From an uncultured Candidatus Saccharibacteria bacterium (GTDB taxonomy: Bacteria > Patescibacteriota > Saccharimonadia > CAILAD01 > BJGX01): a DNA stretch of 64,000 nt. The stretch spans positions 7,647 to 71,646 of the forward strand of contig CAZEIU010000001.1 in NCBI GenBank assembly GCA_964512085.1, in the 5' to 3' direction. Shown piece by piece: positions 1-64,000 of this stretch. The notes under the pieces were generated by a model. The model worked only from the letters and a program-made list of their open reading frames with translations. It was not told the origin of the DNA and ran no database searches. The position numbers and the translations under genes are program-made. Positions within the stretch are counted from its first letter, which is position 1, and every line of letters starts with the position of its first letter.

Positions 1-394
1 CTTCGCTTCCGCCCTCGCGATCAATTATTGCTCTAACCAAGATAGCCTGATTATCGGTCAAGGTTACTCCTGGTACAGCATTATTGTTCTTTTTGATTCC
101 CAAGAATTCTTGCAGACTTGTCTGAACATAATAATTGAACACATAACTATACGAGCCAAGCTCTACGATTACTTCTAGGTTTTGGATAGCATTTTGAGAA
201 GTCTTTACTACAACTCTTGGTAGATCGAGTTCTTCACAAAGCCAACGCGCTACAAGCTCGGTATTTTGGTTAAACCCGCTCCTATGCCCTGCAATCTTAT
301 TTTTAATTTCTCTAGGTGAAAGTTTCTCAAGTTTATTTAGACATTTTCTAATTTTTCGTTCTAACACAGGTGCAGTAGGTTGGCTTTTGGCCAT
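1..394 (-). CDS. hypothetical protein, N-terminal part only (gene runs off the window start)
   Basis: ATG at complement 392-394 with GAGG-like RBS just upstream; open frame continues to position 1 (MAKSQPTAPVLERKIRK...). No recognisable motif. Confidence 0.4.
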   Translation of the reverse strand, partial: MAKSQPTAPVLERKIRKCLNKLEKLSPREIKNKIAGHRSGFNQNTELVARWLCEELDLPRVVVKTSQNAIQNLEVIVELGSYSYVFNYYVQTSLQEFLGIKKNNNAVPGVTLTDNQAILVRAIIDREGGSE

Positions 395-469
395 GCCTCG
401 CCTTTCTGGTGGTAGGTACAAACTTTCAAAATTATAACAGCTCAATACCATCAAAGTAAAGGCCAATTA

Positions 470-1354
470 TTACTTTGCCGAGAGACGTTCAATACGATTA
501 ACATTTAGTGATAGAGTTGCCTGTTTATAGCTTTCTGGGTTATTTATCTTAATCAAATTGAGCAACTTGGCTGCTTCAATATCTTCATAAACCACAGCCG
601 CAGCCTCATCAGTTACGTCTTCTAGTAGTTTAAGCGATTCTAAGACGTCTTGAGTGGCATCATCAATTTGTCTAAGTCCAAAATAAGCTTGAGCTCGAAT
701 ACCAAGTATTTGAGAGCGGCGGCGATCCATGCCTCCCTCTTCTGTCTCTACTTGATAGAGTAAATCATATGCTTCATTTGCATACTTTAGCGCCAAATTG
801 TAATTTTTTTTAACAATTTCTAATACTGCCAAATGTAAGAATGTTGTCATAATATAAAAATTATGTGGCCTTACATCGCTTTCTATAGTATGAAGGCCTT
901 TCTTAAGTTCTTTTTCGGCTAGATTATAATCTTTGAGATAAATATACATAAGCCCTATCTTTGCCTGAGTAATGCCAAGTTCGTTGAGGTTATTGTTCTT
1001 TACAAGCACTCGCTCACTCTTGTGTAGCCACTTAAGAGCAGCATTGTATTCTTTATGATAAGCCAGCATTATACCAATATCTCGTTGCACCGAGCCAACT
1101 TTGTCTAGTCGGTTGAGCCTAGCAAACCTTTCTACTGCTTCCTCATAGCACTTCATAGAGTGTGTCTTATCGTTGTTTACCTTATAAGAAACACCTGCCA
1201 TATGTATACATTCAGCAGCCTGAACATCATTGTGGTTGCCGTCTGCTAGCTTTGCAGCTTTTTTATAAATCTTGGCAGCTTCTAAGCCATGTCCGCCGTT
1301 GCGTAATTCGGTCGCTTGTTTTACAAGCTTGTCAATTTCAGTTTGCATAATCAT
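470..1354 (-). CDS. TPR-repeat protein
   Basis: 294-aa ORF with repeated ~34-aa helical units of A/Y/L pattern (AAKIYKKAAKLA..., ALKYANEAYDLL...) typical of tetratricopeptide repeats. Confidence 0.55.
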   Translation of the reverse strand: MIMQTEIDKLVKQATELRNGGHGLEAAKIYKKAAKLADGNHNDVQAAECIHMAGVSYKVNNDKTHSMKCYEEAVERFARLNRLDKVGSVQRDIGIMLAYHKEYNAALKWLHKSERVLVKNNNLNELGITQAKIGLMYIYLKDYNLAEKELKKGLHTIESDVRPHNFYIMTTFLHLAVLEIVKKNYNLALKYANEAYDLLYQVETEEGGMDRRRSQILGIRAQAYFGLRQIDDATQDVLESLKLLEDVTDEAAAVVYEDIEAAKLLNLIKINNPESYKQATLSLNVNRIERLSAK

Positions 1355-1848
1355 CTAAAATTATTAAAACTTATTGGAAACTCAAAATTTGCCTCGCGCA
1401 GTAACTGCATGGCGCTTTGCAACTCGTCTTTTTTGGGCGATGTCACTCTTACAGTCTCGCCTTGAATTTGAGTTTTTACTTTGGGCACTTTTTCGCGAAG
1501 TAAAGCCGTGATTTGCTTTGCCTTGGTTTGATCCATGCCTTTTAATAAAGGTAGAGACTTACTAGCAATCATATTATTTTGGTGCACCTCGCCCGATTTG
1601 TCTAAGAATTTTAAGCTTAAGCCAGCTTTTACAAACTTGCTTTCTATTACACTCACCATAGCCTCAAGCTTAAGTTCACTATTGGCCTCAATATCTATTT
1701 TGCTAGCGTCTTTATCGAACACCAATTTGGCGCCAGTACCAGCAAAGTCATAGCGAGTAGCAATTTCGCGCTGGGCTTGCTCGCAAGCGTTTATCATACT
1801 ACTAAGATCATATTCACTTACTACATCAAAACTTGAATCTTTTGCCAT
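1351..1848 (-). CDS. yajQ: YajQ-family (UPF0234) nucleotide-binding protein
   Basis: 165 aa; the SFDVVSE...TRYDF...QIQGETVRVTS...FPISFNNFR pattern matches the YajQ family along its whole length. Stop overlaps the downstream TPR gene start. Confidence 0.7.
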   Translation of the reverse strand: MAKDSSFDVVSEYDLSSMINACEQAQREIATRYDFAGTGAKLVFDKDASKIDIEANSELKLEAMVSVIESKFVKAGLSLKFLDKSGEVHQNNMIASKSLPLLKGMDQTKAKQITALLREKVPKVKTQIQGETVRVTSPKKDELQSAMQLLREANFEFPISFNNFR

Positions 1849-1850
1849 AA

Positions 1851-2936
1851 TTATACCCCTATAGTTTCTTTATCTTCGTCGTCAGCAACATCGTGTGGAT
1901 TCTCGTCATATTTATTTAGCGCAATATTGCAAAGAAAACTTATTAATACTGGTTTAGAAATAATAGTTTTTCTTTGTATTCCATTATTAGGGTCAACTAC
2001 TGCATAGAACCCATCCCTAGCTATTTGCCCCAAAACCGAAGGCTCTCTACTCTTATAATAAGCACTTAATGCGCTATATTCTTGGGAGAAATTAGGACTA
2101 TTACCCACCCCGTCTGTATTGGTAGGATCTACAGAAAAATCTTTTTCTGGACGCTTAAGTGTAGAGGCAAATTTCTTAACATTTTCTGTAGTCGAGATTC
2201 CACCCATCCAGTTAGAATAATAAGCTATTATAGCCATCGCATATTCTTTTGGGCTCATACCTAGAAGTTTTTCTGCACTCAAGCAAAGTTTTTTTCCATT
2301 CATATCGAATTTGAACAGACCAAACTGTTCAGCAAATTTTTTCTCGTTTTCAGTAGTGGCATTCCACATTATTTTGTCTAACACTTGTCTCTCCTGTGCG
2401 TCATATGCAAAAAGGCTGTTTGTAGATTGGTCAGATTTATAATTGGGAGCTGTGCCTGCGAAATTCCATCTCATTAATTTAGTATGTCGGACTTTATCCT
2501 TCTTACCATAAGTAAATATTTTATCTAATCTCTCATTCCACTCAATATCCTGTTCAACTTCTTCTGAAGGTAAGTCTAATTTATCAACCAAACGCATGGC
2601 CTCATCTATCTCACCTATTCTTATATAAGTAATAGCTAGTTTTATAACCTCTCTATAGCTATGAGCAATTTCTTTTTCTGGTATAAGCTCTTGAGCTAAG
2701 CGTAAGTAAAGGTGCGCCTCTGAGGTATCGGTAAGCTCCGCCATTGCCTCTTCGGCTAGCTTTTGATGTTCTGCTGCATCTATCTGCGCCCCTAGCGAGT
2801 CTTCTTGAATTTGTTTTTTTTGAGAGTCTATTATCGCATCAAGGTCACTTTTTAATCGTGCATCACTCATGCTTAAAGGAACTTCTTTGCTTCTTCTTTC
2901 GCCACCGCCGTGGTCTTCTTCATAATAAATATTCAT
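1851..2936 (-). CDS. hypothetical protein
   Basis: 361-aa ORF, acidic N-terminus, no motif recognised; tightly packed between flanking genes. Confidence 0.45.
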   Translation of the reverse strand: MNIYYEEDHGGGERRSKEVPLSMSDARLKSDLDAIIDSQKKQIQEDSLGAQIDAAEHQKLAEEAMAELTDTSEAHLYLRLAQELIPEKEIAHSYREVIKLAITYIRIGEIDEAMRLVDKLDLPSEEVEQDIEWNERLDKIFTYGKKDKVRHTKLMRWNFAGTAPNYKSDQSTNSLFAYDAQERQVLDKIMWNATTENEKKFAEQFGLFKFDMNGKKLCLSAEKLLGMSPKEYAMAIIAYYSNWMGGISTTENVKKFASTLKRPEKDFSVDPTNTDGVGNSPNFSQEYSALSAYYKSREPSVLGQIARDGFYAVVDPNNGIQRKTIISKPVLISFLCNIALNKYDENPHDVADDEDKETIGV

Positions 2937-2963
2937 AAGTTTATATTACTATATTTAAGTTTA

Positions 2964-3989
2964 TTATTTAAACTGAGTATCTTTGCTAAACTCAAGATCG
3001 TTTTTGGCTTCGCCGTTTCGGCCAAGTATACCAAGGTCTTTTTTTGCCACAGTAGAGTTGGTAATAATTACTTGAGTATTGCCTGCATTGCCAGTAGTAA
3101 GTTTAATAGAGTTTTTGGCTTTAAACAATTGAGTTGTGCCTGGCAACATTATACCTCTAAATGCATCTTGACCATCCACGGCGACTACTATCCAAGTAGC
3201 TTGATTCTCTATCTTAACTAACATCTCTACTCCTGCGACAGGCGTCGCCGATACATCAGCTACTGCTACCGGCTTATTACCTATTTCGGCGTTGACCGTC
3301 TTAGTAACCGAGGTTGATTTGCCTAGGCGATTTTTGGCCGTTACCGTTATTTGATTACTACCATTAATAAGCGCGACTCTTTCAGAAAAACTGCCATCAG
3401 AGTTGGTAAGTATTGGCGAGTTGTCTATAAATACATCAGCATCTGAGTTGGTTTGCCCAGAAATAATAATATAGTCGGTAGTAACTTTATCTTGATTGGT
3501 GTTTAAGCTTATTTTGGGTGGTGCTGCAAGTACAGCCACCTGCCAAACAAGATAACTTAGTAGCGCTACAAACAAAACTACTGTGAGGGTCACTATGAGT
3601 GATTTTGAACTAATAGCAAAACCTTTGCTCTCAATTGGCTTGAGAGAAATTTGTTTTTCTACATCAGTAGTTCTACCTGGGTGCTGAGTACTTTGATAAG
3701 CAAGGCGCTCTTTTTTGTACATATTAATAATCGGTGCCGTATCAAAGCCTAAATAATCAGCGTAGCTTTTGATATAACCGAGTGAATAAACATTGTCGGG
3801 TAAATGCTCGTAGTCGCCAGCCTCTATAAGCTCTAGATAGCGTTTTCGTACCTGAATAGACTTCTCTACTTCTTTGAGTGAATAGCCCAAGTCTTCGCGC
3901 CGCTTGGTCAGTAGCGCTGCTACTGTGAGGTCGGTTCTATCGGGAGAGTGTAATATTGATTGTTCTTTGTTATTAGACTTAGGGCTCAC
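2964..3989 (-). CDS. RodZ-like membrane protein with N-terminal HTH domain
   Basis: N-terminal HTH (LLTKRREDLGYSLKEVEKSIQVRKRYLELIEAGDYEHLP), a single TM segment (LIVTLTVVLFVALLSYLVW), and an extracytoplasmic C-terminal domain. This is the RodZ/HTH_25-DUF4115 architecture. Confidence 0.55.
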   Translation of the reverse strand: MSPKSNNKEQSILHSPDRTDLTVAALLTKRREDLGYSLKEVEKSIQVRKRYLELIEAGDYEHLPDNVYSLGYIKSYADYLGFDTAPIINMYKKERLAYQSTQHPGRTTDVEKQISLKPIESKGFAISSKSLIVTLTVVLFVALLSYLVWQVAVLAAPPKISLNTNQDKVTTDYIIISGQTNSDADVFIDNSPILTNSDGSFSERVALINGSNQITVTAKNRLGKSTSVTKTVNAEIGNKPVAVADVSATPVAGVEMLVKIENQATWIVVAVDGQDAFRGIMLPGTTQLFKAKNSIKLTTGNAGNTQVIITNSTVAKKDLGILGRNGEAKNDLEFSKDTQFK

Positions 3990-6142
3990 TGCTCACTATC
4001 TCCGGCGGCGGCAGTCAGCTCAGTAACACTACTTATTAATATCTCGCGCGGTTTACTGCCATTGGCTGGCCCTACTACACCTTTTTGTTCTAAGATATCA
4101 ATTAATTTGGCAGCTCGTGCATAACCAACGCCAAGACGTCTTTGTAACAAGCTACTCGAGCCTTTGTGCGCAGCTATTACTACTTCGGCAGCCTGCTCCC
4201 ACAAATCATCATCCATGGCATCATAGTTACCTGCACCGGCAGCTCCACCCTTGAGGTTTACAGCCTGAGTAAGAACTTCTTCGTTGTACTCTGGCTTGCG
4301 TTGATCTCTTAAGAATTGCGTAACGGCACTTACTTCGTCGTTACTAACCAACACGCCCTGTACACGCTTAGGCTTAATAAATTCTGCGCTGCTAAATAAC
4401 ATATCGCCTTTACCCAATAGCTTCTCGGCCCCACCGATATCGATTATTGTTCTAGAGTCTACTTGGCTAGCCGTAGTCAGGGCTATTCGGGTAGGTACGT
4501 TAGCTTTAATCGTACCAGTAATTACATTTACACTTGGTCTTTGAGTGGCCAAAACTAAGTGTATACCTACAGCCCGAGCCATTTGCGATATTCTCTGAAT
4601 AAGAGCTTCTACATCTTTGCCGGCCTGCATCATAAGATCGAATAACTCATCGATAACAATTACAATATAAGGCATTCTATCGACGTCTTTTTGACTATTG
4701 TACTCACCAATATCACGCTTGCCATATTCGGCCAAGAGCTTGAGTCGTCGCTCCATCTCGGCTACTGCCCACTTAAGTGCCGACACAGTTTTGTCAGATT
4801 CTGTAACTACCGGAGTAAGTAAGTGTGGTATGTCTTGGTACAAGGTCATTTCTACATGCTTAGGATCGACCAAAATAAGCTTGAGTTCGCTCGGGCTATT
4901 GCGATACAGCAAGCTAAGAAGCATGGCATTTATTGTTACCGACTTACCAGTACCAGTAGCTCCGGCTACCAATAAGTGAGGTGCTTTGGCCAGATCGTAA
5001 GTAACAATGTCACCGGCTACATCACGACCAAGTGCAAAACTAAGCTTAGACTTAAGGCCTTCGTATTCTTTAGAAAGAAATATATCTTTTACTCTCACTA
5101 CAGCACCTTTTTTGTTTGGCACCTCAATACCCACCAAACTCTTACCAGGTATTGGCGCCTCTACACGAACTTGAGTGGCTTCTAGAGCAAGGGCCAAGTT
5201 GCGGTCTAGAGCAGCGATTTTGCTTAGGTTAACACCGGTTGGTGGCTTAAGGGTGTATTGGGCAACAGTTGGGCCCACATCTACCCCATCCATCTTTACT
5301 TCATAACCAAAGTCGGCAAAAGTATCCGAAATAATTTTGGCATTAGCCTTGGCATCACCCGGGTCTGGCTGGGTTGAGGTAGATTGCAGTAAATCTACCG
5401 ATGGATACTTCCAATCTTTATCGATTGAATAAACAATTGGTTCAGCTGGCTTGTCTTTGGCCTCATTCTTGCCCTCATCGCCTATAGTACCTTTTATTGG
5501 CAACTTGGTATTGATTTGAAACTTACTATCTTTGTCGTCAACTTCATCTCTTTCTTTGCCGCCAAATAGTTTTCTAAATAAGTCTTTTATACCTGCGTTG
5601 GCGGCTATCACTATACTTATTATTAATAACATTACTAGAATAAATATTGCTACAGGCTTATTTAGTATTGGTGCCATCGCCGAATAAACTCCGTAGCCAA
5701 CTATTCCGCCGTAATTACCAATTTGCGAAATCTCTACATTTTCGGGCATAGTAATGGCTGCAATTAGAGCGCTCAAGAACACAAAAAATGCAATTGAGCC
5801 AATAAGGTTATTAAATTTGTACCCTCTTTTTACTTCAACTTCTTCTTTGTCTTTAGATTTATTCTTAGTTGTGTCTTCTACCTCGTCGGTCGTTCTAAAA
5901 AGTAAGTAGGCAGTAATAAGCAGAGCTACCGGCAATAAGTATACGGCAAGCCCAATAATAAATTGAGCAGCAGTTAAAACCCACTGGCCAAGCACACCGG
6001 CAAAGTTAAGAATAGCCAGTACAATAAATACAGTTAGCATAACCAGTACAATTGCTACAATCTCACGTACTGCATTACTACTAAGCTGTAGTTTTTTTTC
6101 ATCTGTTTTCTTGTTTTTAGAACGCGAACGCTTTTTCGCCAT
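3986..6142 (-). CDS. ftsK: DNA translocase FtsK/SpoIIIE
   Basis: N-terminal multi-TM region, linker, and a C-terminal motor domain with Walker A (VAGATGTGKSVTINAMLLSL) and a winged-helix gamma domain. 718 aa. Confidence 0.9.
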   Translation of the reverse strand: MAKKRSRSKNKKTDEKKLQLSSNAVREIVAIVLVMLTVFIVLAILNFAGVLGQWVLTAAQFIIGLAVYLLPVALLITAYLLFRTTDEVEDTTKNKSKDKEEVEVKRGYKFNNLIGSIAFFVFLSALIAAITMPENVEISQIGNYGGIVGYGVYSAMAPILNKPVAIFILVMLLIISIVIAANAGIKDLFRKLFGGKERDEVDDKDSKFQINTKLPIKGTIGDEGKNEAKDKPAEPIVYSIDKDWKYPSVDLLQSTSTQPDPGDAKANAKIISDTFADFGYEVKMDGVDVGPTVAQYTLKPPTGVNLSKIAALDRNLALALEATQVRVEAPIPGKSLVGIEVPNKKGAVVRVKDIFLSKEYEGLKSKLSFALGRDVAGDIVTYDLAKAPHLLVAGATGTGKSVTINAMLLSLLYRNSPSELKLILVDPKHVEMTLYQDIPHLLTPVVTESDKTVSALKWAVAEMERRLKLLAEYGKRDIGEYNSQKDVDRMPYIVIVIDELFDLMMQAGKDVEALIQRISQMARAVGIHLVLATQRPSVNVITGTIKANVPTRIALTTASQVDSRTIIDIGGAEKLLGKGDMLFSSAEFIKPKRVQGVLVSNDEVSAVTQFLRDQRKPEYNEEVLTQAVNLKGGAAGAGNYDAMDDDLWEQAAEVVIAAHKGSSSLLQRRLGVGYARAAKLIDILEQKGVVGPANGSKPREILISSVTELTAAAGDSEQ

Positions 6143-6285
6143 AAACTGTATTATACCCTCGAATGCTTAGTTGTGACTACTACAAAATAAGTAATTTTGC
6201 TTGGTTGATTTATTAGTATTATAGCATAGTCAAATCATAAAAACAAGACTTGTCAAATATAAGCAGTTTGATATGATTATAATTA

Positions 6286-8031
6286 ATGAAAAATATTTTT
6301 AAAATGTTTCGCTTTATACCTGGCGAAAAACTGCGTATTTTTAGCATAATTATTTTTAGTATTATCGGCGGATTAGTAAACACCGTAATACCTATACTGT
6401 TTAAAAACCTTATTAATCAAATTTCGCAAGCTACTTTACGAAATAATTTTGAGGTCGTTTACAAAATACTATTACTTATAATTGCAATATTCTTAGCTGA
6501 ACAAGTCCTTTTATTATTCAAAGAAAAGGTATCAGATACCTTTAGAATGCATGTAATGACAAAGTTAAGACTGGCTGTGTATCCTAAGATATTATCATTA
6601 GATATAGCTTACACCGAGAAACATCAGCCTGGATCAATCTTGCAAAAAATAAATCAAGGAATTGGCGATTTTGTAAATTGGATATTTAATTTGAGCGAAT
6701 GGATAGGAACACTTATTACATCGACTATTTTTATCTTAATTGTTTTATGGTACCAAAACATATGGCTTGGGCTTATATACACCTTCACTGTCGTAGTTAT
6801 GATATACATTACCAAGAAAAAAACTATTAGCCAAAAGCCATATATGAAACGTGCCAACATATTGCAAGAAAAATTCTCGGGCAAGCTTAATCAAACACTT
6901 TCTCACCTCGAAACCATCAAAACCATGTCGGCTGAAAAAATAACTTCAGTACAATTTAAAAAAACCAACGAGCAATTAAAAAATGAAAGGCTAAAACAAT
7001 TTGCTGTGCAGCGTCGCTATAATTTTTTGAGAGATTTTATTGGCGCAATAGGTGTAGGATTAGGGCTGCTAGCGACGACATATCTTATTACCAAAAAATC
7101 ATTTAGCGCTGGCGATATATTCTTGGTAGCTCTCTACTCTAGGACCCTAATGAACTCTATTCAGCCATTAGGTTTCTTAGTACAACAAACATCTGAGGTT
7201 AATTTTACCTCATCAAGACTTATTGATTTTCTTGAGACAGCACCGATAGTTTCAGATCGTGTTGAATCCGAAAAACTAGAGAAGTTGGAGTCGTTAGTAT
7301 TTAAAAACGTTACTTACGATTATCCCGATGGCAAAAAAGGTGCAGTTAGATCGGTGAGTTTTGAAATTGATTCTAGTAAGACTGTTGCTCTAGTTGGACC
7401 TTCGGGCGTTGGCAAATCTACACTTACAAAACTTATCTTAAGATTTTATACTCCAACCAAAGGACACATTGAACTCAACGGAAATGAAATTGCAAATTAT
7501 CAACAGAATAGCATAAGAGAACGAATTGGTGTTGTTATGCAAGACGTAGCTTTATTTAATTCTACAATTTTAGAAAATCTACAAATAGCCAATGCCAAAG
7601 CCTCTAAAGAACAAATTATTAATGCAGCCAAACAAGCTAATGCCGATGAGTTTATTCGCGAGCTTCCCAAGGGCTACAAGACTTTAGTTGGTGAACGTGG
7701 CGTAAAGCTTAGCGGTGGCCAAAAACAACGTATCGCTATAGCTAGGGCCATACTTAAAGATCCAGATCTTATTATTCTCGATGAAGCTACAAGTGCTTTA
7801 GATAGCGAAAGTGAAAGATTAGTACAAGATGGCTTACAAAAACTTATGAAAAACCGTAGCGCACTAGTTATTGCGCACCGCTTAAGCACCGTAATGCACG
7901 CCGATGAAATATTAGTGCTCCAAAAAGGTACCATTGTAGAACGCGGAACTCACCAAGAACTTATTAAGTATGGTGGGCTTTATAAAAAGTTATTTGAGAT
8001 GCAATCGGCAAGTGGAAAGGTTAGATTATAA
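6286..8031 (+). CDS. ABC transporter, fused permease/ATP-binding (exporter, MsbA-like)
   Basis: Six-TM N-terminal half, then an NBD with Walker A (GPSGVGKST), signature LSGGQKQRIAIARA and Walker B (IILDEATSALD). A TTGTCA...TATAAT-like promoter sits in the divergent region 6143-6285. Confidence 0.9.
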   Translation: MKNIFKMFRFIPGEKLRIFSIIIFSIIGGLVNTVIPILFKNLINQISQATLRNNFEVVYKILLLIIAIFLAEQVLLLFKEKVSDTFRMHVMTKLRLAVYPKILSLDIAYTEKHQPGSILQKINQGIGDFVNWIFNLSEWIGTLITSTIFILIVLWYQNIWLGLIYTFTVVVMIYITKKKTISQKPYMKRANILQEKFSGKLNQTLSHLETIKTMSAEKITSVQFKKTNEQLKNERLKQFAVQRRYNFLRDFIGAIGVGLGLLATTYLITKKSFSAGDIFLVALYSRTLMNSIQPLGFLVQQTSEVNFTSSRLIDFLETAPIVSDRVESEKLEKLESLVFKNVTYDYPDGKKGAVRSVSFEIDSSKTVALVGPSGVGKSTLTKLILRFYTPTKGHIELNGNEIANYQQNSIRERIGVVMQDVALFNSTILENLQIANAKASKEQIINAAKQANADEFIRELPKGYKTLVGERGVKLSGGQKQRIAIARAILKDPDLIILDEATSALDSESERLVQDGLQKLMKNRSALVIAHRLSTVMHADEILVLQKGTIVERGTHQELIKYGGLYKKLFEMQSASGKVRL

Positions 8032-8071
8032 AAACAGACTTATAAAAAATAAGTCTGCAAATTAATATTAA

Positions 8072-8440
8072 TTAGATAGTCTGTTGCTCGAGTTCGCCGG
8101 GGTTAGATATTGAGGTAGAGCTAGGCAATGCAACGGTAATTATTGTTAGCTTAGTTGCCTCTCGTCTATCTCTTTCACAAGCAAGTGCGTCTCTAAATAG
8201 ATCATCGCTTAATCTACCTTCTAGATTTAGCTCTGCATACTCATGGTCTGGATGACCACCTTCTTCGTTTACTACATGGTCGTATAGACTAGCAAATTCT
8301 TCGTCTGACATAGCATGCAAATGACAATTTAGTTCATATAGAGCTGCGTATTGTTCATCGCTATATCTACCGTTTATAAGTGGCATTCTCCCCCGCTTTT
8401 GGCTCGAAAAGGACTTGTGCGAAGCGCTTTGCTTCTGCAC
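8072..8440 (-). CDS. hypothetical protein (acidic, small)
   Basis: 122-aa ORF; true start may be the internal MPLINGRYS. No motif recognised. Confidence 0.3.
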   Translation of the reverse strand: MQKQSASHKSFSSQKRGRMPLINGRYSDEQYAALYELNCHLHAMSDEEFASLYDHVVNEEGGHPDHEYAELNLEGRLSDDLFRDALACERDRREATKLTIITVALPSSTSISNPGELEQQTI

Positions 8441-8499
8441 ACCGATACCAAGTATGCTCTTTTTGTTTCAGAATATCAATAGGCAATATTAAGAATAGA

Positions 8500-9585
8500 T
8501 CAAATTTTGATATCTAAAGGATATTTTGGGTCATAAACTCTTACCCTCTCAAAGTCGATAGGTATAAGACGAATAATTTTTACTGGTTCGCCGTTAGCAT
8601 CGTATTCAAACTCTATCATAAAGTCTTTGAGACGCCATGGTTTGTCTAAACCTACATTTCTTCGTACCTTATCAGCAATTCGCTGCATGTGTTCTTCGGC
8701 ATCTTGTTTTAAGGATTGTATTTTTGCCTCACTCAGACCTTGTTCTGATAATCTTTCAAATATTAATCTACCGCTCACACCGGGTAGTTTTTCCATTACT
8801 ATAAACCCAGGCAACCCAGAATTGGGAGTAAATATTCGCGCCAATGGTTTAGCTGATTGTATCCCCATACTACTTAGCAGTTTTAGGGCGGCATACTCAT
8901 CTAGTGGGCCGTTAGATTTACTGGGCACAATTGCTTTTACAATTACCTCTTTATTGCCCTCACTAGTTGGCAAAACCATTTCATACACTGCTTCTTGAGG
9001 ATAGGGGTCGGTAGGGTCAGCAATCTTAATCGCCGTTGCTTTTTTTTGTAAAGTCTGGCCGATGTTCTCGGATATAAAAACTTCTTCTATGTAATCAAGA
9101 CTTTTTGCATCAAGCCCAGGGTCGTGACGAATATGCAATGTTTCGCCGTTCTTAGTAACTGCTTCTTCGTCTTCTATACCCAATATATGCTCTTGGTATT
9201 GCAGTCTTTGTATCTCGCGCACAAAATAATGCCTATATAGTGCTTGTCTAATTAGTTGAAACTGAATTCGTTCTTTGGCAGAAGTACCAATGCTATATGG
9301 CTCGAGGGTAGGTTCGGCTTGGCCAGGCAGTTGTCTATAATACAAGCCAGCTGCAGTTTCGGTTGGTTTTACGTTGTACTCTATAGCATTGACTATTTCG
9401 TGTCTCTCGTCGTCATTACCTTCTAGGCCCGAAACTGTTCTATCACGCCGATTAGATGATAGTAACCTTATTTTACTATCCATTTCGGCAGTAGATATAC
9501 CTAAGATGCTCATAATATCTTGCGGAATTTGCGAAATCAATATAAGGCTTGCTGCACAAAGCCCAATTAGAGTAGTAATGTTCAT
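8500..9585 (-). CDS. hypothetical membrane-anchored protein
   Basis: 361 aa with an N-terminal signal/TM segment (MNITTLIGLCAASLILIS) and a large extracytoplasmic domain. No catalytic motif assigned with confidence. Confidence 0.45.
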   Translation of the reverse strand: MNITTLIGLCAASLILISQIPQDIMSILGISTAEMDSKIRLLSSNRRDRTVSGLEGNDDERHEIVNAIEYNVKPTETAAGLYYRQLPGQAEPTLEPYSIGTSAKERIQFQLIRQALYRHYFVREIQRLQYQEHILGIEDEEAVTKNGETLHIRHDPGLDAKSLDYIEEVFISENIGQTLQKKATAIKIADPTDPYPQEAVYEMVLPTSEGNKEVIVKAIVPSKSNGPLDEYAALKLLSSMGIQSAKPLARIFTPNSGLPGFIVMEKLPGVSGRLIFERLSEQGLSEAKIQSLKQDAEEHMQRIADKVRRNVGLDKPWRLKDFMIEFEYDANGEPVKIIRLIPIDFERVRVYDPKYPLDIKI

Positions 9586-11639
9586 TAAACCTCTATTACT
9601 ACAGGTAAGACAATAGGGTTTCGCTTAGTCACTTTGTAAAGCAAATTGCTAAGCTCATCGCGCATTCGTGCCTTTACTGCTGGTGAATTTGGTGGTGTTT
9701 TGGGGTTACGACGAGCAAAGATGTTTTTGACAATTGCTCTAGACTTATTCATAAGCTCTTCATTGTCTTTAACATATATAAAGCCTCTCGAGATAATGTC
9801 TGGGCTAGTTACCAACTTACCAGTTTTGCGATTCACGGTAGCAATTACCGTAAATATGCCATCGCTAGCCATCGCCAAACGATCTTTAAGCACAATCTCT
9901 TGTACATCGCCTATACCACTACCATCTATTAGCACCGAGCCAGTTTGTACGATTGGTCCTAGCTTGACCTCACCGTCTTTGGCCTCTAGTGTTTGACCGT
10001 TTTCGATTACAAACACATTCTCTGGCTTAACCACGCCGCTACGCTTGGCAATCTCGGAGTTGTGCACCATATGATGAACTTCACCGTGAATTGGTAAGTA
10101 GTATTTAGGTCGAACCAACTCTATCATTTCTTTAACTTCTTCATAGTAAGCATGCCCCGAGGTGTGCATAATACCTAAATCATCAAAATCTTTGGTGGCT
10201 TCTTGGTAAACATACGGCCCCCATCTAAAGATATCGTCTACCATACCCCATACCGATTTCTCATTACCAGGTATAATTGAGCTCGATAGCACTACTACAT
10301 CTGAAGGCTTGAGTTTTACATCTTTGTGTTCGCCCTGCCCCATCCGTACTAAGCCAGAGTTCTCTTCGCCTTGGTGTCCGGTAGTAAGTACGGCTACTTC
10401 ACCATCTTGATACTTACTAACATCGGCTGATTTTATCAAAACTCCAGGTGGAACTTTGACGTAGCCGAGCTTTACAGCTATCTCCATATTAGATATAAGA
10501 CTACGGCCAGCAAGAGCTAACTTACGTTTGGCTTTGTGGGCAGCATCAACAAACACCTGAATACGATCTACTTGTGAGGCAAAAGAACTAATGATTACTC
10601 TCTTATTGTAATTACGTACAAATATTTCGTCGAGAGTTTTAATAATTTCTTTCTCTGATGGACTATTGCCCACTTTTTCACAACTAGTGCTATCACACAT
10701 CAGCATTAACACACCTTCGTCGCCAAGCTCTTTGAGTCGAGTCTTGTTACTAGGCTTGCCCGAAAGTGGGTCGTCATCAAATCGCCAATCACCAGTATTT
10801 ACAATTGTGCCTACTGGAGTTTTTATAGCAATACTACATGCGTCTGGTATAGAGTGAGTAATTCGAATAAATTCTACCTGAAAAACTCCTAGCTGAATCT
10901 TTTCGCCAGAGTCTTGGTTGACGGTGCGAATTTCGGGCTTAAATGGTAGCTTGTATTCTTCTAGTTGTCGCTCTATAAATTTGGTAGTAAAGTTTGCAGC
11001 GTATATTGGTGCTGGTAGTTTAGGCAAAATAAAAGGTATGCCTCCTACATGATCCATGTGGGCGTGAGTTATAAGGTGAGCTCTAATTTTGTCTTTGCGT
11101 TCCTCTAAGTAGTGTGTGTCTGGAATAATATAGTCTATTCCGGGCATGTCTGGGCCAGGAAACATAAAGCCAAGGTCCATAACTATAATGTCGTTTTCGT
11201 ATTCTAACGCCATCATGTTTTTACCAATCTTATCTAGACCACCAAGCGGAATAATCTTGAGCTTACCGGCATCGGCTTTGCTCATACCTACTTTTTGCGG
11301 TTTTGGCTTAAAGCTGTTGCCGTTGCTGTTTTCATTAAAGCTTCCTTCAGAAAACACTGCTGGCCCTCGGTCGTAACGACGACGCATAGCGTGAGGGTTA
11401 CTGCCTCTGTGGCCACCACCCTGTCGATTCTTGTTATTAGCACCCTGTTTATTATTATTGTTGTAGCTTTTTTTATTGGGTTGCTGTTGATTGCTGTTAG
11501 GCTTTTGTTGCGACTGAGCACTTTTATTGGCGCTTTGATTAGTGTTTTGGTTGGCAGCTCGAGCTGGTTTGGCCTCTCTACCACTCAAGTCTTGAGCGGT
11601 TAGAGGGCGGCTATTTAATGATTTTTTGTTTGAATCCAT
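9585..11639 (-). CDS. rnj: ribonuclease J with ~130-aa N-terminal low-complexity (Q/N/K-rich) extension
   Basis: Metallo-beta-lactamase motif HAHMDHVGG, beta-CASP region and C-terminal domain characteristic of RNase J. The N-terminal NQ-rich tail is atypical. Confidence 0.85.
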   Translation of the reverse strand: MDSNKKSLNSRPLTAQDLSGREAKPARAANQNTNQSANKSAQSQQKPNSNQQQPNKKSYNNNNKQGANNKNRQGGGHRGSNPHAMRRRYDRGPAVFSEGSFNENSNGNSFKPKPQKVGMSKADAGKLKIIPLGGLDKIGKNMMALEYENDIIVMDLGFMFPGPDMPGIDYIIPDTHYLEERKDKIRAHLITHAHMDHVGGIPFILPKLPAPIYAANFTTKFIERQLEEYKLPFKPEIRTVNQDSGEKIQLGVFQVEFIRITHSIPDACSIAIKTPVGTIVNTGDWRFDDDPLSGKPSNKTRLKELGDEGVLMLMCDSTSCEKVGNSPSEKEIIKTLDEIFVRNYNKRVIISSFASQVDRIQVFVDAAHKAKRKLALAGRSLISNMEIAVKLGYVKVPPGVLIKSADVSKYQDGEVAVLTTGHQGEENSGLVRMGQGEHKDVKLKPSDVVVLSSSIIPGNEKSVWGMVDDIFRWGPYVYQEATKDFDDLGIMHTSGHAYYEEVKEMIELVRPKYYLPIHGEVHHMVHNSEIAKRSGVVKPENVFVIENGQTLEAKDGEVKLGPIVQTGSVLIDGSGIGDVQEIVLKDRLAMASDGIFTVIATVNRKTGKLVTSPDIISRGFIYVKDNEELMNKSRAIVKNIFARRNPKTPPNSPAVKARMRDELSNLLYKVTKRNPIVLPVVIEV

Positions 11640-11762
11640 CTTTTGGATTTTTCTCCTTTACTTGTGCTATTATTTAGCACTTTTAATTATTAGTTATGAC
11701 GTTTGTCATTCCAGCTATAGTCGAGTAATTTTCAACTACAATTGAAATAACAAACTTAAAGT

Positions 11763-12356
11763 TTATAGCTGTTTTAAGATAGTCGGGATCTTTGAGAAGT
11801 CTTCGAGCAATGTTTTGCGCATTCCCCCGTTATAGAGAGCTGCAGCCGGATGATAAAGTGGCAAAAAGACCAACTTAGATCTTTTATAAACTTTTCCGTG
11901 GGCTTCGCTTATCTTAAGTTCTGGCAAAAACACATTCATGCTGTGTCGGCCGAGAAAAACTATCAGTTTGGGCTGGATAATTTTGATTTGAGCCAAAAGG
12001 TACGGCAAGCACACCTCTATCTCTTTGGCATTGGGGTCTCGATTGTCGGGTGGTCTAAACTTAACGATATTCGTCACAAAAACGTCATCGCGACGCAATT
12101 CAATACTTTCAAGCATTTCGTCGAGAAACTTACCGCTAGCCCCTACAAATGGTCTACCCAGTTTGTCTTCTTGAGCACCTGGTGCTTCACCAATAAACAT
12201 CAATTGTGAATCTGGGTCTCCATCGCCCGGTACTGGGTTGAGACAACTTTTAGCGATTTCTAAACCGCAATCGCGAGAAATAATACTCTCTGCAATTTCG
12301 TCTAGTTTTTTCTGCTTTTCTTCTGTTGTCATATTCACCCCAGTGACGCCGACCAA
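11763..12356 (-). CDS. uracil-DNA glycosylase, family 4
   Basis: GEAPGAQEDKLGRPFVGASGKFLDEML motif block typical of family-4 UDG. 197 aa. Confidence 0.8.
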   Translation of the reverse strand: MVGVTGVNMTTEEKQKKLDEIAESIISRDCGLEIAKSCLNPVPGDGDPDSQLMFIGEAPGAQEDKLGRPFVGASGKFLDEMLESIELRRDDVFVTNIVKFRPPDNRDPNAKEIEVCLPYLLAQIKIIQPKLIVFLGRHSMNVFLPELKISEAHGKVYKRSKLVFLPLYHPAAALYNGGMRKTLLEDFSKIPTILKQL

Positions 12357-12384
12357 TTTTGTATCAGCGCGGCTGGAATGTCGA

Positions 12385-14526
12385 CTATTTATCAGCGAGT
12401 TTCTTAGATAAATTCAATCTACCTTTTTCGTCTATTTCAGTAAGTTTAACTCTAAATTCATCGCCCTCATGGGTAACGTCGTTAATGTTTTTAACATGTT
12501 CATCAGAGAACTGGCTAATATGCACCAGCCCTTCTTTACCTGGTAATATCTCTACAAAAGCTCCAAAATCCATCACTCTTACCACTCTACCGTTGTAGGT
12601 TTTGCCTACTTCGGCCTCGGCAGTAATAGATTCTATCCAATCTTTGGCGGCTTTGGCCTTAGCTTCGTCTTCTGAATATATCAAAACCAATCCTGAATCT
12701 TCAATATCAATTTCTACTCCAGTTTCGGCTGTGATTTTTTGTATCATCTCGCCACCTTTACCAATAACTTCTCTAATCTTTTCTGGGTTAATCGTAAGTT
12801 TGGTAATTCTTGGGGCGTATTGACTAACTTCGGCTCGGGGTTTGTCGATAATTTCTAGCATTTTACTCAAAATATGTTCTCTACCATCTTTGGCTTGAGC
12901 CAGAGCGTCCGACATAATTGAAGACGAAATGCCTTTTACTTTAATGTCCATTTGCAATGCGGTAATACCTTTTTGAGTACCAGCTACTTTAAAATCCATA
13001 TCGCCCGCAAAATCTTCGGCATCTTGAATATCGGTAAGAATGACGTATTTTTTAGGATTGTCGTGATCAATCATTAAGCCCATAGCTACACCAGACACCG
13101 GTGCGGCAATTGGCACTCCAGCATCCATTAAGCTCATGGTGCTACCACAAACCGAAGCCATAGAGGTAGAACCAGCACTACTAAGCATTTCGCTAACTAA
13201 TCTAATGGTGTATGGAAATTCTTCTACCTCTGGAATAACTGGCACGAGAGCTTTTTCGGCCAAATAGCCGTGTCCTACTTCGCGTCTACCAGTAGATCTA
13301 ACTGGTCGAGCTTCGCCAGTACTAAAGGGCGGAAAATTGTAATGATGCATGTATCGTTTGGTAGTATCTTGCTCCATGGTATCAATAAGCTGAGCATCTG
13401 ATACCGACCCAAGCGTAGTAACTGTAAGACCTTGAGTAGTACCCCGCGTAAACACTGCCGAGCCATGGGTGCGAGGCAAAATACCTACGCCACCAGATAT
13501 AGGTCGCACTTCTGTTAGTTTACGGTTGTCGGGTCGTTTACCTTCCTCTAATACTGCTCTACGAATTTCATTATCGATTAGTTTTTCAAAAGCAAATTTT
13601 AGTTCGCTGTGACTATATCGTGTTTTGTCGTCGTCTTCGACGTCTTCAGGTAGAGTACCTAGCTCGAGTAATACTTTTTCTTCAAGTTCGGCAATCGCTT
13701 CGTGTCGAGATTGTTTGTTCTCGTGGCGAATTCGCTCTCCAAGATCTTTTTGTAACAGTTCTTTTACGGCACTGTAAGCTTCTTCATTTGGAGTAAATAG
13801 TTCGTACTCCATAGTTTTTACTTGAGCTTTTTTTACTAACTCTTGCTGTAGTTTTATAACTGGTTGCCAGCTTTTAACAGCTAGTTCGAGCCCTTTTACT
13901 ACCTCGTCTTCGCTTACTTCGTGCGCAGCGGCTTCGACCATCATAATAGCGTCGCTTGTACCGGCTACCGTGAGATTGAGATCGCTATTCTCTTGTTCGC
14001 TTACAGTTGGGTTAACTACTAGTTTACCATCAATTTTGCCTATTCTAGCCGCAGCTACTGGGCCATCAAAAGGCGCGCCAGTAAGCATTAAGGCCGAACT
14101 TGCTGCAATTACGGCTATTGTATCTGGCTCGTGGCTCAAATCGGCACTTAGTACCGTAATCATTATCTGTACATCGTTTCTAAACCCTTTTGGAAACAAT
14201 GGTCTTATAGGTCTATCAATAAGTCGGCTATTTAAAATTGCCTGATCGCTAGGACGACCCTCGCGTTTCATAAATCTGCTACCAGATATTTTACCACTAG
14301 CATACATTCGCTCTTCGTAATCTATGAGTAACGGAAAGAAGTCAGAATCTGGTTTGGCTTGAGGTGCTACTACGGCAGTAGCAAGTAATACTGTATCACC
14401 ATAACGAACTGTTACGGCCCCGTCGGCCCTAAAGGCCAACAAACCTGTTTCTAATATAAGTTTTTTACCTGCAAACTCGGTTTCGAGTTTAATGTGTTTA
14501 CCCCCAAAAGGATGAACTATCTTCAT
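12385..14526 (-). CDS. pnp: polynucleotide phosphorylase (polyribonucleotide nucleotidyltransferase)
   Basis: Two RNase PH-like domains followed by KH (REVIGKGGEMIQKI) and S1 (GRVVRVMDFGAFVEI) domains; 713 aa. Positioned downstream of rpsO as in the canonical rpsO-pnp operon. Confidence 0.95.
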   Translation of the reverse strand: MKIVHPFGGKHIKLETEFAGKKLILETGLLAFRADGAVTVRYGDTVLLATAVVAPQAKPDSDFFPLLIDYEERMYASGKISGSRFMKREGRPSDQAILNSRLIDRPIRPLFPKGFRNDVQIMITVLSADLSHEPDTIAVIAASSALMLTGAPFDGPVAAARIGKIDGKLVVNPTVSEQENSDLNLTVAGTSDAIMMVEAAAHEVSEDEVVKGLELAVKSWQPVIKLQQELVKKAQVKTMEYELFTPNEEAYSAVKELLQKDLGERIRHENKQSRHEAIAELEEKVLLELGTLPEDVEDDDKTRYSHSELKFAFEKLIDNEIRRAVLEEGKRPDNRKLTEVRPISGGVGILPRTHGSAVFTRGTTQGLTVTTLGSVSDAQLIDTMEQDTTKRYMHHYNFPPFSTGEARPVRSTGRREVGHGYLAEKALVPVIPEVEEFPYTIRLVSEMLSSAGSTSMASVCGSTMSLMDAGVPIAAPVSGVAMGLMIDHDNPKKYVILTDIQDAEDFAGDMDFKVAGTQKGITALQMDIKVKGISSSIMSDALAQAKDGREHILSKMLEIIDKPRAEVSQYAPRITKLTINPEKIREVIGKGGEMIQKITAETGVEIDIEDSGLVLIYSEDEAKAKAAKDWIESITAEAEVGKTYNGRVVRVMDFGAFVEILPGKEGLVHISQFSDEHVKNINDVTHEGDEFRVKLTEIDEKGRLNLSKKLADK

Positions 14527-14585
14527 ATAAGTTTATATCTTTCTATATTTGTAACATATCATTTGATTGATAAGAGAGTTCATTG

Positions 14586-14618
14586 ATCAAATTTATTATG
14601 CTTTTATAATAATTTGAT
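14586..14618 (-). promoter_or_regulatory. AT-rich 13-14 bp hairpin in the rpsO-pnp intergenic leader (candidate RNase III/autoregulatory or attenuator structure)
   Basis: Inverted repeat ATCAAATTTATTAT / ATAATAATTTGAT separated by GCTTTT, within the 173-nt leader between rpsO stop and pnp start. Confidence 0.4.
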
Positions 14619-14699
14619 AAAACAACTCTACCACCAACCATCAATGTATATTTACATTATTCAATATTTTAACGATACATTAAATACTTTTGTAAGAAC

Positions 14700-14966
14700 T
14701 TAACGACGAAGTTTGAGTTTTTTGATAACTGCTTCGTAACGTTTAGGGTCTTTCTTGTTTAAGTAATCGAGCAAACGACGACGTTTACTTACCATAGCTA
14801 GTAGCCCTCTACGGCTATGATTGTCTTTTTTGTGCTCTTTGAGGTGACCAGTAAGTTCGTTTATTTTTTCGGTAAACAAAGCTATCTGCACTTCTGCAGA
14901 TCCGGTGTCTTTCTTGTGAAGACTATGTTTGGTTATTACTTTTTTCTTATGTGTAGTAGTTAACAT
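14700..14966 (-). CDS. rpsO: 30S ribosomal protein S15 (uS15)
   Basis: 88 aa; the [35 protein letters not shown]...KRY pattern is uS15. Confidence 0.9.
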
Positions 14967-14998
14967 ATTGCCTCCTAATACTAGCAGATTTTGTCATA

Positions 14999-15628
14999 TT
15001 AATCAAGTTTTATTGCATCTTTTAGGTTATAGTCGCCTATTTTGGTGCGTACAATTTTTGTACAATAAGCACCAGTACCTAAGTATTTACCAATATCTTC
15101 GGCCAAACTCCTTATATAAGTACCCGAGCTAACATCTGCGCTAAGAGACACTTTTGGGTATTTATAGTCTTTTAGTTCTAGATTGTAAATATTCACATTT
15201 CTAGGCTCAATAACTACTTTTTGGCCTTCGCGTGCCGATTTGTAAGCTCTTTTGCCATCTATTTTTATAGCACTATATTGTGGTGGAGTCTGTGAAATTT
15301 TACCTACAAACTTTTTTAGTGCTTCTTCTATCTGTTTTTTCGTTGGCTCAATGCTTGATACAGTAGTTTTTTCTCCTTCGACATCACCTGTAGTGCTGTT
15401 TTCGCCAAGACTAATATCAAACTCATAGGTTTTATCGAGTTTTAAAAACTCATCGCTTTTTTTTGTATATTCCTTACCCACCAAGACTATTAAAAGGCCT
15501 TCAGCTTGTGGATCGAGCGTACCGGCATGGCCAACTTTTTTAATGCCGCTAATCCGGCGCACTTGCGCCACCATACTAAAGCTACTGCGTCCTCGTGGTT
15601 TGTTTATGAGTTGTATTCCTGGTTTCAT
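14999..15628 (-). CDS. truB: tRNA pseudouridine(55) synthase TruB
   Basis: Catalytic motif HAGTLDPQAEGLL near the N-terminus; 209 aa (short TruB lacking long PUA extension). Confidence 0.85.
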   Translation of the reverse strand: MKPGIQLINKPRGRSSFSMVAQVRRISGIKKVGHAGTLDPQAEGLLIVLVGKEYTKKSDEFLKLDKTYEFDISLGENSTTGDVEGEKTTVSSIEPTKKQIEEALKKFVGKISQTPPQYSAIKIDGKRAYKSAREGQKVVIEPRNVNIYNLELKDYKYPKVSLSADVSSGTYIRSLAEDIGKYLGTGAYCTKIVRTKIGDYNLKDAIKLD

Positions 15629-15697
15629 CTACTGCTAAAATTACTATCTTTTAATAAACTTAGTAATAGCTCCAACTTTACTGGTTGGAGAATATTT

Positions 15698-16072
15698 TTA
15701 GATATCGTTTGAGCTACTATCCCACGCAAATGCCTTGGGGTCTTTTAGCTCATGATGTGTAGGTTCGACTTCTTCATCGGTAAGGCTAAGAACATGTTCT
15801 AGCTGTTCAAATGGGACTTCATCGCGATGAAAAGCCAGATAGTGCACGCAAAGAGAGTTTGTTTTGGTAGTAAGGCCACAAACGAAGTGATCATAATTAT
15901 CACTGGGCACACCACATTTACAAAAATGTACACCACGAAAGGCGTACTCACTAGGTATAGAGTCGCGCCAAGCGGCGGCCATACGGCGTGTGTAGATATC
16001 AATAACAGGTTCCGCCGATGCATCACCTGTTGGTTCTATCATCAATACACAGTTCGAGCTTAGATCGATCAT
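15698..16072 (-). CDS. small Cys/His-rich hypothetical protein (possible zinc-binding)
   Basis: 124 aa with the motif ...DHFVCGLTTKTNSLCVHYLAFHRDE. Codon/GC usage noticeably GC-richer than neighbours. Confidence 0.45.
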   Translation of the reverse strand: MIDLSSNCVLMIEPTGDASAEPVIDIYTRRMAAAWRDSIPSEYAFRGVHFCKCGVPSDNYDHFVCGLTTKTNSLCVHYLAFHRDEVPFEQLEHVLSLTDEEVEPTHHELKDPKAFAWDSSSNDI

Positions 16073-16224
16073 CTAGCTTCACTCCCTCTCTTGAAGTTAC
16101 AATTACCACAGGCAGTGGCAAATCAACTATATAATACCACTTTATTGAATATTATTCAAGATATTTGAGTACTAAAAAGATTTTATTTCGCCGTCTAAAA
16201 ACCGGCCTTTAAAATTGCCAATGG

Positions 16225-17253
16225 CTATTTTTCCGGGCGTGGATTTTTGAACTTTTTTAGGCTCTTCTTATCCTCGAATTCTTTGGCTTCGCTACTAGTT
16301 TCGTCTTCTAAAACTTCTTGTTTGATTATTTCTTGAGATTTATTCTCTACCAAACCTTCTTGCGAAAGCTCGATGCCTTGTTTTTTGAGTTTTTCGGCTA
16401 CTGTCTCGGTTTTTTGAGAGTTTTTTTCAAAAACATTAGCTTTGGGCTTATTTATCTCTCTCTTGTTTGTGTGGTTTTGCGAGTTGTTGTTGTGAGTAAA
16501 TAATGTTTGCACTATCTCTTGTTGCTTAGCACCGGCGCTCATCATTTGAGCAGCAATAGTTAAACTTTTGGCAGTTGTATTAGGTCCGGTAAACCCTTGT
16601 GTGGCACCCATTATACCGGCTAGCAATGCCGTAGCCACATGGTAGTCAATCATACCTTGAGCAACTGATTCAATAACACCCACAAGCATTTCACAAACAC
16701 TACCGGCTTGAGATTCTACATAATTTACGCTTCCATACAGCTCATTGCTTCGGTGAGAGTCGATATTAATAAGATGTAATCCATCGAAAATAGTTGGGTT
16801 TTCTTCTAAGATTGAGTCGATTTTTGATATTTGGCTTACACCAAGAACAATCACCAAGTCAAACTTATAAGCTCCATAGTCAAAAGTTGCATCATCGGCA
16901 GTAAAGTTACCAGCAAATGGCGAAACTATAACTTCTAAGTTGTCTTCATTTACCTCATAACGTAATTTATCTACTTCTACCTTGCTAGTGTCGAGGCGAA
17001 CAATAAAATCACGTATGCCTGTTAGATCGCGGCTAATAACTTTGGTATCGAGTATCTTAGCTACTTTGGGTAGCTCTCCTGTAGCAATGGCACTTACATT
17101 TTTGCCAGCCCGTTTAAGTATTAACTCTAAAGCGACCATGGCACTTAGCTGGTCGTTATTTAGCTGCTTACCACTTACTAGTAAGATGTGGCTGGCTTGC
17201 TTTATTAGCTCTACAGCTTGTTGTTTTGGGGTTAATTCTTGGTTCATTGGCAA
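16225..17253 (-). CDS. DHH-family phosphoesterase (NrnA-like) with K/E-rich C-terminal tail
   Basis: DHH motif region (LINIDSHRSNELYGS) and a DHHA1-like C-terminal part (GGGHVATALLAGIMGAT), followed by a ~70-aa lysine/glutamate-rich tail. Confidence 0.75.
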   Translation of the reverse strand: MPMNQELTPKQQAVELIKQASHILLVSGKQLNNDQLSAMVALELILKRAGKNVSAIATGELPKVAKILDTKVISRDLTGIRDFIVRLDTSKVEVDKLRYEVNEDNLEVIVSPFAGNFTADDATFDYGAYKFDLVIVLGVSQISKIDSILEENPTIFDGLHLINIDSHRSNELYGSVNYVESQAGSVCEMLVGVIESVAQGMIDYHVATALLAGIMGATQGFTGPNTTAKSLTIAAQMMSAGAKQQEIVQTLFTHNNNSQNHTNKREINKPKANVFEKNSQKTETVAEKLKKQGIELSQEGLVENKSQEIIKQEVLEDETSSEAKEFEDKKSLKKFKNPRPEK

Positions 17254-17391
17254 AAATTTATTATCAATGCAGTATTATACCAAAACAAAACGCTTATGTC
17301 AATACTATGTAGTACTTACCAAAACCTACAATAGTAATAAACTTTGGTAAATCCCCCACTGCCATTTAGGCAGTGAGAGAATATGTATTTG

Positions 17392-17464
17392 TGCCCCCGG
17401 TGGGATTCGAACCCACGATCTTCGGATTAAAAGTCCGCTGCCTTGCCTACTTGGCTACAGGGGC
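17392..17464 (-). tRNA. tRNA-Lys (anticodon UUU)
   Basis: Reverse complement folds as a cloverleaf: GCCCCTG acceptor stem, anticodon loop CTTTTAA (UUU), T-arm GTGGGTTCGAATCCCAC, discriminator A. CCA not encoded. Confidence 0.9.
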
Positions 17465-17509
17465 GAGTGCTCGTTTATAAGCCACGAGCTAGGCTAGTAT
17501 TAAATGAAA

Positions 17510-17881
17510 TTAGATGGTATCGTTATCGTGATTTCTTAGCATTACAGAGCCCGACCATAGCATCAGCCCAAAGCCCAGAATCATGCACAAAATCGCACCA
17601 ATCCAATTGTTAAGAGTTATGAGCACGTATGCTGCCGTCCATCCAAAGGCCGCAGAAACCATCAGCGCACTACCAAGTATTTCGTTGGAGCTACTGTGGT
17701 AGTAGTCATAAAAACCAAACACAAGCAATCCGATGAACAGAATTGAAATTCCGATCAAACAGACTATTGCAGCCATACTATCAGTAATATTCACATCGTT
17801 GGCAAAACTGCTATCAGCAGCTAGACCAACCGAAAAAATTAGTACAACAGTACCTGCAACAAACAATACGAATGACCGCAC
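17510..17881 (-). CDS. hypothetical integral membrane protein
   Basis: 123 aa, four hydrophobic segments; no motif. Confidence 0.45.
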   Translation of the reverse strand: MRSFVLFVAGTVVLIFSVGLAADSSFANDVNITDSMAAIVCLIGISILFIGLLVFGFYDYYHSSSNEILGSALMVSAAFGWTAAYVLITLNNWIGAILCMILGFGLMLWSGSVMLRNHDNDTI

Positions 17882-18027
17882 TTGGGTCTCCTGGGTGCTG
17901 GCGACAACCTGATGTTGTCACCCCACCAAAAAACATAGTTTCAAATATATTCTTTGGTAGGGGCTCAAAAAAACTTGAGCCAATAGGAATTTGGAGGCAT
18001 TCCTACAGCCTTGTTAAATGTTAAAAA

Positions 18028-18531
18028 TTAGCTAGTCAAAATTTTTGCATCTTGCCAGGAAAGATCGTCCCAGCTAGCATCAAAGTTACCCACAAAGGTA
18101 GGCTTATGCCACTCCCAGACAACATCGAACTCGTCGTCTTTGGCAAGCGCCTTGAGTCTAGCAAATGCAAACTCAGTAGCTACATCAACATTATCTTTTG
18201 GAGTAAAATGAAAAATTCTTAAAACCTTATCTCGCGTATCGGGCTCGCAATGTGCAGAGAAATTTATTACTTCATCTACAATGCGCCCTTGGGTATCAAA
18301 ACGAATACTCATACTCCAACTTGAGTACCAGCCATCCCACGTAACCTCTACCCTCATAAACTCTGGGTAGTCATCAGGAATCCCTAGCGTCTCAAGGTAA
18401 TTGTCTATTGAGATATCTTCGGGTATGCCAACACTGTCTCGCAAGACTTCAATGAACTTTTCGAACATTTCATCTCCTCCGTTCAAGGTGCGATTCGGGA
18501 AATCTTCCCAACAAAAACTTTCGAATACCAT
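18028..18531 (-). CDS. hypothetical acidic, Trp-rich protein
   Basis: 167-aa ORF, W/D/E-rich, no TM segment and no motif recognised. Confidence 0.45.
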   Translation of the reverse strand: MVFESFCWEDFPNRTLNGGDEMFEKFIEVLRDSVGIPEDISIDNYLETLGIPDDYPEFMRVEVTWDGWYSSWSMSIRFDTQGRIVDEVINFSAHCEPDTRDKVLRIFHFTPKDNVDVATEFAFARLKALAKDDEFDVVWEWHKPTFVGNFDASWDDLSWQDAKILTS

Positions 18532-18597
18532 TTTTATTCAAACTTTTTTGTTGAGATCCTTAAGGACCTCAAATAATGAGGCCCCTAAGGGGTTTTG

Positions 18598-18940
18598 TGG
18601 AGCTGGGGGGAATCGAACCCCCGTCCAGCCTTACAGAAAAATTACATCGCTACGACCATTCCCAATATTTGAGTTCTCAGCTACTCCAGCCTGGGTGGCT
18701 TGCTGAATCGTCTTTCCGAATCGTCAACCCAACTTTCTGGGTAAGTCAGCGGTCTTTGCCAGCTGTCACCTCCACTTCTGTTGCCAGGCTGTGGTAGATG
18801 GCCCCGAATCTTCGCACTCAGTGCGATTTTCGAACAACTTTGGGTTTTAGGCCGCGGTTGTTGGGGTGCCCCGTTTTACGAGTCTGAGCAACTCGGGTCG
18901 CAATATAGCTTCTGCAAGGATGTCGATACCGATCAGCCCC
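18598..18940 (-). ncRNA. ssrA: tmRNA (transfer-messenger RNA)
   Basis: Minus-strand 5' end GGGGCUGAUCGG pairs with 3' end CAGCUCCA, giving a 7-bp acceptor stem with G3:U70. T-arm GGACGGGGGUUCGAUUCCCCC immediately precedes the 3' end. ~343 nt, CCA not encoded. Internal tag frame not confidently assigned. Confidence 0.85.
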
Positions 18941-18974
18941 AATAAGTATTTTTAATCAAAAATACTTATTGGGG
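18937..18974. repeat. perfect 17-bp inverted repeat (CCCCAATAAGTATTTTT-aatc-AAAAATACTTATTGGGG) overlapping the tmRNA 5' end
   Basis: Read directly; one arm supplies the GGGG that starts mature tmRNA. Candidate operator, processing hairpin or element boundary. Confidence 0.6.
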
Positions 18975-19067
18975 CTCACCATGCACGATTCTCTACACAA
19001 TATTTTAAGGGTACTTATCGGTTTTACCCAACCAAAAACTACTTTGCACAGAGTAGACTTTGGTCGG

Positions 19068-19091
19068 GGTCTGAACCAAACGGTTCAGACC
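19068..19091. repeat. perfect 10-bp GC-rich hairpin (GGTCTGAACC-aaac-GGTTCAGACC)
   Basis: Read directly; lies between the small acidic ORF and the tmRNA promoter region. Confidence 0.6.
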
Positions 19092-19103
19092 GGTTGCCAG
19101 CAC

Positions 19104-19295
19104 TTACAGGTAGCCAGCCGACACCTTGGGGTTCTCTGGGAGGGTATCGTGTGCTTCGGCACACGCATGTCCACTCTCGTGACCCCTCAAGAAGAACTCC
19201 ATGCAGATCTCGACCGGGCTCATGCCCTCAGCAGTCATCTCGAGGATCATCTGCTCGGCAAGGTCGAACATGAGTTCCATCTCGGGATCCTCCAT
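19104..19295 (-). CDS. small acidic hypothetical protein (63 aa) with strong SD, GC-rich codon usage
   Basis: AAGGAGAG 6 nt upstream of ATG; helical acidic sequence MEDPEMELMFDLAEQMILEM...; codon usage (CTC/GAG/GGC) unlike the host background. Confidence 0.3.
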   Translation of the reverse strand: MEDPEMELMFDLAEQMILEMTAEGMSPVEICMEFFLRGHESGHACAEAHDTLPENPKVSAGYL

Positions 19296-20235
19296 TGCAC
19301 TCTCCTTCTTCTCGTCGGAAAAATAAAGGTAGAAATAGAAAAAGAGCTAAGTTCACCTCAAGCAAGGGTGAGCCTAAACTATCGCGGTTGCGATAGACGA
19401 GTCGCTCCAAAGCTACTACTCTCGTTTTAAGTTGCTCAAGTAGTATCAGCTAGAAAACCCAGCTGTGCTTGAGTGAGCATGAGAAATGGTCGTAAGGAAC
19501 ATCTCGGGACTATCCCGACAGAAACTTTCGAACTAGTTAAATGTTCAAAAACTTTTGTTGAGACCCTCCGAGACCCCAACAAAGTTGGAGCCCCGAAGGG
19601 GTGATGAGACAACACCTAGCTGTACTGAGCTTTCGCTAGATGGTTGAGCCGTCTGGTTAGGCTCAGGCATTATGTCTCCTTGCCCGGATCAGGATTTGCT
19701 GATGCATCTCAGCCTGATCAACTCTACCCTCTCTTGCGCATGCATCATTATGCACTTCGGAGCAGGATAGAGATTTTTGGGCAGCTGCGCTCAATCCGTC
19801 GGCAGACGAAGAGCGACGAGCCGCCACGAGCTTGACACTCCCTTTCGCGAACGCTTGCGGTTTCACCCGCTCACGCACCGGGGAAGGAATGTCGTCATTA
19901 AGCCACTAGGGTCCCCGGATCCAATTGTTTTACTACCCACCTCTCTCGAGGTCACCCGTTTGCGGGTGTCGGAGTATACCTCCGCAGGCTGGATCATTAC
20001 TTACCTCCCTACTGTCTGCGAGCGCTTCTGCAGAACTTCATCCTCACCCGGCGAACCGTTTTAGATGAAGCCTCCCCTGTAACGCCGGGAAGCAGATTGT
20101 CGTGGCAGCGATTTTAGCTGTAAGGCTCCCCACCTCCCATCGGCCCGATCGTGTCGAGTAGCGACGAAGAAGCTCTTACAGCAAGGTTGAGATGAGGCAG
20201 CGGTCCCGCCATGACCCTCAACCTAATTTTTTGAA

Positions 20236-20295
20236 AGCATTTGGCTTTCAGGCTCAATACAATGTTTGGTGTACTAAGCTTGAAAGCCAAATGCT
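20236..20295. repeat. long hairpin: 15-bp perfect stem (AGCATTTGGCTTTCA / TGAAAGCCAAATGCT), extendable to ~19 bp, ~21-nt loop, preceded by a T-run
   Basis: Read directly in the AT-richer core of the GC-rich island. Confidence 0.6.
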
Positions 20296-20598
20296 ATTTT
20301 GTAGGTACTACTATTTGCAATAACCATTTGCTACTGCCAAAGTCCGTAATGACATTACCAATCTGTCCACAATAATTTTTTAATATATGACACTGGCGCA
20401 TTACAGACTGTGGCAATATAGCAAAGTACAGTTTTCGTTCTAAGTGGCAACATGGGTTGCCGAACTCATCAGTGCTGGCACTACCAGCAGAACTGCCCCC
20501 TAGGGCAAAAACACTAGGGGTAGAGATCCTTCCAAGGGAAGGTTGAGCGTCATCTCTATGTGGCGCGCTGATTTTAGCTCGTGAGCTCGAGCAGTGGA

Positions 20599-20620
20599 AA
20601 TCTCTTGCGAGATTTTTTTA
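20599..20620 (+). terminator. rho-independent terminator-like hairpin (AATCTC-ttgc-GAGATT + T7)
   Basis: 6-bp stem followed by TTTTTTT on the plus strand; it closes a ~180-nt stretch (20440-20620) with at least three further short perfect hairpins. Confidence 0.4.
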
Positions 20621-20747
20621 AACAGGGCGCCACTATACCCTCGAGGTACAACACAGCTTTGTTGTGGGAGCTACCCCAGACCTTGTCTCACCGATTCTTT
20701 TTCTCTCGGTTTGACTTCTGTTGCCAGGGAGGTCAATCCCCCTCAAG

Positions 20748-20966
20748 TCACTGAGTGACTAGCTGTGGCGACCGGCGTGGGGGCACAGGCTCAACGTGGT
20801 TGTAGTCAACCTCGTCGTCTGCGAAGGACCCAAACGGGTACCCTCGCCCACAACTCGGGCAGATCCTCTGCCGAGTCGCGTCCCAGCCGGTGTACTTCAG
20901 CACCGTGTCATCTACGACACAGCGCTTCAGTTCCACCTTCTTCTTTCTCTTGGTAGGCATACACAA
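20748..20966 (-). CDS. small zinc-ribbon-like hypothetical protein (72 aa; may start at second ATG, 20960)
   Basis: MPTKRKKKVELKRCVVDD...ICPSCGRGYPFGSF...; a C-x2-C pair with a basic N-terminus; strongly GC-biased codons (CTG, GTG, GAC) foreign to this genome. Confidence 0.35.
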   Translation of the reverse strand: MCMPTKRKKKVELKRCVVDDTVLKYTGWDATRQRICPSCGRGYPFGSFADDEVDYNHVEPVPPRRSPQLVTQ

Positions 20967-21170
20967 ATCACTGTTTAAATGCTCTATGTGTGCCTACCAA
21001 TTTATTACAGGTAAAAGGTACTTTGGGTAGTATAGCAAAGAATATTATTTTTGTCAATACTTATTTACACTTTTTTTAGAGTTTGCAACTTCTTTCCTGT
21101 AGCTAATACTATATTTTGTGTTAATAACAAATATTTTTGTAAGGTTTATTAGTTTTTTTGTACGTAAAAA

Positions 21171-21188
21171 CCCGACATTAATGTCGGG
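21171..21188 (-). terminator. rho-independent terminator (CCCGACA-ttaa-TGTCGGG followed by T5 on the minus strand)
   Basis: 7-bp GC-rich stem; AAAAA on the plus strand at 21166-21170 gives a U-run in the minus sense. Terminates a minus-strand transcript coming from the GC-rich block 21240-21540. Confidence 0.5.
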
Positions 21189-21621
21189 TGATATGGTGTT
21201 GCCAGTAGTAATGGCGATATAGAGCCTTAATTACTATGGCAGAGATCGGTAATACTTACACTCCAGCTGTGTCGGTCGCGAAAGTGTCGCGCCTGCTAGA
21301 GGGAGACTTTTCTGCCGCACTGCTGTGTCTGCGTGATGAGTGACTGTGTGGCGGGTGGGTGGCCGAGAGTCTCAATCTCGACGCAATTTGGTAGGATCAA
21401 ATTCCTTCCATCCCTTTTCCTCTCCAGTGTTCAGCTGTTACCACTTGGGCCGCCCCAGGACCTTCCTGGGGCTCCTCGCTGCCCTCTCTTGAGGGCGAAG
21501 AAAGGATCGTCAGATCCCGTCCATGTATTACCCCCCCTTTAGAGAAGTGAGCGAGAACAGCTTTTACCAATATAACAGTTTAACTATTTTTTGTCAATAG
21601 TATTTGACAACAAAAAATATT

Positions 21622-22419
21622 TTACTTTTGATTCTTCCAGGCAAGTTCAAAAAGTTGTCGCAATACCCCCGCGATTTCCTTACTTTCAATAACAAGGCCT
21701 AATGCATCCTTGCCTCTATAAGTAGCAATTACAACAGCTCCTTTATAAAAGTTTAAGTCAGCCTTAATGGGTGTATCTATTTTTTTAGTTTCGCGTAAAA
21801 TTGATCTGTCGCTCTTAAGTTCGCCATTTAAATATGAATAAATTAGTTTACTAGCAATTTTCTTACGCATTCTATTTTTAGGGTTCTCAATCAATACATT
21901 TGGGTTAATTTTTAAAACTTCATCAACGTTAGTTAAAGAATATATTTCATCCCCTACCTTTGATTTACGCTTATAGTAGGAGCTAAGTACTTTAATTCCT
22001 TCTTCGCCTTTATAAAAACGCACAACTGGCGCATCGTCACCATCACTGGTAGCACGAGATACCTCTTTAAGACCTGGTAATAAGTTTTTGAGTTCATTTT
22101 TTTTGTTCATTACCTCAGTCGCCTGATTCTCTAAATATCTATCGATGGCTTCTGGTGGTTCGGCCACAAAAACGGTTTTTTTGCCTTGAGTGCTCTCGCT
22201 TACTAGCCCCATCTGAGCAAGTTCGTCGAGTATTACATAAGCTGTAGCTCGGTTTACATCGGCTTGCTCAGCGATTTTTTGTACGGCACTAGGGCCCAAA
22301 AATAATGCTGCCACGTAAACTTTGGCTTGCTTTTCGCTAAAGCCTACAGATTGGAGTTTGGCAGCTAGTTCAATTATTTGCATAAGGCTTATGCTATCAT
22401 AGTTTTGGGCTGTTGTCAA
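21622..22419 (-). CDS. TrmB-family transcriptional regulator (winged-helix HTH)
   Basis: N-terminal HTH region (MQIIELAAKLQSVGFSEKQAKVYVAALFLGPSAVQKIAEQADVNRATAYVILDELAQMGLV) typical of TrmB-like regulators, plus a C-terminal effector domain. Confidence 0.6.
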   Translation of the reverse strand: MTTAQNYDSISLMQIIELAAKLQSVGFSEKQAKVYVAALFLGPSAVQKIAEQADVNRATAYVILDELAQMGLVSESTQGKKTVFVAEPPEAIDRYLENQATEVMNKKNELKNLLPGLKEVSRATSDGDDAPVVRFYKGEEGIKVLSSYYKRKSKVGDEIYSLTNVDEVLKINPNVLIENPKNRMRKKIASKLIYSYLNGELKSDRSILRETKKIDTPIKADLNFYKGAVVIATYRGKDALGLVIESKEIAGVLRQLFELAWKNQK

Positions 22420-22492
22420 TATTTGTCAACAAAAGTTAATAGTAATAATGCTCAAAATATCGGCATTTTGCTTATGATATAATAAAATTGTT

Positions 22493-23719
22493 ATGCCTAA
22501 TACTGAAACACAAGCTAGCGAATTAGATCATGAAGTTGAGCAGCCCACTATTGACTTAACTGACGGCGTAAAGCAGACTGCACCAATTGGCGAAAAAACT
22601 CCCCTAACTGAAATAATTAAGCCCGGAAACTTCTTAGATTTCTGGATGAGGCTTAGAGATGCTGCAGAGATAAAGTACCATGATAAGCCTAAATTACAAG
22701 CAACATTTATACGTTTTTGCGAAAGTAACCACGCAAAATTACAAAATCTTCAAAAAGCAGTTGAAGGTAAACACCCTAAATACCCCCCTAGCGCTGGAGT
22801 CGCAATAGAATGGTATCAGCAACTAGGCAGTCTTAATGAACTAGTAGGTGCAGCGCCTTCCCTACTAAAAGCAGCTAAAATGATTGAGGACGACAAGGGC
22901 GCTACACTTAATCAAAAATTAACTGCATGCCAAATATATTTGGAGGCTGCAGAGAAGATAGATGAAACAGCAGACAAGTCTGGCTTACCCGACCCAACAG
23001 ATCTTAGAAACGCGACTTTGCAAAAACTCGCCCAAATTGAATTAGAAACTATCGAGAATAATCCAAAAGAAGCTCGTCTAAAGGTTGACTGTAGAGCTAT
23101 TGCATTAGATATAGCTTTTCAAAACTTTTTCAAAACATGCCGCGAACGTCACGTGCCAGATAATTTTATTGCAACAGAAACCCAAAAACTGCTAAATGAG
23201 ATTAAAAATATCTTAGAAAGTGTAGAGCAAATTTTTGAAAGCACGACTGAAAAAACAAAACTTCTTGGCTGGAGATCAGAAATAGCCCTTGCTTGTTTGG
23301 GTAAAAAAGTATTTTTGGCAAAACAAAACTGGGACGAAATATATAGCGCTCGATTAAGTACTTTGAGAGAAGATGTTCCGCATGATGGCATAAGCAAAAA
23401 TGCCGAAGTAGCTGGGCAAAATACAGAGCGCATGTCTTTTGACCTGATAGTGGGTATGGTAGAACATGTTGGTGGCAAGGTAGGTATTAAAAAGTTTCCT
23501 ATGCAAGTAAAAACTAAGATAAGAGCACCATACGAAAGTTCGGTGGCAAAGATCGCTACTGCAGATGTTCTGGGCAATGAAGGAATTGACACTATTATAT
23601 TTGCATTAACTAATGGCGGCCCAGCAATGCTGAGTAAAGTAAACTCTAACCTAGTAAGCTATTTAGAAAAGCTTGGCGGAAGATACTATAAAATTGCTGA
23701 CGCACTGTATCTAAAATAA
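22493..23719 (+). CDS. hypothetical soluble alpha-helical protein (408 aa)
   Basis: Divergently transcribed from the TrmB-like regulator; no signal peptide, no recognisable catalytic motif. Confidence 0.55.
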   Translation: MPNTETQASELDHEVEQPTIDLTDGVKQTAPIGEKTPLTEIIKPGNFLDFWMRLRDAAEIKYHDKPKLQATFIRFCESNHAKLQNLQKAVEGKHPKYPPSAGVAIEWYQQLGSLNELVGAAPSLLKAAKMIEDDKGATLNQKLTACQIYLEAAEKIDETADKSGLPDPTDLRNATLQKLAQIELETIENNPKEARLKVDCRAIALDIAFQNFFKTCRERHVPDNFIATETQKLLNEIKNILESVEQIFESTTEKTKLLGWRSEIALACLGKKVFLAKQNWDEIYSARLSTLREDVPHDGISKNAEVAGQNTERMSFDLIVGMVEHVGGKVGIKKFPMQVKTKIRAPYESSVAKIATADVLGNEGIDTIIFALTNGGPAMLSKVNSNLVSYLEKLGGRYYKIADALYLK

Positions 23720-24118
23720 AATGCTCCCCTTACAGATAACTATAAGAAGAGCAAATACTAGATAGAGTCAACAAACTCAGTAGGAGGTATTTCTGTTACA
23801 GTAATTTCTAAAATTTCACTAAGTGGGTCACTGCTTGTCTTGTCGGCTGCCTGCTCGGCTAGTTCCATCAAAAGTGGCCCAATATTTTTGATATGAGTTA
23901 CTGCATCAGTATTGATAGGTACAGACTTTCTCTCGGACACCAAAAAGCCTTTCTCTTTGCGTACAGCTCGGGTGTTTGGAGATTGTATAACATATTGTTA
24001 ATATTTGCAAGTTAAATGAGCTAGATAACTATTTACATAATCTGTAAAATTTGCTATGATAACTGCTGTTACTAATTTTTAGTATAACTCTTTCTAATAA
24101 AAGGAATAATAAAACTTA

Positions 24119-24484
24119 ATGCCTATAATTCAATCAGCTAAAAAAAGAATGAAACAAGCCGAAGCACGACGCAAATATAATGTTGCGGTAAAATCGGCTG
24201 TCAAAAAACACACCAAGGCTGTAAACGCCGAAATTGCTACAGGTGATGTTAAATCTAACCAAGCCCTAATTGCAGCTATTGCTCAAATAGACAAAGCCGT
24301 AAAAAAAGGTACCCTACACAAGCGTAACGCTGCCAGACGCAAATCTCGACTTACCCTTAGATACAACGCCGTAGCCAAACAACCTTTTGGCACCGAAAAA
24401 GCCGGAGCCAAAAAATCTCCTGCAAAGAAAGCTACTAAGCCAGCAGCCAAAAAGACTGCCAAGAAAACTACCAGCAAAAAGTAG
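24119..24484 (+). CDS. rpsT: 30S ribosomal protein S20 (bS20) with K/A-rich histone-H1-like C-terminal tail
   Basis: N-terminal core (SAKKRMKQAEARRKYNVAVKSAVKKHTKAV...ALIAAIAQIDKAVKKGTLHKRNAARRKSRL) is bS20. The C-terminus AKKSPAKKATKPAAKKTAKKTTSKK is a histone-H1-like lysine/alanine repeat tail. Confidence 0.85.
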   Translation: MPIIQSAKKRMKQAEARRKYNVAVKSAVKKHTKAVNAEIATGDVKSNQALIAAIAQIDKAVKKGTLHKRNAARRKSRLTLRYNAVAKQPFGTEKAGAKKSPAKKATKPAAKKTAKKTTSKK

Positions 24485-25462
24485 TTAGATTCTACTAAGG
24501 TTTACTATTAAACCTTCAAGACTGTCTTGCGACTCTTGTTTACCAATCTTAATATTAAAATCGGCCTCAACAATCAACCCGTAGGCCTTTTTTAATTGCG
24601 CCATACTTAGTTTTTTAACAATGTTTTGAGCTTTGGTGGCAGCATAAGGAGATGTTTTGGTTGTCTTAACCCACGCATTGCTTTTGCCTTCATTGTCTTT
24701 GGCTAGTACCAATACACGGTATTGATAAGTGATGGCGCCAAGAATTTTTTGATCGGGTTCTGATCTGGTTTTGAGACTTTCATATATCTCAATTGCTCTT
24801 TTAGGGTTACGTCGAATAATATTGTCTATCATTACAAAAACACTATAGTCAATGTTGGGTACCACTAGATCTTCTATAGATTCTGCAGTAATAGTTGAGT
24901 TGTAGTTTATAAGCTTTTGCACTTCTGAGTTGAGTTGCCACTGATCGTTACCAACTGCATCTATGAGCAAGCTTATTGTTCTATTGTCTGTATTGCCACC
25001 GGCTTGTTCTATTACTTTCTTCAACCAGCCTACTAACTGAGCAGGCGTTCGCTGTCGAAACTCTTTAGCGGTCTTTAATGAAGACATCTTTTTAAAATAC
25101 GCACTACGCTTATCTACTTCTCTATCGATCAATACTATATTAGTGGTATCAGATACAGCCTGCAAAATCTCTTCGCATTTTTCTTTACTTAGCTTGTGAG
25201 AAGCAAGGTCTCGAACAATCAGTAGCCGGCTAGTAACAAACATTGGTACTACCGCAAGAGAGTTGAGCAGATCGCTTAGTTTGCGCTCGCTCATCTCAAA
25301 TGTGTCCATATCAAAATCTCCACCGGTCTTAGTTGTGTATTGAGATTTTATTTTTCTCACTGCTTCGGCAATTTCAAAGCTATTTTCACCATAAAAGTAA
25401 AATATCATACTACTAGTATTCATTATTAATAGACTGCAAGCAAGCGCTGTACTCAACGCCAA
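24485..25462 (-). CDS. holA: DNA polymerase III delta subunit
   Basis: 325 aa; the FYGENSFEIAEAVRKIK... N-terminal region and overall length fit HolA. Adjacent to rpsT as in many bacteria. True start may be the internal MIFYFYG. Confidence 0.7.
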   Translation of the reverse strand: MALSTALACSLLIMNTSSMIFYFYGENSFEIAEAVRKIKSQYTTKTGGDFDMDTFEMSERKLSDLLNSLAVVPMFVTSRLLIVRDLASHKLSKEKCEEILQAVSDTTNIVLIDREVDKRSAYFKKMSSLKTAKEFRQRTPAQLVGWLKKVIEQAGGNTDNRTISLLIDAVGNDQWQLNSEVQKLINYNSTITAESIEDLVVPNIDYSVFVMIDNIIRRNPKRAIEIYESLKTRSEPDQKILGAITYQYRVLVLAKDNEGKSNAWVKTTKTSPYAATKAQNIVKKLSMAQLKKAYGLIVEADFNIKIGKQESQDSLEGLIVNLSRI

Positions 25463-25469
25463 CCCTTGG

Positions 25470-25772
25470 ATGTACCAGCCTGGCTGGACTCGCTGGGGCG
25501 GCAGTGCCGTACTTAAGCCTCCGGGCTCTAATGTGGCTCTTATTACTTATTACAGCGGCGGTAGTGCTGTGCAAGACTTTAATGTCGCCAATGATGCGCT
25601 GCAAGTTATGGCCGCTAGTTGCCTAAAAGACTTCGAGATCGAAAAAGAAGAGAATCCTAACTTCACTTGGATCGGTGGTCAACCGCCAAGCACTGAAAGA
25701 ATTCACCAATGGGATAGCGATAAAATAGTCGTCGATTTTGGTGCCCCTACCAGAATGCACGACGGAACTTAA
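25470..25772 (+). CDS. hypothetical protein (100 aa), GC-shifted
   Basis: ORF followed by a clean terminator (25784-25808). No motif. Confidence 0.35.
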   Translation: MYQPGWTRWGGSAVLKPPGSNVALITYYSGGSAVQDFNVANDALQVMAASCLKDFEIEKEENPNFTWIGGQPPSTERIHQWDSDKIVVDFGAPTRMHDGT

Positions 25773-25783
25773 GATAATTACTA

Positions 25784-25808
25784 CCTCAACGTAAAGTTGA
25801 GGTTTTTA
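25784..25808 (+). terminator. rho-independent terminator (CCTCAAC-gtaaa-GTTGAGG + TTTTTA)
   Basis: Read directly. Confidence 0.6.
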
Positions 25809-25813
25809 TATTT

Positions 25814-25838
25814 AAAAAGTCTCGATAGTTCGAGACTA
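25814..25838 (-). terminator. rho-independent terminator (AGTCTCGA-acta-TCGAGACT + T5 in minus sense)
   Basis: Read directly; convergent with the preceding terminator. Confidence 0.6.
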
Positions 25839-25844
25839 GTAGTA

Positions 25845-26162
25845 TTAATGCTTTACATTAAATCTTAAAATATTGTCGCTATGATAGGCATTATCGTGCA
25901 ACCTTTGGTACTCGCAATAAACAGCCAGAGTGTCGTCTACACTAAGCTCTGAAATAATTTCTAAACGTCTAGCAGATCTATGGTAAGCTTTCATCCAGCC
26001 ACAATTAGGGCAAAACGTATCGACATTATTACCAAAACCTGTACATAAGTTACCGGCGTAATGCTCGCATGGCCCACTTGGATTGAGCTGTGGGGCACGG
26101 CCATTTGCTACACACATATTATCTACCCTTGCTCTTTTTGGTACTTTTGCGTACTTCGGCAT
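25845..26162 (-). CDS. small Cys-rich protein (C-x8-C-x9-C-x2-CGW motif); alternative start at 26117 (MCVANG...)
   Basis: Track ORF MPKYAK...; contains GPCEHYAGNLCTGFGNNVDTFCPNCGWMKAYH. Its 5' region overlaps the upstream 56-aa paralog in another frame. Confidence 0.45.
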   Translation of the reverse strand: MPKYAKVPKRARVDNMCVANGRAPQLNPSGPCEHYAGNLCTGFGNNVDTFCPNCGWMKAYHRSARRLEIISELSVDDTLAVYCEYQRLHDNAYHSDNILRFNVKH

Positions 26163-26289
26163 GAGCTTTACGCATAGATTCGGAGTGATTCATTTCACTC
26201 CAACCACATGTAAGACAACGTTTGCCCTGACCTAAAAATACGGCGCAAGGACCATCTTTATCTAATTGTATTTTGCGAAATGGCCTCAT
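26119..26289 (-). CDS. small Cys-rich protein (56 aa), paralogous motif GPC-x9-C-x2-CGW
   Basis: Not in the ORF track (below 60 aa). GGAGGTGGTAT-ATG Shine-Dalgarno; MRPFRKIQLDKDGPCAVFLGQGKRCLTCGWSEMNH...; stop TAA overlaps the ATG of the downstream paralog (TAATATG). Confidence 0.45.
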   Translation of the reverse strand: MRPFRKIQLDKDGPCAVFLGQGKRCLTCGWSEMNHSESMRKAHAEVRKSTKKSKGR

Positions 26290-26334
26290 ATACCACCTCC
26301 GCTGATAGGTACGATTGAGTTTTATTATAGCACT

Positions 26335-27216
26335 TTATTTCTTGGGTAGTTTTTGGCAATAAGCACAATAGTGTGTTCCTCTACCCGCAACACGGGTCTT
26401 TTGTATTGGTTTGCCACAATTGGGGCAAGGTTTGCCATTGAGCCGAAAGACTTTGGCGAATTTAAGATAACTGCCTTTTTTGCCCTCGGCATCAACGTAG
26501 TTACGATCACTACTGCCACCTTGAGCTATACTTAGTTTCATCACCTCTCTGATAGCATTATATAATCTCTTAAGCTTAATTGTACTGATGTCTTGCACCT
26601 TTGAGGCAGGATGTATACGCGCCATAAACAAGCTTTCGTCGGCATATATATTGCCCACACCAGCAAGCACAGTTTGATCTAGTATCGCGGCTTTGATAGC
26701 AGATTTTTTGCGCTTTTGAAGTGCAGAATTAAATTGTTCGAAGGTATAAGAATCTTCTAACGGCTCGGGGCCTAACTTTTGTAAGAACACATTGTTTGTA
26801 TAAAGATCTTTGGTGGGCTCGAGCTTAATCCAGCCAAATTTTCGCTGGTCATTAAAATACAATTTGGCCCCACCTACAAAAGTAAATATCACTCTAGTAG
26901 ATCTGTTGGGTAGCTGGCTTACTAAACTATCGTTGGGGTGGCCGGCCCCAAAATGAGTATTGCCATCGTCATACACCAACTGTCCAGTCATCTTGAGATG
27001 AATAAGTAGACTATAGTCGCTACTAAGATCGATAATAATAACCTTTCCTCGTCTATCTACTTTGATAATCTTAGCGCCTATAAGGTACTTATCGATAAGT
27101 TCTTGGGAGTTTGGGAACCCTTTGGGCCAATCAAAAGTAACACTCTTAATTTGGAGATTCGGTAAAAGGCGTTGCAATCCTATTCTAACTGTTTCTACTT
27201 CTGGTAATTCGGGCAT
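26335..27216 (-). CDS. mutM: formamidopyrimidine-DNA glycosylase (Fpg/MutM)
   Basis: N-terminal MPELPEVE catalytic start, H2TH region and a C-terminal zinc finger (CPNCGKPIQKTRVAGRGTHYCAYCQ). Confidence 0.85.
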   Translation of the reverse strand: MPELPEVETVRIGLQRLLPNLQIKSVTFDWPKGFPNSQELIDKYLIGAKIIKVDRRGKVIIIDLSSDYSLLIHLKMTGQLVYDDGNTHFGAGHPNDSLVSQLPNRSTRVIFTFVGGAKLYFNDQRKFGWIKLEPTKDLYTNNVFLQKLGPEPLEDSYTFEQFNSALQKRKKSAIKAAILDQTVLAGVGNIYADESLFMARIHPASKVQDISTIKLKRLYNAIREVMKLSIAQGGSSDRNYVDAEGKKGSYLKFAKVFRLNGKPCPNCGKPIQKTRVAGRGTHYCAYCQKLPKK

Positions 27217-27294
27217 TTGCTAACATTATATACTATTGACTAAAGTTTTGTATGGTGTTAAAATTTTTAAGTTCCGCACCTTTAGCCAACAGGA

Positions 27295-27645
27295 GTGAAG
27301 TTGAAAATCGCACTTGTGGTAGATGATGAGAGAATATTGAATGTACCAGATGTAGACGAAGTAGTGCATGTTCAGTCGTCATCTGAAGCTATTGCCTATC
27401 TTCAGTCTCACCCAGTAATTCATCAGTTGTGGCTAGATCACGATCTAGGTCCAGATGATGTCATTATGAGACTGGTTGATCATATCGCCGAAGAAGCTTT
27501 CTTTGGCCGAGGCTACGATATTGACGAAATCGTAGTTCATACCATGAACCCTGTTGGTTCGGATAACATTATCCGCACACTTGAACGTTACTACCCTATT
27601 CGCAGAGCCTCGGTTCTACCCTATATTGAGAGTATTCACTCCTAA
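27295..27645 (+). CDS. standalone receiver (REC/CheY-fold)-like domain protein
   Basis: 116 aa. KIALVVDDE at the beta1 end, LWLDHDLG at the expected phospho-acceptor position, VVHTMNP at the beta4 Thr position; the conserved Lys near beta5 is not evident. No output domain. Confidence 0.45.
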   Translation: MKLKIALVVDDERILNVPDVDEVVHVQSSSEAIAYLQSHPVIHQLWLDHDLGPDDVIMRLVDHIAEEAFFGRGYDIDEIVVHTMNPVGSDNIIRTLERYYPIRRASVLPYIESIHS

Positions 27646-27653
27646 TTAATCTG

Positions 27654-27681
27654 CCCCTCGACATTATAGCGAGGGGTTTTT
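27654..27681 (+). terminator. rho-independent terminator (CCCCTCG-acattatag-CGAGGGG + T5)
   Basis: Read directly after the REC-like gene. Confidence 0.65.
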
Positions 27682-27697
27682 ACTTTGTTATTACTTA

Positions 27698-27733
27698 TTG
27701 ACTTTTTATAGTTTTTATGCTATTTTGTAATAT
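27698..27733 (+). promoter_or_regulatory. sigma70-like promoter (TTGACT-17 nt-TATTTT, overlapping TGtAATAT extended -10)
   Basis: Read directly upstream of the 74-aa membrane ORF. Confidence 0.45.
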
Positions 27734-27779
27734 GGTCTAATTGATAAATTGGGCCAAACCTTAACAGAAAGAGAGACCC

Positions 27780-28004
27780 TTGCAGAACGCCTTCGACAAT
27801 CTTTTCAAGATAATTATGGCAATGGCTGCTGTGGTGCTAGTAATGGCCTTTGTGGCTAATTACCCGGTACTGTTTGGAATCTTGATAGTTGCGATAATTT
27901 TTGTAGCTTTGTTTGTACGCGAACGGCGTCGCAATGCTGAGCTTCACACCGATAATCGTGCTCTCGAGCGTGATCTCGACCGAGCTCGCGGACGTCGCAG
28001 TTAA
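27780..28004 (+). CDS. small membrane protein (TTG start; alternative ATG downstream)
   Basis: One long hydrophobic helix (MAMAAVVLVMAFVANYPVLFGILIVAIIFVALFV) followed by a charged tail. Confidence 0.4.
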   Translation: MQNAFDNLFKIIMAMAAVVLVMAFVANYPVLFGILIVAIIFVALFVRERRRNAELHTDNRALERDLDRARGRRS

Positions 28005-28177
28005 TACAATTATTAGATACTACTACCAAGCCACCGGGGTCACTGTTAATCTCGCCAGATTATCACACCCCTTGGCTTTGGCCTCTCTTTCATTTATTAC
28101 TCTACAAATTGAGTTTGTACTGATGAGCTTCTGCTAATAAATATCGCAAAGCGAAAGTAATAAATAGTCAATAATTA

Positions 28178-28206
28178 TTGACATTTTTGTTATTATGTGA
28201 TAATAT
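28178..28206 (+). promoter_or_regulatory. near-consensus sigma70 promoter (TTGACA-17 nt-TAATAT)
   Basis: Read directly; ~40 nt upstream of the AAAGGAGAC RBS and GTG start of the next ORF. Confidence 0.55.
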
Positions 28207-28244
28207 CTTAGAGTTCCCCGCACCTCTATTCAAAGGAGACTTAG

Positions 28245-28847
28245 GTGCAAAAGCAACTTGTAAAAGTTGGGGCAGTACACGTACGATTCTTGGTAACTAC
28301 ACTACCGGCGCTTGCCAGTAATATTGAAGTCGGACATGAAACTGTTTATGACCTGACACGAAAGCTGAATAGCGCAACTGGCGTAAGTGTAATTGACTCT
28401 GACGATTCACGATCGGTCAACTGCACCAATCTGCTATCCCAGATAGAAAACGCTGGTTTTGTGCTAGTATCTGTAAGCATTCAAAAGCAGCTTTCGAACA
28501 GTAAGTTCTCTAAGGTCAAGTACGTTGTTAACTTCCACTTCGTTCCAATGGATGTTGCTATAGCACACGCACCGAACTTTAGTGAGCATAAAATTGCTAG
28601 GTCGCTTTTTAGTGAGTTTATTTCGATGAACTATTGGCATCTGATGGCCTTCGAGAACCCTGGCGAAGAAAAGCCCTGGCTTTCTATCGCCTGCAATAAC
28701 CGAGTGCAGAGGTATAAGGCTGATGACATGAGTAGACCGATTATGAAATACGATCGTGACTCTGACGGTGAAAAGGCAGGAGAGCCCTATCCCCTCCCAG
28801 CAGACTCGGTAATTACGTTCGATGGAGCATCTGTTACTCTAAATTAA
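28245..28847 (+). CDS. hypothetical protein (200 aa, GTG start)
   Basis: AAAGGAGAC RBS, own promoter and terminator; no motif recognised. Confidence 0.5.
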   Translation: MQKQLVKVGAVHVRFLVTTLPALASNIEVGHETVYDLTRKLNSATGVSVIDSDDSRSVNCTNLLSQIENAGFVLVSVSIQKQLSNSKFSKVKYVVNFHFVPMDVAIAHAPNFSEHKIARSLFSEFISMNYWHLMAFENPGEEKPWLSIACNNRVQRYKADDMSRPIMKYDRDSDGEKAGEPYPLPADSVITFDGASVTLN

Positions 28848-28864
28848 TATTTAGTGTTTTTCTG

Positions 28865-28891
28865 CCCCTCACCCATGTGGTGAGGGGTTTT
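28865..28891 (+). terminator. rho-independent terminator (CCCCTCAC-ccatgtg-GTGAGGGG + TTTT)
   Basis: Read directly. Confidence 0.65.
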
Positions 28892-28906
28892 ACCTTTTTA
28901 AAAAAA

Positions 28907-31789
28907 CTATAACTCTCCCCAATTTTTGCCAGTAGTAATTTCTACCTCTATGGGTACGGCGAATTTGTGTACCGACTCCATCTCGCTTTTTAGCAACTTA
29001 CCTATTTCGCTAGCTTGCGACTCTTTGCATTCAACTATTAATTCGTCGTGAATTTGAAGTATTAATTTGGCATCTTGAGGTAGTTTTTTGTGCACTTTTA
29101 TCATCGCTAGCTTCATCATGTCGGCCGCGGTACCTTGCAAAGGCATATTTACAGCCGCGCGCTCAGCTGCCGAACGAATAATAAAATTGTTTGATCTAAC
29201 ATCGGGGCATGGTCTTCGCCTGCCAAATAAAGTCTCGGTATAGCCTTTGTCGTGAGCAAATTTTTTAATGCTAGCTATATAGTCTGCCACTGCTTTACGA
29301 GTATTGAAATATCTGTCTATAAATTCTTTGGCTTGCTCGTAACTAAACCCAGTCGCCACCGCCAAACCATGGGTGTTCATACCATATAGCACCCCAAAAT
29401 TGATTGCTTTAGCGGCATATCGTTGTTCGGGCTTTACTTGCGACGGTTTTATATCAAACATCTCGGCTGCTGTTTGGGTATGAATGTCGGCCCCTTCTCT
29501 AAATGCATTAATCATAGGCTTGTCGCCAGCCAAATCGGCAGCTAGTCTAAGTTCTATTTGGCTATAATCGGCCGATACAAAAACATTACCTTTGTTGGCT
29601 ATAAAGGCCGTTCTAATTTCTTTGCCTACAGGAGTACGAATAGGAATATTTTGTAGGTTTGGATTGGTACTATTGAGCCTACCGGTTTGGGCTATTGTCT
29701 GATTGTAGCTAGTGTGAATTTTATTATCGCTTAGAACAAATTTTGGTAAAGCTTCAACGTAAGTCGACATTAATTTTGACAGTTCGCGATACTCAAACAA
29801 CTCATCAATAATTGGGTGCTTACCCTTAAGCTTCTCAAGCTCGCTGGCCGCTGTACTAACACCGGTTTTTATTTTTTTGAGCCCAGTAGTGTCAATTTTG
29901 AGTTCATCAAATAATATCACTTTGAGTTGTTGAGTAGAGCTAATATTAAACTGCTTACCAGCGTGTTTCCAGATAGATTTTTTAATTTGATCTAACCGGT
30001 CGCTAAATTTGGTTTGCAAAGTTTGCATGAATTTCACATCCAGCGTGACTCCTGCGATCTCCATATCGGCCAAAACTTCAATAAGTGGCCACTCAATATC
30101 TTCGGCAAGTTTGTGCAATTTTTTTGTTCCAGTTGGTTCTTGGCTAAGCTGTGTAGACAATTTTTTATATAATCGCCACGCTATATCGGCATCTTCGGCA
30201 GCATAAGGCCCAGCTACTTCAATTTCTACTTGATTAAAAGTGAGTTGTTCTTTGCCCTTTTTGCCCAATAATTCTTCGATACCTATCATTGATATGCCAA
30301 GCTCATTGTAGGCCAACTCTGAGAGAGACTGAGCTCTGCCGATGGGGTTAATTAAAAACGCCGCTATCATAGTATCAAAAACAATATTGTTCAATTTAAT
30401 GCCACAGCCATTAAAAACCTCATAGTCATATTTAAGATTGTGACCAATCTTACCGATCTTATTACTTTCTAAGATGGGTTTGAGCGAATTTAAAACATAC
30501 TCTTTATCTAATTGACCATCGGCAAGCTTAAAATTATCATACTCAGATGAAATTCCAGAAAGAAGCGAGGCTTGCAAGTGAGACGTAGAAACGCTACGTT
30601 GAACGCGAACCGTAGCTGATGACGCAGAAGTTCGCTGAGTATGAGGATTTTCTGAGGTATGACCTACGGGTATATAGTAAGCTTCGCCTTCTTTGAAACT
30701 CACCGATACTCCTACCAAGTGTGCCTCTAGAGCATTTGTGCTAGTTGTCTCGGTATCTATAGAAATTACTTTTTGCTGTTTTAAATTTGCTACGAGTTTA
30801 TTGAGTAATTCTTGGCTTGTTACTATGTGGTATTTGGCTTTTTTGAGATGTTCTCTATTGTATTTCTCGGCCTCGCTAAAACTACTGCTATCCCCATTAT
30901 TTTGTATAGGATCTTTAGTAATATCTTGGTTGGGCAACTTAGACAGCAAGCTCTTAAACTCTAGTTTGTGAAAAAGATCATAAACTTTGTTTTTATCATA
31001 CTCATGCAAAAGCGCATCACTTAACTTAAAATCTAGCTTAAGATCGAGAGCTATTTTTGAAAGCTTAAGACTTAAATAAGCATTATCTTTGTCTTTTTCG
31101 AGTTTGTTTTTTACGGCCGGTTTGAGGTTGTCGAGGTTTTTGTAAATATTATCGAGTGTTTTGTATTGTGCTACTAGCTCAGTAGCAGTTTTGTCGCCTA
31201 CTCCAGCCACTCCCGGTATGTTGTCGCTACTATCTCCTTTAAGGGCCTTGTAGACCACAAATTCATCTGGGGTAACCCCATAACGATCTTCTACAGCTTT
31301 GGCATCATAAATAACTGTATCGGTAAATCCTTTGCGCATAGTGTAGACACTCACATTTTTGTTAACCAACTGTAACTCATCCATATCGCCAGTTACAATC
31401 ACTACTTGATACTCCTTGCAGTATTGCTGTGAGAGCGTACCAATTACATCATCGGCTTCATAGCCGTTTTTTTCAATAAGTGGAATATTAAATGCTGCTA
31501 CAACATCTTTAGTAAGTGGCATTTGAGCAATCAATTCATCGGCAGTTTTCACGCGCGTGGCTTTATAATCTTTGTAGTCGTCGTGCCGAAAGGTTTTGCC
31601 AGGAGCGTCCCAGGCCACAATTGCAAAGTCGGGCTTAAGTTCGCGCAAAGCCAGCAACATCATCATGGTGAACCCATAAACTGCGTTGGTAGGTGTGCCA
31701 TCTTTAGTAGTGAGATACGGAATAGCGTGAAAACCTCTATGCAATAGAGCATGGCCGTCAAATATAACGATTTTTTTGAGTTTAGACAT
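28907..31789 (-). CDS. polA: DNA polymerase I (5'-3' exonuclease, 3'-5' exonuclease and polymerase domains)
   Basis: 960 aa; N-terminal FEN-like domain, exonuclease motif region (ISIDTETTS), polymerase motifs A/B/C (DYSQIELR, RRAAKAINFGVLYG, QIHDELIVE). Confidence 0.95.
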   Translation of the reverse strand: MSKLKKIVIFDGHALLHRGFHAIPYLTTKDGTPTNAVYGFTMMMLLALRELKPDFAIVAWDAPGKTFRHDDYKDYKATRVKTADELIAQMPLTKDVVAAFNIPLIEKNGYEADDVIGTLSQQYCKEYQVVIVTGDMDELQLVNKNVSVYTMRKGFTDTVIYDAKAVEDRYGVTPDEFVVYKALKGDSSDNIPGVAGVGDKTATELVAQYKTLDNIYKNLDNLKPAVKNKLEKDKDNAYLSLKLSKIALDLKLDFKLSDALLHEYDKNKVYDLFHKLEFKSLLSKLPNQDITKDPIQNNGDSSSFSEAEKYNREHLKKAKYHIVTSQELLNKLVANLKQQKVISIDTETTSTNALEAHLVGVSVSFKEGEAYYIPVGHTSENPHTQRTSASSATVRVQRSVSTSHLQASLLSGISSEYDNFKLADGQLDKEYVLNSLKPILESNKIGKIGHNLKYDYEVFNGCGIKLNNIVFDTMIAAFLINPIGRAQSLSELAYNELGISMIGIEELLGKKGKEQLTFNQVEIEVAGPYAAEDADIAWRLYKKLSTQLSQEPTGTKKLHKLAEDIEWPLIEVLADMEIAGVTLDVKFMQTLQTKFSDRLDQIKKSIWKHAGKQFNISSTQQLKVILFDELKIDTTGLKKIKTGVSTAASELEKLKGKHPIIDELFEYRELSKLMSTYVEALPKFVLSDNKIHTSYNQTIAQTGRLNSTNPNLQNIPIRTPVGKEIRTAFIANKGNVFVSADYSQIELRLAADLAGDKPMINAFREGADIHTQTAAEMFDIKPSQVKPEQRYAAKAINFGVLYGMNTHGLAVATGFSYEQAKEFIDRYFNTRKAVADYIASIKKFAHDKGYTETLFGRRRPCPDVRSNNFIIRSAAERAAVNMPLQGTAADMMKLAMIKVHKKLPQDAKLILQIHDELIVECKESQASEIGKLLKSEMESVHKFAVPIEVEITTGKNWGEL
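30537..30644. repeat. 108-bp in-frame insertion inside polA bounded by 10-bp terminal inverted repeats (TCATACTCAG / CTGAGTATGA), GC-enriched
   Basis: TIRs read directly; the length is a multiple of 3. It corresponds to an extra ~36-aa Ser/Thr-rich loop at a position where E. coli Pol I has a 16-aa linker between the VAH and LLKP blocks. Confidence 0.35.
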
Positions 31790-31839
31790 GATTTAATTAT
31801 AGCAAGAAAGTAGTTGCATAGTAGGTTATAATAAAAACC

Positions 31840-32208
31840 ATGCCAGAACCACAAAATACAACTGGAGTACCGCCTTTTCCGCCTGGGAATAAAGATAGGG
31901 GCGTTTCTCGTGAAGACGACGTAAATATTGGCTACGGCCCAGCCAACGAAGAAACTACTGCTGCTTTACTCAAAATTCGAGATGAGCAAGAAGCTGAAAA
32001 ACAAGGTCGGCCTTTAAGAAACCCAGACGCCAAGTCTGCACAACAAGCAGTTAATAGTAGAGAAGCTCAAATAGCTTGGCTCAATACACCAGACGGACGA
32101 AGATTTACAGAATTAACGACTAAGCTTGATAGTGGCGAGAGGCTAACTACTGAAGAATCAACCGATTTGGCTAAGATTCGCGCTCGACGAGCAAATAGAA
32201 ATTTGTAG
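31840..32208 (+). CDS. hypothetical protein (122 aa, charged/low complexity)
   Basis: ORF followed by terminator 32233-32259; no motif. Confidence 0.45.
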   Translation: MPEPQNTTGVPPFPPGNKDRGVSREDDVNIGYGPANEETTAALLKIRDEQEAEKQGRPLRNPDAKSAQQAVNSREAQIAWLNTPDGRRFTELTTKLDSGERLTTEESTDLAKIRARRANRNL

Positions 32209-32232
32209 TTAATAAATTACTACTTATTATTA

Positions 32233-32259
32233 CCCTTCACTTTTTTGGTGAAGGGTTTT
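32233..32259 (+). terminator. rho-independent terminator (CCCTTCAC-ttttttg-GTGAAGGG + TTTTA)
   Basis: Read directly. Confidence 0.6.
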
Positions 32260-33367
32260 AAGCTATATAGTCTTTGAGTCGTTTGGTATCTTTGTGCTTG
32301 CGTAACTTAGTAAGAGCTTTAGCCTCAATTTGACGTATGCGTTCGCGGGTAACACCAAATTCTTGACCAACTTCTTCTAGAGTGTGACTACGACCGTCTT
32401 CTAGGCCAAAACGCATACGTAATATTTTTTGCTCGCGAGGTGTCAGCATGCCTAGAGTGTCATCGATATGCTCTTTTAATAATTCAAATGTAGCTGCCTC
32501 GTGTGGGCTAACAGTGTCTTGATCTTCAATAAAATCACCGAGACTAGAGTCTTCGTCTTCACCTACAGTTGCATCAAGGCTAGTTGTATCTTGGCTAATC
32601 TTAAATATATGGTTAACCTTATCGACATCAATTTCCATTTCTTTGGCTATTTCTTCTGGTAACGGCTCTCGACCGAGTTCGGTAGTAAGACGTCTTTGGG
32701 TACGAATAAGTTTATTGATCGTTTCGACCATGTGTACTGGTATTCTAATAACTCTAGCTTGGTCGGCAATTGCGCGAGTAATAGCTTGACGAATCCACCA
32801 AGTAGCATAGGTACTAAACTTAAATCCTCTTTTGTAATCAAACTTTTCAACGGCTCTTAGAAGACCGGTATTACCTTCTTCTATTAAGTCTAGCAAATCT
32901 AACCCTCTACCAATGTATTTTTTGGCAATACTTACTACCAAGCGAAGGTTGGCTTCGGCCAAGGCATCTTTGGCGGCTTTATCGCCTTTTTCTATACGCT
33001 TGGCGAGCGCTACTTCTTCTTCTGCCGATATTAGAGGGATCTTACCAATCTCTCTCAAATACAAACGTACCGAGTCGTCGGCAATGTCTTTTATATAATC
33101 ATCACTTGTTGCAGCTTCGATATCTTCTTCTGGTTCAGTGTGCCAGATCATTTTGTCTTTTTGATCAACTACCTCTACACCTTGATCAATAAGAGCTGAA
33201 TACAAATCATCTAATTCTTCTACATTATTCTCAGCATCGGGCATTTCAGACATTATTTCTTGCTGCGTAATAAATCCTTTTTGTCGACCTTTGGCTACTA
33301 GCTTCTCGATTGATTTTTGTACAATCTCTTCGTCGCTAACATTGGCTGGTTCGTTTTTTTTGGGCAT
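32258..33367 (-). CDS. rpoD: RNA polymerase sigma factor RpoD (sigma-70 family, group 1)
   Basis: Regions 1.2, 2 ([37 protein letters not shown]), 3 and 4 ([20 protein letters not shown]). Confidence 0.9.
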
Positions 33368-33372
33368 AAAAT

Positions 33373-35136
33373 TTACTCCTCGTTTAGTAAGGCTTGATAT
33401 TCTTTTAATAATTTTTTGACTTTTGTAGCATTTTTTTCGGCTTCGGCGGTGGCAATTTCTCTAGTGAGTTGGCGTTTTGTCTTTTCGCGCTCTATTTTAT
33501 TCAAGCGGTGTATCTGGGTATAGGCTTCGAGCCTTGCGTCGTGTTCTGACGAATCAGAATACACGTGTTCTCCCCGTAATGAAAGTATCTTAACATAATT
33601 AGAATATTTAGGCAATGATTTGGCAATAGTATTTGCATTGGCGCCAGGATTGCTTAGTAGGTGCTCAAAAATTGGTCGATGAAGAGACGAGGTATTTGAA
33701 ATGTCTATATCGCTTAATGCCTCTCTATAATCGGTGCTCGAGAGCATAAGCTCTAAAATGAGCTGCTCTATCTTCTCGCTTTTAGATAGTTTTCTTTTGG
33801 GTTGCGAGATGTTATCTGATTGAACAGAAGCTATCTGTGGTTCTTCTGACTTATCTACTTTAGATTTGAAGTCTTTTTGTAACCTATCTCTTAAAATATT
33901 CTCTGGTGTATCGATAGCTTGAGCGAGCTTCTTAATATAGTGCTCTTTCTCTACATTGTCTTGTATCTTTGCTACAATCGGTAAGACATTTTTGGCAAAT
34001 TGTTTTTTGCCAATGGCTGTTTTTATATCGTTTTTCTTAAGTTGAGTATCAAAAATATAATCTACAATATATTTGGCACTTGTGAGTGCATTTTCCCATG
34101 CTTTTTTGTCTTTTTTAATAAGTTCGTCTGGGTCTTTGGCTCCACTGTACGACACCACCATTAATTTAATATCTAGTTCAGAACTAAGTTCTATAGTCCG
34201 CTCCGTAGCGGCCACTCCTGCCTCGTCTTGATCAAAGCACAATTTAATATTATTGGTAATTCTAGAAAGCGTTTTGAGCTGTTCAGTGCTAAGAGCCGTG
34301 CCACTAGAGGCTACAACATTTTCATAACCATAATTTGAAAGTGCTACCACATCCATATTGCCTTCTACTAAAATAACTTCGTCTTTTTTTCTAATAGCCT
34401 CTCTAGCTTGCATAAGACCATAGAGTATACTGCTTTTGTGATAAATTTGTGACTCTGCTGAATTAATATACTTAGCAGTATCTTTGCTATTAGTTAACAC
34501 TCGTGCCGAGAAGCCAACTACCCTTTTTTGAGAATCAAAAATCGGAAACATTATTCTATCTCTAAAAGCATCATATGTGCTCTCGCTACCAGATTTTTGC
34601 TTAATGACACCGGCGCTTATTAATGTGCTGGTTGAATAACCTTTGCCCAATAAAAAGTCTCTTAATTCGTTCCAGCTATCTGGGCTATAGCCCAATTTAA
34701 ACCGTTTGATGGTTTCTACTTTGAGCCCGCGCTCGTCTGTTAAATACTGTAACGCTTTTTTATTTTTTGATAACTGCAAATGGTAAAACTTCATCGACAA
34801 TTCAAGTGCATCGTAAAGTTTTGTATTAGACTGAGTGTTGCTTTTATCTTTTGGTCTGGCTTTGAGTGTTACACCGGCCCTTTTGGCCAACATTTCTAAA
34901 GCTTCTCGAAACTCAATGCCTTCTATCTGCATAATAAAAGAAAAAACATCTCCACCTTGACCAGAGCTAAAATCATGCCAAATATTTTTCTCAGAACTGA
35001 CCATAAAACTTGGTGTTTTTTCGGCTTTAAAAGGGCTAATACCTTTATAATTGCTGCCAGCTTTTTTTAAAGGCACATAGTCACCAATTATCTCTACGAT
35101 ATCTAGCTTGTTTTTTATTTCTTCTACATCGTTCAT
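33373..35136 (-). CDS. dnaG: DNA primase DnaG (zinc-binding-domain ligands all substituted)
   Basis: TOPRIM (EGNMDVVAL...) and RNA polymerase domains present. The N-terminal ZBD-equivalent [13 protein letters not shown]...[10 protein letters not shown] aligns to CPFHNEKTPSF...YHCFGCGAGG, but with C,H,C,C replaced by S,K,D,S. Track ORF extends to 35208; a start at MNDVEEI (35136) is preferred. Confidence 0.8.
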
Positions 35137-35172
35137 ATATGTAAGTATAGCGCTAATAAGTATTTTTTGTAG

Positions 35173-35202
35173 ATAAAAAGCATATCCTATGAGGATATGC
35201 TT
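35173..35202 (-). terminator. rho-independent terminator (AAGCATATCCT-cat-AGGATATGCTT + TTTTAT); the stop codon of the upstream small ORF lies in the loop
   Basis: Perfect 11-bp palindrome read directly. Confidence 0.55.
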
Positions 35203-35570
35203 GTACAACGAGCGATGCCGCTACGACAATCAATCACTTTGGTATTGCGAACTTTTGGCGTAGACGTATTGGGTTGCAAGAAAGAACTATTACGTCGCAA
35301 GAAATCACGCACAGCATGCTGGCCATGATAATGACAAATTTTACGATTGGTAACCTTCTTGCCATTTTTGCTATTCTTATGGCAGTAATCTTGAATTTCA
35401 CGAAGCGCTATGCCTTCAAGCTTACTTCTGCAACTATATTGATAGTGCGTAGGTTCGCCTAGATCAAGACGCCTTAGCACCTCTTTCACTGCATCTGCAG
35501 CGATTGCACTACACTCACGCTCACTCACCGAAGTGAACGTGTCGTCGTAATCGACTGTTGATACCGCCAT
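35187..35570 (-). CDS. small Cys/His-rich hypothetical protein (possible zinc-binding), GC-shifted
   Basis: 127 aa; motif ...DYCHKNSKNGKKVTNRKICHYHGQHAVRDF resembles the C...C-H-Y...H-RD pattern of the 15698-16072 ORF. Confidence 0.4.
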   Translation of the reverse strand: MAVSTVDYDDTFTSVSERECSAIAADAVKEVLRRLDLGEPTHYQYSCRSKLEGIALREIQDYCHKNSKNGKKVTNRKICHYHGQHAVRDFLRRNSSFLQPNTSTPKVRNTKVIDCRSGIARCTSISS

Positions 35571-35617
35571 GGTACATCCCTCTCGCTAGCGTTTGGGTAT
35601 CTATATTTATATGCTAT

Positions 35618-36187
35618 TTACAGATTTGAGTCAATGCTTTTTATTATTTTTATAAGCTCGGGAATAGTAGGAGTATTTTTGTTCAAAAAGTGACCCTTTT
35701 TATGCAAAATTATTTCTTGACCACCGAGACTACGAGATAGTTCAAGACTCTTTTCGGGCAAAACAGATTTATCATCATCGGATATAATGCTATATACTTT
35801 TTCAACTCTCGATTTAACCTTATCTATATTTGGCTGGGGTTTAAAAAACAAATCTGCGCTGCCTCTGCCCGGCGTAACAAATCCAGAAACCAGAATCAAT
35901 GCCTTGGCTTTTTCTTTGTGTGGTGCAGTGTCTCTATATTTGGATAAATAACGCAAAAGTGTGTATGTACCCAAAGAGTGGCCTAGCAGGATAGTTTGCT
36001 TATCGATGTGGTTAATGCTTCTAGAGGCAACGCCAACCCACTTACTGAGGTTTGGGATTTTTCCTACAGGCATTTGTGGAGCAACTACATCGTAGCCAAG
36101 CTTATTAGCCTGCTCTTTTAGCCAAAGCATCCAACCATGGTCTGGCCTATCTCGGTAACCATGAATAATAATTAATCTTTTTCTCAT
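35618..36187 (-). CDS. alpha/beta serine hydrolase (RBBP9/YdeN-like)
   Basis: 189 aa; IIIHGYRDRPDHGW...LLGHSLGT nucleophile-elbow motif. Size and motif order match the RBBP9/YdeN serine hydrolase family. Confidence 0.55.
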   Translation of the reverse strand: MRKRLIIIHGYRDRPDHGWMLWLKEQANKLGYDVVAPQMPVGKIPNLSKWVGVASRSINHIDKQTILLGHSLGTYTLLRYLSKYRDTAPHKEKAKALILVSGFVTPGRGSADLFFKPQPNIDKVKSRVEKVYSIISDDDKSVLPEKSLELSRSLGGQEIILHKKGHFLNKNTPTIPELIKIIKSIDSNL

Positions 36188-36249
36188 CTTTAGGGCATTA
36201 TAGCGTTGATTGATATTCTGCTCAAGTAAAATTATTATGGTTTTGATTA

Positions 36250-38223
36250 ATGAACTGTTCAGATATAGTTAATAACATGAGCTACTTTTACTTAAAACAA
36301 AAGATAGATCGAGTTAACCCCTCTACTATAACTGTAGATATTTTTGATACACTCTTGCTAAGAAAATGGCAGCCCGAGCCTTGGCGTTTTTACAAACTTG
36401 CTAAAGCTACTAGCGACATATTGAACAAGTCTGGTTTTCGAACTACCCAAATGCAAATATTTGAACTTAGAAATTATTATTCTAGTATCTTGCGTCAGGC
36501 AAATTTAGAGACCGGTTTTGATTATGAGACAAAATACGAAGATATTGTGAAAAACATTATTATTAGTTTGCAAAAAAGACAAAACATCAATGCTAGCAAA
36601 AATACAATTAAAACATTAGTAGATAAAATTAAAAATAATGAACTAGAGTTTGAGTCTAAACAACTGTATTTGAATAAAAAATTATATAAAACAATTATTC
36701 CCTACCTAAGCAAGGGTATGGACATATATTTCGTAAGCGATATGTATTTGAGCAGTCAAGACTTGTCTTTTCTTTTAAAAAAATGTGGCAGTAAACTTAT
36801 CTACAAAGGCTTAAGCTCGGCAGATGAACTTTTGGGCAAAAGTAGTTCCAGATCGTTTGTGCAGTTGCAAAAAAAATACCCAAAAATCAAGCTTACCTCT
36901 ACATTACATATTGGCGACAATAAAACCGGCGATAAACTCTACCCCTTTAGGGTAGGCGTATGTACTTATTGGCTTAGACTTCCCTTACATATAATGAAAC
37001 TTAAGATGGGCAAGATAATCTTTGGGTCTATACTCAAAACCAAAAGATATTTTTACACAATTGATCGACAAAAAAAATATATGCGTAACTCAGGTTTGTT
37101 TGAGCTAAACAAGACATCTTCTACAAAAGACACTGCTCAAAGGTTGGGCTGGCTTTTTGCACCAGCAATTATTAGATACTTAGATTTTTTGGGAACATAT
37201 AGCACTGCTAGCAATTCACAAGTGGCATTTATTACGAGTGAGAGCGAAGTATTGAACCAATTTTACGAAAAGCTAGGTTTTAAAGGTGCCAAAAAATACC
37301 CTCAATTTAGTCGTAATTTTATGATACAAGCCTATAGTTCGCTTTTAAGTAAGCAGTTTAGCTTTAATTCTATTCTAGCTATTGCCAAAAAAATATTAAG
37401 GCGCAAAACCAACTCGAGCGCACTGGCAACGTTGCAAGTTTCTCAACCGGGCAGTCACAAATGGGAGTTAGTAGGAGCAAAGAGCTCTCGTAACGAAATA
37501 GAAAAATTAAACCTAGATAGTGCCTCTAAAATTTGGCAAAAAAAATACAATGAGGCATTGCGTACTTGGAAGTCTATTTCGCACAAATCAAATCAAAAAG
37601 TAATTATCGCCGATGTAGGCTGGAACGACACTATACAAATATTGTTTCATGAAATCATTAAAGAAAACAAGTTGGATTCAAGCAAATTAACTGGTAAGTA
37701 CTTAGGTCGAACCGGAACCAATATATTTAGTTCAAATATCAGCACAAATTCACAAGGCGTAATATTTAATAGTTTGAAATCAAAGCACAATAAGTATCTA
37801 TACCAGCCAGAGGTGTGGGAGAGTTTTTTAAACAATGATAATATCGACTCCCCTACCCGAAATGATATTATAGACGGCATTAATCAAGCCTTAGAGTATT
37901 TTCAGAAGTCTCCCTTGAGTGCAGATACTTACTACCAACTTAGTAGCGATTTATTAAATAAAACATTAAAAAAACCTTGCAAACAAGTTATTGAGACTTT
38001 GGCTAGCCTAAAATTTGATTATGGCACATTAGATGAGCAAATCTGCCCGCTCGTTAATATTGGTGAAAGCAAAATAAAAGTATATTACTGGCTCTTATTT
38101 AAGAGAAGTAAGTTTAAAAATTTCTATTTTCACCAAGGTTGGAAATGGGGCTCAGCAAACTATTACAACTATAAATTTGCTTACAGAATTTGGCGATTCA
38201 AAACAAAAAAACCAAGTTTTTGA
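36250..38223 (+). CDS. large hypothetical protein with N-terminal HAD-like hydrolase motifs
   Basis: 657 aa, K/N-rich, very AT-rich codons. VDIFDTLLLRK (HAD motif I, DxDxT) and HIGDNKTGD (motif IV-like) in the first ~230 aa; the C-terminal ~400 aa are unknown. Confidence 0.5.
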   Translation: MNCSDIVNNMSYFYLKQKIDRVNPSTITVDIFDTLLLRKWQPEPWRFYKLAKATSDILNKSGFRTTQMQIFELRNYYSSILRQANLETGFDYETKYEDIVKNIIISLQKRQNINASKNTIKTLVDKIKNNELEFESKQLYLNKKLYKTIIPYLSKGMDIYFVSDMYLSSQDLSFLLKKCGSKLIYKGLSSADELLGKSSSRSFVQLQKKYPKIKLTSTLHIGDNKTGDKLYPFRVGVCTYWLRLPLHIMKLKMGKIIFGSILKTKRYFYTIDRQKKYMRNSGLFELNKTSSTKDTAQRLGWLFAPAIIRYLDFLGTYSTASNSQVAFITSESEVLNQFYEKLGFKGAKKYPQFSRNFMIQAYSSLLSKQFSFNSILAIAKKILRRKTNSSALATLQVSQPGSHKWELVGAKSSRNEIEKLNLDSASKIWQKKYNEALRTWKSISHKSNQKVIIADVGWNDTIQILFHEIIKENKLDSSKLTGKYLGRTGTNIFSSNISTNSQGVIFNSLKSKHNKYLYQPEVWESFLNNDNIDSPTRNDIIDGINQALEYFQKSPLSADTYYQLSSDLLNKTLKKPCKQVIETLASLKFDYGTLDEQICPLVNIGESKIKVYYWLLFKRSKFKNFYFHQGWKWGSANYYNYKFAYRIWRFKTKKPSF

Positions 38224-38229
38224 TTTTTA

Positions 38230-39096
38230 TTATTTATCCGGAAACAAATGTGATCTACGATAGCCAATAAGATTAGCAACATTAATAAGATCTGGAGTCA
38301 TAAATACCGCCCCAGTTGCTTCTTTGTCAGGCTTGATCGGTTTTGCTTTGTTTTTATAAAGGTTTTGCGGATTTACATCAAACTTAACCTGACCTAGTTT
38401 TTTGTGCATTTTAACTAATGTGGATTTAGATGCAGAAATTTTGTATGCGCTAGGATTACCTCCTATAGCATGTAGCGCTGTCGGCTCATTTGCTAACATG
38501 CTGGTCTCAAAATTTATACCAAGTAGACGACAAATTTGTTGCATTGTTTGTTTGGGTTTATCTAAAAACTCCTCAAACTGCACAATAATATGCGGCAGAT
38601 TGAGTTGAGCTACGGTTCGCAATGCATCGTAGTATGTATCTCGCCAGGCGTTGGCCTCTACCCATATAGGACCAATTTGTCTGTCTTTACAGCTCCGTAT
38701 ATAAGCAACTGGGCTACGAGCCAATATAATTACTTTGATATTTTTTTGTACTACATTTTTTTGAGTGGCGATTCTCAACCACTCTACGTGTTTACTACCA
38801 TCTACAATAATAGGTTTATCAATCTTTTCGGAAAGCGCCTTGTGAACATCAATAGACTCAAGAGCGTTAGTTGATTTAATTAGTGAGCGATTAAATATCT
38901 CGCATTTATTACCAGCAATAATACAATCTAAACACTCACCTGCTTCTTTATCTAGATGATATTTTTTAAAATAACCTTTTGCTCGCGACAATTCACCTAT
39001 ATATCCAACTTGCGAATGGCTATTTAGAGCCCTACCCAGCAAAGTAGAGCCGCTATATGCTGTGCCTAATATAAAAACGCTTTGTTCTAAACTCAT
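38230..39096 (-). CDS. sulfotransferase-family protein
   Basis: N-terminal P-loop-like 5'-PSB motif (ILGTAYSGSTLL) and a later RSP/R-x7-S region consistent with PAPS-dependent sulfotransferases. Confidence 0.5.
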   Translation of the reverse strand: MSLEQSVFILGTAYSGSTLLGRALNSHSQVGYIGELSRAKGYFKKYHLDKEAGECLDCIIAGNKCEIFNRSLIKSTNALESIDVHKALSEKIDKPIIVDGSKHVEWLRIATQKNVVQKNIKVIILARSPVAYIRSCKDRQIGPIWVEANAWRDTYYDALRTVAQLNLPHIIVQFEEFLDKPKQTMQQICRLLGINFETSMLANEPTALHAIGGNPSAYKISASKSTLVKMHKKLGQVKFDVNPQNLYKNKAKPIKPDKEATGAVFMTPDLINVANLIGYRRSHLFPDK

Positions 39097-39151
39097 ACTC
39101 TATAGTGTAGAGCTTAAGATCATTTCTATACAACTACTTTATTGTATTTTG

Positions 39152-40486
39152 TTACTTCCAAGTCCAGGTCGAGACAAGAGTGTCGCTGGCTTTTTTGGCG
39201 GTATCGTCATTGTAAGATGTATTTATAATAAAGCCATTAATAGTTTGGCCATCTAGTTGGTAATTTTTGTTTGCAGGTATAACTACGATTGTTTGCTGAT
39301 CTAAGCCATTTACTTTTTGTATGACTTGCTTGGCATCTACATTGTTAAGTTTTATATCATTTTGAGAAGTTATGGTACCAACCTTGGCTTGATCAACAAG
39401 AGCCTGTAGGTCTGTCACTGCAGTGGTGACGGCGGTAATAGTTATATCGTATTGCGAAACACTGCCAAACTTAGCGGCAATTTTACATTGGGTAAGTGCA
39501 AAGTTGATAGTATTGGGCGTAAATGCACCAAAACTAAAACAATCTCTATCTACTTTTTTGTAGCCATCTGGAATTGTGGCTGGCGAACTGCTCTGCTCGG
39601 TAGCCTGCTGAGTTTGTTCGACTTGTTCTTGATTGAGCTCTACTGCTGGAGTTTTTTTACTGCTTGAAGTAAGCAATAGTATTAAGCTTAAAATAACTAC
39701 AAAGCCCAATACCACTGCGCCAATAATAATAAATTTTTTCTTACTACTTTTTTGAGGTGGCATCGGTGCAGCCATACCACCAATATCTAAGTTTCCTCCA
39801 AACCCTGGTGGCACACCGGCATTATCTACAGCATTTGGCATCGGGCTCACATCTACCCCTGGCTGCATCGAACCCTGTTGTTCAAAACCAACCGGCTGAC
39901 TAGCCATAGGAGATGGCTGTGGTTGGGGTGGCAATTGATTACCACTAAGGTCTAGCATATTACTACTGGGTACCTGCAATGCAGGGTCTGGCTGTACTGG
40001 TTGAGGAGCCATAGGCTCGGCTAGTGGCGGGTTAGCAGCTGGTGCTTGCTCGTAACCGGTCATATTTGCATTGCCAGAAACTTGAGGTTGGCTATATTGG
40101 TCTGAGCCTAAGGCCGGATTAACGCCGATAGAACTAGTATCTACAGGGTTGGGCTGCATAGGAGCAGATGGCACATTTTGCATGTTTTGGGCAGGATTAA
40201 CCTGATTATCTGGCATGTTATTTATAACAGCATTATCTTGAGCTGCTACAGTCTGCCAATCTGGTTGTACAGGCGAAGATGTGTCGGTAGGATTAATGCT
40301 GGTACCCGGCATAATAGAAGGGTTCATCTGATTATCAGATGGTTGCGGCACAGACCCCCCTATTTGATTTTGTGTATTGTCTGCTTGCGGAATCGGGAAT
40401 GTGTTGTCTTGCGAGTCTTGCATATCTTTGAGTATAGTATAGCAATTTGCACTCAAAAAGGCTATGTTTTTTACTATTTTTTTCAT
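39152..40486 (-). CDS. membrane-anchored protein with long Pro/Gln-rich low-complexity N-terminal region
   Basis: ~230 aa P/Q/N-rich, then one TM helix (FIIIGAVVLGFVVILSLILLL), then a ~190-aa C-terminal globular domain. Confidence 0.5.
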   Translation of the reverse strand: MKKIVKNIAFLSANCYTILKDMQDSQDNTFPIPQADNTQNQIGGSVPQPSDNQMNPSIMPGTSINPTDTSSPVQPDWQTVAAQDNAVINNMPDNQVNPAQNMQNVPSAPMQPNPVDTSSIGVNPALGSDQYSQPQVSGNANMTGYEQAPAANPPLAEPMAPQPVQPDPALQVPSSNMLDLSGNQLPPQPQPSPMASQPVGFEQQGSMQPGVDVSPMPNAVDNAGVPPGFGGNLDIGGMAAPMPPQKSSKKKFIIIGAVVLGFVVILSLILLLTSSSKKTPAVELNQEQVEQTQQATEQSSSPATIPDGYKKVDRDCFSFGAFTPNTINFALTQCKIAAKFGSVSQYDITITAVTTAVTDLQALVDQAKVGTITSQNDIKLNNVDAKQVIQKVNGLDQQTIVVIPANKNYQLDGQTINGFIINTSYNDDTAKKASDTLVSTWTWK

Positions 40487-40522
40487 TGCTCAAAATTGAA
40501 TAGTTAGTGGTAAACTATAGCT

Positions 40523-41845
40523 ATGAGTATTAAGAATAAATTAATAAGATATGTACCAAAAACAGTGCTTGATAACTTTCATTATCCAGAGTCGATTTTT
40601 TATGCCAAAAAGTACAAAAAGCCGTCTAGCAATATGATTGTAATTGGTGTTGTGGGTAGCAAAGGCAAGACTACTACTGCCAACTTTGTATGGTCAGTAT
40701 TGACTGCTGCTGGACATATGGTGGGTCAAATTGGTACTGCCAATATTAGAATAGGTAATGACGAAAGTCCCAACCCTTGGCATATGACTATGCCGGGAGC
40801 CAAAAAAATGCAAACCCTGCTAGCCAAAATGCAAAATAAAGGCTGTAATTTTGTAGTGATGGAGGTTCCATCTGAAGCACAAACCCAATGGAGACACATT
40901 GGAATAGAATTTGATGTAATTATATTTACCGGAGTTGAGCAAGAGATAATGGCTGCCCACAGAGGAAGCATGGAAATATTGCACAAACACAATAAACGTG
41001 TGCTCTCTTCTACAGCAAATAGCTCGCAAAAAATAATTAATCATAAAAATATCGAAAAAGTTCTTATTGCTAATGCCGATAGCCCCTATATTAATGACTA
41101 CAGCCTATTTGATTTTGATCACAGACTAACATATAGCATTGATAAGCCGAGTGATTACCGAGCAACAGAACTTAAGGTAAGTTCTACAGGTACGTCTTTT
41201 AAGATTAACGGTCATAAATACCGCATTAATTTAATTGGCAATGTTAATGCTCTAAACGCTGCTGCAGCTACCTCTGTAGCTGAGGTATTTAATGTGCTAC
41301 CAGCGCAAATTCAAGAGGGCTTTAAAAACCTCAAGACAATCCCTGGGCGAATGGAAAAAATAAACTTAGGTCAAAAATTCTTAGTATTTGTCGATTATGC
41401 TCACGACCAAATTAGCCTAACAAAACTTTTAGAAACCGGTCGACAGTTAATTGATGATAAAAATAAGATAATTGTACTATTTGGCGGACAAGGCGGCGGT
41501 AGAGACATAAAGAAACGAGCTGAGATGGGCAAAATTGCCGCCAAACTTGCCGACTATGTCGTTGTGAGTGATGACGATCCTTATGATGACGACCCAATGC
41601 AGATTATTAACGACATAGCTGAAGGTGCCGAAAAATACGGCAAAGTCAAAGACAAAGATTTATTCTTAATTCAAGATAGAAGAAGAGGTATCTATAAGGC
41701 CCTTAAGTTGGCTAAGCCGGGCGATTTGGTTTTTATTGCCTGCAAAGGAGCTGATCAGCTCATGATGATTGCCAACAATAAATCAATAAAATGGGACGAT
41801 CGCGAAGTTACACGTGAGGAGTTAAGTAAAATAGTTAAAAAATAA
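40523..41845 (+). CDS. Mur ligase family protein
   Basis: ATP-binding P-loop of Mur ligases (VIGVVGSKGKTTTANFV) and a C-terminal Mur-ligase domain; exact substrate specificity not assignable. Confidence 0.65.
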   Translation: MSIKNKLIRYVPKTVLDNFHYPESIFYAKKYKKPSSNMIVIGVVGSKGKTTTANFVWSVLTAAGHMVGQIGTANIRIGNDESPNPWHMTMPGAKKMQTLLAKMQNKGCNFVVMEVPSEAQTQWRHIGIEFDVIIFTGVEQEIMAAHRGSMEILHKHNKRVLSSTANSSQKIINHKNIEKVLIANADSPYINDYSLFDFDHRLTYSIDKPSDYRATELKVSSTGTSFKINGHKYRINLIGNVNALNAAAATSVAEVFNVLPAQIQEGFKNLKTIPGRMEKINLGQKFLVFVDYAHDQISLTKLLETGRQLIDDKNKIIVLFGGQGGGRDIKKRAEMGKIAAKLADYVVVSDDDPYDDDPMQIINDIAEGAEKYGKVKDKDLFLIQDRRRGIYKALKLAKPGDLVFIACKGADQLMMIANNKSIKWDDREVTREELSKIVKK

Positions 41846-41865
41846 CTTAGTTATCAATTCAAATA

Positions 41866-42741
41866 TTATTTTATTGCTATGCTTTTTTGCTTAGCCGTAC
41901 AGTAACATTCATAAACCTTTTCGCAATCTTTGCAGCTAATAAAAAGCTTATGACAGCTTTTGTCGGCACAGTCTACAAATCTGTCGCAGGGTTTTTGGCA
42001 ATGCTCGCATTTTGCAAGAACTTCTTTGCCACTTTTAGTTTCGGTATTAGTTATCATCCGCTGGTCAAAAACAAAGTTTTTGCCCTTAAAGTAACCATTG
42101 GGGTATTTCTCTAAATACTTTACAATGCCACCATCTAGCTGACAGACGTCCTCAAAGCCTTCTTCTGTAAGCACGGCGCCGGCTTTTTCGCATCTAATAC
42201 CACCGGTACAGTAAATTAATGCTTTTTTGGTCTTATCGACCTTTAAATTCTTAACTTTTTCAGGTAGCTCAAAAAATCTTTGAGTGTTTGGCTGTATTGC
42301 TCCTTCAAACCGCCCTACCTTATACTCATAGTCGTTGCGCATATCTATTATAGTAACGTCTTCTTTCTGCTCAATAAGCTTATGAAATTCTTCTGGCGAA
42401 ATATGTTTACCGCTTTTTTTAACATCTACTTTTTTACCAAGAGTCACTATCTCGTCTCGTCGTCTAACTATCATTTTCTTAAACGGCCAATTTCCGCTAT
42501 AGCTACGTTTAAAAACAATATCACCAAATAGTGGATGAGCATCCATATATTCACGATATTTTCGTAATTGAGCTTTGGTACCAGCAACGGTTCCATTAAT
42601 GCCCTCAGAGGCAATAATAATACGCCCCTTGAGGCCTATTCCTTCACAGACTAGTTTATGTTGCATAGTCTCAAATTTGGGGTTTGGTACTTCTACAAAT
42701 TTATAATACAAAAATACATATATAGCTTTTGACATAGCCAA
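41866..42741 (-). CDS. trhO: rhodanese-domain tRNA uridine(34) hydroxylase TrhO/YceA-like (UPF0176) with Cys-rich C-terminal extension
   Basis: ASEGINGTVAG motif, rhodanese active-site Cys (YCTGGIRCEKA) and a C-terminal Cys cluster. Confidence 0.65.
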   Translation of the reverse strand: MAMSKAIYVFLYYKFVEVPNPKFETMQHKLVCEGIGLKGRIIIASEGINGTVAGTKAQLRKYREYMDAHPLFGDIVFKRSYSGNWPFKKMIVRRRDEIVTLGKKVDVKKSGKHISPEEFHKLIEQKEDVTIIDMRNDYEYKVGRFEGAIQPNTQRFFELPEKVKNLKVDKTKKALIYCTGGIRCEKAGAVLTEEGFEDVCQLDGGIVKYLEKYPNGYFKGKNFVFDQRMITNTETKSGKEVLAKCEHCQKPCDRFVDCADKSCHKLFISCKDCEKVYECYCTAKQKSIAIK

Positions 42742-42835
42742 GATTATACCAGAAAACTTAGCTTTATTGCATATATTGTAGCTATATGCTAAATTATCAC
42801 TCGGTGTACCTTAAATCCTCTCCCAAAGGAGTGAA

Positions 42836-43552
42836 GTGTCAAACAGTCACTTGCCGGTTGATAGAATTTTGGTCAAAATTTCTGGTGAATCACTTAAGGG
42901 AAGTTCTAGTGAAGTAATCGACCCCGATGAACTCAAGAGAGTTGCTCAAGACATTGCCGATGTTGTGAACAACGATACTCAAGTTGTTATCGTTGTTGGG
43001 GCGGGTAATATTTGGCGTGGAGCCAATCACCACGAGATCAACCAATCAGATGCCGACTACCTTGGTATGACAGCAACAATTATCAATGGTGGCGCGTTGG
43101 GTAGCGCTCTAAAAGGGCTTGGTGTTGAGACTCGCGTAATGACAGCATTGCCTATAGATAAAGTGTGTGAGCCATATCTTTTTAGGCGAGCGATACGACA
43201 CTTAGAAAAAGGCCGAGTGGTAATTTGCGTAGCAGGTACGGGCAACCCATTTTGCACCACAGACTTTACAGCTGCATTACGTGCTGCAGAACTAGAGTGC
43301 GATGTGATCTATATGGGTAAAAACGGCGTTGATGGTGTATACGACTCTGATCCTCGCACCAATGAAGATGCGGTGAGATTTCACGAGCTTACTTTTAGAG
43401 AAATTATTGACCGTGGACTTGAAGTTATGGACATGACAGCAATAACCCAAGCGGGCGATAAAGGTATTCCAATCGTTGTATACAATGGCAACAAGCCTGG
43501 TGCACTTAGTGAGGTTATTTACAACTCCAAACACGGAACTGTTATTCGATAA
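42836..43552 (+). CDS. pyrH: uridylate (UMP) kinase
   Basis: ILVKISGESL... and VVIVVGAGNIWRG motifs of the amino-acid-kinase family UMP kinase; 238 aa. Confidence 0.9.
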   Translation: MSNSHLPVDRILVKISGESLKGSSSEVIDPDELKRVAQDIADVVNNDTQVVIVVGAGNIWRGANHHEINQSDADYLGMTATIINGGALGSALKGLGVETRVMTALPIDKVCEPYLFRRAIRHLEKGRVVICVAGTGNPFCTTDFTAALRAAELECDVIYMGKNGVDGVYDSDPRTNEDAVRFHELTFREIIDRGLEVMDMTAITQAGDKGIPIVVYNGNKPGALSEVIYNSKHGTVIR

Positions 43553-43586
43553 AACAATCATCCTAATTCAATTTGAATTAGGATTT

Positions 43587-44000
43587 TTATTTATCTAAAT
43601 AATCTTTCATTAAACTCCAATAGTTATCCTTCCAGCCTTGCTCAATATCACTAAAGAACTCCTCTGGAACTCCTGTTTGCATAAAGTGTAATTCACAGCC
43701 GTTGTTTTTGGGCTCAAACTCGAATGTTACTGTAGACTCTACTCCTTTTGGCCAGTCGCTAGCTCGCCAAGTCTGAACTATTTTTTTATCTATTTTGATT
43801 TCGATATTTCTGCCTGTGGCATAACCATCCCACACCGAAAAGCTATCACCTATCTTTCGACTAATTTTTGCCGGTGCTCCTGTAAAACCAGCATGTTTTT
43901 TGGCGTCCATTATTAGCTCAAAAATTTGTGAGGGGCTGGCGTTAAACTCAACCGTTTGATGAATAGTCTTTGTCATAATTGCTCGGTCTTTCTTAGCCAT
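43587..44000 (-). CDS. SRPBCC-superfamily (AHSA1/polyketide-cyclase-like) protein
   Basis: 137 aa; the pattern ...ASPSQIFELIMDAKKHAGFTGAPAKI...ELHFMQTGVPEE is typical of Activator-of-Hsp90-ATPase-homolog-like START/SRPBCC folds. Confidence 0.55.
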   Translation of the reverse strand: MAKKDRAIMTKTIHQTVEFNASPSQIFELIMDAKKHAGFTGAPAKISRKIGDSFSVWDGYATGRNIEIKIDKKIVQTWRASDWPKGVESTVTFEFEPKNNGCELHFMQTGVPEEFFSDIEQGWKDNYWSLMKDYLDK

Positions 44001-44488
44001 TTTTTGATAGCTTGTAGACTCTTGTCTAGTCGGTCATCAAAGTCGGCATCGGTTAGACTCAAATTTACTTCATTAGAGTACCTTGACAAAAAATCTTGAT
44101 GATCTTGATATGTTTTATTCAAAGCATCTAATTGGTCATAGTTTTTATATTTATAGATTTCTTCAAGTTTCTTAAGACTAAAATCTAAGCTAATAACATA
44201 CAGTTCGTAATTATTATTCTTTACCAGCTCAACTATTCTCGACCACTGCCTATCAATACTAGCATCGTAAATAAAATCTATTTTTCTATCAATAATATCT
44301 TTTAATCGCTTATCTTTCTTGCTTATGTATACATCGGTAATTAATTCGCCTTCATCCTCTTGAGTTTCAACTCGCATAGAATCATTATTGAGAATTGGCA
44401 ATCTTAGATTCCAACTCAAATAGTAAGCAATAGGTGTTTTTCCGCTCCCGATAGGCCCAGCGAATGTTATGCATACATGTCTATTCAT
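43973..44488 (-). CDS. P-loop NTPase/kinase-like protein
   Basis: Walker A FAGPIGSGKTPIA near the N-terminus; 171 aa. Overlaps the downstream gene by 28 nt. Confidence 0.5.
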   Translation of the reverse strand: MNRHVCITFAGPIGSGKTPIAYYLSWNLRLPILNNDSMRVETQEDEGELITDVYISKKDKRLKDIIDRKIDFIYDASIDRQWSRIVELVKNNNYELYVISLDFSLKKLEEIYKYKNYDQLDALNKTYQDHQDFLSRYSNEVNLSLTDADFDDRLDKSLQAIKKWLRKTEQL

Positions 44489-44500
44489 AATAATATTATA

Positions 44501-44977
44501 CTACTTCGCTAAGGCAATTATCTCGGCCATATCTTCAGACCCACTCCAGCTATTTATAATTTCGCCATTGGCATCGACCTGCACAAAGGTGTTTTCGAAC
44601 GGTACATTATATTTTTTACGAAGTGTGTAGTTTTTGTCGTAATCCACACTTAGTACCGTAAAGTTGCTGGGTAACTTAGAAGTATTGTTTTTGAGCTCTT
44701 GGTCTAACTGCTTGCTAGTTTTTGACCACTTAGCGTTAAAAAACAACACCACTTTGCCATCGCTAGCTTGAGACAGTTTGCTTACATCATAGACTTCGTA
44801 AGTACCAGCCCTTTTTTGTACTTTCGATTCTTCTGACGATGCGGTACTATCTGCTTGGACTTGATTTGTTTGAGGACTATTGTTTTTATTTTTTAGTCGA
44901 TTATAGCCATAAAAAGCTACGGCAACTACTAAAGAAATAAACAATATCGTACCAATTATAATAAATACTTTTTTCAT
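44501..44977 (-). CDS. membrane-anchored thioredoxin-fold protein lacking the CxxC motif
   Basis: N-terminal TM (MKKVFIIIGTILFISLVVAVAF) and a Trx-like region (VVLFFNAKWSKTSKQL) where the WCxxC position reads AKWSKTS. Start moved to the internal ATG (44977) to avoid a 50-nt overlap. Confidence 0.45.
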   Translation of the reverse strand: MKKVFIIIGTILFISLVVAVAFYGYNRLKNKNNSPQTNQVQADSTASSEESKVQKRAGTYEVYDVSKLSQASDGKVVLFFNAKWSKTSKQLDQELKNNTSKLPSNFTVLSVDYDKNYTLRKKYNVPFENTFVQVDANGEIINSWSGSEDMAEIIALAK

Positions 44978-44981
44978 ACAG

Positions 44982-45443
44982 TTAATTTCTATTTGTTCTT
45001 GATAGTAAAAATATCTTAAGAAGTACCACAATTACCAATATAAAAACTAGCCACAAGTCTAGCGACTTAGTCAAAACCTGCACAAATATTGCCACCGATA
45101 AAATCGCCACTATGCTTAAATAAATAAATCTTTCTAGCGCAGGCATTTGTGGATGATTGCTTTGTTTTTTTAGCTTGCGCCAATGTGTAATAATAAACGC
45201 CAAAACTGCCAGCATGAATAAAGCCAAAATAGCTAGTTGAATTGGTGCAGTTGTGGCGCTATAAAAAGGCACCATAAAAAACATTCCAAGGGCAAAAATA
45301 ATTAGCCCAATTACAACTTCTGTACCAAACTTGTGTTCAGTAAGCATATCATCTTCGGCAATGTGCTTTATTTGTGTACGTTTGGCGTGATTTTGTTGTT
45401 TTTGCTCATGCTTTTTGTGACTAGCTCTGCTCATACAAATCAT
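44982..45443 (-). CDS. hypothetical integral membrane protein
   Basis: 153 aa, basic N-terminus, four hydrophobic helices. Confidence 0.45.
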   Translation of the reverse strand: MICMSRASHKKHEQKQQNHAKRTQIKHIAEDDMLTEHKFGTEVVIGLIIFALGMFFMVPFYSATTAPIQLAILALFMLAVLAFIITHWRKLKKQSNHPQMPALERFIYLSIVAILSVAIFVQVLTKSLDLWLVFILVIVVLLKIFLLSRTNRN

Positions 45444-45480
45444 TGTATCATGGATGTTTTTGTAAATTAAAAATCACTTC

Positions 45481-45945
45481 TTACTCGAAGTGATTAGTTG
45501 AATCATCAATTGCAGCTTGATTAATTCTTCGGTGATGTTCAATTTGTCGCAATATATAATTCAGCCTTCTTTTTTTAATTCCATAGAAGCTTAATAGAAC
45601 GTTGGTGGGCGCAAATAGAAAATCTCCGAGAGTTTCGATTCTTAAATCTTGCCTGTCTTCCCACTGCCCGTTTTCGTTTAAAACTCTCGGGTGGCTTAGT
45701 AGTTTTACAATGTAGTCTGACACATCATAATCAGAAAGTAAAACCTCAAGTTCTGGGCTAGTAGGTCTTGCAGCTGCGCTACCTAGTTTAGAAATTCGTT
45801 TTGGCTTTTCATTTCCTACTTGAATGTCTAGAGAGATAGCTCGGTATGGTGATTTTGCAGCATCTATACATTTCAACCCACCCTTATCAATAAAATCAAA
45901 ATAGTCATCTTCACACGCCAAAGTAAGAATCACTTTTACTGGCAT
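45481..45945 (-). CDS. hypothetical protein
   Basis: 154-aa ORF, no motif. Confidence 0.4.
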   Translation of the reverse strand: MPVKVILTLACEDDYFDFIDKGGLKCIDAAKSPYRAISLDIQVGNEKPKRISKLGSAAARPTSPELEVLLSDYDVSDYIVKLLSHPRVLNENGQWEDRQDLRIETLGDFLFAPTNVLLSFYGIKKRRLNYILRQIEHHRRINQAAIDDSTNHFE

Positions 45946-45979
45946 GCCTCTCCTCTCCTAAGAAGGTGCTGGGAGTATT

Positions 45980-46957
45980 CTACTTTTTAGATAGCAAATT
46001 GTCAATTGAGTTTATAAGTTCGGCATGGCTTTTGGCTTGCATAAGATTTGCTCTAACTTCGGCTGCATTTGCAAAACCATGCACATACATCTTTACAAAC
46101 TTTTTGAGTGGCTCAAATCTATACTCACCATTCTTACCCCAGGTTTTTTGATGCAAAAGAACGTGTTCTTTTAGTATAACCAGCATATCACTTAGATCTT
46201 TAGTCTGCTGGTTATCTGAAAACACAAATAGGTTTTGAAAAATTCCTCTACCAACCATAATACCATCTACCCCACTTTCTTTAGCGCGATCTAACCCTTC
46301 TTGTTTAGTCAATACATCGCCATTACCTACAATTATGGTGTGTGGTGAAAGTTTATTTCTAAGCTCTACGGCTTTTTTTATTTCTTGCCACTTTGCCGGC
46401 ACTTTGCTTTGGTCTTTTTTGGTGCGACCATGAACAATTAATGCATCTAGATTATGATTAAGCAAAAAACTTATCCAATTCTCAGTATCAATATTATTAA
46501 AGCCAATACGGGTTTTTACGCTCAAGGGTATCTTACCGCTTAAACCTTCTTGAGTTGCCAAAATTATCTCATTAGCTAGAGGTTGGTTTTCTATTAATGC
46601 CGAGCAGGCGCCTTTTTTGATTATTTCTTTTACTGGACAACCCATATTGATATCTACGCCATCAAAACCAAGCTCAACCATATCTTGAGCCATTTTGTAG
46701 TAGTGTTGAGGCTCTATACCCCAAATTTGTGCAATTAATGGCTTCTCGGCAGGTGTCTTCTTTAGTCTTTTGGCGATAGCTTTTTTACCGGGGCTACACC
46801 ACCCGTCGGCATTAGCAAATTCTGTCATCATCAAATCAGCCGGTGCATGTTTTACAACTATTTGTCGAAAAACCGTATCTGTCACATCGTCCATAGGTGC
46901 CAGCACAAAGAACGGCTTCTTAGATTCTTGTAATTTTTGCCAAATATTATTACTCAT
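45980..46957 (-). CDS. dus: tRNA-dihydrouridine synthase
   Basis: FVLAPMDDVTDTVFRQIV FMN-binding TIM-barrel start, catalytic Cys region (INMGCPVKEIIKKGACSAL); 325 aa. Confidence 0.85.
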   Translation of the reverse strand: MSNNIWQKLQESKKPFFVLAPMDDVTDTVFRQIVVKHAPADLMMTEFANADGWCSPGKKAIAKRLKKTPAEKPLIAQIWGIEPQHYYKMAQDMVELGFDGVDINMGCPVKEIIKKGACSALIENQPLANEIILATQEGLSGKIPLSVKTRIGFNNIDTENWISFLLNHNLDALIVHGRTKKDQSKVPAKWQEIKKAVELRNKLSPHTIIVGNGDVLTKQEGLDRAKESGVDGIMVGRGIFQNLFVFSDNQQTKDLSDMLVILKEHVLLHQKTWGKNGEYRFEPLKKFVKMYVHGFANAAEVRANLMQAKSHAELINSIDNLLSKK

Positions 46958-47036
46958 AACTTGAGATGTGATTATAGCGAAAAATTGTATAAATTTCTAG
47001 TCACTAATAAGCATAGATTGCGTTATAATAAAATCA

Positions 47037-48512
47037 ATGTCAAAAAAAGAAGTTTCTCCCCAACCAGATTTTGTATACGACCCTGAAAAGCATAAACCCC
47101 AGAGCACTACAAAAGAGCTTCGTAAGTCAGATTTTGTTTTTGACCCTAAAGACCCTGATTCTTCTTCTCACTTAAGTAATGATTTTTCTGATCTACAACC
47201 ACCAGCCAAACCACGTTGGCGCAAAGTTATGAAAGTAATACTAATTATACTCGGAGTATTGGGTATAATAGCTGCAGCCATAGGATTATATCTATATCTA
47301 ACGGCTGGTAAAATATCCACCAACCCATTTGGTTTTGGCAAGCTCAAAGGCGAGGCCGATGGTAGAGTTAATATTTTGCTATTAGGCATTGGTGACCCAG
47401 GCCATGCTGGAGAAACTTTGGCTGACACCAACATGGTAGTTAGTATCAATACAAAAACCAACCCTGCCCAAGTGGCAATGGTTAGCCTCCCGAGAGATTT
47501 GCAAGTCAAGATAGATGGTGATGGCGAAGGCAAATTAAATGAGGCTCATGCTTTTGGAGAGCAACAAAACCCGCCCAATGGCATAGCTACTAGCCAAAAA
47601 ACAATCGAAGAAACTTTGGGAATACCTATTCACTATTATGTTCGAGCTAACTTCTCGGGCCTAAAAGAAGCCGTTGATGCGGTGGGTGGCGTTGATATCA
47701 ATGTACAAGACGCATTAATCGATCCCGAATATCCTTGCGAAAAAAATGAAGGTAAGAGTTGCGGACTCAAAATAATGCCTGGTCAACAACATATGGATGG
47801 CGCTACAGCTCTTAAGTATGCTCGATGTCGTAAAGGTACCTGTGGTGACGATTTTGGACGCGCTTTGCGCCAACAAGAAGTTTTAACAGCCGTTAGGGAT
47901 AAAGTCTTGAGCCTACAAACTCTTTCTAATCCAAGCAAAGTGAGTCAACTCATTAGCACTGCAAGCAACAATATAAAAACCGATTTGAGCCTAAACAATA
48001 TACAAAGATTGCAGCAACTAACAAAAGATACTAATAAAAACGATTTTGTAAATGTTGTGTTCTCCCTCAAGCCTAATGGCTTCTTAGTATCTAGCAAGAC
48101 ATCTAGCAATTTATTGCCAGCCGGTGGAAGTTTTGAAGACATCCAAAAATTTGTCGCCAATATATTTACCTTGGGACCAATCTGGAAAGAAGACTCTAAT
48201 ATGACTATTCTCAATGGCACTTCTACTGTCGGGTTAAGTCTCAAATTTGAAAAATATCTATCAGCAAACGCTATTCCCATAACTGTTGAGAGTATCGGTA
48301 ATGCCGAGACCAAAGACTACACTACATCACAAATTATTGACTATACCGGTAGCACCAAACCAAATACGGCAAAGTACTTAGCTGATTTACTCGGCGTACA
48401 AGTCACCCAGCCCGCGCAACCAGTCAAAAACCCTGTTGTAGATTTTGAAGTAATATTGGGCACCGATTACGTTACCAAAACTACTTCTGCTGCTACTAGC
48501 GACACGCAATAA
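47037..48512 (+). CDS. LytR-CpsA-Psr (LCP) family protein
   Basis: Cytoplasmic N-terminus, TM helix and an LCP domain (VNILLLGIGD...DTNMVVSINT...VSLPRDLQVKI). C-terminal LytR_C-like region. Confidence 0.8.
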   Translation: MSKKEVSPQPDFVYDPEKHKPQSTTKELRKSDFVFDPKDPDSSSHLSNDFSDLQPPAKPRWRKVMKVILIILGVLGIIAAAIGLYLYLTAGKISTNPFGFGKLKGEADGRVNILLLGIGDPGHAGETLADTNMVVSINTKTNPAQVAMVSLPRDLQVKIDGDGEGKLNEAHAFGEQQNPPNGIATSQKTIEETLGIPIHYYVRANFSGLKEAVDAVGGVDINVQDALIDPEYPCEKNEGKSCGLKIMPGQQHMDGATALKYARCRKGTCGDDFGRALRQQEVLTAVRDKVLSLQTLSNPSKVSQLISTASNNIKTDLSLNNIQRLQQLTKDTNKNDFVNVVFSLKPNGFLVSSKTSSNLLPAGGSFEDIQKFVANIFTLGPIWKEDSNMTILNGTSTVGLSLKFEKYLSANAIPITVESIGNAETKDYTTSQIIDYTGSTKPNTAKYLADLLGVQVTQPAQPVKNPVVDFEVILGTDYVTKTTSAATSDTQ

Positions 48513-48542
48513 AAACCACTATCTTTTGATAGTGGTAGGTAA

Positions 48543-48749
48543 TTACTCTTGGGTACTTGGTTGAACCCAATAGTCATCAAATTGCCAGCCGGCCAATTGG
48601 TCATTCTCAAATTGTCTTTTTTGTCTACGAGTAAGTTGTCTGTTTTTATTCTTATTAATGCGTCGGGTATCGGCTTGAGGCGCCCGACAGATTGTTACTA
48701 CAATAATAGTTAGTACAACCACAACGGCAGTAAAAAGATATTTTCTCAC
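48543..48749 (-). CDS. small secreted/signal-anchored basic peptide (68 aa)
   Basis: N-terminal signal-like segment MRKYLFTAVVVVLTIIVVTICRA, then an R/K/Q-rich tail. Confidence 0.3.
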   Translation of the reverse strand: MRKYLFTAVVVVLTIIVVTICRAPQADTRRINKNKNRQLTRRQKRQFENDQLAGWQFDDYWVQPSTQE

Positions 48750-48834
48750 CGCTTCTCCTCTCGCGAAGGCTTATTTTGCCCTGCGTGAATTGCAAATGTA
48801 GATTACCATTAATTGGGCAATACTACAAGAAAAG

Positions 48835-49473
48835 CTACATTTTATAAATTGGATTCTTAACAAAGAAGCAGAGCCAAGTAATACTTTTTGAGGTATTAGC
48901 TCTATCTGGGGTGGTTTTTCGATAAAATCTAACTACCCTAAGATTAGATCTAGTTAGATACTCTACAAACTCTTCATATTGCCAAAAAGCAAAGAACCTT
49001 GGTGGCAAGTGTTCTTGACCAAGATTAGTTACGAATTCTTCACCTTCGCCTTGTTTGAGAGAAATAAACCCAACCGAACCAGGTTTGAGGCATCGTCCTA
49101 TTTCATTTAAAACCCCGTTCATTTCTATCTTTGGAATATGCAATAAACTTGCCGCACACCAAAAAGCATCAAAACTACAGTCTTTAAAAGGTAGAAATTG
49201 CATATTAGCTTGAGCCAGTCGTTGCCGATTGGCATTTCGGCGCGTTTGCTCTAAGAACCCTCTACTAATATCTATGGCGAAGTAGTTAGTTAAGTCTCCA
49301 AAAAACCGAGCCTCGGCTCCTACACCACACCCTATTTCAAGTAAGCTATTAATATCTTTCATTTTCGTTAAACGTTTTGCAGCATACAGCCAAAAATCAG
49401 ATGTTGGCATTCTAAAATCTTCAGCTGTTAGCTCATAATACTCACGAGTAGAGTCGGTATCGACCATTGACAC
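48835..49473 (-). CDS. class I SAM-dependent methyltransferase
   Basis: Motif I LLEIGCGVGAEARFF and downstream motif II/III spacing typical of Rossmann-fold MTases. Confidence 0.7.
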   Translation of the reverse strand: MSMVDTDSTREYYELTAEDFRMPTSDFWLYAAKRLTKMKDINSLLEIGCGVGAEARFFGDLTNYFAIDISRGFLEQTRRNANRQRLAQANMQFLPFKDCSFDAFWCAASLLHIPKIEMNGVLNEIGRCLKPGSVGFISLKQGEGEEFVTNLGQEHLPPRFFAFWQYEEFVEYLTRSNLRVVRFYRKTTPDRANTSKSITWLCFFVKNPIYKM

Positions 49474-49534
49474 CTCGCTTGTTTAGGTACAACAGGTAAT
49501 TGATTATAAATTATTATGGTCGCAAAGTAAAAGC

Positions 49535-50281
49535 TTAAGCGCTACCTTGCAAGAACTCTTTGCGTTGTTTTTCTTCAAACCGTTCTATAGCATAGCGAAG
49601 CATCGTACGGGGCATAGTTTTGTATCGATCGTTCTCTAATAAAAAAGCTTCTTCTTTCTCTAAGCTCACCCTCTTGCCCACTTCACGCAACATCCAGCCG
49701 ACAGCTTTTTGTATTAAGTCGTGCCCATCATTTATAAGTAGTTTGGCAATTTCAAAAGTCATCTCAGATTTACCATCATAAATAAATGCAAAAGTAGCAA
49801 TAATAGCGATTCTTCTCTCCCATAAGTTGTTAGACTTGGCTAGTTTAGTTAAAACATTGCTGTCTTTATTATTTTGCAATAAGTAGCCTCCAACTATATA
49901 GCCTGCCGAAGAATCAACTATGTCCCAGTTATTAATATATTTAGTGTGAGATAAATAAAAATCATATATTTGTTTTTTGGTTAGAGTGTCGGCTTTTTTA
50001 AATTTATCTACCAATATAATAACGGCAGTAAGTCTATACTCATGCTCTTTGCTAAGTATAAGTTTCTCGACTTCGTTTAATTCTAGATTATGAAATTGCT
50101 TTGCTACTTTTCGCTGATTGGGTACACTTACACCAATAAAAACATCACCATAGCCATATTGACCCTCGTTGGTCTTAAAAAACCACGCACTCGACTCAGC
50201 GCGTATAGGGTCGGCTAATTTATTTAGCTCTTGTTTTAGTTGCGCTGTGGTTACTTTCTGCCCCACTTTATTGCGCTCCAA
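49535..50281 (-). CDS. DNA alkylation repair protein (AlkD/AlkC-like HEAT-repeat glycosylase family)
   Basis: 248 aa all-helical protein with the characteristic ...AESSAWFFKT...GYGDVFIGVSVPNQR... start of the DNA_alkylation family. Confidence 0.6.
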   Translation of the reverse strand: MERNKVGQKVTTAQLKQELNKLADPIRAESSAWFFKTNEGQYGYGDVFIGVSVPNQRKVAKQFHNLELNEVEKLILSKEHEYRLTAVIILVDKFKKADTLTKKQIYDFYLSHTKYINNWDIVDSSAGYIVGGYLLQNNKDSNVLTKLAKSNNLWERRIAIIATFAFIYDGKSEMTFEIAKLLINDGHDLIQKAVGWMLREVGKRVSLEKEEAFLLENDRYKTMPRTMLRYAIERFEEKQRKEFLQGSA

Positions 50282-50475
50282 ATTCTTTCATGAAAATAGT
50301 ATATTATAGTGCCAGTTACTGCAGTTATACCGGTAATGGCGGCGGCATCATAAAACCTACCAGTCTCAAAAAAAGTAACTAAAAACACCGATATTACTAT
50401 CACTACTCTATAGGTAATAGACTTAACTATAGAGCGAGCATGAGTTTCGCTGTGCCGAATCTTAACTTTTTTCAT
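50251..50475 (-). CDS. small membrane protein (two TM helices)
   Basis: 74 aa; overlaps the upstream gene by 31 nt. Confidence 0.4.
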   Translation of the reverse strand: MKKVKIRHSETHARSIVKSITYRVVIVISVFLVTFFETGRFYDAAAITGITAVTGTIIYYFHERIWSAIKWGRK

Positions 50476-50502
50476 TATAATTATTATACATTGTTTGGTA
50501 AG

Positions 50503-50530
50503 TAAAAACCCTCGCAGTTATCCGCGAGGG
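50503..50530 (-). terminator. rho-independent terminator (CCCTCGC-agttatcc-GCGAGGG + T5 in minus sense)
   Basis: Read directly downstream of the 49-aa ORF. Confidence 0.55.
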
Positions 50531-50538
50531 CAATAATA

Positions 50539-50688
50539 TTAAGGTGACGCTCGAGACGGAACGTGCTCTTTATCGTCTAGTCTTAACAATTCATGGGTAC
50601 ATCTATCTAATTCTTGCCTAAGCCTTTCTATGTTATTGCGCAAGCATTGTTTTCTATATTCAATAGCATCTTGCGAATCTGGGCTCAT
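50539..50688 (-). CDS. unlisted small ORF (49 aa, coiled-coil-like: MSPDSQDAIEYRKQCLRNNIERLRQELDRCTHELLRLDDKEHVPSRASP)
   Basis: Below the ORF-track threshold. AAAGGA RBS 6 nt upstream of ATG, putative TTGCAA-17-TAGAAT promoter upstream, and flanked by terminators on both sides. Confidence 0.4.
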   Translation of the reverse strand: MSPDSQDAIEYRKQCLRNNIERLRQELDRCTHELLRLDDKEHVPSRASP

Positions 50689-50758
50689 TGTTGATCCTTT
50701 CGTGTTCCAGATACGAGGATTTTTAAGATTCTACTCCTTTGCAGTAGTTTTTGCAAGT

Positions 50759-50785
50759 AAAAAACCTCTAGCCGTTTGCTAGAGG
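50759..50785 (-). terminator. rho-independent terminator (CCTCTAG-ccgtttg-CTAGAGG + T-run in minus sense)
   Basis: Read directly, immediately after the EEP-family gene stop. Confidence 0.55.
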
Positions 50786-50793
50786 CAAAATAG

Positions 50794-51633
50794 TTATATG
50801 TGCAGCTCATAAACAAGCGGGCGATGGTCTGAAGGTCCTGAATCTAAAATGCCCGAACTAATAACTTGAATGTAATTACTTGCGAACGCAAAATCAATTC
50901 TTCTACCGAGCATATTTGGCACAAAACGTGGCCCAATCCAAGTGGGAGCACTCATCTCGGGCCCCAGTGGATTTAATACGTTAGACAATGATTTTATTAT
51001 TCTTGTAGAATTCTTAGCATTGAAGTCTCCTGCTAAAAATACTGGGTGAGGATGTTCAGACAGCCACGACAAGAGTGTAGCACTCTCGTTATCGATCAAA
51101 GTTGCATTTGTTCTTAGCGGTAGTCTATAAGACAAATGTACATTTGCAAAAGTCACTTTTTGACCAGACTCTGTGGTTACGGTGCCGTACACAAGTACTC
51201 TTCTGCTACCAAGACCATTCTTGCCCAACGCTCTTCCGCCTTGACTCAATACAATATAACCAAATTCTATCGAATACTTACTGTAAAGGATTGATCCCTC
51301 AGATATAGTGCCGTATCTTTTAGTCTCACGTCTGCGGGTTTCGATAAACATAAAAGACATTAAACGGTGCAATGCAATTTGATAAGGTATTGTGTTGCCA
51401 GTAATTGTACTATGCTCTTCTAAGAATCTAGTGCGCACAACTACCTCTTGAAGCATCAAAAAATCACAGTCAAAGTCGTCGCTAAGTAATCTCGGGATAA
51501 GTTTTTCATCGCCAGCCCGCCACCAAACGTTCCAATTTATCAATTTTAGAGGCCTATTGGTTGGAATCTTAAATCTATCACCGGGATCGTCGGATCTTAC
51601 CGCTCTCCAATGAGATTCTTCTTCTAAAAGCAA
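50794..51633 (-). CDS. endonuclease/exonuclease/phosphatase (EEP) family protein
   Basis: MLQEV...; GDFNAKN...; SDHRP catalytic motifs in EEP order; 279 aa. Confidence 0.7.
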   Translation of the reverse strand: MLLEEESHWRAVRSDDPGDRFKIPTNRPLKLINWNVWWRAGDEKLIPRLLSDDFDCDFLMLQEVVVRTRFLEEHSTITGNTIPYQIALHRLMSFMFIETRRRETKRYGTISEGSILYSKYSIEFGYIVLSQGGRALGKNGLGSRRVLVYGTVTTESGQKVTFANVHLSYRLPLRTNATLIDNESATLLSWLSEHPHPVFLAGDFNAKNSTRIIKSLSNVLNPLGPEMSAPTWIGPRFVPNMLGRRIDFAFASNYIQVISSGILDSGPSDHRPLVYELHI

Positions 51634-52312
51634 AGTTTTCTCCTCTTCTATAAGGTGCTAAGACAGGTGTTATTATATTGAATAATTATTTTTTTACAAG
51701 TAAAAAGCCTCAAACTGTCGTTCGAGGCTATATTATAGGTAATGATTACCAAATATTTAGAATGATAAACGCTATACCGGTAAAGAGCGATAAAAGGCCA
51801 ATAATCATTAGTAGCATACCAAACTTCTCTGCAAACTTTCCTCTATGCGATTCTCGCGATGCCATATCTGTTCCACCCAAAAAAGCCAATAAGCCGCACA
51901 CAACAGCAAGTACATCGTATGGCACGTTCGCTCTCTCCTTGTCTCAACGCTTTTGAAATTACCAAGAGGATTATACTTATAATAACGTTTTTTTGCAATA
52001 AAATTATTCTTAGTTATAAATCGAAAGGTTGCATTAAACAAATATCGCAACAGCTCCCGCTAAGAGTAAAATTATGCCCGTTACTTGAATCGATCTAGCC
52101 ATAAAGTTAGTAGCTTTGTCGCTACTATGTTTTTCATAATATAAAGAACCTACTACTAATGTAAAAGCTCCCAACGCGAACATTACGAACTCGTTTTTCA
52201 CTTCTCTACCTCAATCTTTCGACGAAAAGTTCCATGCAATAATAGCATAATATAATAATTCTGTAAATAATTAACATGACAATTTTCGCTTTTTGTTTGC
52301 TATAATAATATT

Positions 52313-53515
52313 ATGAAGCAACAAGACGAGTTTACACCTTTAGCCGAGAGCTTGCGACCTCAAAAGCTTAGCGAAGTTATTGGGCAAAAACATCTTTTAG
52401 CCAAAGATAAGTTTTTACACAACATACTTAGCAATAAGAAACCTGTGAGTATGATCTTATGGGGCCCTCCAGGATCGGGCAAAACAACAATCGCCAGAAT
52501 AATTGGTCACAACAAAGATTATGAGTACACCGAAATTTCGGCAGTAACTTCGGGTTTAAGCGATGTAAAATGCGTTATTATTGATGCCAAAGCTATGCAG
52601 AGATTGGGTAAAAAAACAGTGTTATTTGTAGATGAAATACATAGGTTCAATAAGGCTCAGCAAGATGCATTTTTGCCTCACGTAGAGAATGGTACGATCG
52701 TTCTTATTGGTGCTACTACCGAAAACCCTAGCTTTGAGGTTATTAGCCCGCTACTGTCACGCACTCGTGTTGTCGTACTAGAGAGTCTCACCAAAAAAGA
52801 TATCACAACTCTTTTAAAGAGAGCTCAAAAACACATTGCGCCCAAATCATTAAACAAAGACTCGCTAGCATTACTTGCAGAATTATCTGGTGGTGATGCT
52901 CGTATGGCAATTAATGGCTTGGAGCTCGCTGCACAGCTTAGCCCCAAAGAGATAACTACAGAGCGCGTAAAGCAAGCCATGCTTACTGCGGGCAAGCAAA
53001 CTGCCAAATACGACAAAGGTGGCGAATATCATTACAATATTATTTCTGCTTACATAAAATCTATGAGGGGTGGTGATATAGATGCCACATTGTACTATCT
53101 TGCCCGTATGATAAATGGCGGCGAAGATCCTAAATTTATCGCCCGACGAAATATTGTATTTGCTAGCGAAGATATTGGCCTTGCCGCACCTGCTGCACTC
53201 AACTTAGCAGTTTCTACATTTTTAACAGTAGAGCGAGTTGGTTCGCCAGAGTGTAATTATGCTCTGTTTGAATGCGCTATTGTTCTAGCTAAGAGTAAGA
53301 AATCTCGTGCTGTAACCGATGCGATGAACAAAGCTTTTGATATAGCCAGCAAATATCCAGATACTGCTGTACCATTACATTTACGAAATGCTCCTACCAA
53401 ATTAATGAAAGATTTGGGCTACCAAAAAGGAACCAAGTGGGAGTCTGGTTTTAAACACTCCAAGGGCTTTATGCCGAGCGAATTAAAAGATATCAATATT
53501 TTTAAAAACCAATAG
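52313..53515 (+). CDS. rarA: replication-associated recombination protein A (MgsA/RarA AAA+ ATPase)
   Basis: Walker A ILWGPPGSGKTTIARII, Walker B VLFVDEIHRFNKAQQD, a sensor region and a C-terminal MgsA_C-like helical domain. Confidence 0.9.
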   Translation: MKQQDEFTPLAESLRPQKLSEVIGQKHLLAKDKFLHNILSNKKPVSMILWGPPGSGKTTIARIIGHNKDYEYTEISAVTSGLSDVKCVIIDAKAMQRLGKKTVLFVDEIHRFNKAQQDAFLPHVENGTIVLIGATTENPSFEVISPLLSRTRVVVLESLTKKDITTLLKRAQKHIAPKSLNKDSLALLAELSGGDARMAINGLELAAQLSPKEITTERVKQAMLTAGKQTAKYDKGGEYHYNIISAYIKSMRGGDIDATLYYLARMINGGEDPKFIARRNIVFASEDIGLAAPAALNLAVSTFLTVERVGSPECNYALFECAIVLAKSKKSRAVTDAMNKAFDIASKYPDTAVPLHLRNAPTKLMKDLGYQKGTKWESGFKHSKGFMPSELKDINIFKNQ

Positions 53516-54041
53516 AGCTATATTGCGCAACGTTTTTAGACACTGTCTCTAAGAAAGGTTGTATATTTTTTATTAGCTCAACTGTAGCTTTGGTTTGCAA
53601 AACTGAGCCGTCAGATTTTTTTATGGTAATAGTTCGTGTTTGTCCGCCAAGCAATTCGGGTTGGCCGGCACTATTATTGGCATTTATAGAGCCTTGTACG
53701 TCGTTTTTATAATAACTATCTACAATGTTTTGATAACCCGACTTGGTAAGACTACAAGGTTGGCTACCGTTTTGATTTACACTGCCCGAAACCACAATAC
53801 TGCAGCCATTGTTTTGCAATGTAAGTGTTTTGGTAGATTGAAACTCGGGCGTAACTGGGCCCGTGCTCGTACTAAACTCAATGCTAGATATAGAGCTGTA
53901 TTTGGTTTTATTAGAATATATTGAGTAAAGAATGAGCCCAACCACAAGCAAGGCAATTAGCACTACTGCAATTATCGTTATTCGTTTGTTGCGTTTATAG
54001 TTGTCGTAAGTTTGCAAATTACTATAACGAGATTTATTCAT
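53502..54041 (-). CDS. hypothetical membrane-anchored protein
   Basis: 179 aa with N-terminal TM (ITIIAVVLIALLVVGLILYSI) and an extracytoplasmic Ser/Thr-rich domain. Confidence 0.45.
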   Translation of the reverse strand: MNKSRYSNLQTYDNYKRNKRITIIAVVLIALLVVGLILYSIYSNKTKYSSISSIEFSTSTGPVTPEFQSTKTLTLQNNGCSIVVSGSVNQNGSQPCSLTKSGYQNIVDSYYKNDVQGSINANNSAGQPELLGGQTRTITIKKSDGSVLQTKATVELIKNIQPFLETVSKNVAQYSSIGF

Positions 54042-54084
54042 AAATTAATAATATCACTTTTATATTTGCTATAATACAAAACTA

Positions 54085-54807
54085 ATGAAAACAACAATTG
54101 GCTTAATAGGCTACGGTGATTTTGGCCGGTTAATAATAAAATTTCTGAGCAAAGACCACGATTTTGAAGTCTTTAGTCGATCTGCCAAAGAAAGCAATAC
54201 AAAATCTGTAAGTTTTGTAAGTTTAAACAAGTGCGTAAATAACAAGTATATTATTTTGGCTACACCGTTATCGGCATACAAAAAAATATTACAACAAATT
54301 AGTAAGAGTGCACCAAAGAATGCCGTTGTTATAGATGTTTGTTCTGTAAAAGTCGAGCCACAACGCTTGGCCAAAAAATACTTGCGTAGCGATATTGGTT
54401 TTATCGGTACTCATCCTCTCTTTGGTCCGCAGTCGGCTACTAATAGCCTTAAAAATCACAAGATTGTAATTTGTACTCAAAACAAAACTAGTTTTGCAAA
54501 CAATTTAGAAAGCTACTTATCTAAATTAGGCCTAAAAGTAATTCACTTGACCGCCCAAGAACACGATAAACAGATGGCCGAGGTTCAGGCGCTTACTTTT
54601 TTTGTAGCTAGAGGTCTTATGAATACCCATTTACACAAGAACATTCTTACTACCCCTTCATTTAAGAAGTTATTAGATCTTGCCGAGCTCGAATCTCATC
54701 ATTCAGATGCGTTATTTAATACTATCCAAACAGGCAACCCTTATGCCAAAACTGCAAGAAACAAGTTTATCGCCATGCTCAAACAGCTTAATAAAAAAAT
54801 AAAATAA
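54085..54807 (+). CDS. prephenate/arogenate dehydrogenase-like NAD(P)-binding protein
   Basis: Rossmann motif IGLIGYGDFGRL and the TyrA-like block ...IDVCSVKVEP...GTHPLFGP. Confidence 0.6.
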   Translation: MKTTIGLIGYGDFGRLIIKFLSKDHDFEVFSRSAKESNTKSVSFVSLNKCVNNKYIILATPLSAYKKILQQISKSAPKNAVVIDVCSVKVEPQRLAKKYLRSDIGFIGTHPLFGPQSATNSLKNHKIVICTQNKTSFANNLESYLSKLGLKVIHLTAQEHDKQMAEVQALTFFVARGLMNTHLHKNILTTPSFKKLLDLAELESHHSDALFNTIQTGNPYAKTARNKFIAMLKQLNKKIK

Positions 54808-54823
54808 GGAGTATAATAGATTT

Positions 54824-55195
54824 ATGAATTCAAATAAAATAACCACTCTAGTAATAGGTCTTTTACTTATAGCAATTTCATTTATTATTCTTATTGGGTT
54901 ACTTGCCAAACTCGATGCCACCTCGCAAATTCTAGATTACTGGCCTGCGGTACTTATTTTTATTGGAGTACTAGCCATGAGCGGTAAAAACACAAGTAGC
55001 TACGGCGTAGCCTTAGGGCTAATATTTTTAGGCATCTTTGGCGCTTTGCGACGCATTGGTGCTATGCAAACTCCTACCGGACAAGCCTTAGTAGCTCTAT
55101 TTGTAGGTTTTGGAGGAATTGTAATGCTAGTAATGTTGGTCTCAAGACCAAAAAAATCGACTTCTAATCAACCCATAAACCGGTCGGATAGATAG
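54824..55195 (+). CDS. hypothetical integral membrane protein
   Basis: 123 aa, four hydrophobic helices. Confidence 0.4.
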   Translation: MNSNKITTLVIGLLLIAISFIILIGLLAKLDATSQILDYWPAVLIFIGVLAMSGKNTSSYGVALGLIFLGIFGALRRIGAMQTPTGQALVALFVGFGGIVMLVMLVSRPKKSTSNQPINRSDR

Positions 55196-55510
55196 CTATT
55201 TCTTACTAAGTTTTTTCTGCAAATTTTTGTGGCGTTTTTGTAGGCGCTTACTATAGTTTACGGCCAAGTTATTTACAAAGAACAAGAATATAGAAATACC
55301 AATTACTATATAGACCATAGTAAATATCTTAGTTATATCTGTGGTTGGCACCAAGTTTCCATACCCAACGGTCGCTAGAGTTACTACGCAAAAAAACAGC
55401 GAATCTATAAATCGCCACTTCTCAAAATGCATATAAAATATTGTACCTATAAAAAGTAGCAAGAATACTACCAAGAACAAATATCTGTTTTTTACATGAG
55501 CGTTTACCAT
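55196..55510 (-). CDS. minimal two-TM potassium channel (pore-loop with TVGYG selectivity filter)
   Basis: 104 aa: TM1 - pore helix - TLATVGYGNLVP - TM2; no cytoplasmic domains. Confidence 0.6.
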   Translation of the reverse strand: MVNAHVKNRYLFLVVFLLLFIGTIFYMHFEKWRFIDSLFFCVVTLATVGYGNLVPTTDITKIFTMVYIVIGISIFLFFVNNLAVNYSKRLQKRHKNLQKKLSKK

Positions 55511-55543
55511 TTTTTTATTATAGCAAATATTATTTACAATAAC

Positions 55544-55801
55544 CTACACGAATATATTAATAATGGCTATTATAGCTACTATAGCCATTACAGCATTCAC
55601 AATAGCAGTCTGATGAGTCCTTTTAAAAAGCGATATTGTTATTAAGCATACTGCACCAATTAAATTGAGCACATGAAACAACAATGCATCGACATTAGTA
55701 ACTTTTAAAACTAAAAGTATGTAAGCAAGAATAATTAAGATAGCGCCTAGCCAACCAACAACTTCAAAAAGTACTTTTCTGTCTCTTTTACTTAATTTCA
55801 T
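55544..55801 (-). CDS. small membrane protein
   Basis: 85 aa, three hydrophobic helices. Confidence 0.35.
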   Translation of the reverse strand: MKLSKRDRKVLFEVVGWLGAILIILAYILLVLKVTNVDALLFHVLNLIGAVCLITISLFKRTHQTAIVNAVMAIVAIIAIINIFV

Positions 55802-57054
55802 TAGATCTTCATTTCTTTAAATGCCCAAATCAATACCTCTAGCATATCACTGTAGCTAATATTCTTACTTGGGCTGTATAAATAAAGTACGTTATCTACA
55901 ACCTCAATATTTATCTCAAACTCTAAGCCGTAAATTCTCTCCATAAAGTTTGTTGCCAGCAGCTCAAAGCTAGTGGCTTGATCTTGATTGGCCGCCCAAA
56001 CAGCAAATTTCTTATTAAACTCAACGCTCTCGGTCTCAATCTTATTTAGGCCCTTAGCTTTGGGCTTAAAACCATACCAACTTTTTTCTGTTACTAAGAT
56101 ATCGTCGTAGCTTTTGGGCAAAATTGCTTGGGCTACTGCAAAAGGCTGCATACCTACGCCAGCCCTTGGCTCATAGCTATAAAACTCCACAATAATGTCT
56201 TTATAATAACCAATAACATGGTTATTGATATCGGCATTGCCAAACCCAGCAGGACCAAATATCGCACCCCTACTTGGCATCATAAGCCAGCCAAAATCTG
56301 GGTCATAATAAAAATTATTCGCGCTAGCAAACTCAGCTATCGAAGTGTCGTATTTTGATGCGTCGGCAGTAGTTTGATCAATTTTGTCTAATACATACTT
56401 ATTTTTTACTTTTACAAAGCTCCAGATTTCTGAAAAAGTACTATTATCAGCGTAAATAGTCTTATTCTCTTTATTATCAATTAACTTGTCTTGCGAGCTG
56501 GCAGTAATAAAAACACTAAAACCTTCATCGTATTGGTTATTTTTTAGTAAGAACACACTACTAATCTTTACGTTTTCCATCTTGTTTTGTCGTTCGTAAT
56601 TTTTGAGTACATTGAGTTCTAACACCATCTTTTTGTAATAATCACTCGAGGTAAACTTCTCGATCGAGCCTAGATCAAAATTAGACCAAGCCGATTGAAA
56701 AGCCAAAAATACCTCACGCGACCTTCGAGCCAGTTTTTTCTCTTCTTCGCTACCATCTTTTTCTGGATCGATATAGCCTGCAGGCACACTTGTAGCCGTA
56801 CTATATTTGCCCTTGCTCAGTTTGAGCACCAACACCACAAATAAAATTGGTACGCCAGCAAATAGCAAAATAAAAAACAATGTCCAATACCATGGGCCAT
56901 CGATACTGCCCGACGAACCGGCACTACTACGACTATAAGAGGAGCTACTTGAATGGCTACTACTCGAGCTAGAGTGACCACCGCTACTTGAGCTTCCGCC
57001 TCCTCCCGCACGGGCTAAATACCATGTATTATTGTTTTTTATCAGCTCATGCAT
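55801..57054 (-). CDS. hypothetical membrane protein with Ser/Gly-rich low-complexity N-terminus
   Basis: GGGGSSSSGGHSSSSSSHSSSSSYSRSS... then TM helix (WTLFFILLFAGVPILFVVLVL) and a ~330-aa C-terminal domain. Confidence 0.45.
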   Translation of the reverse strand: MHELIKNNNTWYLARAGGGGSSSSGGHSSSSSSHSSSSSYSRSSAGSSGSIDGPWYWTLFFILLFAGVPILFVVLVLKLSKGKYSTATSVPAGYIDPEKDGSEEEKKLARRSREVFLAFQSAWSNFDLGSIEKFTSSDYYKKMVLELNVLKNYERQNKMENVKISSVFLLKNNQYDEGFSVFITASSQDKLIDNKENKTIYADNSTFSEIWSFVKVKNKYVLDKIDQTTADASKYDTSIAEFASANNFYYDPDFGWLMMPSRGAIFGPAGFGNADINNHVIGYYKDIIVEFYSYEPRAGVGMQPFAVAQAILPKSYDDILVTEKSWYGFKPKAKGLNKIETESVEFNKKFAVWAANQDQATSFELLATNFMERIYGLEFEINIEVVDNVLYLYSPSKNISYSDMLEVLIWAFKEMKI

Positions 57055-57106
57055 AATTATTTATTATAACAGCGCACCATACAAAACAAACTATCTTAAA
57101 ATTACA

Positions 57107-57541
57107 TTACTTGGCTATTTTGTTGAGTTTGTGTTGAAAATACAACGTAGTAATAAGGTAGGGGATATAATATGTAGAAACCAGCGCCACTATTCCAATT
57201 GGGTCGACATAACTAATATTGGCTTGTTGCCCTGTTAGTAAATAAACCAATCCCACATATACAGCGAGTAATATTAGAGGTAAAAAGAAGGCTAAACCTA
57301 CAGAAATATCACCCTTAGTAGCTTTATTGAGTGACTTGCTCAATCTATACCACCACCACAAATTAATTGGCGAAATAAAAAACCATAAGTACAGTGGTAC
57401 ATTGGGCTCTCGTTTGTTTATTACGTTGAGCTCAGTTTTTGTGACGTAATACCAGTAAAACTCATAAAGACCAAAAGTAACGATGTTTAATAGAACAATA
57501 ATTGGTAGTGATCTATGTCTCATATTATTAGCATACTCCAA
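57107..57541 (-). CDS. hypothetical integral membrane protein
   Basis: 144 aa, W/Y-rich TM helices. Confidence 0.4.
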   Translation of the reverse strand: MEYANNMRHRSLPIIVLLNIVTFGLYEFYWYYVTKTELNVINKREPNVPLYLWFFISPINLWWWYRLSKSLNKATKGDISVGLAFFLPLILLAVYVGLVYLLTGQQANISYVDPIGIVALVSTYYIPYLITTLYFQHKLNKIAK

Positions 57542-58007
57542 GATTACGCTTATGCAAATACTGTTGATGATATTCTTCGGCCTGCCAAAACGTAGTTGCT
57601 GGCACTACTTGAGTAACTACCTTGTTTTTGTATTTTTTAGACTTATTTAGTGCTTTTATTCTTGCCTCAGCTTCTTTCTTTTGATTATCGTTGTGGTAAA
57701 ACACCACGCTTCTATAGTTATAACCCACATCTAAGCCCTGCCTGTTTAGCTGGGTTGGGTCATGATTCTCAAAAAATATGTCAAGCAGCTCTTTGTAGCT
57801 TATCTTATTAGCATCAAACTCTACCCTCACAGTTTCGGCATGGCCAGTTGTATGAGAACAGACTTGCTCATAGGTAGGGTTGTCTACGTGCCCACCCTCG
57901 TAACCAACGGTGGTTTTTAATACCCCTTTGGTATTACGAAAAACTTCTTCTACTCCCCAAAAACATCCACCACCAAAGTCAGCTATTTGAGATTGTATTT
58001 TATTCAC
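57528..58007 (-). CDS. msrA: peptide methionine sulfoxide reductase MsrA
   Basis: Catalytic GGGCFWGVEEVF motif at the N-terminus; 159 aa. Confidence 0.9.
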   Translation of the reverse strand: MNKIQSQIADFGGGCFWGVEEVFRNTKGVLKTTVGYEGGHVDNPTYEQVCSHTTGHAETVRVEFDANKISYKELLDIFFENHDPTQLNRQGLDVGYNYRSVVFYHNDNQKKEAEARIKALNKSKKYKNKVVTQVVPATTFWQAEEYHQQYLHKRNLGVC

Positions 58008-58557
58008 TAAAGTCTCCTTTGGGCAACGGTTTGATATTGATATTTCTAATTTGATTTACAGAAACTAATGTTCTAAGTATGCTCAACCCATGGTCTTTTG
58101 TAGTGTTGATTTGCTTAAAAGTATCACCATCTACAAAAAAGACCTGCACACCATACTCAAGCATTGCCTCCAACCCAGAATCAAAAACTTTTTTCGATAT
58201 AGGCATTACTGACACTCTACTCGTCCATTCATCGTTAGCGCCACCCCTAATTTCATTAATAAAACTATCACTTGGCAACTTATAGATGGCTCCACCCTTG
58301 TCTTGACCTTCAAATCTACTTTTATCTGATATTATCATTGTCTGAACGTCATTAAAAGCGCTTTTTTGTGTCCAACTATCGTCGGTTTTTACTATAAAAC
58401 AAGCCGCCGAATCTACATGTGGAGTTGCAAAAACTACCGGTCCCTCGCTAGAGTCTCTCACTTGCTCGGCACGAGGTTCAAAAACCGTAATCTTTTTATT
58501 CTCCGAGGCATGGTACAAATATTCTGGTTTATTCATTGGTAACTTTTTGGGCGTCAA
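58000..58557 (-). CDS. hypothetical protein
   Basis: 185-aa ORF overlapping msrA by 8 nt and the upstream gene by 29 nt (operonic). Confidence 0.45.
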   Translation of the reverse strand: MTPKKLPMNKPEYLYHASENKKITVFEPRAEQVRDSSEGPVVFATPHVDSAACFIVKTDDSWTQKSAFNDVQTMIISDKSRFEGQDKGGAIYKLPSDSFINEIRGGANDEWTSRVSVMPISKKVFDSGLEAMLEYGVQVFFVDGDTFKQINTTKDHGLSILRTLVSVNQIRNINIKPLPKGDFSE

Positions 58558-58846
58558 AATGTTCTCTTAAGCTCGCGAGCCTTTTCTCAAATAATTGCTC
58601 GGCGTCGACACTAAACAAATTAGCCAATCTGTAGCCGTGAGCCAACAAATCTGGTATTGCTTCATTGATCACTTTTTCTTGTTCGGCCGAGTCGGTGTGA
58701 TCATATACATCCGTATACTCACCAATTTTTCCTAGTAATTTGTTTAAATGACCAACTATATGATGAATGTTGTCTATTTTTGGCTTATCATACAAATCCC
58801 AATACTTTTTGTCGTACTGTTCGATTTCTTTTTGAAGTTTGTTCAT
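58529..58846 (-). CDS. hypothetical small helical protein (weak MazG-like/NTP-PPase resemblance)
   Basis: 105 aa all-helical; lacks clear EExGE motifs, so the assignment is tentative. Confidence 0.3.
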   Translation of the reverse strand: MNKLQKEIEQYDKKYWDLYDKPKIDNIHHIVGHLNKLLGKIGEYTDVYDHTDSAEQEKVINEAIPDLLAHGYRLANLFSVDAEQLFEKRLASLREHFDAQKVTNE

Positions 58847-58905
58847 TATTTAATTATATAACAAACTAATTTGCTACAATAAATATATAAACAAGGATAA
58901 ATTAT

Positions 58906-59577
58906 ATGGTATTAAAAGCAATAATACTTAATTGCACACTCAAAAAATCACCTCGCAAATCAAACACCGAGGCGCTAATAGACAAGGCTGTTGCAGAGTA
59001 TCAAAAACTAGGCGTAGAAACTGAGGTAGTAAGAGTAATTGACTACAATATTCCATTTGGAATCAATTCTGACGAGGGTGATGGCGACGAGTGGCCCAAA
59101 ATAAACGACAAGATTAAAGACGCCAATATACTTATTATTGGTAGCCCGATATGGTTTGGTGTGCGTGGCTCAGTTACGCAAATGGTAATGGAGCGGTTAA
59201 GCGGTGGCTACGACGAAGCCAATGAACAAAATGGTCAATTTCCTCTTTATAACAAAGTAGGCGCTACTATTGTTACTGGCAATGAAGACGGCGCTCACAA
59301 CGTGGCTGCCAACACCTTATTTAATCTCACTCACCTTGGCGCTACTATTGCACCGAACTCTGATAGCTACTGGGTAGGTGATGCTGGCCCGGGCCCAAGC
59401 TACATAGAGATAGGCCAAGATCATCTTTATACCAATAGAACCGTTTTGTATTTGGTACACAACACAGTCTATATGGCCAACTTGCTAGCCAACAATCCTA
59501 TTGATACCAACCTCAAAGAGCTAGATGAACAAGCCAAGAGTATTAGCAAAGACACCAAAAAACATATTCGTGAGTAA
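58906..59577 (+). CDS. flavodoxin-like fold NAD(P)H-dependent oxidoreductase
   Basis: ILNCTLKKSP...ILIIGSPIWFG motifs typical of NADPH-dependent FMN reductase / ArsH-like flavoproteins. Confidence 0.65.
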   Translation: MVLKAIILNCTLKKSPRKSNTEALIDKAVAEYQKLGVETEVVRVIDYNIPFGINSDEGDGDEWPKINDKIKDANILIIGSPIWFGVRGSVTQMVMERLSGGYDEANEQNGQFPLYNKVGATIVTGNEDGAHNVAANTLFNLTHLGATIAPNSDSYWVGDAGPGPSYIEIGQDHLYTNRTVLYLVHNTVYMANLLANNPIDTNLKELDEQAKSISKDTKKHIRE

Positions 59578-60168
59578 CTATCTTATATTAACTTTTGCAA
59601 CTTTTCTTCTACCATAAAAGTACAACAACAATTCTCCGGCTGTTCCAGATATAGTAACCACTTTGTTGCGTTTATTAAAGCGTAGTTTTATTACCTCTTC
59701 GGTTTGAGAGTTTACAAAATCAACATTGCCAATATCACTTACCAAATTTTTTCTAATTTTTGACATACTTTTTAGGCTTTTCCATAAGATGCTATTATCT
59801 TGATTGCTAGGTTTTGGTCGACTCATGCTTAATGCTCCACGTAAAAAATCCTCGTTGTGCACCCAAAACTCAGCTGTGTTTACACTTGCTGGCATGTACC
59901 ATGGATATTTTTTAAGCTTACGCAATATATAATCATGACCATGCGATTTTACTCGTTCTATTCTTTTATCGTGAAGCTTTTGCAAACTCGGTACCACTAA
60001 GCCAATTCCTCCAATTAAACTTCGTTCACGAGTTACTAAATGTGCAGCCAAGTCTTCTACCATCCAGCCTGCGCACAACGTTTTGGCGCCCCATTGTTCT
60101 GGCTTGAGATTCTTAAGCAGATTATAAGTAAACTGCCGCTCAGATTTTACAAATTGTTTATTTGTCAT
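59578..60168 (-). CDS. DinB/YfiT-like (DinB_2) helical-bundle protein
   Basis: 196 aa; the segment ...WGAKTLCAGWMVEDLAAHLV... resembles DinB_2 / maleylpyruvate-isomerase N-terminal domain. Confidence 0.4.
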   Translation of the reverse strand: MTNKQFVKSERQFTYNLLKNLKPEQWGAKTLCAGWMVEDLAAHLVTRERSLIGGIGLVVPSLQKLHDKRIERVKSHGHDYILRKLKKYPWYMPASVNTAEFWVHNEDFLRGALSMSRPKPSNQDNSILWKSLKSMSKIRKNLVSDIGNVDFVNSQTEEVIKLRFNKRNKVVTISGTAGELLLYFYGRRKVAKVNIR

Positions 60169-60202
60169 AATGTTATTCTACATGTAGTGATACAATAAAC
60201 CT

Positions 60203-60580
60203 ATGAACAAAGAAGATTTGAAGAAAAAGTTAGACCCTCTTGCCTATGAGGTTACTCAAAATAAAGCTACAGAGGAGCCTTTTACTGGCAAGTATGTAAA
60301 CGAACATGCCGATGGCAGTTATCATTGTGTAGTCTGTGGCCAAAAACTGTTTGAAAGTGGTACCAAGTTCGATAGCGGTAGTGGTTGGCCAAGTTTTGAC
60401 GACGCTGTGCCTGGGTCTGTAAAGTTGTTGCCAGACAATTCACACAGCATGCAACGAACTGAAGTAATTTGTAGTAAATGTGGGGCTCATCTTGGTCATC
60501 TGTTTGATGATGGGCCAAAAGAAACTACCGGGCAAAGATATTGTATTAACTCTTGCGCTCTAGATTTAAAAAATAAATAG
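60203..60580 (+). CDS. msrB: peptide methionine sulfoxide reductase MsrB
   Basis: Two CxxC zinc pairs (CVVCGQ..., CSKCGAHLGHLF) and the catalytic region GWPSF...; 125 aa. Confidence 0.9.
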   Translation: MNKEDLKKKLDPLAYEVTQNKATEEPFTGKYVNEHADGSYHCVVCGQKLFESGTKFDSGSGWPSFDDAVPGSVKLLPDNSHSMQRTEVICSKCGAHLGHLFDDGPKETTGQRYCINSCALDLKNK

Positions 60581-60585
60581 TAAAA

Positions 60586-60993
60586 CTAATATTTAATATT
60601 TTGATCTTTTAATTGATCAACAAACGGTTTACTTTTGAGATATTTAAGAGTTTGTAACCCAACAGTGTTTGCAGCAACAAGATTGTCACTTAAATCGTCG
60701 ACAAACAAAACTTCTTGAGTTTTTAGTTCTAGGCCATTTACAACGGTTTCGTATATACCTGGGTCGGTTTTGGCAAGGCCAAGCTCTGCAGTAGTTTTAA
60801 CAAAAGTAAAATACTTATCTATATTTCTTTTTTTAAACCATTCTTCTAGATCAGAGTTTACTGCCGACAAAACTCCAAAACCAATTTTTCGATAGTTGGT
60901 TTTTGCAAAATCAATAATATCTAAGTTTAGCTCATCTTTGTTGGCAAAATACAAAACGTTATAAAAATCTAAGATAACAAATTTTATTTTCAT
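60586..60993 (-). CDS. HAD-like hydrolase (short)
   Basis: MKIKFVILDFYNVL (motif I-like) and FVDDLSDNL (motif IV). Start placed at MKIK so that it overlaps the pepF stop by 4 nt (ATGA). Confidence 0.45.
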   Translation of the reverse strand: MKIKFVILDFYNVLYFANKDELNLDIIDFAKTNYRKIGFGVLSAVNSDLEEWFKKRNIDKYFTFVKTTAELGLAKTDPGIYETVVNGLELKTQEVLFVDDLSDNLVAANTVGLQTLKYLKSKPFVDQLKDQNIKY

Positions 60994-62780
60994 AGTGTTT
61001 CTAGTTGCGTTTGCCACTGCTTAATTATTTCAAAACTACTGTTCCAAAAGTTTGCGTCTTCTATATCCACACCTACCTCGCTTAGTATTTTTGCTGGCTC
61101 TTGTGATCCACCAGCAGTCAATATTTTTTCTAACTTAGGTATAAAACTTTGACCTTCTTTTTTGTACATTCCATACAAAGACAAACTAAGTAATTCACCA
61201 AAATTATATGCATAGCAATAAAAAGGCGTTTGATGAATGTGAGGTATATAAGCCCATTCGTGTCTAAACATTTTATCGACTTCTACGCTATCACCGTATT
61301 GTTCGGCAAGAGTATCGAGCCACAACTGTGAAATTTCTGGCTCGGTGGCACCTTTGGCAAAAAGATTATGGGCATTAATCTCAAACTTAATAAAGTAGTT
61401 TTGACGAATTATGCTTGCATAGCTATCGGCAATCTTGCTCGCCAAAAGGTATTTTTTTTGTTCTACATCGGTAGTTGTTTTTAGTAACCTCTCAAATAAA
61501 ATCATTTCTCCAAATGTTGAGGCCGTTTCGGCAAGCGGTAAAGTAGCGTGTTGAGCCGAGATAGTATGTTGCTCGGCATAGATAGAATGTATGCCATGAC
61601 CAAACTCATGCGCAATAGTACTCACATCTCTACTTTTGCCTGCAAAGTTTAATAGAATATATGGCTTAATACTTGGAGCAACCGTAACACAAAAGGCGCC
61701 ATCTCTTTTGCTACTGCTTGGATGTGAATCAACATGATTTGCGTCAACTATTTGCTTGGCTTTATCGGCAAAATCCTGACTAAAATCAGTGTAAGATTCA
61801 AGCACCAAATTTAATGCCGACTGGTAGTCAAACTGCATTTTGTCCTCTCCAATAGGTGCATAAATATCAAAGCGTGTGAGTTTATCTAAGCCAAGATATT
61901 TGGCTTTGTATCGAAAGAAGTTCTGAAAAATATCTACATTATTCTCGCAAACGTGCATAAGAGTTTCTATTGCCTTGTCTGTTACATCATTGGCCGCATT
62001 TCGCATACTTATAGGCGATTCATAGCCTCTAAGCCTAGCTGTATAATCCCAATCTTTGGCAATTGCCTGATATATAATAAATAGTTTTTCAATATTTTTT
62101 GTAAATTGCTCGCTTCGGGCTCTATAGGCTTCGGCCCTCACGGCTGGGTCGGGCGAATCTGTGAGAGCGTTTATTTCTGCTAGAGTTTCTTTAATTTGTT
62201 TTTTCTGTCCAGGTAAGCGCAAATGAAACTCAAATTCGGTTGTAATAATATCTCTTAAATCATTGATTACAGAAACACCATTTACACTTTTACCCAGCAA
62301 AATATTCTCAGACTTGTCATCTAAGCTGTATTTAGCGAGCTTACGACCGCGATGCAGAGCATACTGTAAATCTCCAGCACTAGCAAAGAGTCGTTCTGCG
62401 TTTTGGTCATCTAGGATGTCTTTGCCTTCTACTGCTAATCCTTTGCGCCATGAATTAATTTTTTGGAGCTTCTCAGAGGCAAACATGTCTAGGTCATTAA
62501 CTAAATTCTTGAGTTTAGTTGCTTCTGAGTCTTTGGTGTTTGTCGACTCCATTAGATATGAACGGCACTCAAGCCTAGCCATACCTTCGGTAATATCATC
62601 TATTTGCCGTAAAAGACTACTAAAGTCTTCTGTAGACATGTCTTTATTGACAGTTGCATCAAAAAACTCTTCTAGCTTATCAACTTTTTGTTTGATTTCA
62701 TCATAAAGTACTGGCCACTTCTCAAGAGAAATAATTTCATCTAAGTTCCAGCTCTTAACTAGAGATTTTGTTTTTTTCAT
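60990..62780 (-). CDS. pepF: oligoendopeptidase F (M3B family)
   Basis: HEFGHGIH zinc-binding motif and M3-family length (596 aa). Confidence 0.85.
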   Translation of the reverse strand: MKKTKSLVKSWNLDEIISLEKWPVLYDEIKQKVDKLEEFFDATVNKDMSTEDFSSLLRQIDDITEGMARLECRSYLMESTNTKDSEATKLKNLVNDLDMFASEKLQKINSWRKGLAVEGKDILDDQNAERLFASAGDLQYALHRGRKLAKYSLDDKSENILLGKSVNGVSVINDLRDIITTEFEFHLRLPGQKKQIKETLAEINALTDSPDPAVRAEAYRARSEQFTKNIEKLFIIYQAIAKDWDYTARLRGYESPISMRNAANDVTDKAIETLMHVCENNVDIFQNFFRYKAKYLGLDKLTRFDIYAPIGEDKMQFDYQSALNLVLESYTDFSQDFADKAKQIVDANHVDSHPSSSKRDGAFCVTVAPSIKPYILLNFAGKSRDVSTIAHEFGHGIHSIYAEQHTISAQHATLPLAETASTFGEMILFERLLKTTTDVEQKKYLLASKIADSYASIIRQNYFIKFEINAHNLFAKGATEPEISQLWLDTLAEQYGDSVEVDKMFRHEWAYIPHIHQTPFYCYAYNFGELLSLSLYGMYKKEGQSFIPKLEKILTAGGSQEPAKILSEVGVDIEDANFWNSSFEIIKQWQTQLETL

Positions 62781-62829
62781 GTCTACTATTGTAACTCAAA
62801 ATTCAATTCTTAGTTACCTTAAAAACAAA

Positions 62830-63969
62830 CTAGCGTACCGACTTATAGCCACCAGGTACACCATTTTGGCTGTATACAATTTGCCATAGCTGTAGACCAC
62901 GAGCTCTAAACTTAGCAGCGCAGACCAATAAATAGAATTCCCACATGCGTCTGAATCTTTCATCATATTTGTCGTGATCAAGTTTGGGGTAAGATTTTTG
63001 AAAATTGTCGTTCCACGCCATTAGAGTAGGGTCATAATTAGCCCCCATATTGTGCCAGTCTTCCATTACAAACTTACCTTCGGTAGCAGTAGCAATTTGC
63101 TTAATAGAAGGCAATACGCCACCCGGAAAAATATATTTATCTATCCATGGATCGGTAGCCGTAACACTTTTGTTGCCCCCAATGGTATGCAATATAAACA
63201 AACCATCGTCTTTTAATAGACTCTTCATTTTACTCAAGAATTTTTCATAGTTCTTGGGGCCAATGTGTTCCATTACTCCAATTGCGGCAATTCTATCAAA
63301 CTTGGTTTTGCCCGAATAATCTTGATAGGTAGTAAGAATAGGCTTCACCTTGAGGCCTTTGGCGTGTTGTTTTATATAATCAATCTGCTCGTGTGCGGGA
63401 GTAAAGCAGACAACCTCGCAACCATATTTTTTAGCCATGTGCATTGCAAGTCCACCCCAGCCACAGCCCACATCGAGTACTTTCATGCCTTTTTTGAGGT
63501 TTAGTTTTTCGCAAATCAAATCATACTTGTCTGTCTGGGCTTGATCTAAATTTTTTGCTCCTCTATCCCAATAAGCACAGGTATAGGCCATAGTTTTGCC
63601 AAGCATCGGTTCGTATAAGTCATTACCAATATCATAATGGCTTTGGGCATTCTTATAAGCTTTTTTGCCAATTTGATGATTCTTAAGTTTAGCTCCAACA
63701 TAAAATGCGGCCAGCTTAAGCTTGATAGCAGAAGATAATTTTTTATCTACATCGACACTAAAGGCCTTATAAAACATTTTGTCGAGTTTTTTTACTCTCC
63801 ACCAACCATCCATGTAGCTCTCGCCCACCCCCATACTGCCTTCTGCAAAAATACGTTCATATAGTCTCTCGTCCAATACTTTAATATCGTGGTCGCGAGT
63901 TCCATTTATCTTAATATCTGCATAATTCAAAAGCTGTTGAGCTTTCTTCTTGTGTTCTGAACTTGCCAT
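62830..63969 (-). CDS. cfa: cyclopropane-fatty-acyl-phospholipid synthase
   Basis: SAM-binding motif VLDVGCGWGGLAMHMAKKYG and CFA-synthase N-terminal region; 379 aa. Confidence 0.85.
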   Translation of the reverse strand: MASSEHKKKAQQLLNYADIKINGTRDHDIKVLDERLYERIFAEGSMGVGESYMDGWWRVKKLDKMFYKAFSVDVDKKLSSAIKLKLAAFYVGAKLKNHQIGKKAYKNAQSHYDIGNDLYEPMLGKTMAYTCAYWDRGAKNLDQAQTDKYDLICEKLNLKKGMKVLDVGCGWGGLAMHMAKKYGCEVVCFTPAHEQIDYIKQHAKGLKVKPILTTYQDYSGKTKFDRIAAIGVMEHIGPKNYEKFLSKMKSLLKDDGLFILHTIGGNKSVTATDPWIDKYIFPGGVLPSIKQIATATEGKFVMEDWHNMGANYDPTLMAWNDNFQKSYPKLDHDKYDERFRRMWEFYLLVCAAKFRARGLQLWQIVYSQNGVPGGYKSVR

Positions 63970-64000
63970 ACTATCCTCTTTTTACTGTTTTTTGATAAAG

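Follow-up and report, generated by a model that had tools for sequence, protein, structure and literature searches.

The 64,000-nucleotide stretch of DNA analyzed here (the window) contains one 15-nt string twice, inside the tmRNA gene (ssrA) and again in the GC-rich island beside it, which raises the question of whether the two copies are connected and, if so, how. An earlier note on this DNA had proposed that the island was built on tmRNA-derived sequence, for example as an att-like remnant, or that the island RNA can pair with tmRNA. The genes of the locus are arranged in the order pnp, rpsO, truB, a DHH-family gene, tRNA-Lys, ssrA, the GC-rich island, a gene for a TrmB-like regulator, rpsT and holA, and the window can be assigned to Saccharimonadales/Saccharibacteria from the annotated homologues of its TrmB-like protein.

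On the plus strand, ACTTCTGTTGCCAGG occurs exactly twice in the window, at 18774–18788 and at 20714–20728, and a search of the window for a third copy at ≤2 mismatches returned none; both positions had been given correctly by the earlier note. The two copies are sense-oriented in minus-strand transcripts, where they read CCUGGCAACAGAAGU. The second begins 19 nt after the TGA at 20748–20750, in line with the distance of about 20 nt past a small-ORF stop that had been claimed. The heptamer CCACAGC is indeed found near both copies, but it is uninformative: the island occurrence is part of the ORF and shows no conservation in the related loci L009 and L011. The expectation of 1e-4 that had been attached to the match fits one pre-specified 15-mer only; the window has 11 exact direct 15-mer pairs as compared with a mean of 8.2 in order-3 Markov simulations, 37% of these simulations contain a 15-mer pair within 2.5 kb, and a tmRNA-sized segment shares a 15-mer with the rest of the window in 2% of them. 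Local alignment of the tmRNA with the island gives no significant similarity, since 21 of 200 shuffles reach the same score, and the best alignment consists of the 15-mer plus noise. On the window alone, the match is indistinguishable from chance. That the link to tmRNA is real follows from comparative data on related Saccharibacteria, and not from window statistics.

Exact-protein look-ups returned seven public contigs, which are uninformative because they belong to the same population and are 100% identical over the island. Related loci, labelled L008, L009 and so on, were collected from metagenome-assembled genomes via the TrmB-like protein, with ~20 kb per genome. The arrangement of a TrmB-like gene, 1.3–3.7 kb with few called genes, and then tmRNA is found in L009/L010, L016, L022, L029, L032, L034, L036, L037, L038 and L049, and the TrmB-like proteins of loci that keep this order are 50–75% identical. 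The window island can be aligned in part to L008, L009 and L011. Contigs L008, L011, L014, L015 and L017 end 1–2 kb past the TrmB-like gene, within the island, and the islands of L009 and L010 differ by 479 nt despite an identical TrmB; the island is strain-variable or repeat-rich.

The tmRNA gene occupies 18595–18940 of the minus strand, where Rfam RF00023 gives a full-length match of 109.7 bits (E=6e-42; gathering score 47); ARAGORN missed the gene. Its tag frame, as read from the sequence, ends in …TTAA-stop. The window tmRNA is 74% identical to that of L009, and orthologues are present in 10 relatives. In the alignment of 11 tmRNAs, the H-type pseudoknot PK2 maps to 18770–18804 of the minus strand and is built from two helices: S1, 18801–18804 with 18786–18789 (GGGC/GCCU), and S2, 18791–18794 with 18772–18775 (CCAC/GUGG). 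Loop L3, GGCAACAGAA, follows directly after the 3' strand of S1 at 18776–18785. In the first copy of the 15-mer, L3 is complete and is flanked by the three final nucleotides of the S1 3' strand (CCU) and the two initial ones of the S2 3' strand (GU). Across the alignment, 99% of the cells in the two helices are paired, with compensatory changes in 5 of 9 pairs, as compared with 31–50% in controls in which the partners were slid by 1–3 columns. S1 switches from G:C to A:U in five of the tmRNA sequences, four pairs of S2 covary, and L3 is near-invariant while S1 and S2 both vary. The predicted pseudoknot is thus supported by covariation. PK2–PK4 of tmRNA are usually regarded as interchangeable scaffolding. 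The motif is missing from the tmRNAs of more distant Saccharimonadia, whose loci are also free of island copies. A perfect 19-nt inverted repeat lies at 18935–18976, with one arm equal to the first bases of the mature tmRNA; as a hairpin it might act in processing of the precursor, or it might terminate the upstream unit.

The island copy lies in a block conserved between the window, L009 and L011, which we refer to as the PK2-like 3' UTR element (20665–20743, minus strand). The element starts with hairpin HP1 (20726–20743, AGGGGG-AUUGAC-CUCCCU), which adjoins the core GGCAACAGAA (20716–20725), and continues with HP2 (20690–20710), which has the loop GAGAAAAAGAA and covarying pairs, and HP3 (20665–20678). 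A counterpart of S2 may be formed by UUGAC at 20732–20736 and GUCAA at 20711–20715. In the second copy of the 15-mer, the core is preceded by the final 3 nt of HP1 (CCU) and followed by the 2 nt that open the next helix. The letter that follows the core is shared between tmRNA and island in the window (T) and in L009 (C), and belongs to different helices in the two contexts. A search of 18400–21800 with RF00023 gave no second match at E≤10; by this search and the local alignment, the island copy is not a second tmRNA or a fragment with tRNA-like or tag domains.

Upstream, the element adjoins a small cysteine-rich ORF (20748–20960, minus strand; 70 aa from ATG, or 72 aa from a TTG at 20966). 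A promoter-like site at 21029–21057 of the same strand (TTGACA-17-TATACT with TG, 11 of 12 consensus positions) is conserved in L008, L009 and L011, and would serve the transcript of ORF and element. The ORF is kept as protein in L009 and L011 (49–50% identity, E=1e-13 to 3e-14) and matches no Pfam family; word-based searches found no homologues of ORF72 or ORF167, nor were any of ORF167 found in genome contigs. In the unit from promoter to ribozyme, the best-conserved part between the window, L009 and L011 is the block GGGGGAYURACCUCYCUGGCAACAGAAG…ACCRAGAGAAAAA(A)GAAUYGGU, and invariant columns make up 72% of the element versus 24–64% within the ORF.

An exact search for GGCAACAGAA in 1.24 Mb of Saccharibacteria loci gave 25 copies on the gene/tmRNA strand and none on the opposite strand, where ~1.2 per strand are expected; the genomes compared are related, so that these counts are not independent events and overstate their independent number. 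Eleven of the copies lie in tmRNA PK2 and 13 in islands, and one looks random. All 16 non-tmRNA copies compared have a helix of 4–8 bp (5' GGG… / …CCU 3'), corresponding to HP1, whose last base immediately precedes the core, and these helices are of at least 10 different sequences. For comparison, 34% of random positions reach 5 bp even when the helix end is allowed to lie ≤2 nt away. MAFFT and RNAalifold lost the register of HP1, and the helix tables were computed by script. The four pairs of S1 are kept at 98% over the tmRNA and island matches together.

Beyond the first helix and the core, the copies diverge. Full pseudoknots with the PK2 topology can be drawn for L016, L029 (CAAGAA/UUCUUG), L034 and L036 and for two further copies in L130 (UAGUGA/UCACUA), and possibly for the window copy (UUGAC/GUCAA). 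The second helix is absent from the copies in L009, L019, L028, L033 and L038, and most island copies are for this reason not full PK2 mimics. Other copies run straight into the hairpin with the GAGAAAAAGAA loop, whose stem covaries, and then into a third hairpin.

A covariance model (R1) built from the 11 tmRNA PK2 segments only was run over 739 kb and, with E-values that are rough, finds 12 island copies at E<0.05: one at 5e-5 (L130), one each at 6e-5, 3e-4 and 1e-3, four at 6–7e-3 and four at 0.019–0.033. One further island copy scores E=0.052, and the model adds new one-mismatch variants in L018, L021 and L035. The window's own island copy reaches only E=1.6–3.2 with the PK2 model, and in nhmmer searches with tmRNA profiles the island copies are borderline (E=0.003–7). 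Similarity beyond the 10–14 nt core and the GGG/CCU ends of the helix is slight. As judged by these comparisons, the resemblance between island element and PK2 is one of short sequence and structure, and not long homology. In a scan of metagenomes with the pattern, about 6 of 67 matches are true elements, and most of the matches are GroEL and other purine-rich coding sequence.

The proposal of the earlier note that the island was built on tmRNA-derived sequence can be retained in part. A model trained on tmRNA PK2 only retrieves island copies in relatives, which relates the island copy to the first helix and L3 of PK2, and the copy could have originated by duplication of PK2; it is not an att remnant, as discussed below. 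Concerted evolution of the two copies was considered and rejected. The variants of the two copies within a genome do not track each other (L010, L016, L034, L036, L037 and L038), and gene conversion consequently does not explain their identity. In L037, an identical helix and core are found on both sides of ssrA.

The position of the element relative to genes is recurrent. An ATG ORF of 48–127 aa ends near the element in 21 of 21 copies, under a criterion (ORF end ≤49 nt upstream of HP1 or ≤20 nt into the element) that 10% of random positions pass. The gap between stop and helix has a median of ~10 nt with extremes of −20 and +49 nt, and roughly half of the copies have a helix or pseudoknot that starts ~7–15 nt past the stop. 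The upstream ORFs belong to at least three unrelated conserved families, together with singletons, and most of the element-bearing genes lie between the gene for the TrmB-like regulator and ssrA. A different setting is seen in the 210-kb contig L130/L160: at least three copies there have a small ORF on one side and an intrinsic terminator on the other, recA and a clpX-like gene are nearby, and the 14.6 kb examined contain no tmRNA. This contig, IMGVR_UViG_3300013005_000001, is the sole match from a viral collection; it encodes a bacterial-type RecA and a ClpX-like ATPase, and is on that basis probably cellular despite its viral listing. A series of small gene cassettes on this contig has one terminator-promoter module (…UUUUUCUUUUAUGGGUAG…) in common, and three or more of these cassettes contain the PK2-like element.

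Downstream, the element is followed by a predicted ribozyme. A putative type III hammerhead at 20427–20497 of the minus strand, ~220 nt downstream of the window element, scores 27.7 bits with RF00008 (E=0.005), which is below the gathering score of 48.5, and has the CUGAUGA and GAAA cores, three helices and all core nucleotides; cleavage is predicted after C20490. At least 10 genomes carry a hammerhead on the same strand 100–250 nt downstream of the element (the window, L016, L018, L028, L029, L030, L033, L034, L036 and L038). The stems of these homologues covary, and the L038 hammerhead passes the Rfam gathering score (48.7 bits). These are canonical bacterial type III hammerheads and as such a separate, known RNA class; we found no description of their pairing with a PK2-like element and a small ORF. 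Likewise, no description of the PK2-like motif was found in the literature, and searches for the motif and for Saccharibacteria hammerheads gave nothing relevant. A second type III hammerhead lies at 28098–28159 on the plus strand (23 bits, E=0.034 in a 1-kb scan), intergenic and far from the island, and its subfamily is also present in L018, L019, L034 and L036.

Several other features of the island deserve mention in their own right. An intergenic module of ~95 nt is found at 18506–18593, just 3' of the tmRNA, and at 19513–19602 within the island (72% identity); it consists of two hairpins plus UUCGAAAGUUUYUGUYGGGA…UCCCGA and recurs in L009/L010 at 12789–12853. The resemblance of 18506–18593 to 19513–19602 had suggested a tandem duplication of tmRNA plus ORF167 with a period of ~1007 nt, which is ruled out by two observations: (i) there is no residual similarity to tmRNA or ORF167 elsewhere in the island, and (ii) the shared piece is an intergenic module that is also present in L009/L010. 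ORF167 is unrelated to the 147-aa gene of L010, and its real start is probably an internal ATG preceded by GGAGGAG; the database form has 146 aa.

Directly past the hammerhead, the minus strand of 19603–20400 holds a highly conserved block, CCAGUGYC.AUAUUUAAAA…GGCAGAUUGG, then a variable hairpin, and then a GC-rich RNA of ~600 nt that ends at a terminator-like hairpin. Its conserved stretches (UGGCGGGAC.GCUGCCUCA, CAACCUUGCUG.AAGAG and CCGAUACGAUCGG.CCGAUG) are common to L008, L009 and L029, and the RNA has neither an Rfam match nor a convincing ORF. A further GC-rich transcription unit at 21170–21597 (minus strand), with a near-consensus promoter at 21569–21597 and a terminator at 21170–21189, contains two conserved 4-codon mini-ORFs with Shine-Dalgarno sequences: 21510–21524 (MDGI-stop) and 21397–21411 (MEGI-stop). 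The mini-ORFs show synonymous changes in L008, L009, L011 and L016, and the hairpin between them covaries. The 8-mer CUGGCAAC has 10 copies in the window versus 1.5 expected. One is at 19093–19100 (minus strand), 4 nt past the stop of a 63-aa ORF (19104–19295) with a good AAGGAG ribosome-binding site, and another is at 21198–21205 (minus strand), near the 3' end of the mini-ORF RNA.

Based on the covariation and the strand-specific recurrence of the core, we consider it very probable that tmRNA PK2 and the island elements have in common an RNA module maintained by selection. The module consists of single-stranded GGCAACAGAA(G) joined directly, on its 5' side, to a G-C-rich helix (5' GGG… / …CCU 3'); in tmRNA these are L3 and S1 of PK2. 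The Saccharibacteria of this clade place it, as a 3' UTR element, around the stops of genes for small, fast-evolving proteins. It is also probable, although we hold this with less confidence, that the PK2-type module was reused as a 3' UTR element and that its invariant strand is a sequence-specific ligand site shared with tmRNA.

Which ligand this might be is suggested by work on E. coli, where nucleotides 183–186 of PK2 bind the KH2 domain of uS3 (PMC8363625), and where helix 6a of tmRNA extends over C138–G181 and nucleotides 182–188 are unpaired (PMC1168896). On this assignment, nucleotides 183–186 are part of the unpaired stretch that begins where the 3' strand of the first PK2 helix ends, topologically equivalent to GGCAACAGAA. 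Ribosomal protein S1, too, binds PK2 most strongly (PMC3968760). The likeliest ligand would then be the KH2 domain of uS3 at the mRNA entrance: a ribosome terminating on the small ORF would hold the 3' UTR as tmRNA is held, and a helix-flanked invariant strand ~10 nt past the stop would occupy the same ribosomal site at termination. We offer docking on uS3 and the ribosome specifically as a tentative proposal, on balance improbable in this form. The uS3 contact is known for E. coli alone and would extend to this lineage by topological equivalence, and the range of stop-to-helix distances, −20 to +49 nt, is loose for a fixed ribosomal geometry.

The comparison with known systems delimits what is particular to the element. 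Like PK2 (helices 6 and 7 of RF00023), it has a G-C helix that ends in CCU and is followed by GGCAACAGAA, several island copies are of the full H-type, and a PK2-only model detects island copies. It differs from PK2 in that it occurs by itself in the 3' UTRs of mRNAs, where the tRNA-like domain, the tag frame and the other pseudoknots are all missing, and in that many island copies exchange the second helix for the GAGAAAAAGAA-loop hairpin, which tmRNA lacks. Viral readthrough and frameshift pseudoknots, located shortly past a stop or slippery codon, and REP-type stabilizers offer a second, loose parallel, since a helix that starts ~7–15 nt past the stop, as in about half of the copies, places the element at the mRNA entrance of the terminating ribosome. 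In contrast to recoding pseudoknots, the spacing is not fixed and no extended frame past the stop is conserved, and we have set aside a readthrough or frameshift signal on account of the variable spacing and the lack of conservation in downstream frames. Unlike both recoding signals and REP elements, the element is defined by an invariant loop sequence shared with tmRNA.

Four other explanations have to be weighed against a shared ligand site. The strongest, which we regard as having a minor chance of being correct, is that helix, A-rich strand and hairpins form a compact pseudoknot or triplex that blocks 3'-to-5' exonucleases and protects mRNAs with hammerhead-cut 3' ends or short 3' UTRs; the same fold would also stabilize tmRNA itself, without any need for a common ligand. 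The location of the element between the stop and a hammerhead, or an intrinsic terminator in L160, agrees with such a role, as does a report that PK2–PK4 of tmRNA serve folding and maturation and not tagging (PMC3968760), and the conserved GGG/CCU pairs beside an A-rich L3 would fit a minor-groove triplex. However, a structural block alone leaves unexplained why a 10-nt strand is invariant amid changing helices; moreover, the element lies 100–250 nt upstream of the ribozyme cut and not at the RNA end, and with z=−1.4 the window element does not stand out in folding energy.

Less probable still is a site that acts at the DNA level, for recombination or protein binding, in the manner of an integron attC or an operator of the TrmB-like regulator. 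Such a site would drive the turnover of cassettes beside ssrA, with the PK2 segment of ssrA as the matching site. The variability between the islands of L009 and L010, the many contigs that end inside the island, the different small ORFs that bear the same element and the identical helix and core flanking ssrA in L037 would all be in keeping with this, and folded single-stranded DNA would also show covariation of helices. It is countered by the facts that no recombinase came to notice among the called neighbours of the island, that all copies lie in the mRNA sense strand, directly past stops, and that the motif is not palindromic, unlike typical operators; in addition, ssrA would be broken in two by an insertion at PK2, and the flanks of the island copies contain no halves of a tmRNA.

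We consider it very unlikely that the island copy is a neutral remnant of a partial ssrA duplication or of the att site of an integrated element. Integrated elements are known to target ssrA, the copy lies near this gene, and ~95 nt from just 3' of ssrA are duplicated in the island. Partial ssrA/tRNA duplications of the att type share with the island copy a short identical string in ssrA and in nearby DNA, but they derive from the 3' end of ssrA, flank an integrase-bearing element and are not maintained by selection. The island string matches the interior of ssrA, is found 5' of the gene and follows stops, and its core is kept down to ~50% TrmB identity (among genomes at 50–75%) while flanks diverge and helices compensate. 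No integrase was noticed among the genes called beside the island (TrmB-like regulator, rpsT, holA, DHH-family, truB, rpsO and pnp). Loci without an island copy (L032 and L049) keep the tmRNA motif, and island copies elsewhere are better conserved than their flanks. Partial duplicates of the tmRNA 3' end do occur shortly downstream of the gene in L032 (5211–5276) and L059 (15872–15902); these are classical att-type repeats of integrated elements and look different from the island copies.

Finally, we give almost no credence to a coincidence, or to antisense pairing between tmRNA and an island RNA: although a 15-mer repeat is ordinary within the window, chance is excluded by the 25 versus 0 strand asymmetry and the conserved context in relatives, and pairing, which would need plus-strand transcription over 20714–20728 (a weak promoter-like site lies at 20349–20376), is opposed by two copies that, both being sense in conserved minus-strand units, are identical and not complementary and so cannot pair with each other, and by the lack of a complementary site in the window.

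The preferred reading, a module shared with tmRNA and carrying a common ligand site, has consequences beyond this locus. PK2 is the pseudoknot that touches the ribosome, and here its L3 is frozen and the same loop and helix are copied behind many unrelated small genes. The frozen loop points to a sequence-specific partner of PK2, and the copies would provide a natural set of variants for finding that partner. In its most far-reaching form, which we consider doubtful, the hypothesis states that mRNAs for small proteins carry a PK2 mimic past the stop that docks on the ribosomal site of tmRNA (uS3 KH2 at the mRNA entrance) or on the same protein as tmRNA does. If this is true, the mimic would couple expression, termination or rescue to trans-translation, for example by excluding or competing with tmRNA, and would be the first case of mRNAs imitating a tmRNA domain. 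More generally, the element adds a new candidate to the RNA motifs of the Candidate Phyla Radiation, and the combination of small ORF, PK2-like element and hammerhead that recurs in the strain-variable DNA next to ssrA would offer a tractable entry to post-transcriptional control in organisms that have barely been studied experimentally.

Follow-up and report, generated by a model that had tools for sequence, protein, structure and literature searches.

The 2.7-kb stretch between the tmRNA gene and a TrmB-like regulator gene in this DNA is probably (at a likelihood we would put near 70%) a vertically inherited minus-strand RNA gene cluster, specific to Saccharibacteria and linked to the TrmB-like gene. 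All of its parts (RNAs, small genes, promoters, and tmRNA) are on the minus strand (Table 1). From a first promoter, of sigma-70 consensus, a ~400-nt RNA (RNA A) would be transcribed as far as an intrinsic terminator; RNA A contains two conserved mini-ORFs of four codons, each behind a ribosome-binding site of its own. A second consensus promoter would serve the p72 ORF, its structured 3'UTR, a type III hammerhead ribozyme, and a ~940-nt pseudoknotted RNA (the large RNA) ending in a two-hairpin terminator, with the p63 gene and then the tmRNA gene downstream. This second unit would be made as one transcript, in which the hammerhead is predicted to cut itself between C20490 and U20489. Cleavage would yield a p72 mRNA whose structured 3'UTR is followed by a 2',3'-cyclic phosphate, and a large RNA that starts with a 5'-OH and carries the folded ribozyme body as its cap; each product could then differ from the other in fate and stability. 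Co-transcription, self-cleavage, and the ends of the transcripts are here predictions from sequence.

A compositionally odd, ORF-poor stretch at 18941-21620 had been pointed out in a preliminary description of the window (the whole 64,000 nt analyzed), and this observation is confirmed. With a GC content of 0.484, it stands above all other 2.68-kb intervals, which average 0.388 and reach 0.432 at most (sd 0.019; z = 5.0); its strand-symmetric tetranucleotide distance has a z of 7.4, and 17% of it is covered by ORFs of 100 aa or more, vs. 87% of the window. The sole such ORF (18969-19430, plus strand, 153 aa) is antisense to a conserved small gene, and the longest ORF-free run in the window lies beyond it, at 19431-21621; other gaps are AT-rich. 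The codon usage of two short ORFs here had been called foreign. GC-rich it is, but this is better read as a property of the locus itself, whose high GC is conserved in relatives. That both small protein genes are GC-rich as well counts against the cluster reading.

Table 1. Features of the locus and its flanks, in window coordinates.
Feature	Position	Strand	Details
TrmB-family gene	21622-22383/22419	-	Pfam PF01978, 7e-14
RNA A promoter	21569..21597	-	TTGACA-17-TATATT, extended -10 TG; 11/12 hexamer matches
RNA A	21165..21562	-	structured, ~400 nt; own promoter to own terminator
RNA A mini-ORF 1	21510..21524	-	AUG GAC GGG AUC UGA (MDGI, stop), 7 nt after purine-rich Shine-Dalgarno-like run
RNA A mini-ORF 2	21397..21411	-	AUG GAA GGA AUU UGA (MEGI, stop); preceded by GGAGAGGAAAAGGG
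RNA A intrinsic terminator	21170..21189	-	ACCCGACAUUAAUGUCGGGU then UUUUU; terminator scan
Promoter of p72/hammerhead/large-RNA transcript	21029..21057	-	TTGACA-17-TATACT, extended -10
p72	20748..20960	-	70-aa basic Cys-rich protein; MPTKRKKK...C..D...CPSCGRGYP
p72 3'UTR structured element	20680..20745	-	GGGGG-AUUGA-CCUCCCUGGCAACAGAAG, hairpin, CAAGG
Type III hammerhead	20496→20428	-	complete; Rfam RF00008, 27.7 bits, E 0.0057 (3.6 kb searched)
Large RNA, whole	20489-19547	-	~940 nt, hammerhead-headed (predicted)
Large RNA 5' domain	20131..20489	-	alignment A3
Large RNA 3' domain	19547..20130	-	conserved core 19827-19918
Two-hairpin terminator/trailer of large RNA	19505..19600	-	terminator stem 19583-19554 and U-run
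p63	19104..19295	-	63-aa acidic protein; GHESGHxCAE motif, C-terminus KVSAGYL, Shine-Dalgarno AAGGAGAG
Perfect 10-bp hairpin	19068..19091	-	just 3' of p63 stop codon; region conserved in L042, L043
tmRNA and leader hairpin	18595..18976	-	hairpin 18935-18976, its 3' arm forming the tmRNA 5' end
tmRNA gene	18595-18940	-	Rfam RF00023, 109.7 bits, full model 1-374, above gathering score; tRNA-like domain ends present
tRNA-Lys	17391-17464	-	tRNA search

One of two readings originally offered, a locus of large structured RNAs, is supported and can be extended to a second RNA, the ~940-nt one with the hammerhead at its head. Its 5' domain comprises the hammerhead body, a CAGUG...GCAGAUUG hairpin with an AU-rich loop, the long hairpin noted earlier at 20236-20295 (26-nt arms), a GGCGGGACYGCUGCC hairpin, and CGAUCGGGCCGAUG. 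The core of the 3' domain contains a stem (CCGGGGA/UCCCCGG), a pseudoknot (GACAUUCCU/GGGAGUGUC), a GUGAAA hairpin, and AAGCUCG; this domain is poorly alignable in relatives L038 and L003. The minimum free energy of the 945-nt RNA is -396 kcal/mol, vs. -313±6 for shuffles (z = -13), and homologues were found in L043 (5e-40), L001 (3e-15), and L054 (2.9e-14).

Covariation was scored for the 5' domain (A3) and for RNA A (A6) in nine genomes each. Paired cells amount to 95.5% in A3 and 87.9% in A6, with compensatory changes in 26 of 46 and 16 of 28 pairs respectively, agreement that is inflated in that the tested structures derive from these same small alignments (6-9 genomes). Neither count was reached in 500 shuffles, and slid controls gave at most 8 pairs for A3 and 4-8 for A6. 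The covariation scores are 0.423 for A3 (0.200 in shuffles, no more than 0.107 in slid controls) and 0.368 for A6 (0.234 and no more than 0.171). Compensatory substitutions beyond controls, taken as the mark of a structured non-coding RNA, are found in both, and six genomes, with five different sequences between them, retain the pseudoknot at 8-10 bp.

These substitutions keep base pairs and not reading frames, which makes it very improbable that the stretch consists of pseudogenised or unusually decoded protein genes, with its GC-richness and hairpins incidental. Long ORFs do exist, namely the 153-aa one and those of 41, 149, and 73 aa placed by public gene callers, whose called genes in this stretch on identical contigs are antisense ORFs only; however, such ORFs are antisense to conserved elements, and the 153-aa ORF has no Pfam match. 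A comparison of orthologous loci, suggested at the outset, turned up no long ORF colinear with the RNA regions in the relatives examined.

The minus-strand block at 21240-21540, picked out earlier together with a terminator, proves to be part of RNA A, a promoter-to-terminator unit of ~400 nt with a covarying fold (minimum free energy z = -4.7) and no protein gene within it; the scan places its terminator at 21189-21170, in agreement with the earlier claim. The 5' domain of RNA A is closed by the helices AGCUGUU/AACAGCU and CUCGC/GCGAG. Homologues were identified by nhmmer in L004, L037-L040, and L042, and most of the relatives examined have an equivalent promoter immediately past the stop codon of TrmB. 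L001 shows the same arrangement of minus-strand promoters and terminators as the window. In the window this promoter is overlapped by an inverted repeat, TTGTCAA...TTGACAA, and the TrmB-like protein may control expression of RNA A and the large RNA through such paired TTGTCAA/TTGACAA boxes at the promoters.

The stop codon of the first mini-ORF is placed in a hairpin loop. Five relatives (L001, L037, L038, L040, and L042) keep its MDGI peptide and L004 has MEGI instead; third codon positions vary synonymously, and the stop codons differ. Shine-Dalgarno-preceded ORFs of 2-6 codons number 30 in 21 orthologous regions, vs. 3.4±1.7 (maximum 8) in 200 shuffles, and their peptides include MSGI, MGSI, MGGI, and MGGGY. 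Minigenes and leader peptides are familiar from the lambda bar minigenes, the 23S rRNA pentapeptide minigene, and attenuator leader peptides; RNA A resembles them in having a Shine-Dalgarno sequence followed by a 2-5-codon ORF within a structured RNA, with the peptide conserved through synonymous variation. It differs in having two mini-ORFs in a stand-alone, terminated ~400-nt RNA without a downstream gene to regulate, and we know of no minigene or leader-peptide system with the peptide pattern M-[D/E/G]-G-[I/x].

The hammerhead (GCAGUUC/UGCUGG..CCAGCA CUGAUGA GUUC..GAAC GAAA ACUGU, the slash marking the predicted cleavage site) has the full core: C3 U4 G5 A6 N7 G8 A9, G12 A13 A14, an A15.1-U16.1 pair, and H17. 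By descriptor scan, which gave 23 matches in 455 kb and none in 20 shuffles, helices I, II, and III have 7, 4, and 6 bp, helix III being open; stem II bears a 21-nt insertion. Scores fall below the RF00008 gathering score of 48.5 bits in all genomes (27.7-42.3 bits), those of the orthologues being 30-42 bits (E 0.022 to 7.5e-6, with 7.5e-6 to 1e-4 for syntenic copies). Among eight orthologues, compensatory changes occur in six of seven helix I pairs and two of four helix II pairs, helix III being excluded from this count for inconsistent MAFFT columns. In bacteria, hammerheads often lie close to prophage integrases and flank gene cassettes there (Perreault et al., 2011; PMC3088659). The one here shares with these type III ribozymes the core CUGAUGA ... 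GAAA, the A15.1-U16.1 pair, C17, and three helices, of which I and II are compact and III is open; like those that cut polycistronic transcripts (PMC3088659), it sits between parts of a transcription unit, so that cleavage would split a longer transcript. Unlike them, it scores below the Rfam threshold, belongs to a conserved chromosomal Saccharibacteria locus and not to the neighborhood of integrases, and marks a boundary between mRNA and non-coding RNA, being predicted to stay on as the 5' end of the ~940-nt RNA. The likeliest mechanism suggested by this arrangement is that the hammerhead serves as "punctuation" of an mRNA-ncRNA co-transcript, since its cleavage would separate the two products.

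Two short minus-strand ORFs were originally singled out as the only genuine ones, a judgment upheld by protein-level conservation in relatives and by codon-position substitution bias. The first, p63, has full-length amino-acid identity of 60% to L042 and L043 and 53% to L002, with substitutions distributed 21/12/27 over the codon positions and 14 synonymous codons. It has two entries only in a database of 5.8 billion proteins and no family in Pfam, PADLOC, or PHROGs. The hairpins at 19068-19091 and 19380-19397 listed in the preliminary description are both perfect in sequence. The second, p72, was given as 20748-20966, with a start more likely at the ATG at 20960; it is absent from the called genes on identical contigs. 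By tblastn, 44-45 aa of it align to L038-L040 at 49-50% identity and retain C-x-V-D...CPxCGRxYPxGxFxDD; substitutions by codon position are 27/23/35, and its match to Pfam Zn_ribbon_3 reaches an E of 0.079 only. Its promoter is among the best-conserved DNA of the locus (78-88% identity to L001, L006, L037, L038, and L042). The element after its stop codon is 80-83% identical to L038-L040, above the identity of the ORF itself; this element is visible by eye in L006 and L001 too. A plus-strand terminator claimed at 20599-20620 did not come up in the terminator scan; on the minus strand this is a hairpin within a 3'UTR.

That the element following p72 is more conserved than its ORF, that a single promoter appears to serve both p72 and the large RNA, and that the promoter scan found no consensus promoter for p63 could also mean that the structured regions are long regulatory UTRs of the two small genes, with the hammerhead merely trimming mRNA; some hammerheads of relatives do directly precede ORFs (L019/L020, and L006 at 12522). 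This is improbable, however, for the large RNA ends at its own terminator, upstream of p63, and is conserved while the small ORF upstream of the hammerhead is swapped among genera (L001 and L006 carry different ones). In L037, which has neither hammerhead nor ORF there, the promoter abuts the 5' domain of the large RNA and would drive it directly, and RNA A has a promoter and terminator of its own without any protein gene.

The case for a vertically inherited cluster rests further on synteny. The order of modules after the TrmB-like gene is maintained in related Saccharibacteria genomes whose TrmB is ~56-100% identical (L001-L004, L006, L007, L017, L037-L044, L054), with ordered homologous modules in at least 12 distinct related loci. 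The modules persist in L042 and L043 without an adjacent tmRNA, and in L054 despite different flanking genes. L045 and L046 keep TrmB and RNA A and lack the large RNA, and the assemblies of L038 and L039, with identical TrmB, differ by 479 bp. The locus is partly modular and variable, as a cassette-like accessory element would also look.

Genomic islands integrate at the 3' end of tmRNA and tRNA genes. The locus resembles them in adjoining tmRNA and tRNA-Lys, in atypical composition, and in small variable cargo, and had been described as occupying such a hot-spot; however, it abuts the 5' end of the tmRNA gene (ssrA), at 18940, keeps its synteny from genus to genus, and also occurs without ssrA next to it. 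An integrative island targeted to tmRNA or tRNA was rejected as a candidate, there being no integrase, no 3'-end insertion with a direct repeat, and no presence/absence polymorphism. A decayed horizontally acquired element had also been put forward initially; in its broader form, a decayed mobile element or prophage remnant with small proteins, a phage-type hammerhead, and RNA structures as its surviving cargo, we think this idea improbable. Direct repeats 1007 bp apart do bracket p63 and tmRNA, but they are terminator trailers and not tmRNA 3' ends: the sole long direct repeat (18506-18572/19513-19579; no att duplication) is downstream trailer sequence, the large-RNA trailer being a paralogue of the post-tmRNA trailer (18506-18593; repeat families D2 and D7), with a 25-mer, GTTGGGGTCTCGGAGGGTCTCAACA, identical in L001. 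The prophage association of bacterial hammerheads would fit, but relatives, and another part of the window, have a second hammerhead family in an ordinary chromosomal setting. Strong compositional deviation and variable cassettes (the L001 and L006 ORFs, the 479 bp of L038 vs. L039, L045 without the large RNA) likewise speak for such an origin; against it are the ordered modules, including those in a genome with other flanks, and the gene content. No integrase or transposase domain was found in any ORF of 16-24.5 kb, no PHROGs or PADLOC matches at the locus, no blastn match to phage and plasmid collections, only chance matches in a viral-contig pattern scan, and no empty-site junction among the orthologous loci, including L045.

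It is rare to find a large structured RNA of unknown function, and new classes (OLE, GOLLD, ROOL) have each opened new structural biology. An Rfam search had been proposed for this stretch, and neither the large RNA nor RNA A matches a known family: cmscan of 18400-22000 with all 4227 Rfam 15 families (E<=10) gave only tmRNA, the hammerhead, and chance microRNA and snoRNA matches, with no family for RNA A. There was no covariance-model match to GOLLD, ROOL, OLE, HEARO, raiA, RNase P, 6S, SRP, or group I/II introns, and at the loci of L001, L002, L006, and L043 no Rfam family matched either RNA at E<=1. GOLLD, ROOL, and OLE are large, ornate bacterial ncRNAs whose function is not established (PMC12286853; Rfam RF01998, RF03087, RF01071). 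The large RNA resembles them in size (0.9-1 kb), in being far more GC-rich and structured than its genome, in its pseudoknotted conserved core with variable peripheral helices, in patchy distribution, and in adjoining tRNA-type genes; it differs in matching no model, in its hammerhead head and TrmB-like linkage, and in being confined, as sampled, to Saccharibacteria. The odds seem to us about even that the 20489-19547 transcript founds a new class of ~0.9-1 kb pseudoknotted ncRNA specific to Saccharibacteria/Patescibacteria, matured by a cis-hammerhead and genetically coupled to a TrmB-like regulator, and that RNA A represents a second new class whose role, for instance that of a regulatory RNA engaging the ribosome, would include translation of its conserved 4-codon mini-ORFs. 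Both RNAs most likely act in trans, as stable and abundant RNAs or as scaffolds for RNA-protein complexes, in connection with translation or RNA metabolism. Their neighbors are tmRNA, tRNAs, an NrnA-like DHH protein, TruB, S15, and PNPase.

Saccharibacteria and other Patescibacteria have genomes of ~1 Mb in which non-coding DNA is very scarce, so that a conserved ~2.7-kb block of structured RNA likely matters for their biology. Our literature search found no paper linking hammerheads or large ncRNAs with this phylum; if both are indeed new classes, these epibionts with reduced genomes would have in the large RNA and RNA A their first reported large RNAs specific to the lineage. The locus would also be a natural, chromosomal, non-phage example of a hammerhead as mRNA/ncRNA punctuation, and it reveals conserved micro-proteins and mini-ORFs that lack annotation.

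The tmRNA gene at the downstream end was not called by ARAGORN. Its leader hairpin forms an inverted repeat (I2) with 19-nt arms that are 100% complementary, and the tmRNA has an exact 15-mer in common with the p72 3'UTR element (18774-18788/20714-20728).

The island at 18941-21620, set out in the preliminary description as GC-rich, poor in ORFs and flanked by tmRNA, tRNA-Lys and TrmB-family genes, keeps that character when its composition is computed and its flanks are searched. Its GC content over 2,680 bp is 0.484 vs. 0.388 (sd 0.019, maximum 0.432) in all other windows of equal size (z = 5.0), its tetranucleotide distance from the remaining window gives z = 7.4, and coverage by ORFs of 100 aa or more is 17%, compared with 87% for the whole window. 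The longest ORF-free run of the 64 kb is 19431-21621, the remaining gaps being AT-rich. All three flanking genes were found, as were the listed hairpins and the minus-strand terminator following RNA A, a structured RNA. The TrmB ORF has 265 aa in its longest form, with the real start at an internal ATG. Read from its sequence, the locus is rated a ribozyme-punctuated RNA operon, and it is given about even odds of holding one or two truly new classes of RNA. No literature on hammerheads or large non-coding RNAs in Saccharibacteria or Patescibacteria was found in a search of incomplete coverage, so that an earlier description is possible.

Features in and near the island (window positions, minus-strand features read from high to low where the 5' end is given first)
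Feature	Position	Strand	Details
TrmB-family gene	21622-22383	minus	flank
Paired TTGTCAA/TTGACAA boxes	21589-21612 and 22411-22434		TTGTCAA-N6/7-TTGACAA; overlap the -35 regions of the promoters of RNA A and of the TrmB gene itself
First promoter	21597-21569	minus	extended -10
RNA A	21562-21165	minus	~400 nt
Mini-ORF 1	21524-21510	minus	AUG GAC GGG AUC UGA
Mini-ORF 2	21411-21397	minus	AUG GAA GGA AUU UGA
First terminator	21189-21170	minus	intrinsic
Second promoter	21057-21029	minus	extended -10
p72 ORF	20960-20748	minus	ATG at 20960; 70 aa, after second promoter, basic N-terminus
p72 3'UTR element	20745-20680	minus
Type III hammerhead	20496-20428	minus	complete; GCAGUUC|UGCUGG-UAGUG-CCAGCA CUGAUGA GUUC...GAAC GAAA ACUGU
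Large RNA	20489-19547	minus	945 nt from predicted cleavage site (between 20490 and 20489) to terminator
Long hairpin of 5' domain	20236-20295
3' core	19918-19827	minus
Second terminator	19583-19554	minus	intrinsic
Post-large-RNA trailer	19505-19600	minus
p63 ORF	19295-19104	minus	63 aa, acidic, Shine-Dalgarno AAGGAGAG
tmRNA	18595-18940	minus	Rfam 109.7 bits
Post-tmRNA trailer	18506-18593	minus
tRNA-Lys	17391-17464	minus	flank
cREC_REC gene	27295-27645		PF20274, 4e-16
Second type III hammerhead	28092-28165	plus	AT-rich sub-family; AUUUAUUACUC|UACAAAUUGAGUUUGUA CUGAUGA GCUU..AAGC GAAAGUAAUAAAU; predicted cleavage between 28100 and 28101
200-aa ORF	28245-28847

A scan of the island found two near-perfect promoters and two intrinsic terminators, in a layout identical to that of the related locus L001. 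RNA A folds more stably than its shuffles (z = -4.7). Two helices that covary in nine genomes, AGCUGUU/AACAGCU and CUCGC/GCGAG, close its 5' domain. In the nine-genome alignment 87.9% of cells are paired, with compensatory changes in 16 of 28 pairs (0 of 500 shuffles reach this; slid controls 4-8); here and for the large RNA, alignments comprised six to nine genomes and the structures tested came from those same alignments. A recurring H-type pseudoknot (GAAGG-S1-loop-S1'-CGAAG...S2') is seen in the RNA A 3' half of six loci (L001, L004, L006, L007, L008, and L037), both helices covarying by eye; a clear copy was not found in the window's own RNA A.

Within RNA A, a start codon follows each of two purine-rich Shine-Dalgarno-like runs, with a stop four codons on. 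In 21 orthologous regions, ORFs of 2-6 codons behind a Shine-Dalgarno sequence number 30, compared with 3.4±1.7 in shuffles. The peptide of mini-ORF 1, MDGI, occurs in six genomes. Because it stays constant while codons vary (GAC/GAU, GGG/GGA, AUC/AUU/AUA) and all three stop codons are used, the comparison points to selection for the peptide itself or, at the minimum, for its reading frame. The mini-ORFs are inferred to be translated. The mini-ORFs resemble minigenes and leader peptides, but are located in a stand-alone, terminated RNA.

The large RNA has a minimum free energy of -396 kcal/mol, vs. -313±6 for shuffles (z = -13). Its 5' domain combines the ribozyme body with three hairpins: CAGUG...GCAGAUUG, whose loop is AU-rich; the long hairpin; and GGCGGGACYGCUGCC. 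Aligned across nine genomes, this domain is paired in 95.5% of cells, and compensatory changes occur at 26 of 46 pairs, which 0 of 500 shuffles reach (slid controls at most 8). In the 3' core, the loop strand of a CCGGGGA/UCCCCGG stem forms a pseudoknot with a downstream strand. MAFFT offsets of one or two columns affect hammerhead helix III and parts of this core, and explicit duplex checks were used instead of column counts. By that calculation the pseudoknot helix has 8-10 bp in six genomes, with five different sequences: GACAUUCCU/GGGAGUGUC (window and L043), GUGAU-CCU/GGGAUCAC (L001), GAUUCUCUU/GGGAGAAUC (L006), CGGGUUCGG/CCGAACUCG (L002), and GACGUUGUCC/GGACGACGUC (L054). The 3' domain is unalignable in L038 and L003. 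These folds support the earlier reading of the island as a locus of large structured RNAs. Pseudogenes or odd decoding are a scarcely credible account, since the substitutions preserve pairs.

The Rfam comparison raised in the preliminary description found no family at the locus beyond tmRNA and a sub-threshold hammerhead. Neither the large RNA nor RNA A had a match in the window (E ≤ 10) or in four orthologous loci (E ≤ 1), and at gathering and E-value thresholds the window and 26 loci gave only tmRNA, tRNAs, and sub-threshold hammerheads. Signatures of RNase P, SRP, 6S, group II domain V, and cobalamin riboswitches were sought by eye and rejected. The large RNA is like GOLLD, ROOL, and OLE in size, GC contrast with the genome, pseudoknotted conserved core, and nearby tRNA-type genes, but is not a member of these families because it fails every covariance-model test for them.

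The island hammerhead scores 27.7 bits in Rfam (E 0.0057), under the gathering score, and its syntenic counterparts reach 30-42 bits in L006, L001, L043, and L002 (E 7.5e-6 to 0.022). A strict descriptor, requiring the core and all three helices, found 23 hammerheads in 455 kb of window and related sequence vs. none in 20 shuffles, and helices I and II covary. By core and topology, at a score below the Rfam threshold, the window element is a predicted new member of the class. Elsewhere hammerheads precede ORFs (L019/L020; L006 at 12522, before an AAA_33 kinase gene), and in L002 and L003 a tRNA-like element or tRNA lies upstream of the ribozyme, that of L003 being tRNA-Gly(GCC) (6846-6914). 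The second hammerhead of the window is complete (helices I/II/III of 7/4/10 bp) and lies between the 200-aa ORF and the cREC_REC gene, annotated as a “cyclic-phosphate processing receiver”; the pairing of a ribozyme that would yield 2',3'-cyclic-phosphate ends with a neighboring gene for a cyclic-phosphate-processing domain is suggestive. It is syntenic in L036, L037, L042, L043, and L053, just 5' of an ABC-F-like gene in L042 and L053, and a similar copy is found in L007.

In the proposed mechanism p72, its 3'UTR, the hammerhead, and the large RNA would form one transcript, and the ribozyme would cleave itself 5' of its own helix I. The p72 mRNA would be left with a 2',3'-cyclic phosphate end behind a structured 3'UTR, while the large RNA would carry a 5'-OH and the folded ribozyme at its start. 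The ribozyme looks to be needed only if something is transcribed upstream, because in L037 a conserved promoter abuts the 5' domain and both ORF and hammerhead are missing; this arrangement is the best internal support for the ribozyme-processing model. L037, together with the large RNA's own terminator, also contradicts the idea that the large RNA is a long UTR of a small gene, a reading of the structured regions that is possible for the p72 3'UTR element and on the whole unlikely. The Saccharibacteria studied appear to use hammerheads as general punctuation of multi-part transcripts, with RNase P sites probably serving likewise. The same role was proposed for prophage hammerheads (Perreault et al., 2011; PMC3088659), whereas that of the island is in a conserved chromosomal setting, at an mRNA/non-coding-RNA junction. 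Excision of a circular RNA by the two hammerheads of L002 was considered and rejected: their helix III strands are not interchangeable, and a ligated circle would therefore not rebuild a hammerhead. The second L002 ribozyme is more likely part of the next cassette.

Both short minus-strand ORFs singled out earlier appear genuine. The p72 motif C-x-V-D ... CPxCGRxYPxGxFxDD is kept at 49-50% identity in L038-L040. The 3'UTR element is better conserved than the ORF. For p63, identity is 60% over the full length to L042 and L043 and 53% over 36 aa to L002; GHESGHxCAE and the C-terminal KVSAGYL show no change between the window and L042/L043, and substitutions at the three codon positions number 21/12/27, 14 codons being synonymous. 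Both protein genes are high in GC. Neither had significant matches in Pfam, PHROGs, PADLOC, or PDB sequence searches. Searches of very large databases gave two matches for p63, almost absent from 5.8 billion proteins, and four for p72. Two proteins of a representative library, P0124 (1246 aa) and P0126 (740 aa), each match the p72 Cys motif region five or six times (E 7.5e-7 and 2.3e-4), and the fold of p72 could also serve elsewhere as a repeat unit. An identical stretch of 15 nt, CCUGGCAACAGAAGU (minus strand), is shared by a tmRNA pseudoknot region (18774-18788) and the p72 3'UTR element (20714-20728); CUGG(C/G)AACAGAAG is a motif found again in L038-L040 and L006, with a related CUAGCAACAGAA in L001.

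The window's TrmB-like protein is 100% identical to one on contigs of the metagenome-assembled genome GCA_041906685.1, its relatives are from Saccharibacteria/Patescibacteria genomes, and 50 related loci were collected through it. The usual gene order is S20 - (hypothetical) - TrmB - [RNA block] - (tmRNA, tRNAs) - DHH - TruB - S15 - PNPase. Searches with window sub-segments (nhmmer and blastn) found the modules in the same order 3' of TrmB in many relatives: RNA A in L004, L037-L040, and L042; the p72 region in L038-L040; hammerhead plus 5' domain in L001, L007, L037-L039, and L042-L044; the 3' domain in L001, L043/L044, L006, and L054; and the p63 region in L002, L042, and L043. Orthologous loci are likewise GC-richer than their own genomes. 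The RNA block goes with TrmB and is old, because it is kept without a neighboring tmRNA in L042 and L043 and, in the complete 916-kb genome L054, where flanking genes are entirely different, TrmB is still followed by hammerhead and 3' core (E 2.9e-14). Ordered modules, TrmB linkage, and these cases therefore rule out a recent insertion.

Integrative elements insert at the 3' end of the tmRNA gene. The siting next to tmRNA noted previously is correct, but the island adjoins the 5' end. A mobile-element remnant would account for the deviant composition, the siting beside tRNA-type genes, the phage habit of bacterial hammerheads, and the variable cassettes (small ORFs that differ in L001 and L006, the 479 bp separating L038 from L039, L045 without the large RNA). 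It is nonetheless improbable given how deep the synteny with TrmB runs, the position on the wrong side of ssrA, and the lack of att sites; the decayed integrated element proposed at first is thus not upheld. No integrase (as originally claimed), phage family, or defence family was found at the locus, and the island had no match in phage and plasmid collections (blastn, distant mode). Four matches to the 3'-core pattern in viral contigs were dismissed as chance, all on high-GC contigs without nhmmer similarity. The only long direct repeat (18506-18572/19513-19579, 1007 bp apart) was rejected as att sites, being a duplicated two-hairpin terminator trailer and not the tmRNA 3' end.

The two trailers are paralogous, each with two hairpins plus UUCGAAAGUUU, and share 75-90% identity. 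Bracketing p63 and tmRNA, they could mediate loss or gain of this segment. After p63 come a perfect hairpin and then a leader hairpin taking in the tmRNA 5' end; no consensus promoter was found between the large-RNA terminator and tmRNA. L042 and L043 have p63 and no tmRNA at the same position. L038 and L039 (8853-9872) have identical TrmB and a 479-bp difference between large-RNA terminator and tmRNA, with ORFs of 116 and 147 aa. On that comparison the slot occupied by p63 in the window is a strain-variable cassette site. In L002, a 78-nt “tmRNA” (11846-11923; RF00023, 44.8 bits, E 1.6e-14, slightly below the gathering score) directly follows the p63 homologue, upstream of the hammerhead. It has the tRNA-like domain only (acceptor stem with G3:U70 pair, T arm) and no mRNA part, and may be a processing signal or mini-tmRNA.

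The paired boxes at the two promoters are candidate operator sites for the TrmB-like regulator, and together with the strict TrmB linkage they suggest, speculatively, that TrmB regulates both RNAs. Tandem or inverted versions occur in L037, L038, and L040. The most likely guess at function is that both are stable trans-acting RNAs, or else RNA-protein scaffolds, with a link to translation, because of their context (tmRNA, tRNAs, DHH/NrnA-like, TruB, S15, PNPase), consensus promoters, and ribosome-binding mini-ORFs.

ARAGORN missed the tmRNA despite its Rfam score; the central pseudoknot region fits the model poorly. On contigs identical to the window, public gene calls (L034 7527-8555, equal to window ~18575-19600) omit p63, p72, both RNAs, and the hammerhead, and place only antisense ORFs in the island (41, 149, and 73 aa), the last overlapping tmRNA. 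In relatives the locus is an RNA-gene cluster of a general kind; L038 has a tRNA array (Tyr, Lys, Gln, Glu) after tmRNA, at 9776-10195.

Follow-up and report, generated by a model that had tools for sequence, protein, structure and literature searches.

Genomic context and boundaries of the RNA gene

The window analysed here is a stretch of 64,000 nt from an uncultured Saccharibacteria bacterium (contig CAZEIU010000001.1 of assembly GCA_964512085.1). On its minus strand a TrmB-like gene (a 265-aa ORF whose homologues carry PF01978) ends with a stop codon at 21624-21622, and directly downstream of it lies a GC-rich block for which the original prediction had proposed a structured RNA of ~350 nt at 21166-21545. 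Both the position after the TrmB-like gene, which ends at 21622, and the raised GC content (0.53-0.58 over 21200-21500 compared to 0.27-0.38 in the flanks) were found as predicted. The block is bracketed by a promoter and an intrinsic terminator.

21592-21597, minus strand: -35 hexamer TTGACA of the RNA's own promoter (consensus scan)
21569-21577, minus strand: extended -10 element TGtTATATT, i.e. TG-n-TATATT (consensus scan)
21166-21189, minus strand: intrinsic terminator ACCCGACA-UUAA-UGUCGGGU followed by a U5 run (sequence and terminator scan)

In the consensus scan the promoter (21597-21569) matches the consensus at 11 of 12 positions, with a 17-nt spacer and a TG extension. Its -35 hexamer is also the right half of an inverted repeat, TTGTCAA-N6-TTGACAA, at 21610-21591. 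Promoter geometry predicts a transcription start at ~21562, 7 nt past the -10 element, and the same base opens helix P1 (described below) in the window and in the relatives. The terminator is the canonical minus-strand hairpin of the original prediction, present at 21189-21166. Promoter and terminator delimit a predicted minus-strand transcript of ~397 nt running from 21562 to 21166, which has ~53% GC in a Saccharibacteria genome of ~38% GC. A minus-strand structured RNA at this place is therefore supported by promoter, synteny and covariation, with the start moved to ~21562 and the length extended to ~397 nt. Judged from the sequence, the RNA is probably strongly expressed.

Compared with 100 dinucleotide shuffles, the minimum free energy (MFE) has a z-score of -5.3 for the minus strand and -4.6 for the plus strand. 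A plus-strand transcript was ruled out by the orientation of promoter and terminator and by the excess of G-U over A-C pairs reported below. Considering the z-score of -5.3, the promoter and the covariation in relatives, the whole observation is more than chance.

No ORF in the block exceeds 69 aa, and none of them has a Pfam match or is kept in strand or frame among the relatives. A protein-coding or pseudogene reading was rejected since no Pfam match was found and the longest stop-free stretches vary in strand and frame among the homologues. The statement that the block holds no credible ORF is thus correct for proteins, but it overlooked two conserved four-codon mini-ORFs. The locus shows the features generally used to recognize an independent bacterial sRNA gene, i.e. 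a sigma-70 promoter, an intrinsic terminator, absence of a long ORF and conservation in relatives. No terminator was found between the TrmB-like stop codon (21624-21622) and the RNA promoter, and therefore the RNA may double as the 3′ UTR of the TrmB-like mRNA. The next unit has a near-consensus promoter of its own (21057-21029), so that read-through control of the downstream gene is not required.

Conservation of the unit among relatives

Loci were gathered with the TrmB-like protein as an anchor, 3 from genomes, 30 from metagenomes and 25 from exact-protein look-ups, the last with TrmB-like homologues of 63-100% identity. The genomes are MAGs of Saccharibacteria. The RNA unit is present 3′ of the TrmB-like gene in about 25 related lineages (loci L001-L017, L019, L034-L046 and L055-L058), and essentially every locus with a TrmB-like identity of at least 49% and enough downstream sequence has a common layout. 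In this layout a TTGACA-N17-TAnnnT promoter, equivalently placed in nearly all relatives, is followed by a GC-rich stretch of 250-620 nt with no conserved long ORF, a strong terminator and an AT-rich spacer carrying a second promoter. An exception is L018, where a DHH gene lies directly 3′ of the TrmB-like gene; the loci of distant TrmB homologues (30-36% identity, L025-L031) are without the unit. In the sequences gathered here the family is restricted to Saccharibacteria, is always located just 3′ of the TrmB-like regulator gene and is absent from Rfam. Eight contigs from different samples that encode an identical TrmB-like protein show 0-1 differences from the window RNA, the sole difference being 21463 A>G in the triloop of hairpin P5; with so few differences these strains are uninformative for covariation in the 3′ half.

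The synteny bears on the suggestion that the block is what remains, without function, of a GC-rich island gained by horizontal transfer, or that it is a decayed gene, its hairpins being fortuitous in either case. The whole region from 18.9 to 21.5 kb is GC-rich and ORF-poor and lies beside tmRNA, a common integration site, and assemblies often break here. Nevertheless, the unit is syntenic where the TrmB-like proteins are only 49-81% identical, extensive sequence change, which includes compensatory substitutions, has left its promoter, terminator, helices and mini-ORFs intact, the eight strains from different samples are 0-1 nt apart, and no integrase or att duplication was seen. We therefore consider a remnant very unlikely.

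A conserved four-way junction in the 5′ domain

The conserved part of the RNA consists of the 5′ ~130 nt and the region of the second mini-ORF only. Comparison by eye followed by MAFFT and RNAalifold resulted in a four-way junction for the 5′ domain, with the following helices.

21433-21562, minus strand: conserved 5′ domain of 130 nt, four-way junction (covariance model and covariation)
21562-21556 with 21439-21433, minus strand: P1, AGCUGUU with AACAGCU, 7 bp (alignment, covariation)
21555-21550 with 21480-21475, minus strand: P2, CUCGCU with AGCGAG (alignment, covariation)
21472-21464 with 21460-21452, minus strand: P5, perfect hairpin CCCCAGGA-AGG-UCCUGGGG at 21471-21453 (sequence, covariation)
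21450-21448 with 21442-21440, minus strand: P6, short hairpin (alignment, covariation)

P5 is the nested hairpin already recognized in the original prediction at 21471-21453 of the minus strand. The arm of P2 houses a Shine-Dalgarno (SD) sequence, the first mini-ORF with hairpin P3, and hairpin P4. P1, P2, P5 and P6 are reproduced by the single-sequence MFE structures of 14 homologues.

With nine sequences aligned by MAFFT without regard to structure, the share of paired cells is 87.6%, compared to 37-48% when the partners are slid by 1-3 columns, and 20 of 30 pairs show compensatory change on both sides. Of five measures, four gave values that none of 500 shuffles attained; for the fifth, the diversity of pair types, 16 of 500 did. 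A covariance model, R1, built from this alignment finds a single copy in the window (116 bits) and recovers sequences outside its training set (L036, L039, L044, L007, L003, L046, L055 and L057). Weak R1 matches at L041:7479, L042:6033 and window:53038 were put down to a small-protein gene or to noise and are not paralogues. In the alignment of 13 sequences, five of which were not used in building the model, 88.6% of the cells are paired compared to 39-47% with slid partners, and compensatory change is seen in 25 of 30 pairs. The covariation score reaches 0.545, whereas shuffles give 0.187 and slid partners 0.152 at most, and there was no match in 500 shuffles; being fitted to the model this alignment leans toward the structure, and the nine-sequence MAFFT test serves as the unbiased control. 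Compensatory changes thus exceed both the shuffle and the slide controls. The 25 G-U pairs, compared to 6 A-C pairs, identify the minus strand as that of the RNA.

The comparison of relatives, which had been suggested as a check, thereby yielded both sequence conservation and strong compensatory change in the 5′ domain. The claim of a structured RNA holds for this domain, which has a conserved fold, but not for the 3′ ~270 nt, which are lineage-specific, and the RNA as a whole is probably not purely non-coding. That the locus is an RNA gene with a conserved fold appears to us highly probable. The small number of junction nucleotides and their lack of conservation would speak against a pocket for a ligand.

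Comparison with known RNA families

None of the 4227 models of Rfam 15 matches any part of 21166-21562, whether the gathering threshold or E<=10 is applied. The models included RNase P A/B, 6S, SRP, tmRNA, T-box, riboswitches and OLE/GOLLD/ROOL/HEARO/raiA. The homologous RNAs are equally silent, in eight relatives at E<=5 and in L001-L003 (11 relatives). The only matches in the window at the gathering threshold are tmRNA at 18595-18940 (109.7 bits) and a tRNA at 17392-17464, identified as tRNA-Lys by ARAGORN. The Rfam search that had been asked for thus returned no family in the window or in the relatives, and the earlier statement that motifs of RNase P and 4.5S/SRP RNA are absent and that this is not a standard housekeeping RNA is borne out by the silence of Rfam at E<=10. 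Searches of a phage database (blastn) gave no match, a pattern scan of viral contigs for the motif of ORF1 plus P5 gave 0 matches, and literature searches found no prior description of this RNA.

Individual families were also considered. For RNase P RNA, there is no match to RF00010, RF00011 or RF00373 at E<=10, and the string GGAAGGUCC lies inside the perfect P5 hairpin, the stem of which covaries freely. tmRNA is characterized by a tRNA-like domain and an internal tag ORF that has neither an SD nor an AUG. A T-arm and an acceptor are missing here, ARAGORN and Rfam are negative, the mini-ORFs have SD and AUG, and the genuine tmRNA is located at 18595-18940. P1 has the 7 bp of a tRNA-like cloverleaf, but the arm lengths and loops misfit and ARAGORN is negative. 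A sponge of the CsrB/RsmZ type was rejected since GGA counts equal the shuffle expectation and only 0-1 GGA occurs in predicted hairpin loops of nine homologues.

One could also think of a strongly diverged representative of a known housekeeping or regulatory family (RNase P RNA, 6S, SRP RNA, T-box or riboswitch, or a second tmRNA), in favour of which are the GC-richness, the strong promoter and terminator and the clustering with tmRNA and tRNA-Lys. Against this, Rfam 15 is silent at E<=10 for the window and at E<=5 for eight homologues, and the compact four-way junction with few non-conserved junction nucleotides fits none of those families. Such a relationship is hardly credible.

Two mini-ORFs preceded by Shine-Dalgarno sequences

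Each conserved region of the RNA contains a very short ORF preceded by an SD sequence.

21531-21537, minus strand: SD1, seven consecutive G, 6 nt ahead of the start codon of ORF1 (sequence)
21510-21524, minus strand: mini-ORF1, ATG GAC GGG ATC TGA, MDGI* (sequence, conservation)
21518-21513 with 21508-21503, minus strand: hairpin P3, with codons 3-4 of ORF1 as its 5′ arm and the stop codon in its apical loop
21412-21424, minus strand: SD2, GAGAGGAAAAGGG, family consensus GAAAGGAR (sequence, relatives)
21397-21411, minus strand: mini-ORF2, ATG GAA GGA ATT TGA, MEGI* (sequence, conservation)

SD1 starts ~25 nt into the predicted RNA, and in the relatives it matches a GGAGG-like consensus. In 17 RNAs, 33 SD-preceded ORFs of 3-6 sense codons are present compared to 5.6 expected from dinucleotide shuffles, and in most RNAs their distance from the RNA start is conserved (+37-48 and +142-188). 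ORF1 has exactly four sense codons in all of the 14 lineages that possess it, while its start varies between AUG and GUG and its stop between UGA, UAA and UAG. The ORF1 peptides are as follows.

MDGI: window, L039, L034, L035/36, L037, L041, L001
(GUG)EGI: L004
MEAI: L055
MGAL: L040
MGAV: L007/L044/L046
MNTG: L006/L057
MGGD: L003
MGGL: L017
(GUG)GGA: L019

Among the seven MDGI lineages the sense codons vary at third bases only (GAC/GAU, GGG/GGA, AUC/AUU/AUA), all changes being synonymous, and lineages neighbouring this clade show the conservative replacements D>E, G>A and I>L/V. Peptides of distant lineages differ (MNTG, MGGD, MGGA), and there is no universal peptide sequence. L008, L042/L043/L005, L056 and L014/L010 retain the locus and ORF2 without ORF1, so that ORF1 is dispensable in these lineages.

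All 21 lineages examined have a short Gly-rich ORF behind an SD at the position of ORF2, with AUG, GUG or UUG as its start. It has 4-5 sense codons in 17 lineages and 8-11 in L041, L042, L014, L010 and L002. The four-codon peptides are MEGI, MSGI, MGSI, MPGI, MGGI and MESG, and the five-codon peptides are MGGGY, MGGSI, MGDGF, MGGGC, MGATG, MGGEI, MGGGV and METGW. L013 and L015 have ORFs of ~45-52 aa at this position instead.

These observations have to be weighed against a purely non-coding structured sRNA, in which the strings of SD, AUG, four codons and stop would be untranslated and the RNA would act in trans by base-pairing or protein sequestration, its G-rich and C-rich tracts being helix arms or places where a protein or the Shine-Dalgarno regions of mRNAs bind. 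C-rich tracts able to pair with SD sequences are a known type of sRNA seed in Gram-positive bacteria, which is in favour of such a role, as are the strongly supported fold, the absence of ORF1 from some lineages, and the fact that SD1, and often the AUG too, is base-paired in the predicted free structure. On the other hand, the interchange of AUG, GUG and UUG starts and of the three stops, the fixed length of four sense codons and the synonymous-only variation in the MDGI clade are predicted by translation but not by helix constraint alone. Since the G-rich codons are also helix arms, coding and structural constraint are partly confounded in this comparison. The lack of GGA enrichment and of the CsrB-type pattern of GGA in loops is a further point against a trans-acting sRNA. 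We regard a purely non-coding RNA as unlikely, whether it acts through pairing or its tracts serve as binding sites. With two conserved SD-preceded four-codon ORFs, the sequence suggests that the RNA is probably not purely non-coding, and translation or ribosome binding of the minigenes seems a reasonably good expectation from their conservation.

Predicted alternative folds of the P2 arm

The P2 arm is predicted to adopt more than one structure, and its second hairpin is listed here.

21481-21496, minus strand: P4, GCCCUC-AAGA-GAGGGC (folding; the P4 pairs covary)

In the MFE structure of the free RNA, SD1 is paired with a C-rich tract (window 21496-21491) in 14 of 14 homologues; this pairing was judged by per-sequence folding, as the MAFFT alignment is unreliable in that variable region. 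ORF1 is predicted to lie in the apical hairpin P3 of the free RNA with its stop codon in the loop. The unpaired probability of the stop codon is ~1.0 in 11 of 15 lineages, and that of SD1 is 0.16-0.6. When a ribosome footprint of 30 nt (-14 to +16 around the AUG) is forced open, the local P4 hairpin forms in 11 of 14 homologues, and P1, P2, P5 and P6 persist in most homologues. The C-rich 5′ arm of P4 is thus the predicted anti-SD partner of SD1, and its opposite arm is the adjacent G-rich tract. Such a two-state arrangement would follow the logic of leader-peptide switches, as far as can be judged from folding. The segments that the alternative fold would set free lack sequence conservation, which again speaks against the purely non-coding sRNA.

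The variable 3′ part and a possible small-protein cargo

Downstream of the second mini-ORF the RNA is poorly conserved.

21190-21396, minus strand: lineage-specific 3′ portion of ~205 nt, predicted to be hairpin-rich (no similarity detected to the nearest complete relatives)

For the 3′ ~270 nt of the window RNA no similarity could be detected in L034, L035 and L037, where the shared sequence is confined to the first ~110 nt, and the 3′ half resembles neither the small protein of L001/L004/L006 nor the 3′ half of any relative. Some 3′ motifs are shared among the relatives themselves, namely a GAAGG-hairpin-CGAAG motif common to L001, L004, L006, L007, L008 and L034 and a CACCUGAACAUUCCGGC module common to L041, L042 and L005. 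L001, L004 and L006/L057 have a genuine ORF of 70-92 aa in the 3′ part (tblastn 4e-25 and 4e-11, with many synonymous differences), of which there is no trace in the window.

The presence of this ORF raises the question of whether the 5′ domain is a cis-acting leader with upstream ORFs that controls the stability or translation of a small-protein cargo in the 3′ part, the cargo of the window being unrecognised or decayed. An example of such a cargo in the window would be a 34-aa TTG ORF at 21400-21296, which overlaps the ORF2 stop. A base-paired 5′ end together with a 5′-proximal SD resembles known 5′ stabilisers, and a conserved 5′ module with a variable 3′ part suits a layout of leader and cargo, as do the 70-92-aa ORF behind the 5′ domain in L001, L004 and L006/L057 and the ~45-52-aa ORFs at the ORF2 position in L013 and L015. 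However, no conserved ORF follows the leader in the window, L034, L035, L037, L040, L041, L055, L007, L044, L003 and L017, and the 34-aa ORF of the window is without a properly spaced SD, a Pfam match or a detectable homologue in the relatives. The retention of the leader where cargo is absent argues for a leader function of its own. It is therefore quite unlikely that carrying a cargo is what the RNA is for in general.

Proposed mode of action

The best-supported reading is a new RNA family of a ribosome-engaging, dual-function type. In its full form, i.e. a lineage-specific, independently transcribed structured RNA which engages ribosomes via two minigenes and acts as a dual-function RNA or a switch, we consider this reading to stand evenly between right and wrong.

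In this model the 130-nt four-way junction would bury the 5′ end of the RNA in helix P1. In the free RNA, SD1 and mini-ORF1 would be locked in an extended hairpin, with SD1 on the C-rich tract and the stop codon in the apical loop. A ribosome might load on SD1 and ORF1, most easily during transcription, and with the ribosome on ORF1 the C-rich tract would re-pair with the adjacent G-rich tract to form P4, so that ribosome engagement would toggle the domain between two folds. Both minigenes, of 4-5 codons, would give peptides of the M-[D/E/G]-[G/A/S]-[I/V/L] type. The output might be a change in the stability of the RNA or in the activity of its variable 3′ part, or in some lineages control over the small protein encoded on the same transcript, or the peptides might themselves be functional. 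The terminator ~320 nt past ORF1 and the promoter of the next unit at 21057-21029 count against a regulated output. A ribosome-gated switch as the working principle is offered tentatively, as a model from folding that may well turn out to be wrong.

A variant of the proposal puts the peptides in the centre, with the minigenes truly translated and their products or nascent chains being the purpose of the RNA. The peptides might act on the translating ribosome, in the manner of the E-peptide or by sensing charged tRNA or translation capacity, or, in an episymbiont auxotrophic for amino acids, they might serve as small peptides in signalling or metabolism. The role of the four-way junction would in that case be that of a scaffold gated by the ribosome. 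From what the sequences suggest, we find it rather improbable that the peptides are the purpose of the RNA.

Comparison with known systems

Saccharibacteria, and the Candidate Phyla Radiation (CPR) in general, have tiny genomes. A 2022 transcriptome paper on TM7x states that this organism is without validated small RNAs. The RNA described here would rank among the first lineage-specific regulatory RNAs defined for Saccharibacteria and the CPR. Its paired four-codon ORFs, conserved in start, length, stop and, in one clade, amino acids, present a testable natural case of minigenes combined with a ribosome-gated fold. If the minigenes are translated, no shorter conserved coding genes would be known from bacteria than those for the tetra- and pentapeptides of the M-[D/E/G]-[G/A/S]-[I/V/L] type. 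The RNA also points to the whole interval from the TrmB-like gene to tmRNA as a cluster of RNA genes worth annotating, with hammerhead ribozymes, tmRNA and another large GC-rich RNA besides the one described here.

In its proposed working the RNA comes closest to leader-peptide switches and to dual-function sRNAs. The presence of a strong SD and a very short ORF in helices predicted to be mutually exclusive resembles leader-peptide attenuators and switches, for example those of ermC, cat-86 and trp, and as in these, occupancy of the ORF by a ribosome would choose the helix, which is here predicted by folding. Unlike in those leaders, the ORFs are only 4-5 codons long and the switch lies inside a conserved four-way junction. 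The feature that defines an attenuator is missing, as P4 is without a U tract and is neither a terminator nor an SD mask for a downstream gene. Most lineages also have no downstream gene in the unit, and a constitutive-looking terminator follows ~320 nt later.

As a stand-alone structured RNA that runs from promoter to terminator and carries a conserved small ORF, it is similar to the dual-function sRNAs SgrS/SgrT, RNAIII/hld and SR1/SR1P. The peptides of these RNAs are ~26-43 aa or more and the RNAs have defined base-pairing seeds, whereas two ORFs of 4-5 codons are found here. Closer in ORF size are natural and engineered minigenes. Such minigenes exert their effects by being translated as such or through a nascent peptide that acts on the ribosome. 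The lambda bar minigenes, the E-peptide pentapeptide of 23S rRNA and, as far as the account in PMC8708949 goes, the minigene of the axe-txe operon have in common with our RNA an SD-preceded ORF of 2-5 codons within a structured RNA. These are single cases outside a covarying junction, without amino-acid conservation across a phylum-level lineage, and unlike for them no Pth or antibiotic link is seen for the Saccharibacteria RNA.

A GAAAGGAGG-like SD near a base-paired 5′ end with no long ORF after it is reminiscent of the 5′ mRNA stabilisers of Gram-positive bacteria (the STAB-SD of cryIIIA and 5′-terminal stem-loops). STAB-SD, which binds 16S rRNA and lengthens the half-life of the RNA, needs neither a start codon nor an ORF, whereas the present family keeps start, length and stop and often has no cargo that could be stabilised. 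Finally, orphan RNAs of the Bacteroidales-1 and Chloroflexi-1 type, as far as PMC2864571 describes them, are likewise confined to one lineage, GC-rich, supported by covariation, equipped with their own promoter and terminator and clustered with other RNA genes. The Saccharibacteria RNA differs from these motifs in being outside Rfam 15, in its conserved minigenes and in its fixed synteny with a transcription-factor gene.

Hammerhead ribozyme candidates downstream of the TrmB-like gene

Candidates for the type III hammerhead ribozyme were found in the window and in four of the relatives' loci (L001-L058) that had been retrieved with the TrmB-like protein as anchor, all scoring below the Rfam gathering score:

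Window 20427-20497, minus strand, 27.7 bits
L003 7191-7249, 47.8 bits (E = 1.5e-7), the best score of the five
L046 2423-2477
L043 4195-4263
L002 12295-12378

The core CUGAUGAG...CGAAA is intact, and stem II covaries between the candidates (GCUC/GAGC, GUCC/GGAC, GCCC/GGGC and GUUC/GAAC). Despite their sub-gathering scores, they occupy the same syntenic position at all five loci, 1.0-2.4 kb 3' of the TrmB-like gene and on the strand of the structured RNA.

tRNA-like elements lie near two of the candidates:

L002 11846-11923, 78-nt tmRNA-like element (44.8 bits with the tmRNA model, whose gathering score is 47; E = 1.3e-15)
L003 6846-6914, tRNA-Gly(GCC), upstream of the hammerhead

The match of the 78-nt element is limited to the joined 5' and 3' ends of the tmRNA model, which form the tRNA-like domain, and the tRNA-Gly takes the same relative place in L003. 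Gly codons are abundant in the mini-ORFs of the structured RNA family, and a tie between these elements and the Gly-rich mini-ORFs is pure speculation.

A second GC-rich stretch and its terminator

The following feature is located 3' of the hammerhead candidate in the window:

~19554-20230, minus strand, second ORF-poor region of ~650 nt with high GC (0.49-0.59)

It has no Rfam match and could represent a further large RNA specific to the lineage. Its 3' end is formed by a double-hairpin terminator, UUUGUUGGGGUCUCGGAGGGUCUCAACAAA followed by U-rich sequence, of which a near-identical copy is present in the relative L001 (13540-13575). A two-hairpin module, CCCCUU(A/C)GGGG ... UCUCAACAAAA(G)UUU, is common to 18543-18600, 3' of the tmRNA gene, and to 19541-19610, 3' of the GC-rich stretch, which suggests terminator duplication rather than a pair of att sites.

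Promoter elements and small ORFs

Further elements of the window are:

21591-21610, perfect inverted repeat TTGTCAA-N6-TTGACAA
21029-21057, minus strand, second near-consensus promoter TTGACA-N17-TATACT, within the AT-rich spacer
20748-20966, minus strand, 72-aa GC-rich ORF driven by the second promoter
19104-19295, minus strand, 63-aa ORF (MEDPEMELMFDLAEQMILEMTAEGMSPVEICMEFFLRGHESGHACA...) with a good SD

The -35 hexamer in the promoter of the structured RNA forms the right half of the inverted repeat. The repeat is also present in L039 and L034, partially in L040 and L055, and may serve as an operator, possibly one for the neighbouring TrmB-like regulator, or else as an UP-like element. Relatives keep an equivalent of the second promoter, but the small ORFs that follow it vary from lineage to lineage; the 72-aa ORF has a CPSCG motif that weakly resembles a zinc ribbon (Pfam E = 0.08). 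The 63-aa ORF has no Pfam match, and homologues occupy the same interval in L002 (11656-11814), L041 (~7479) and L042 (~6033); it appears to encode a conserved small protein.

Paired hammerhead cores

Contigs end within the RNA-rich interval, 0.9-1.15 kb 3' of the TrmB-like gene, in L034, L037 and L040. Since these independent assemblies break there, strain variation or repeats, for example repeated hammerhead cores, are suggested for the interval. Whereas a single hammerhead was found in the window, two same-strand cores are present in L002 (12295-12378 and ~13193) and in L044 (at +1671 and +2415 relative to the TrmB stop), enclosing a GC-rich segment of ~750-860 nt. If both predicted cores self-cleave, a defined RNA would be excised with ends fit for circularisation.
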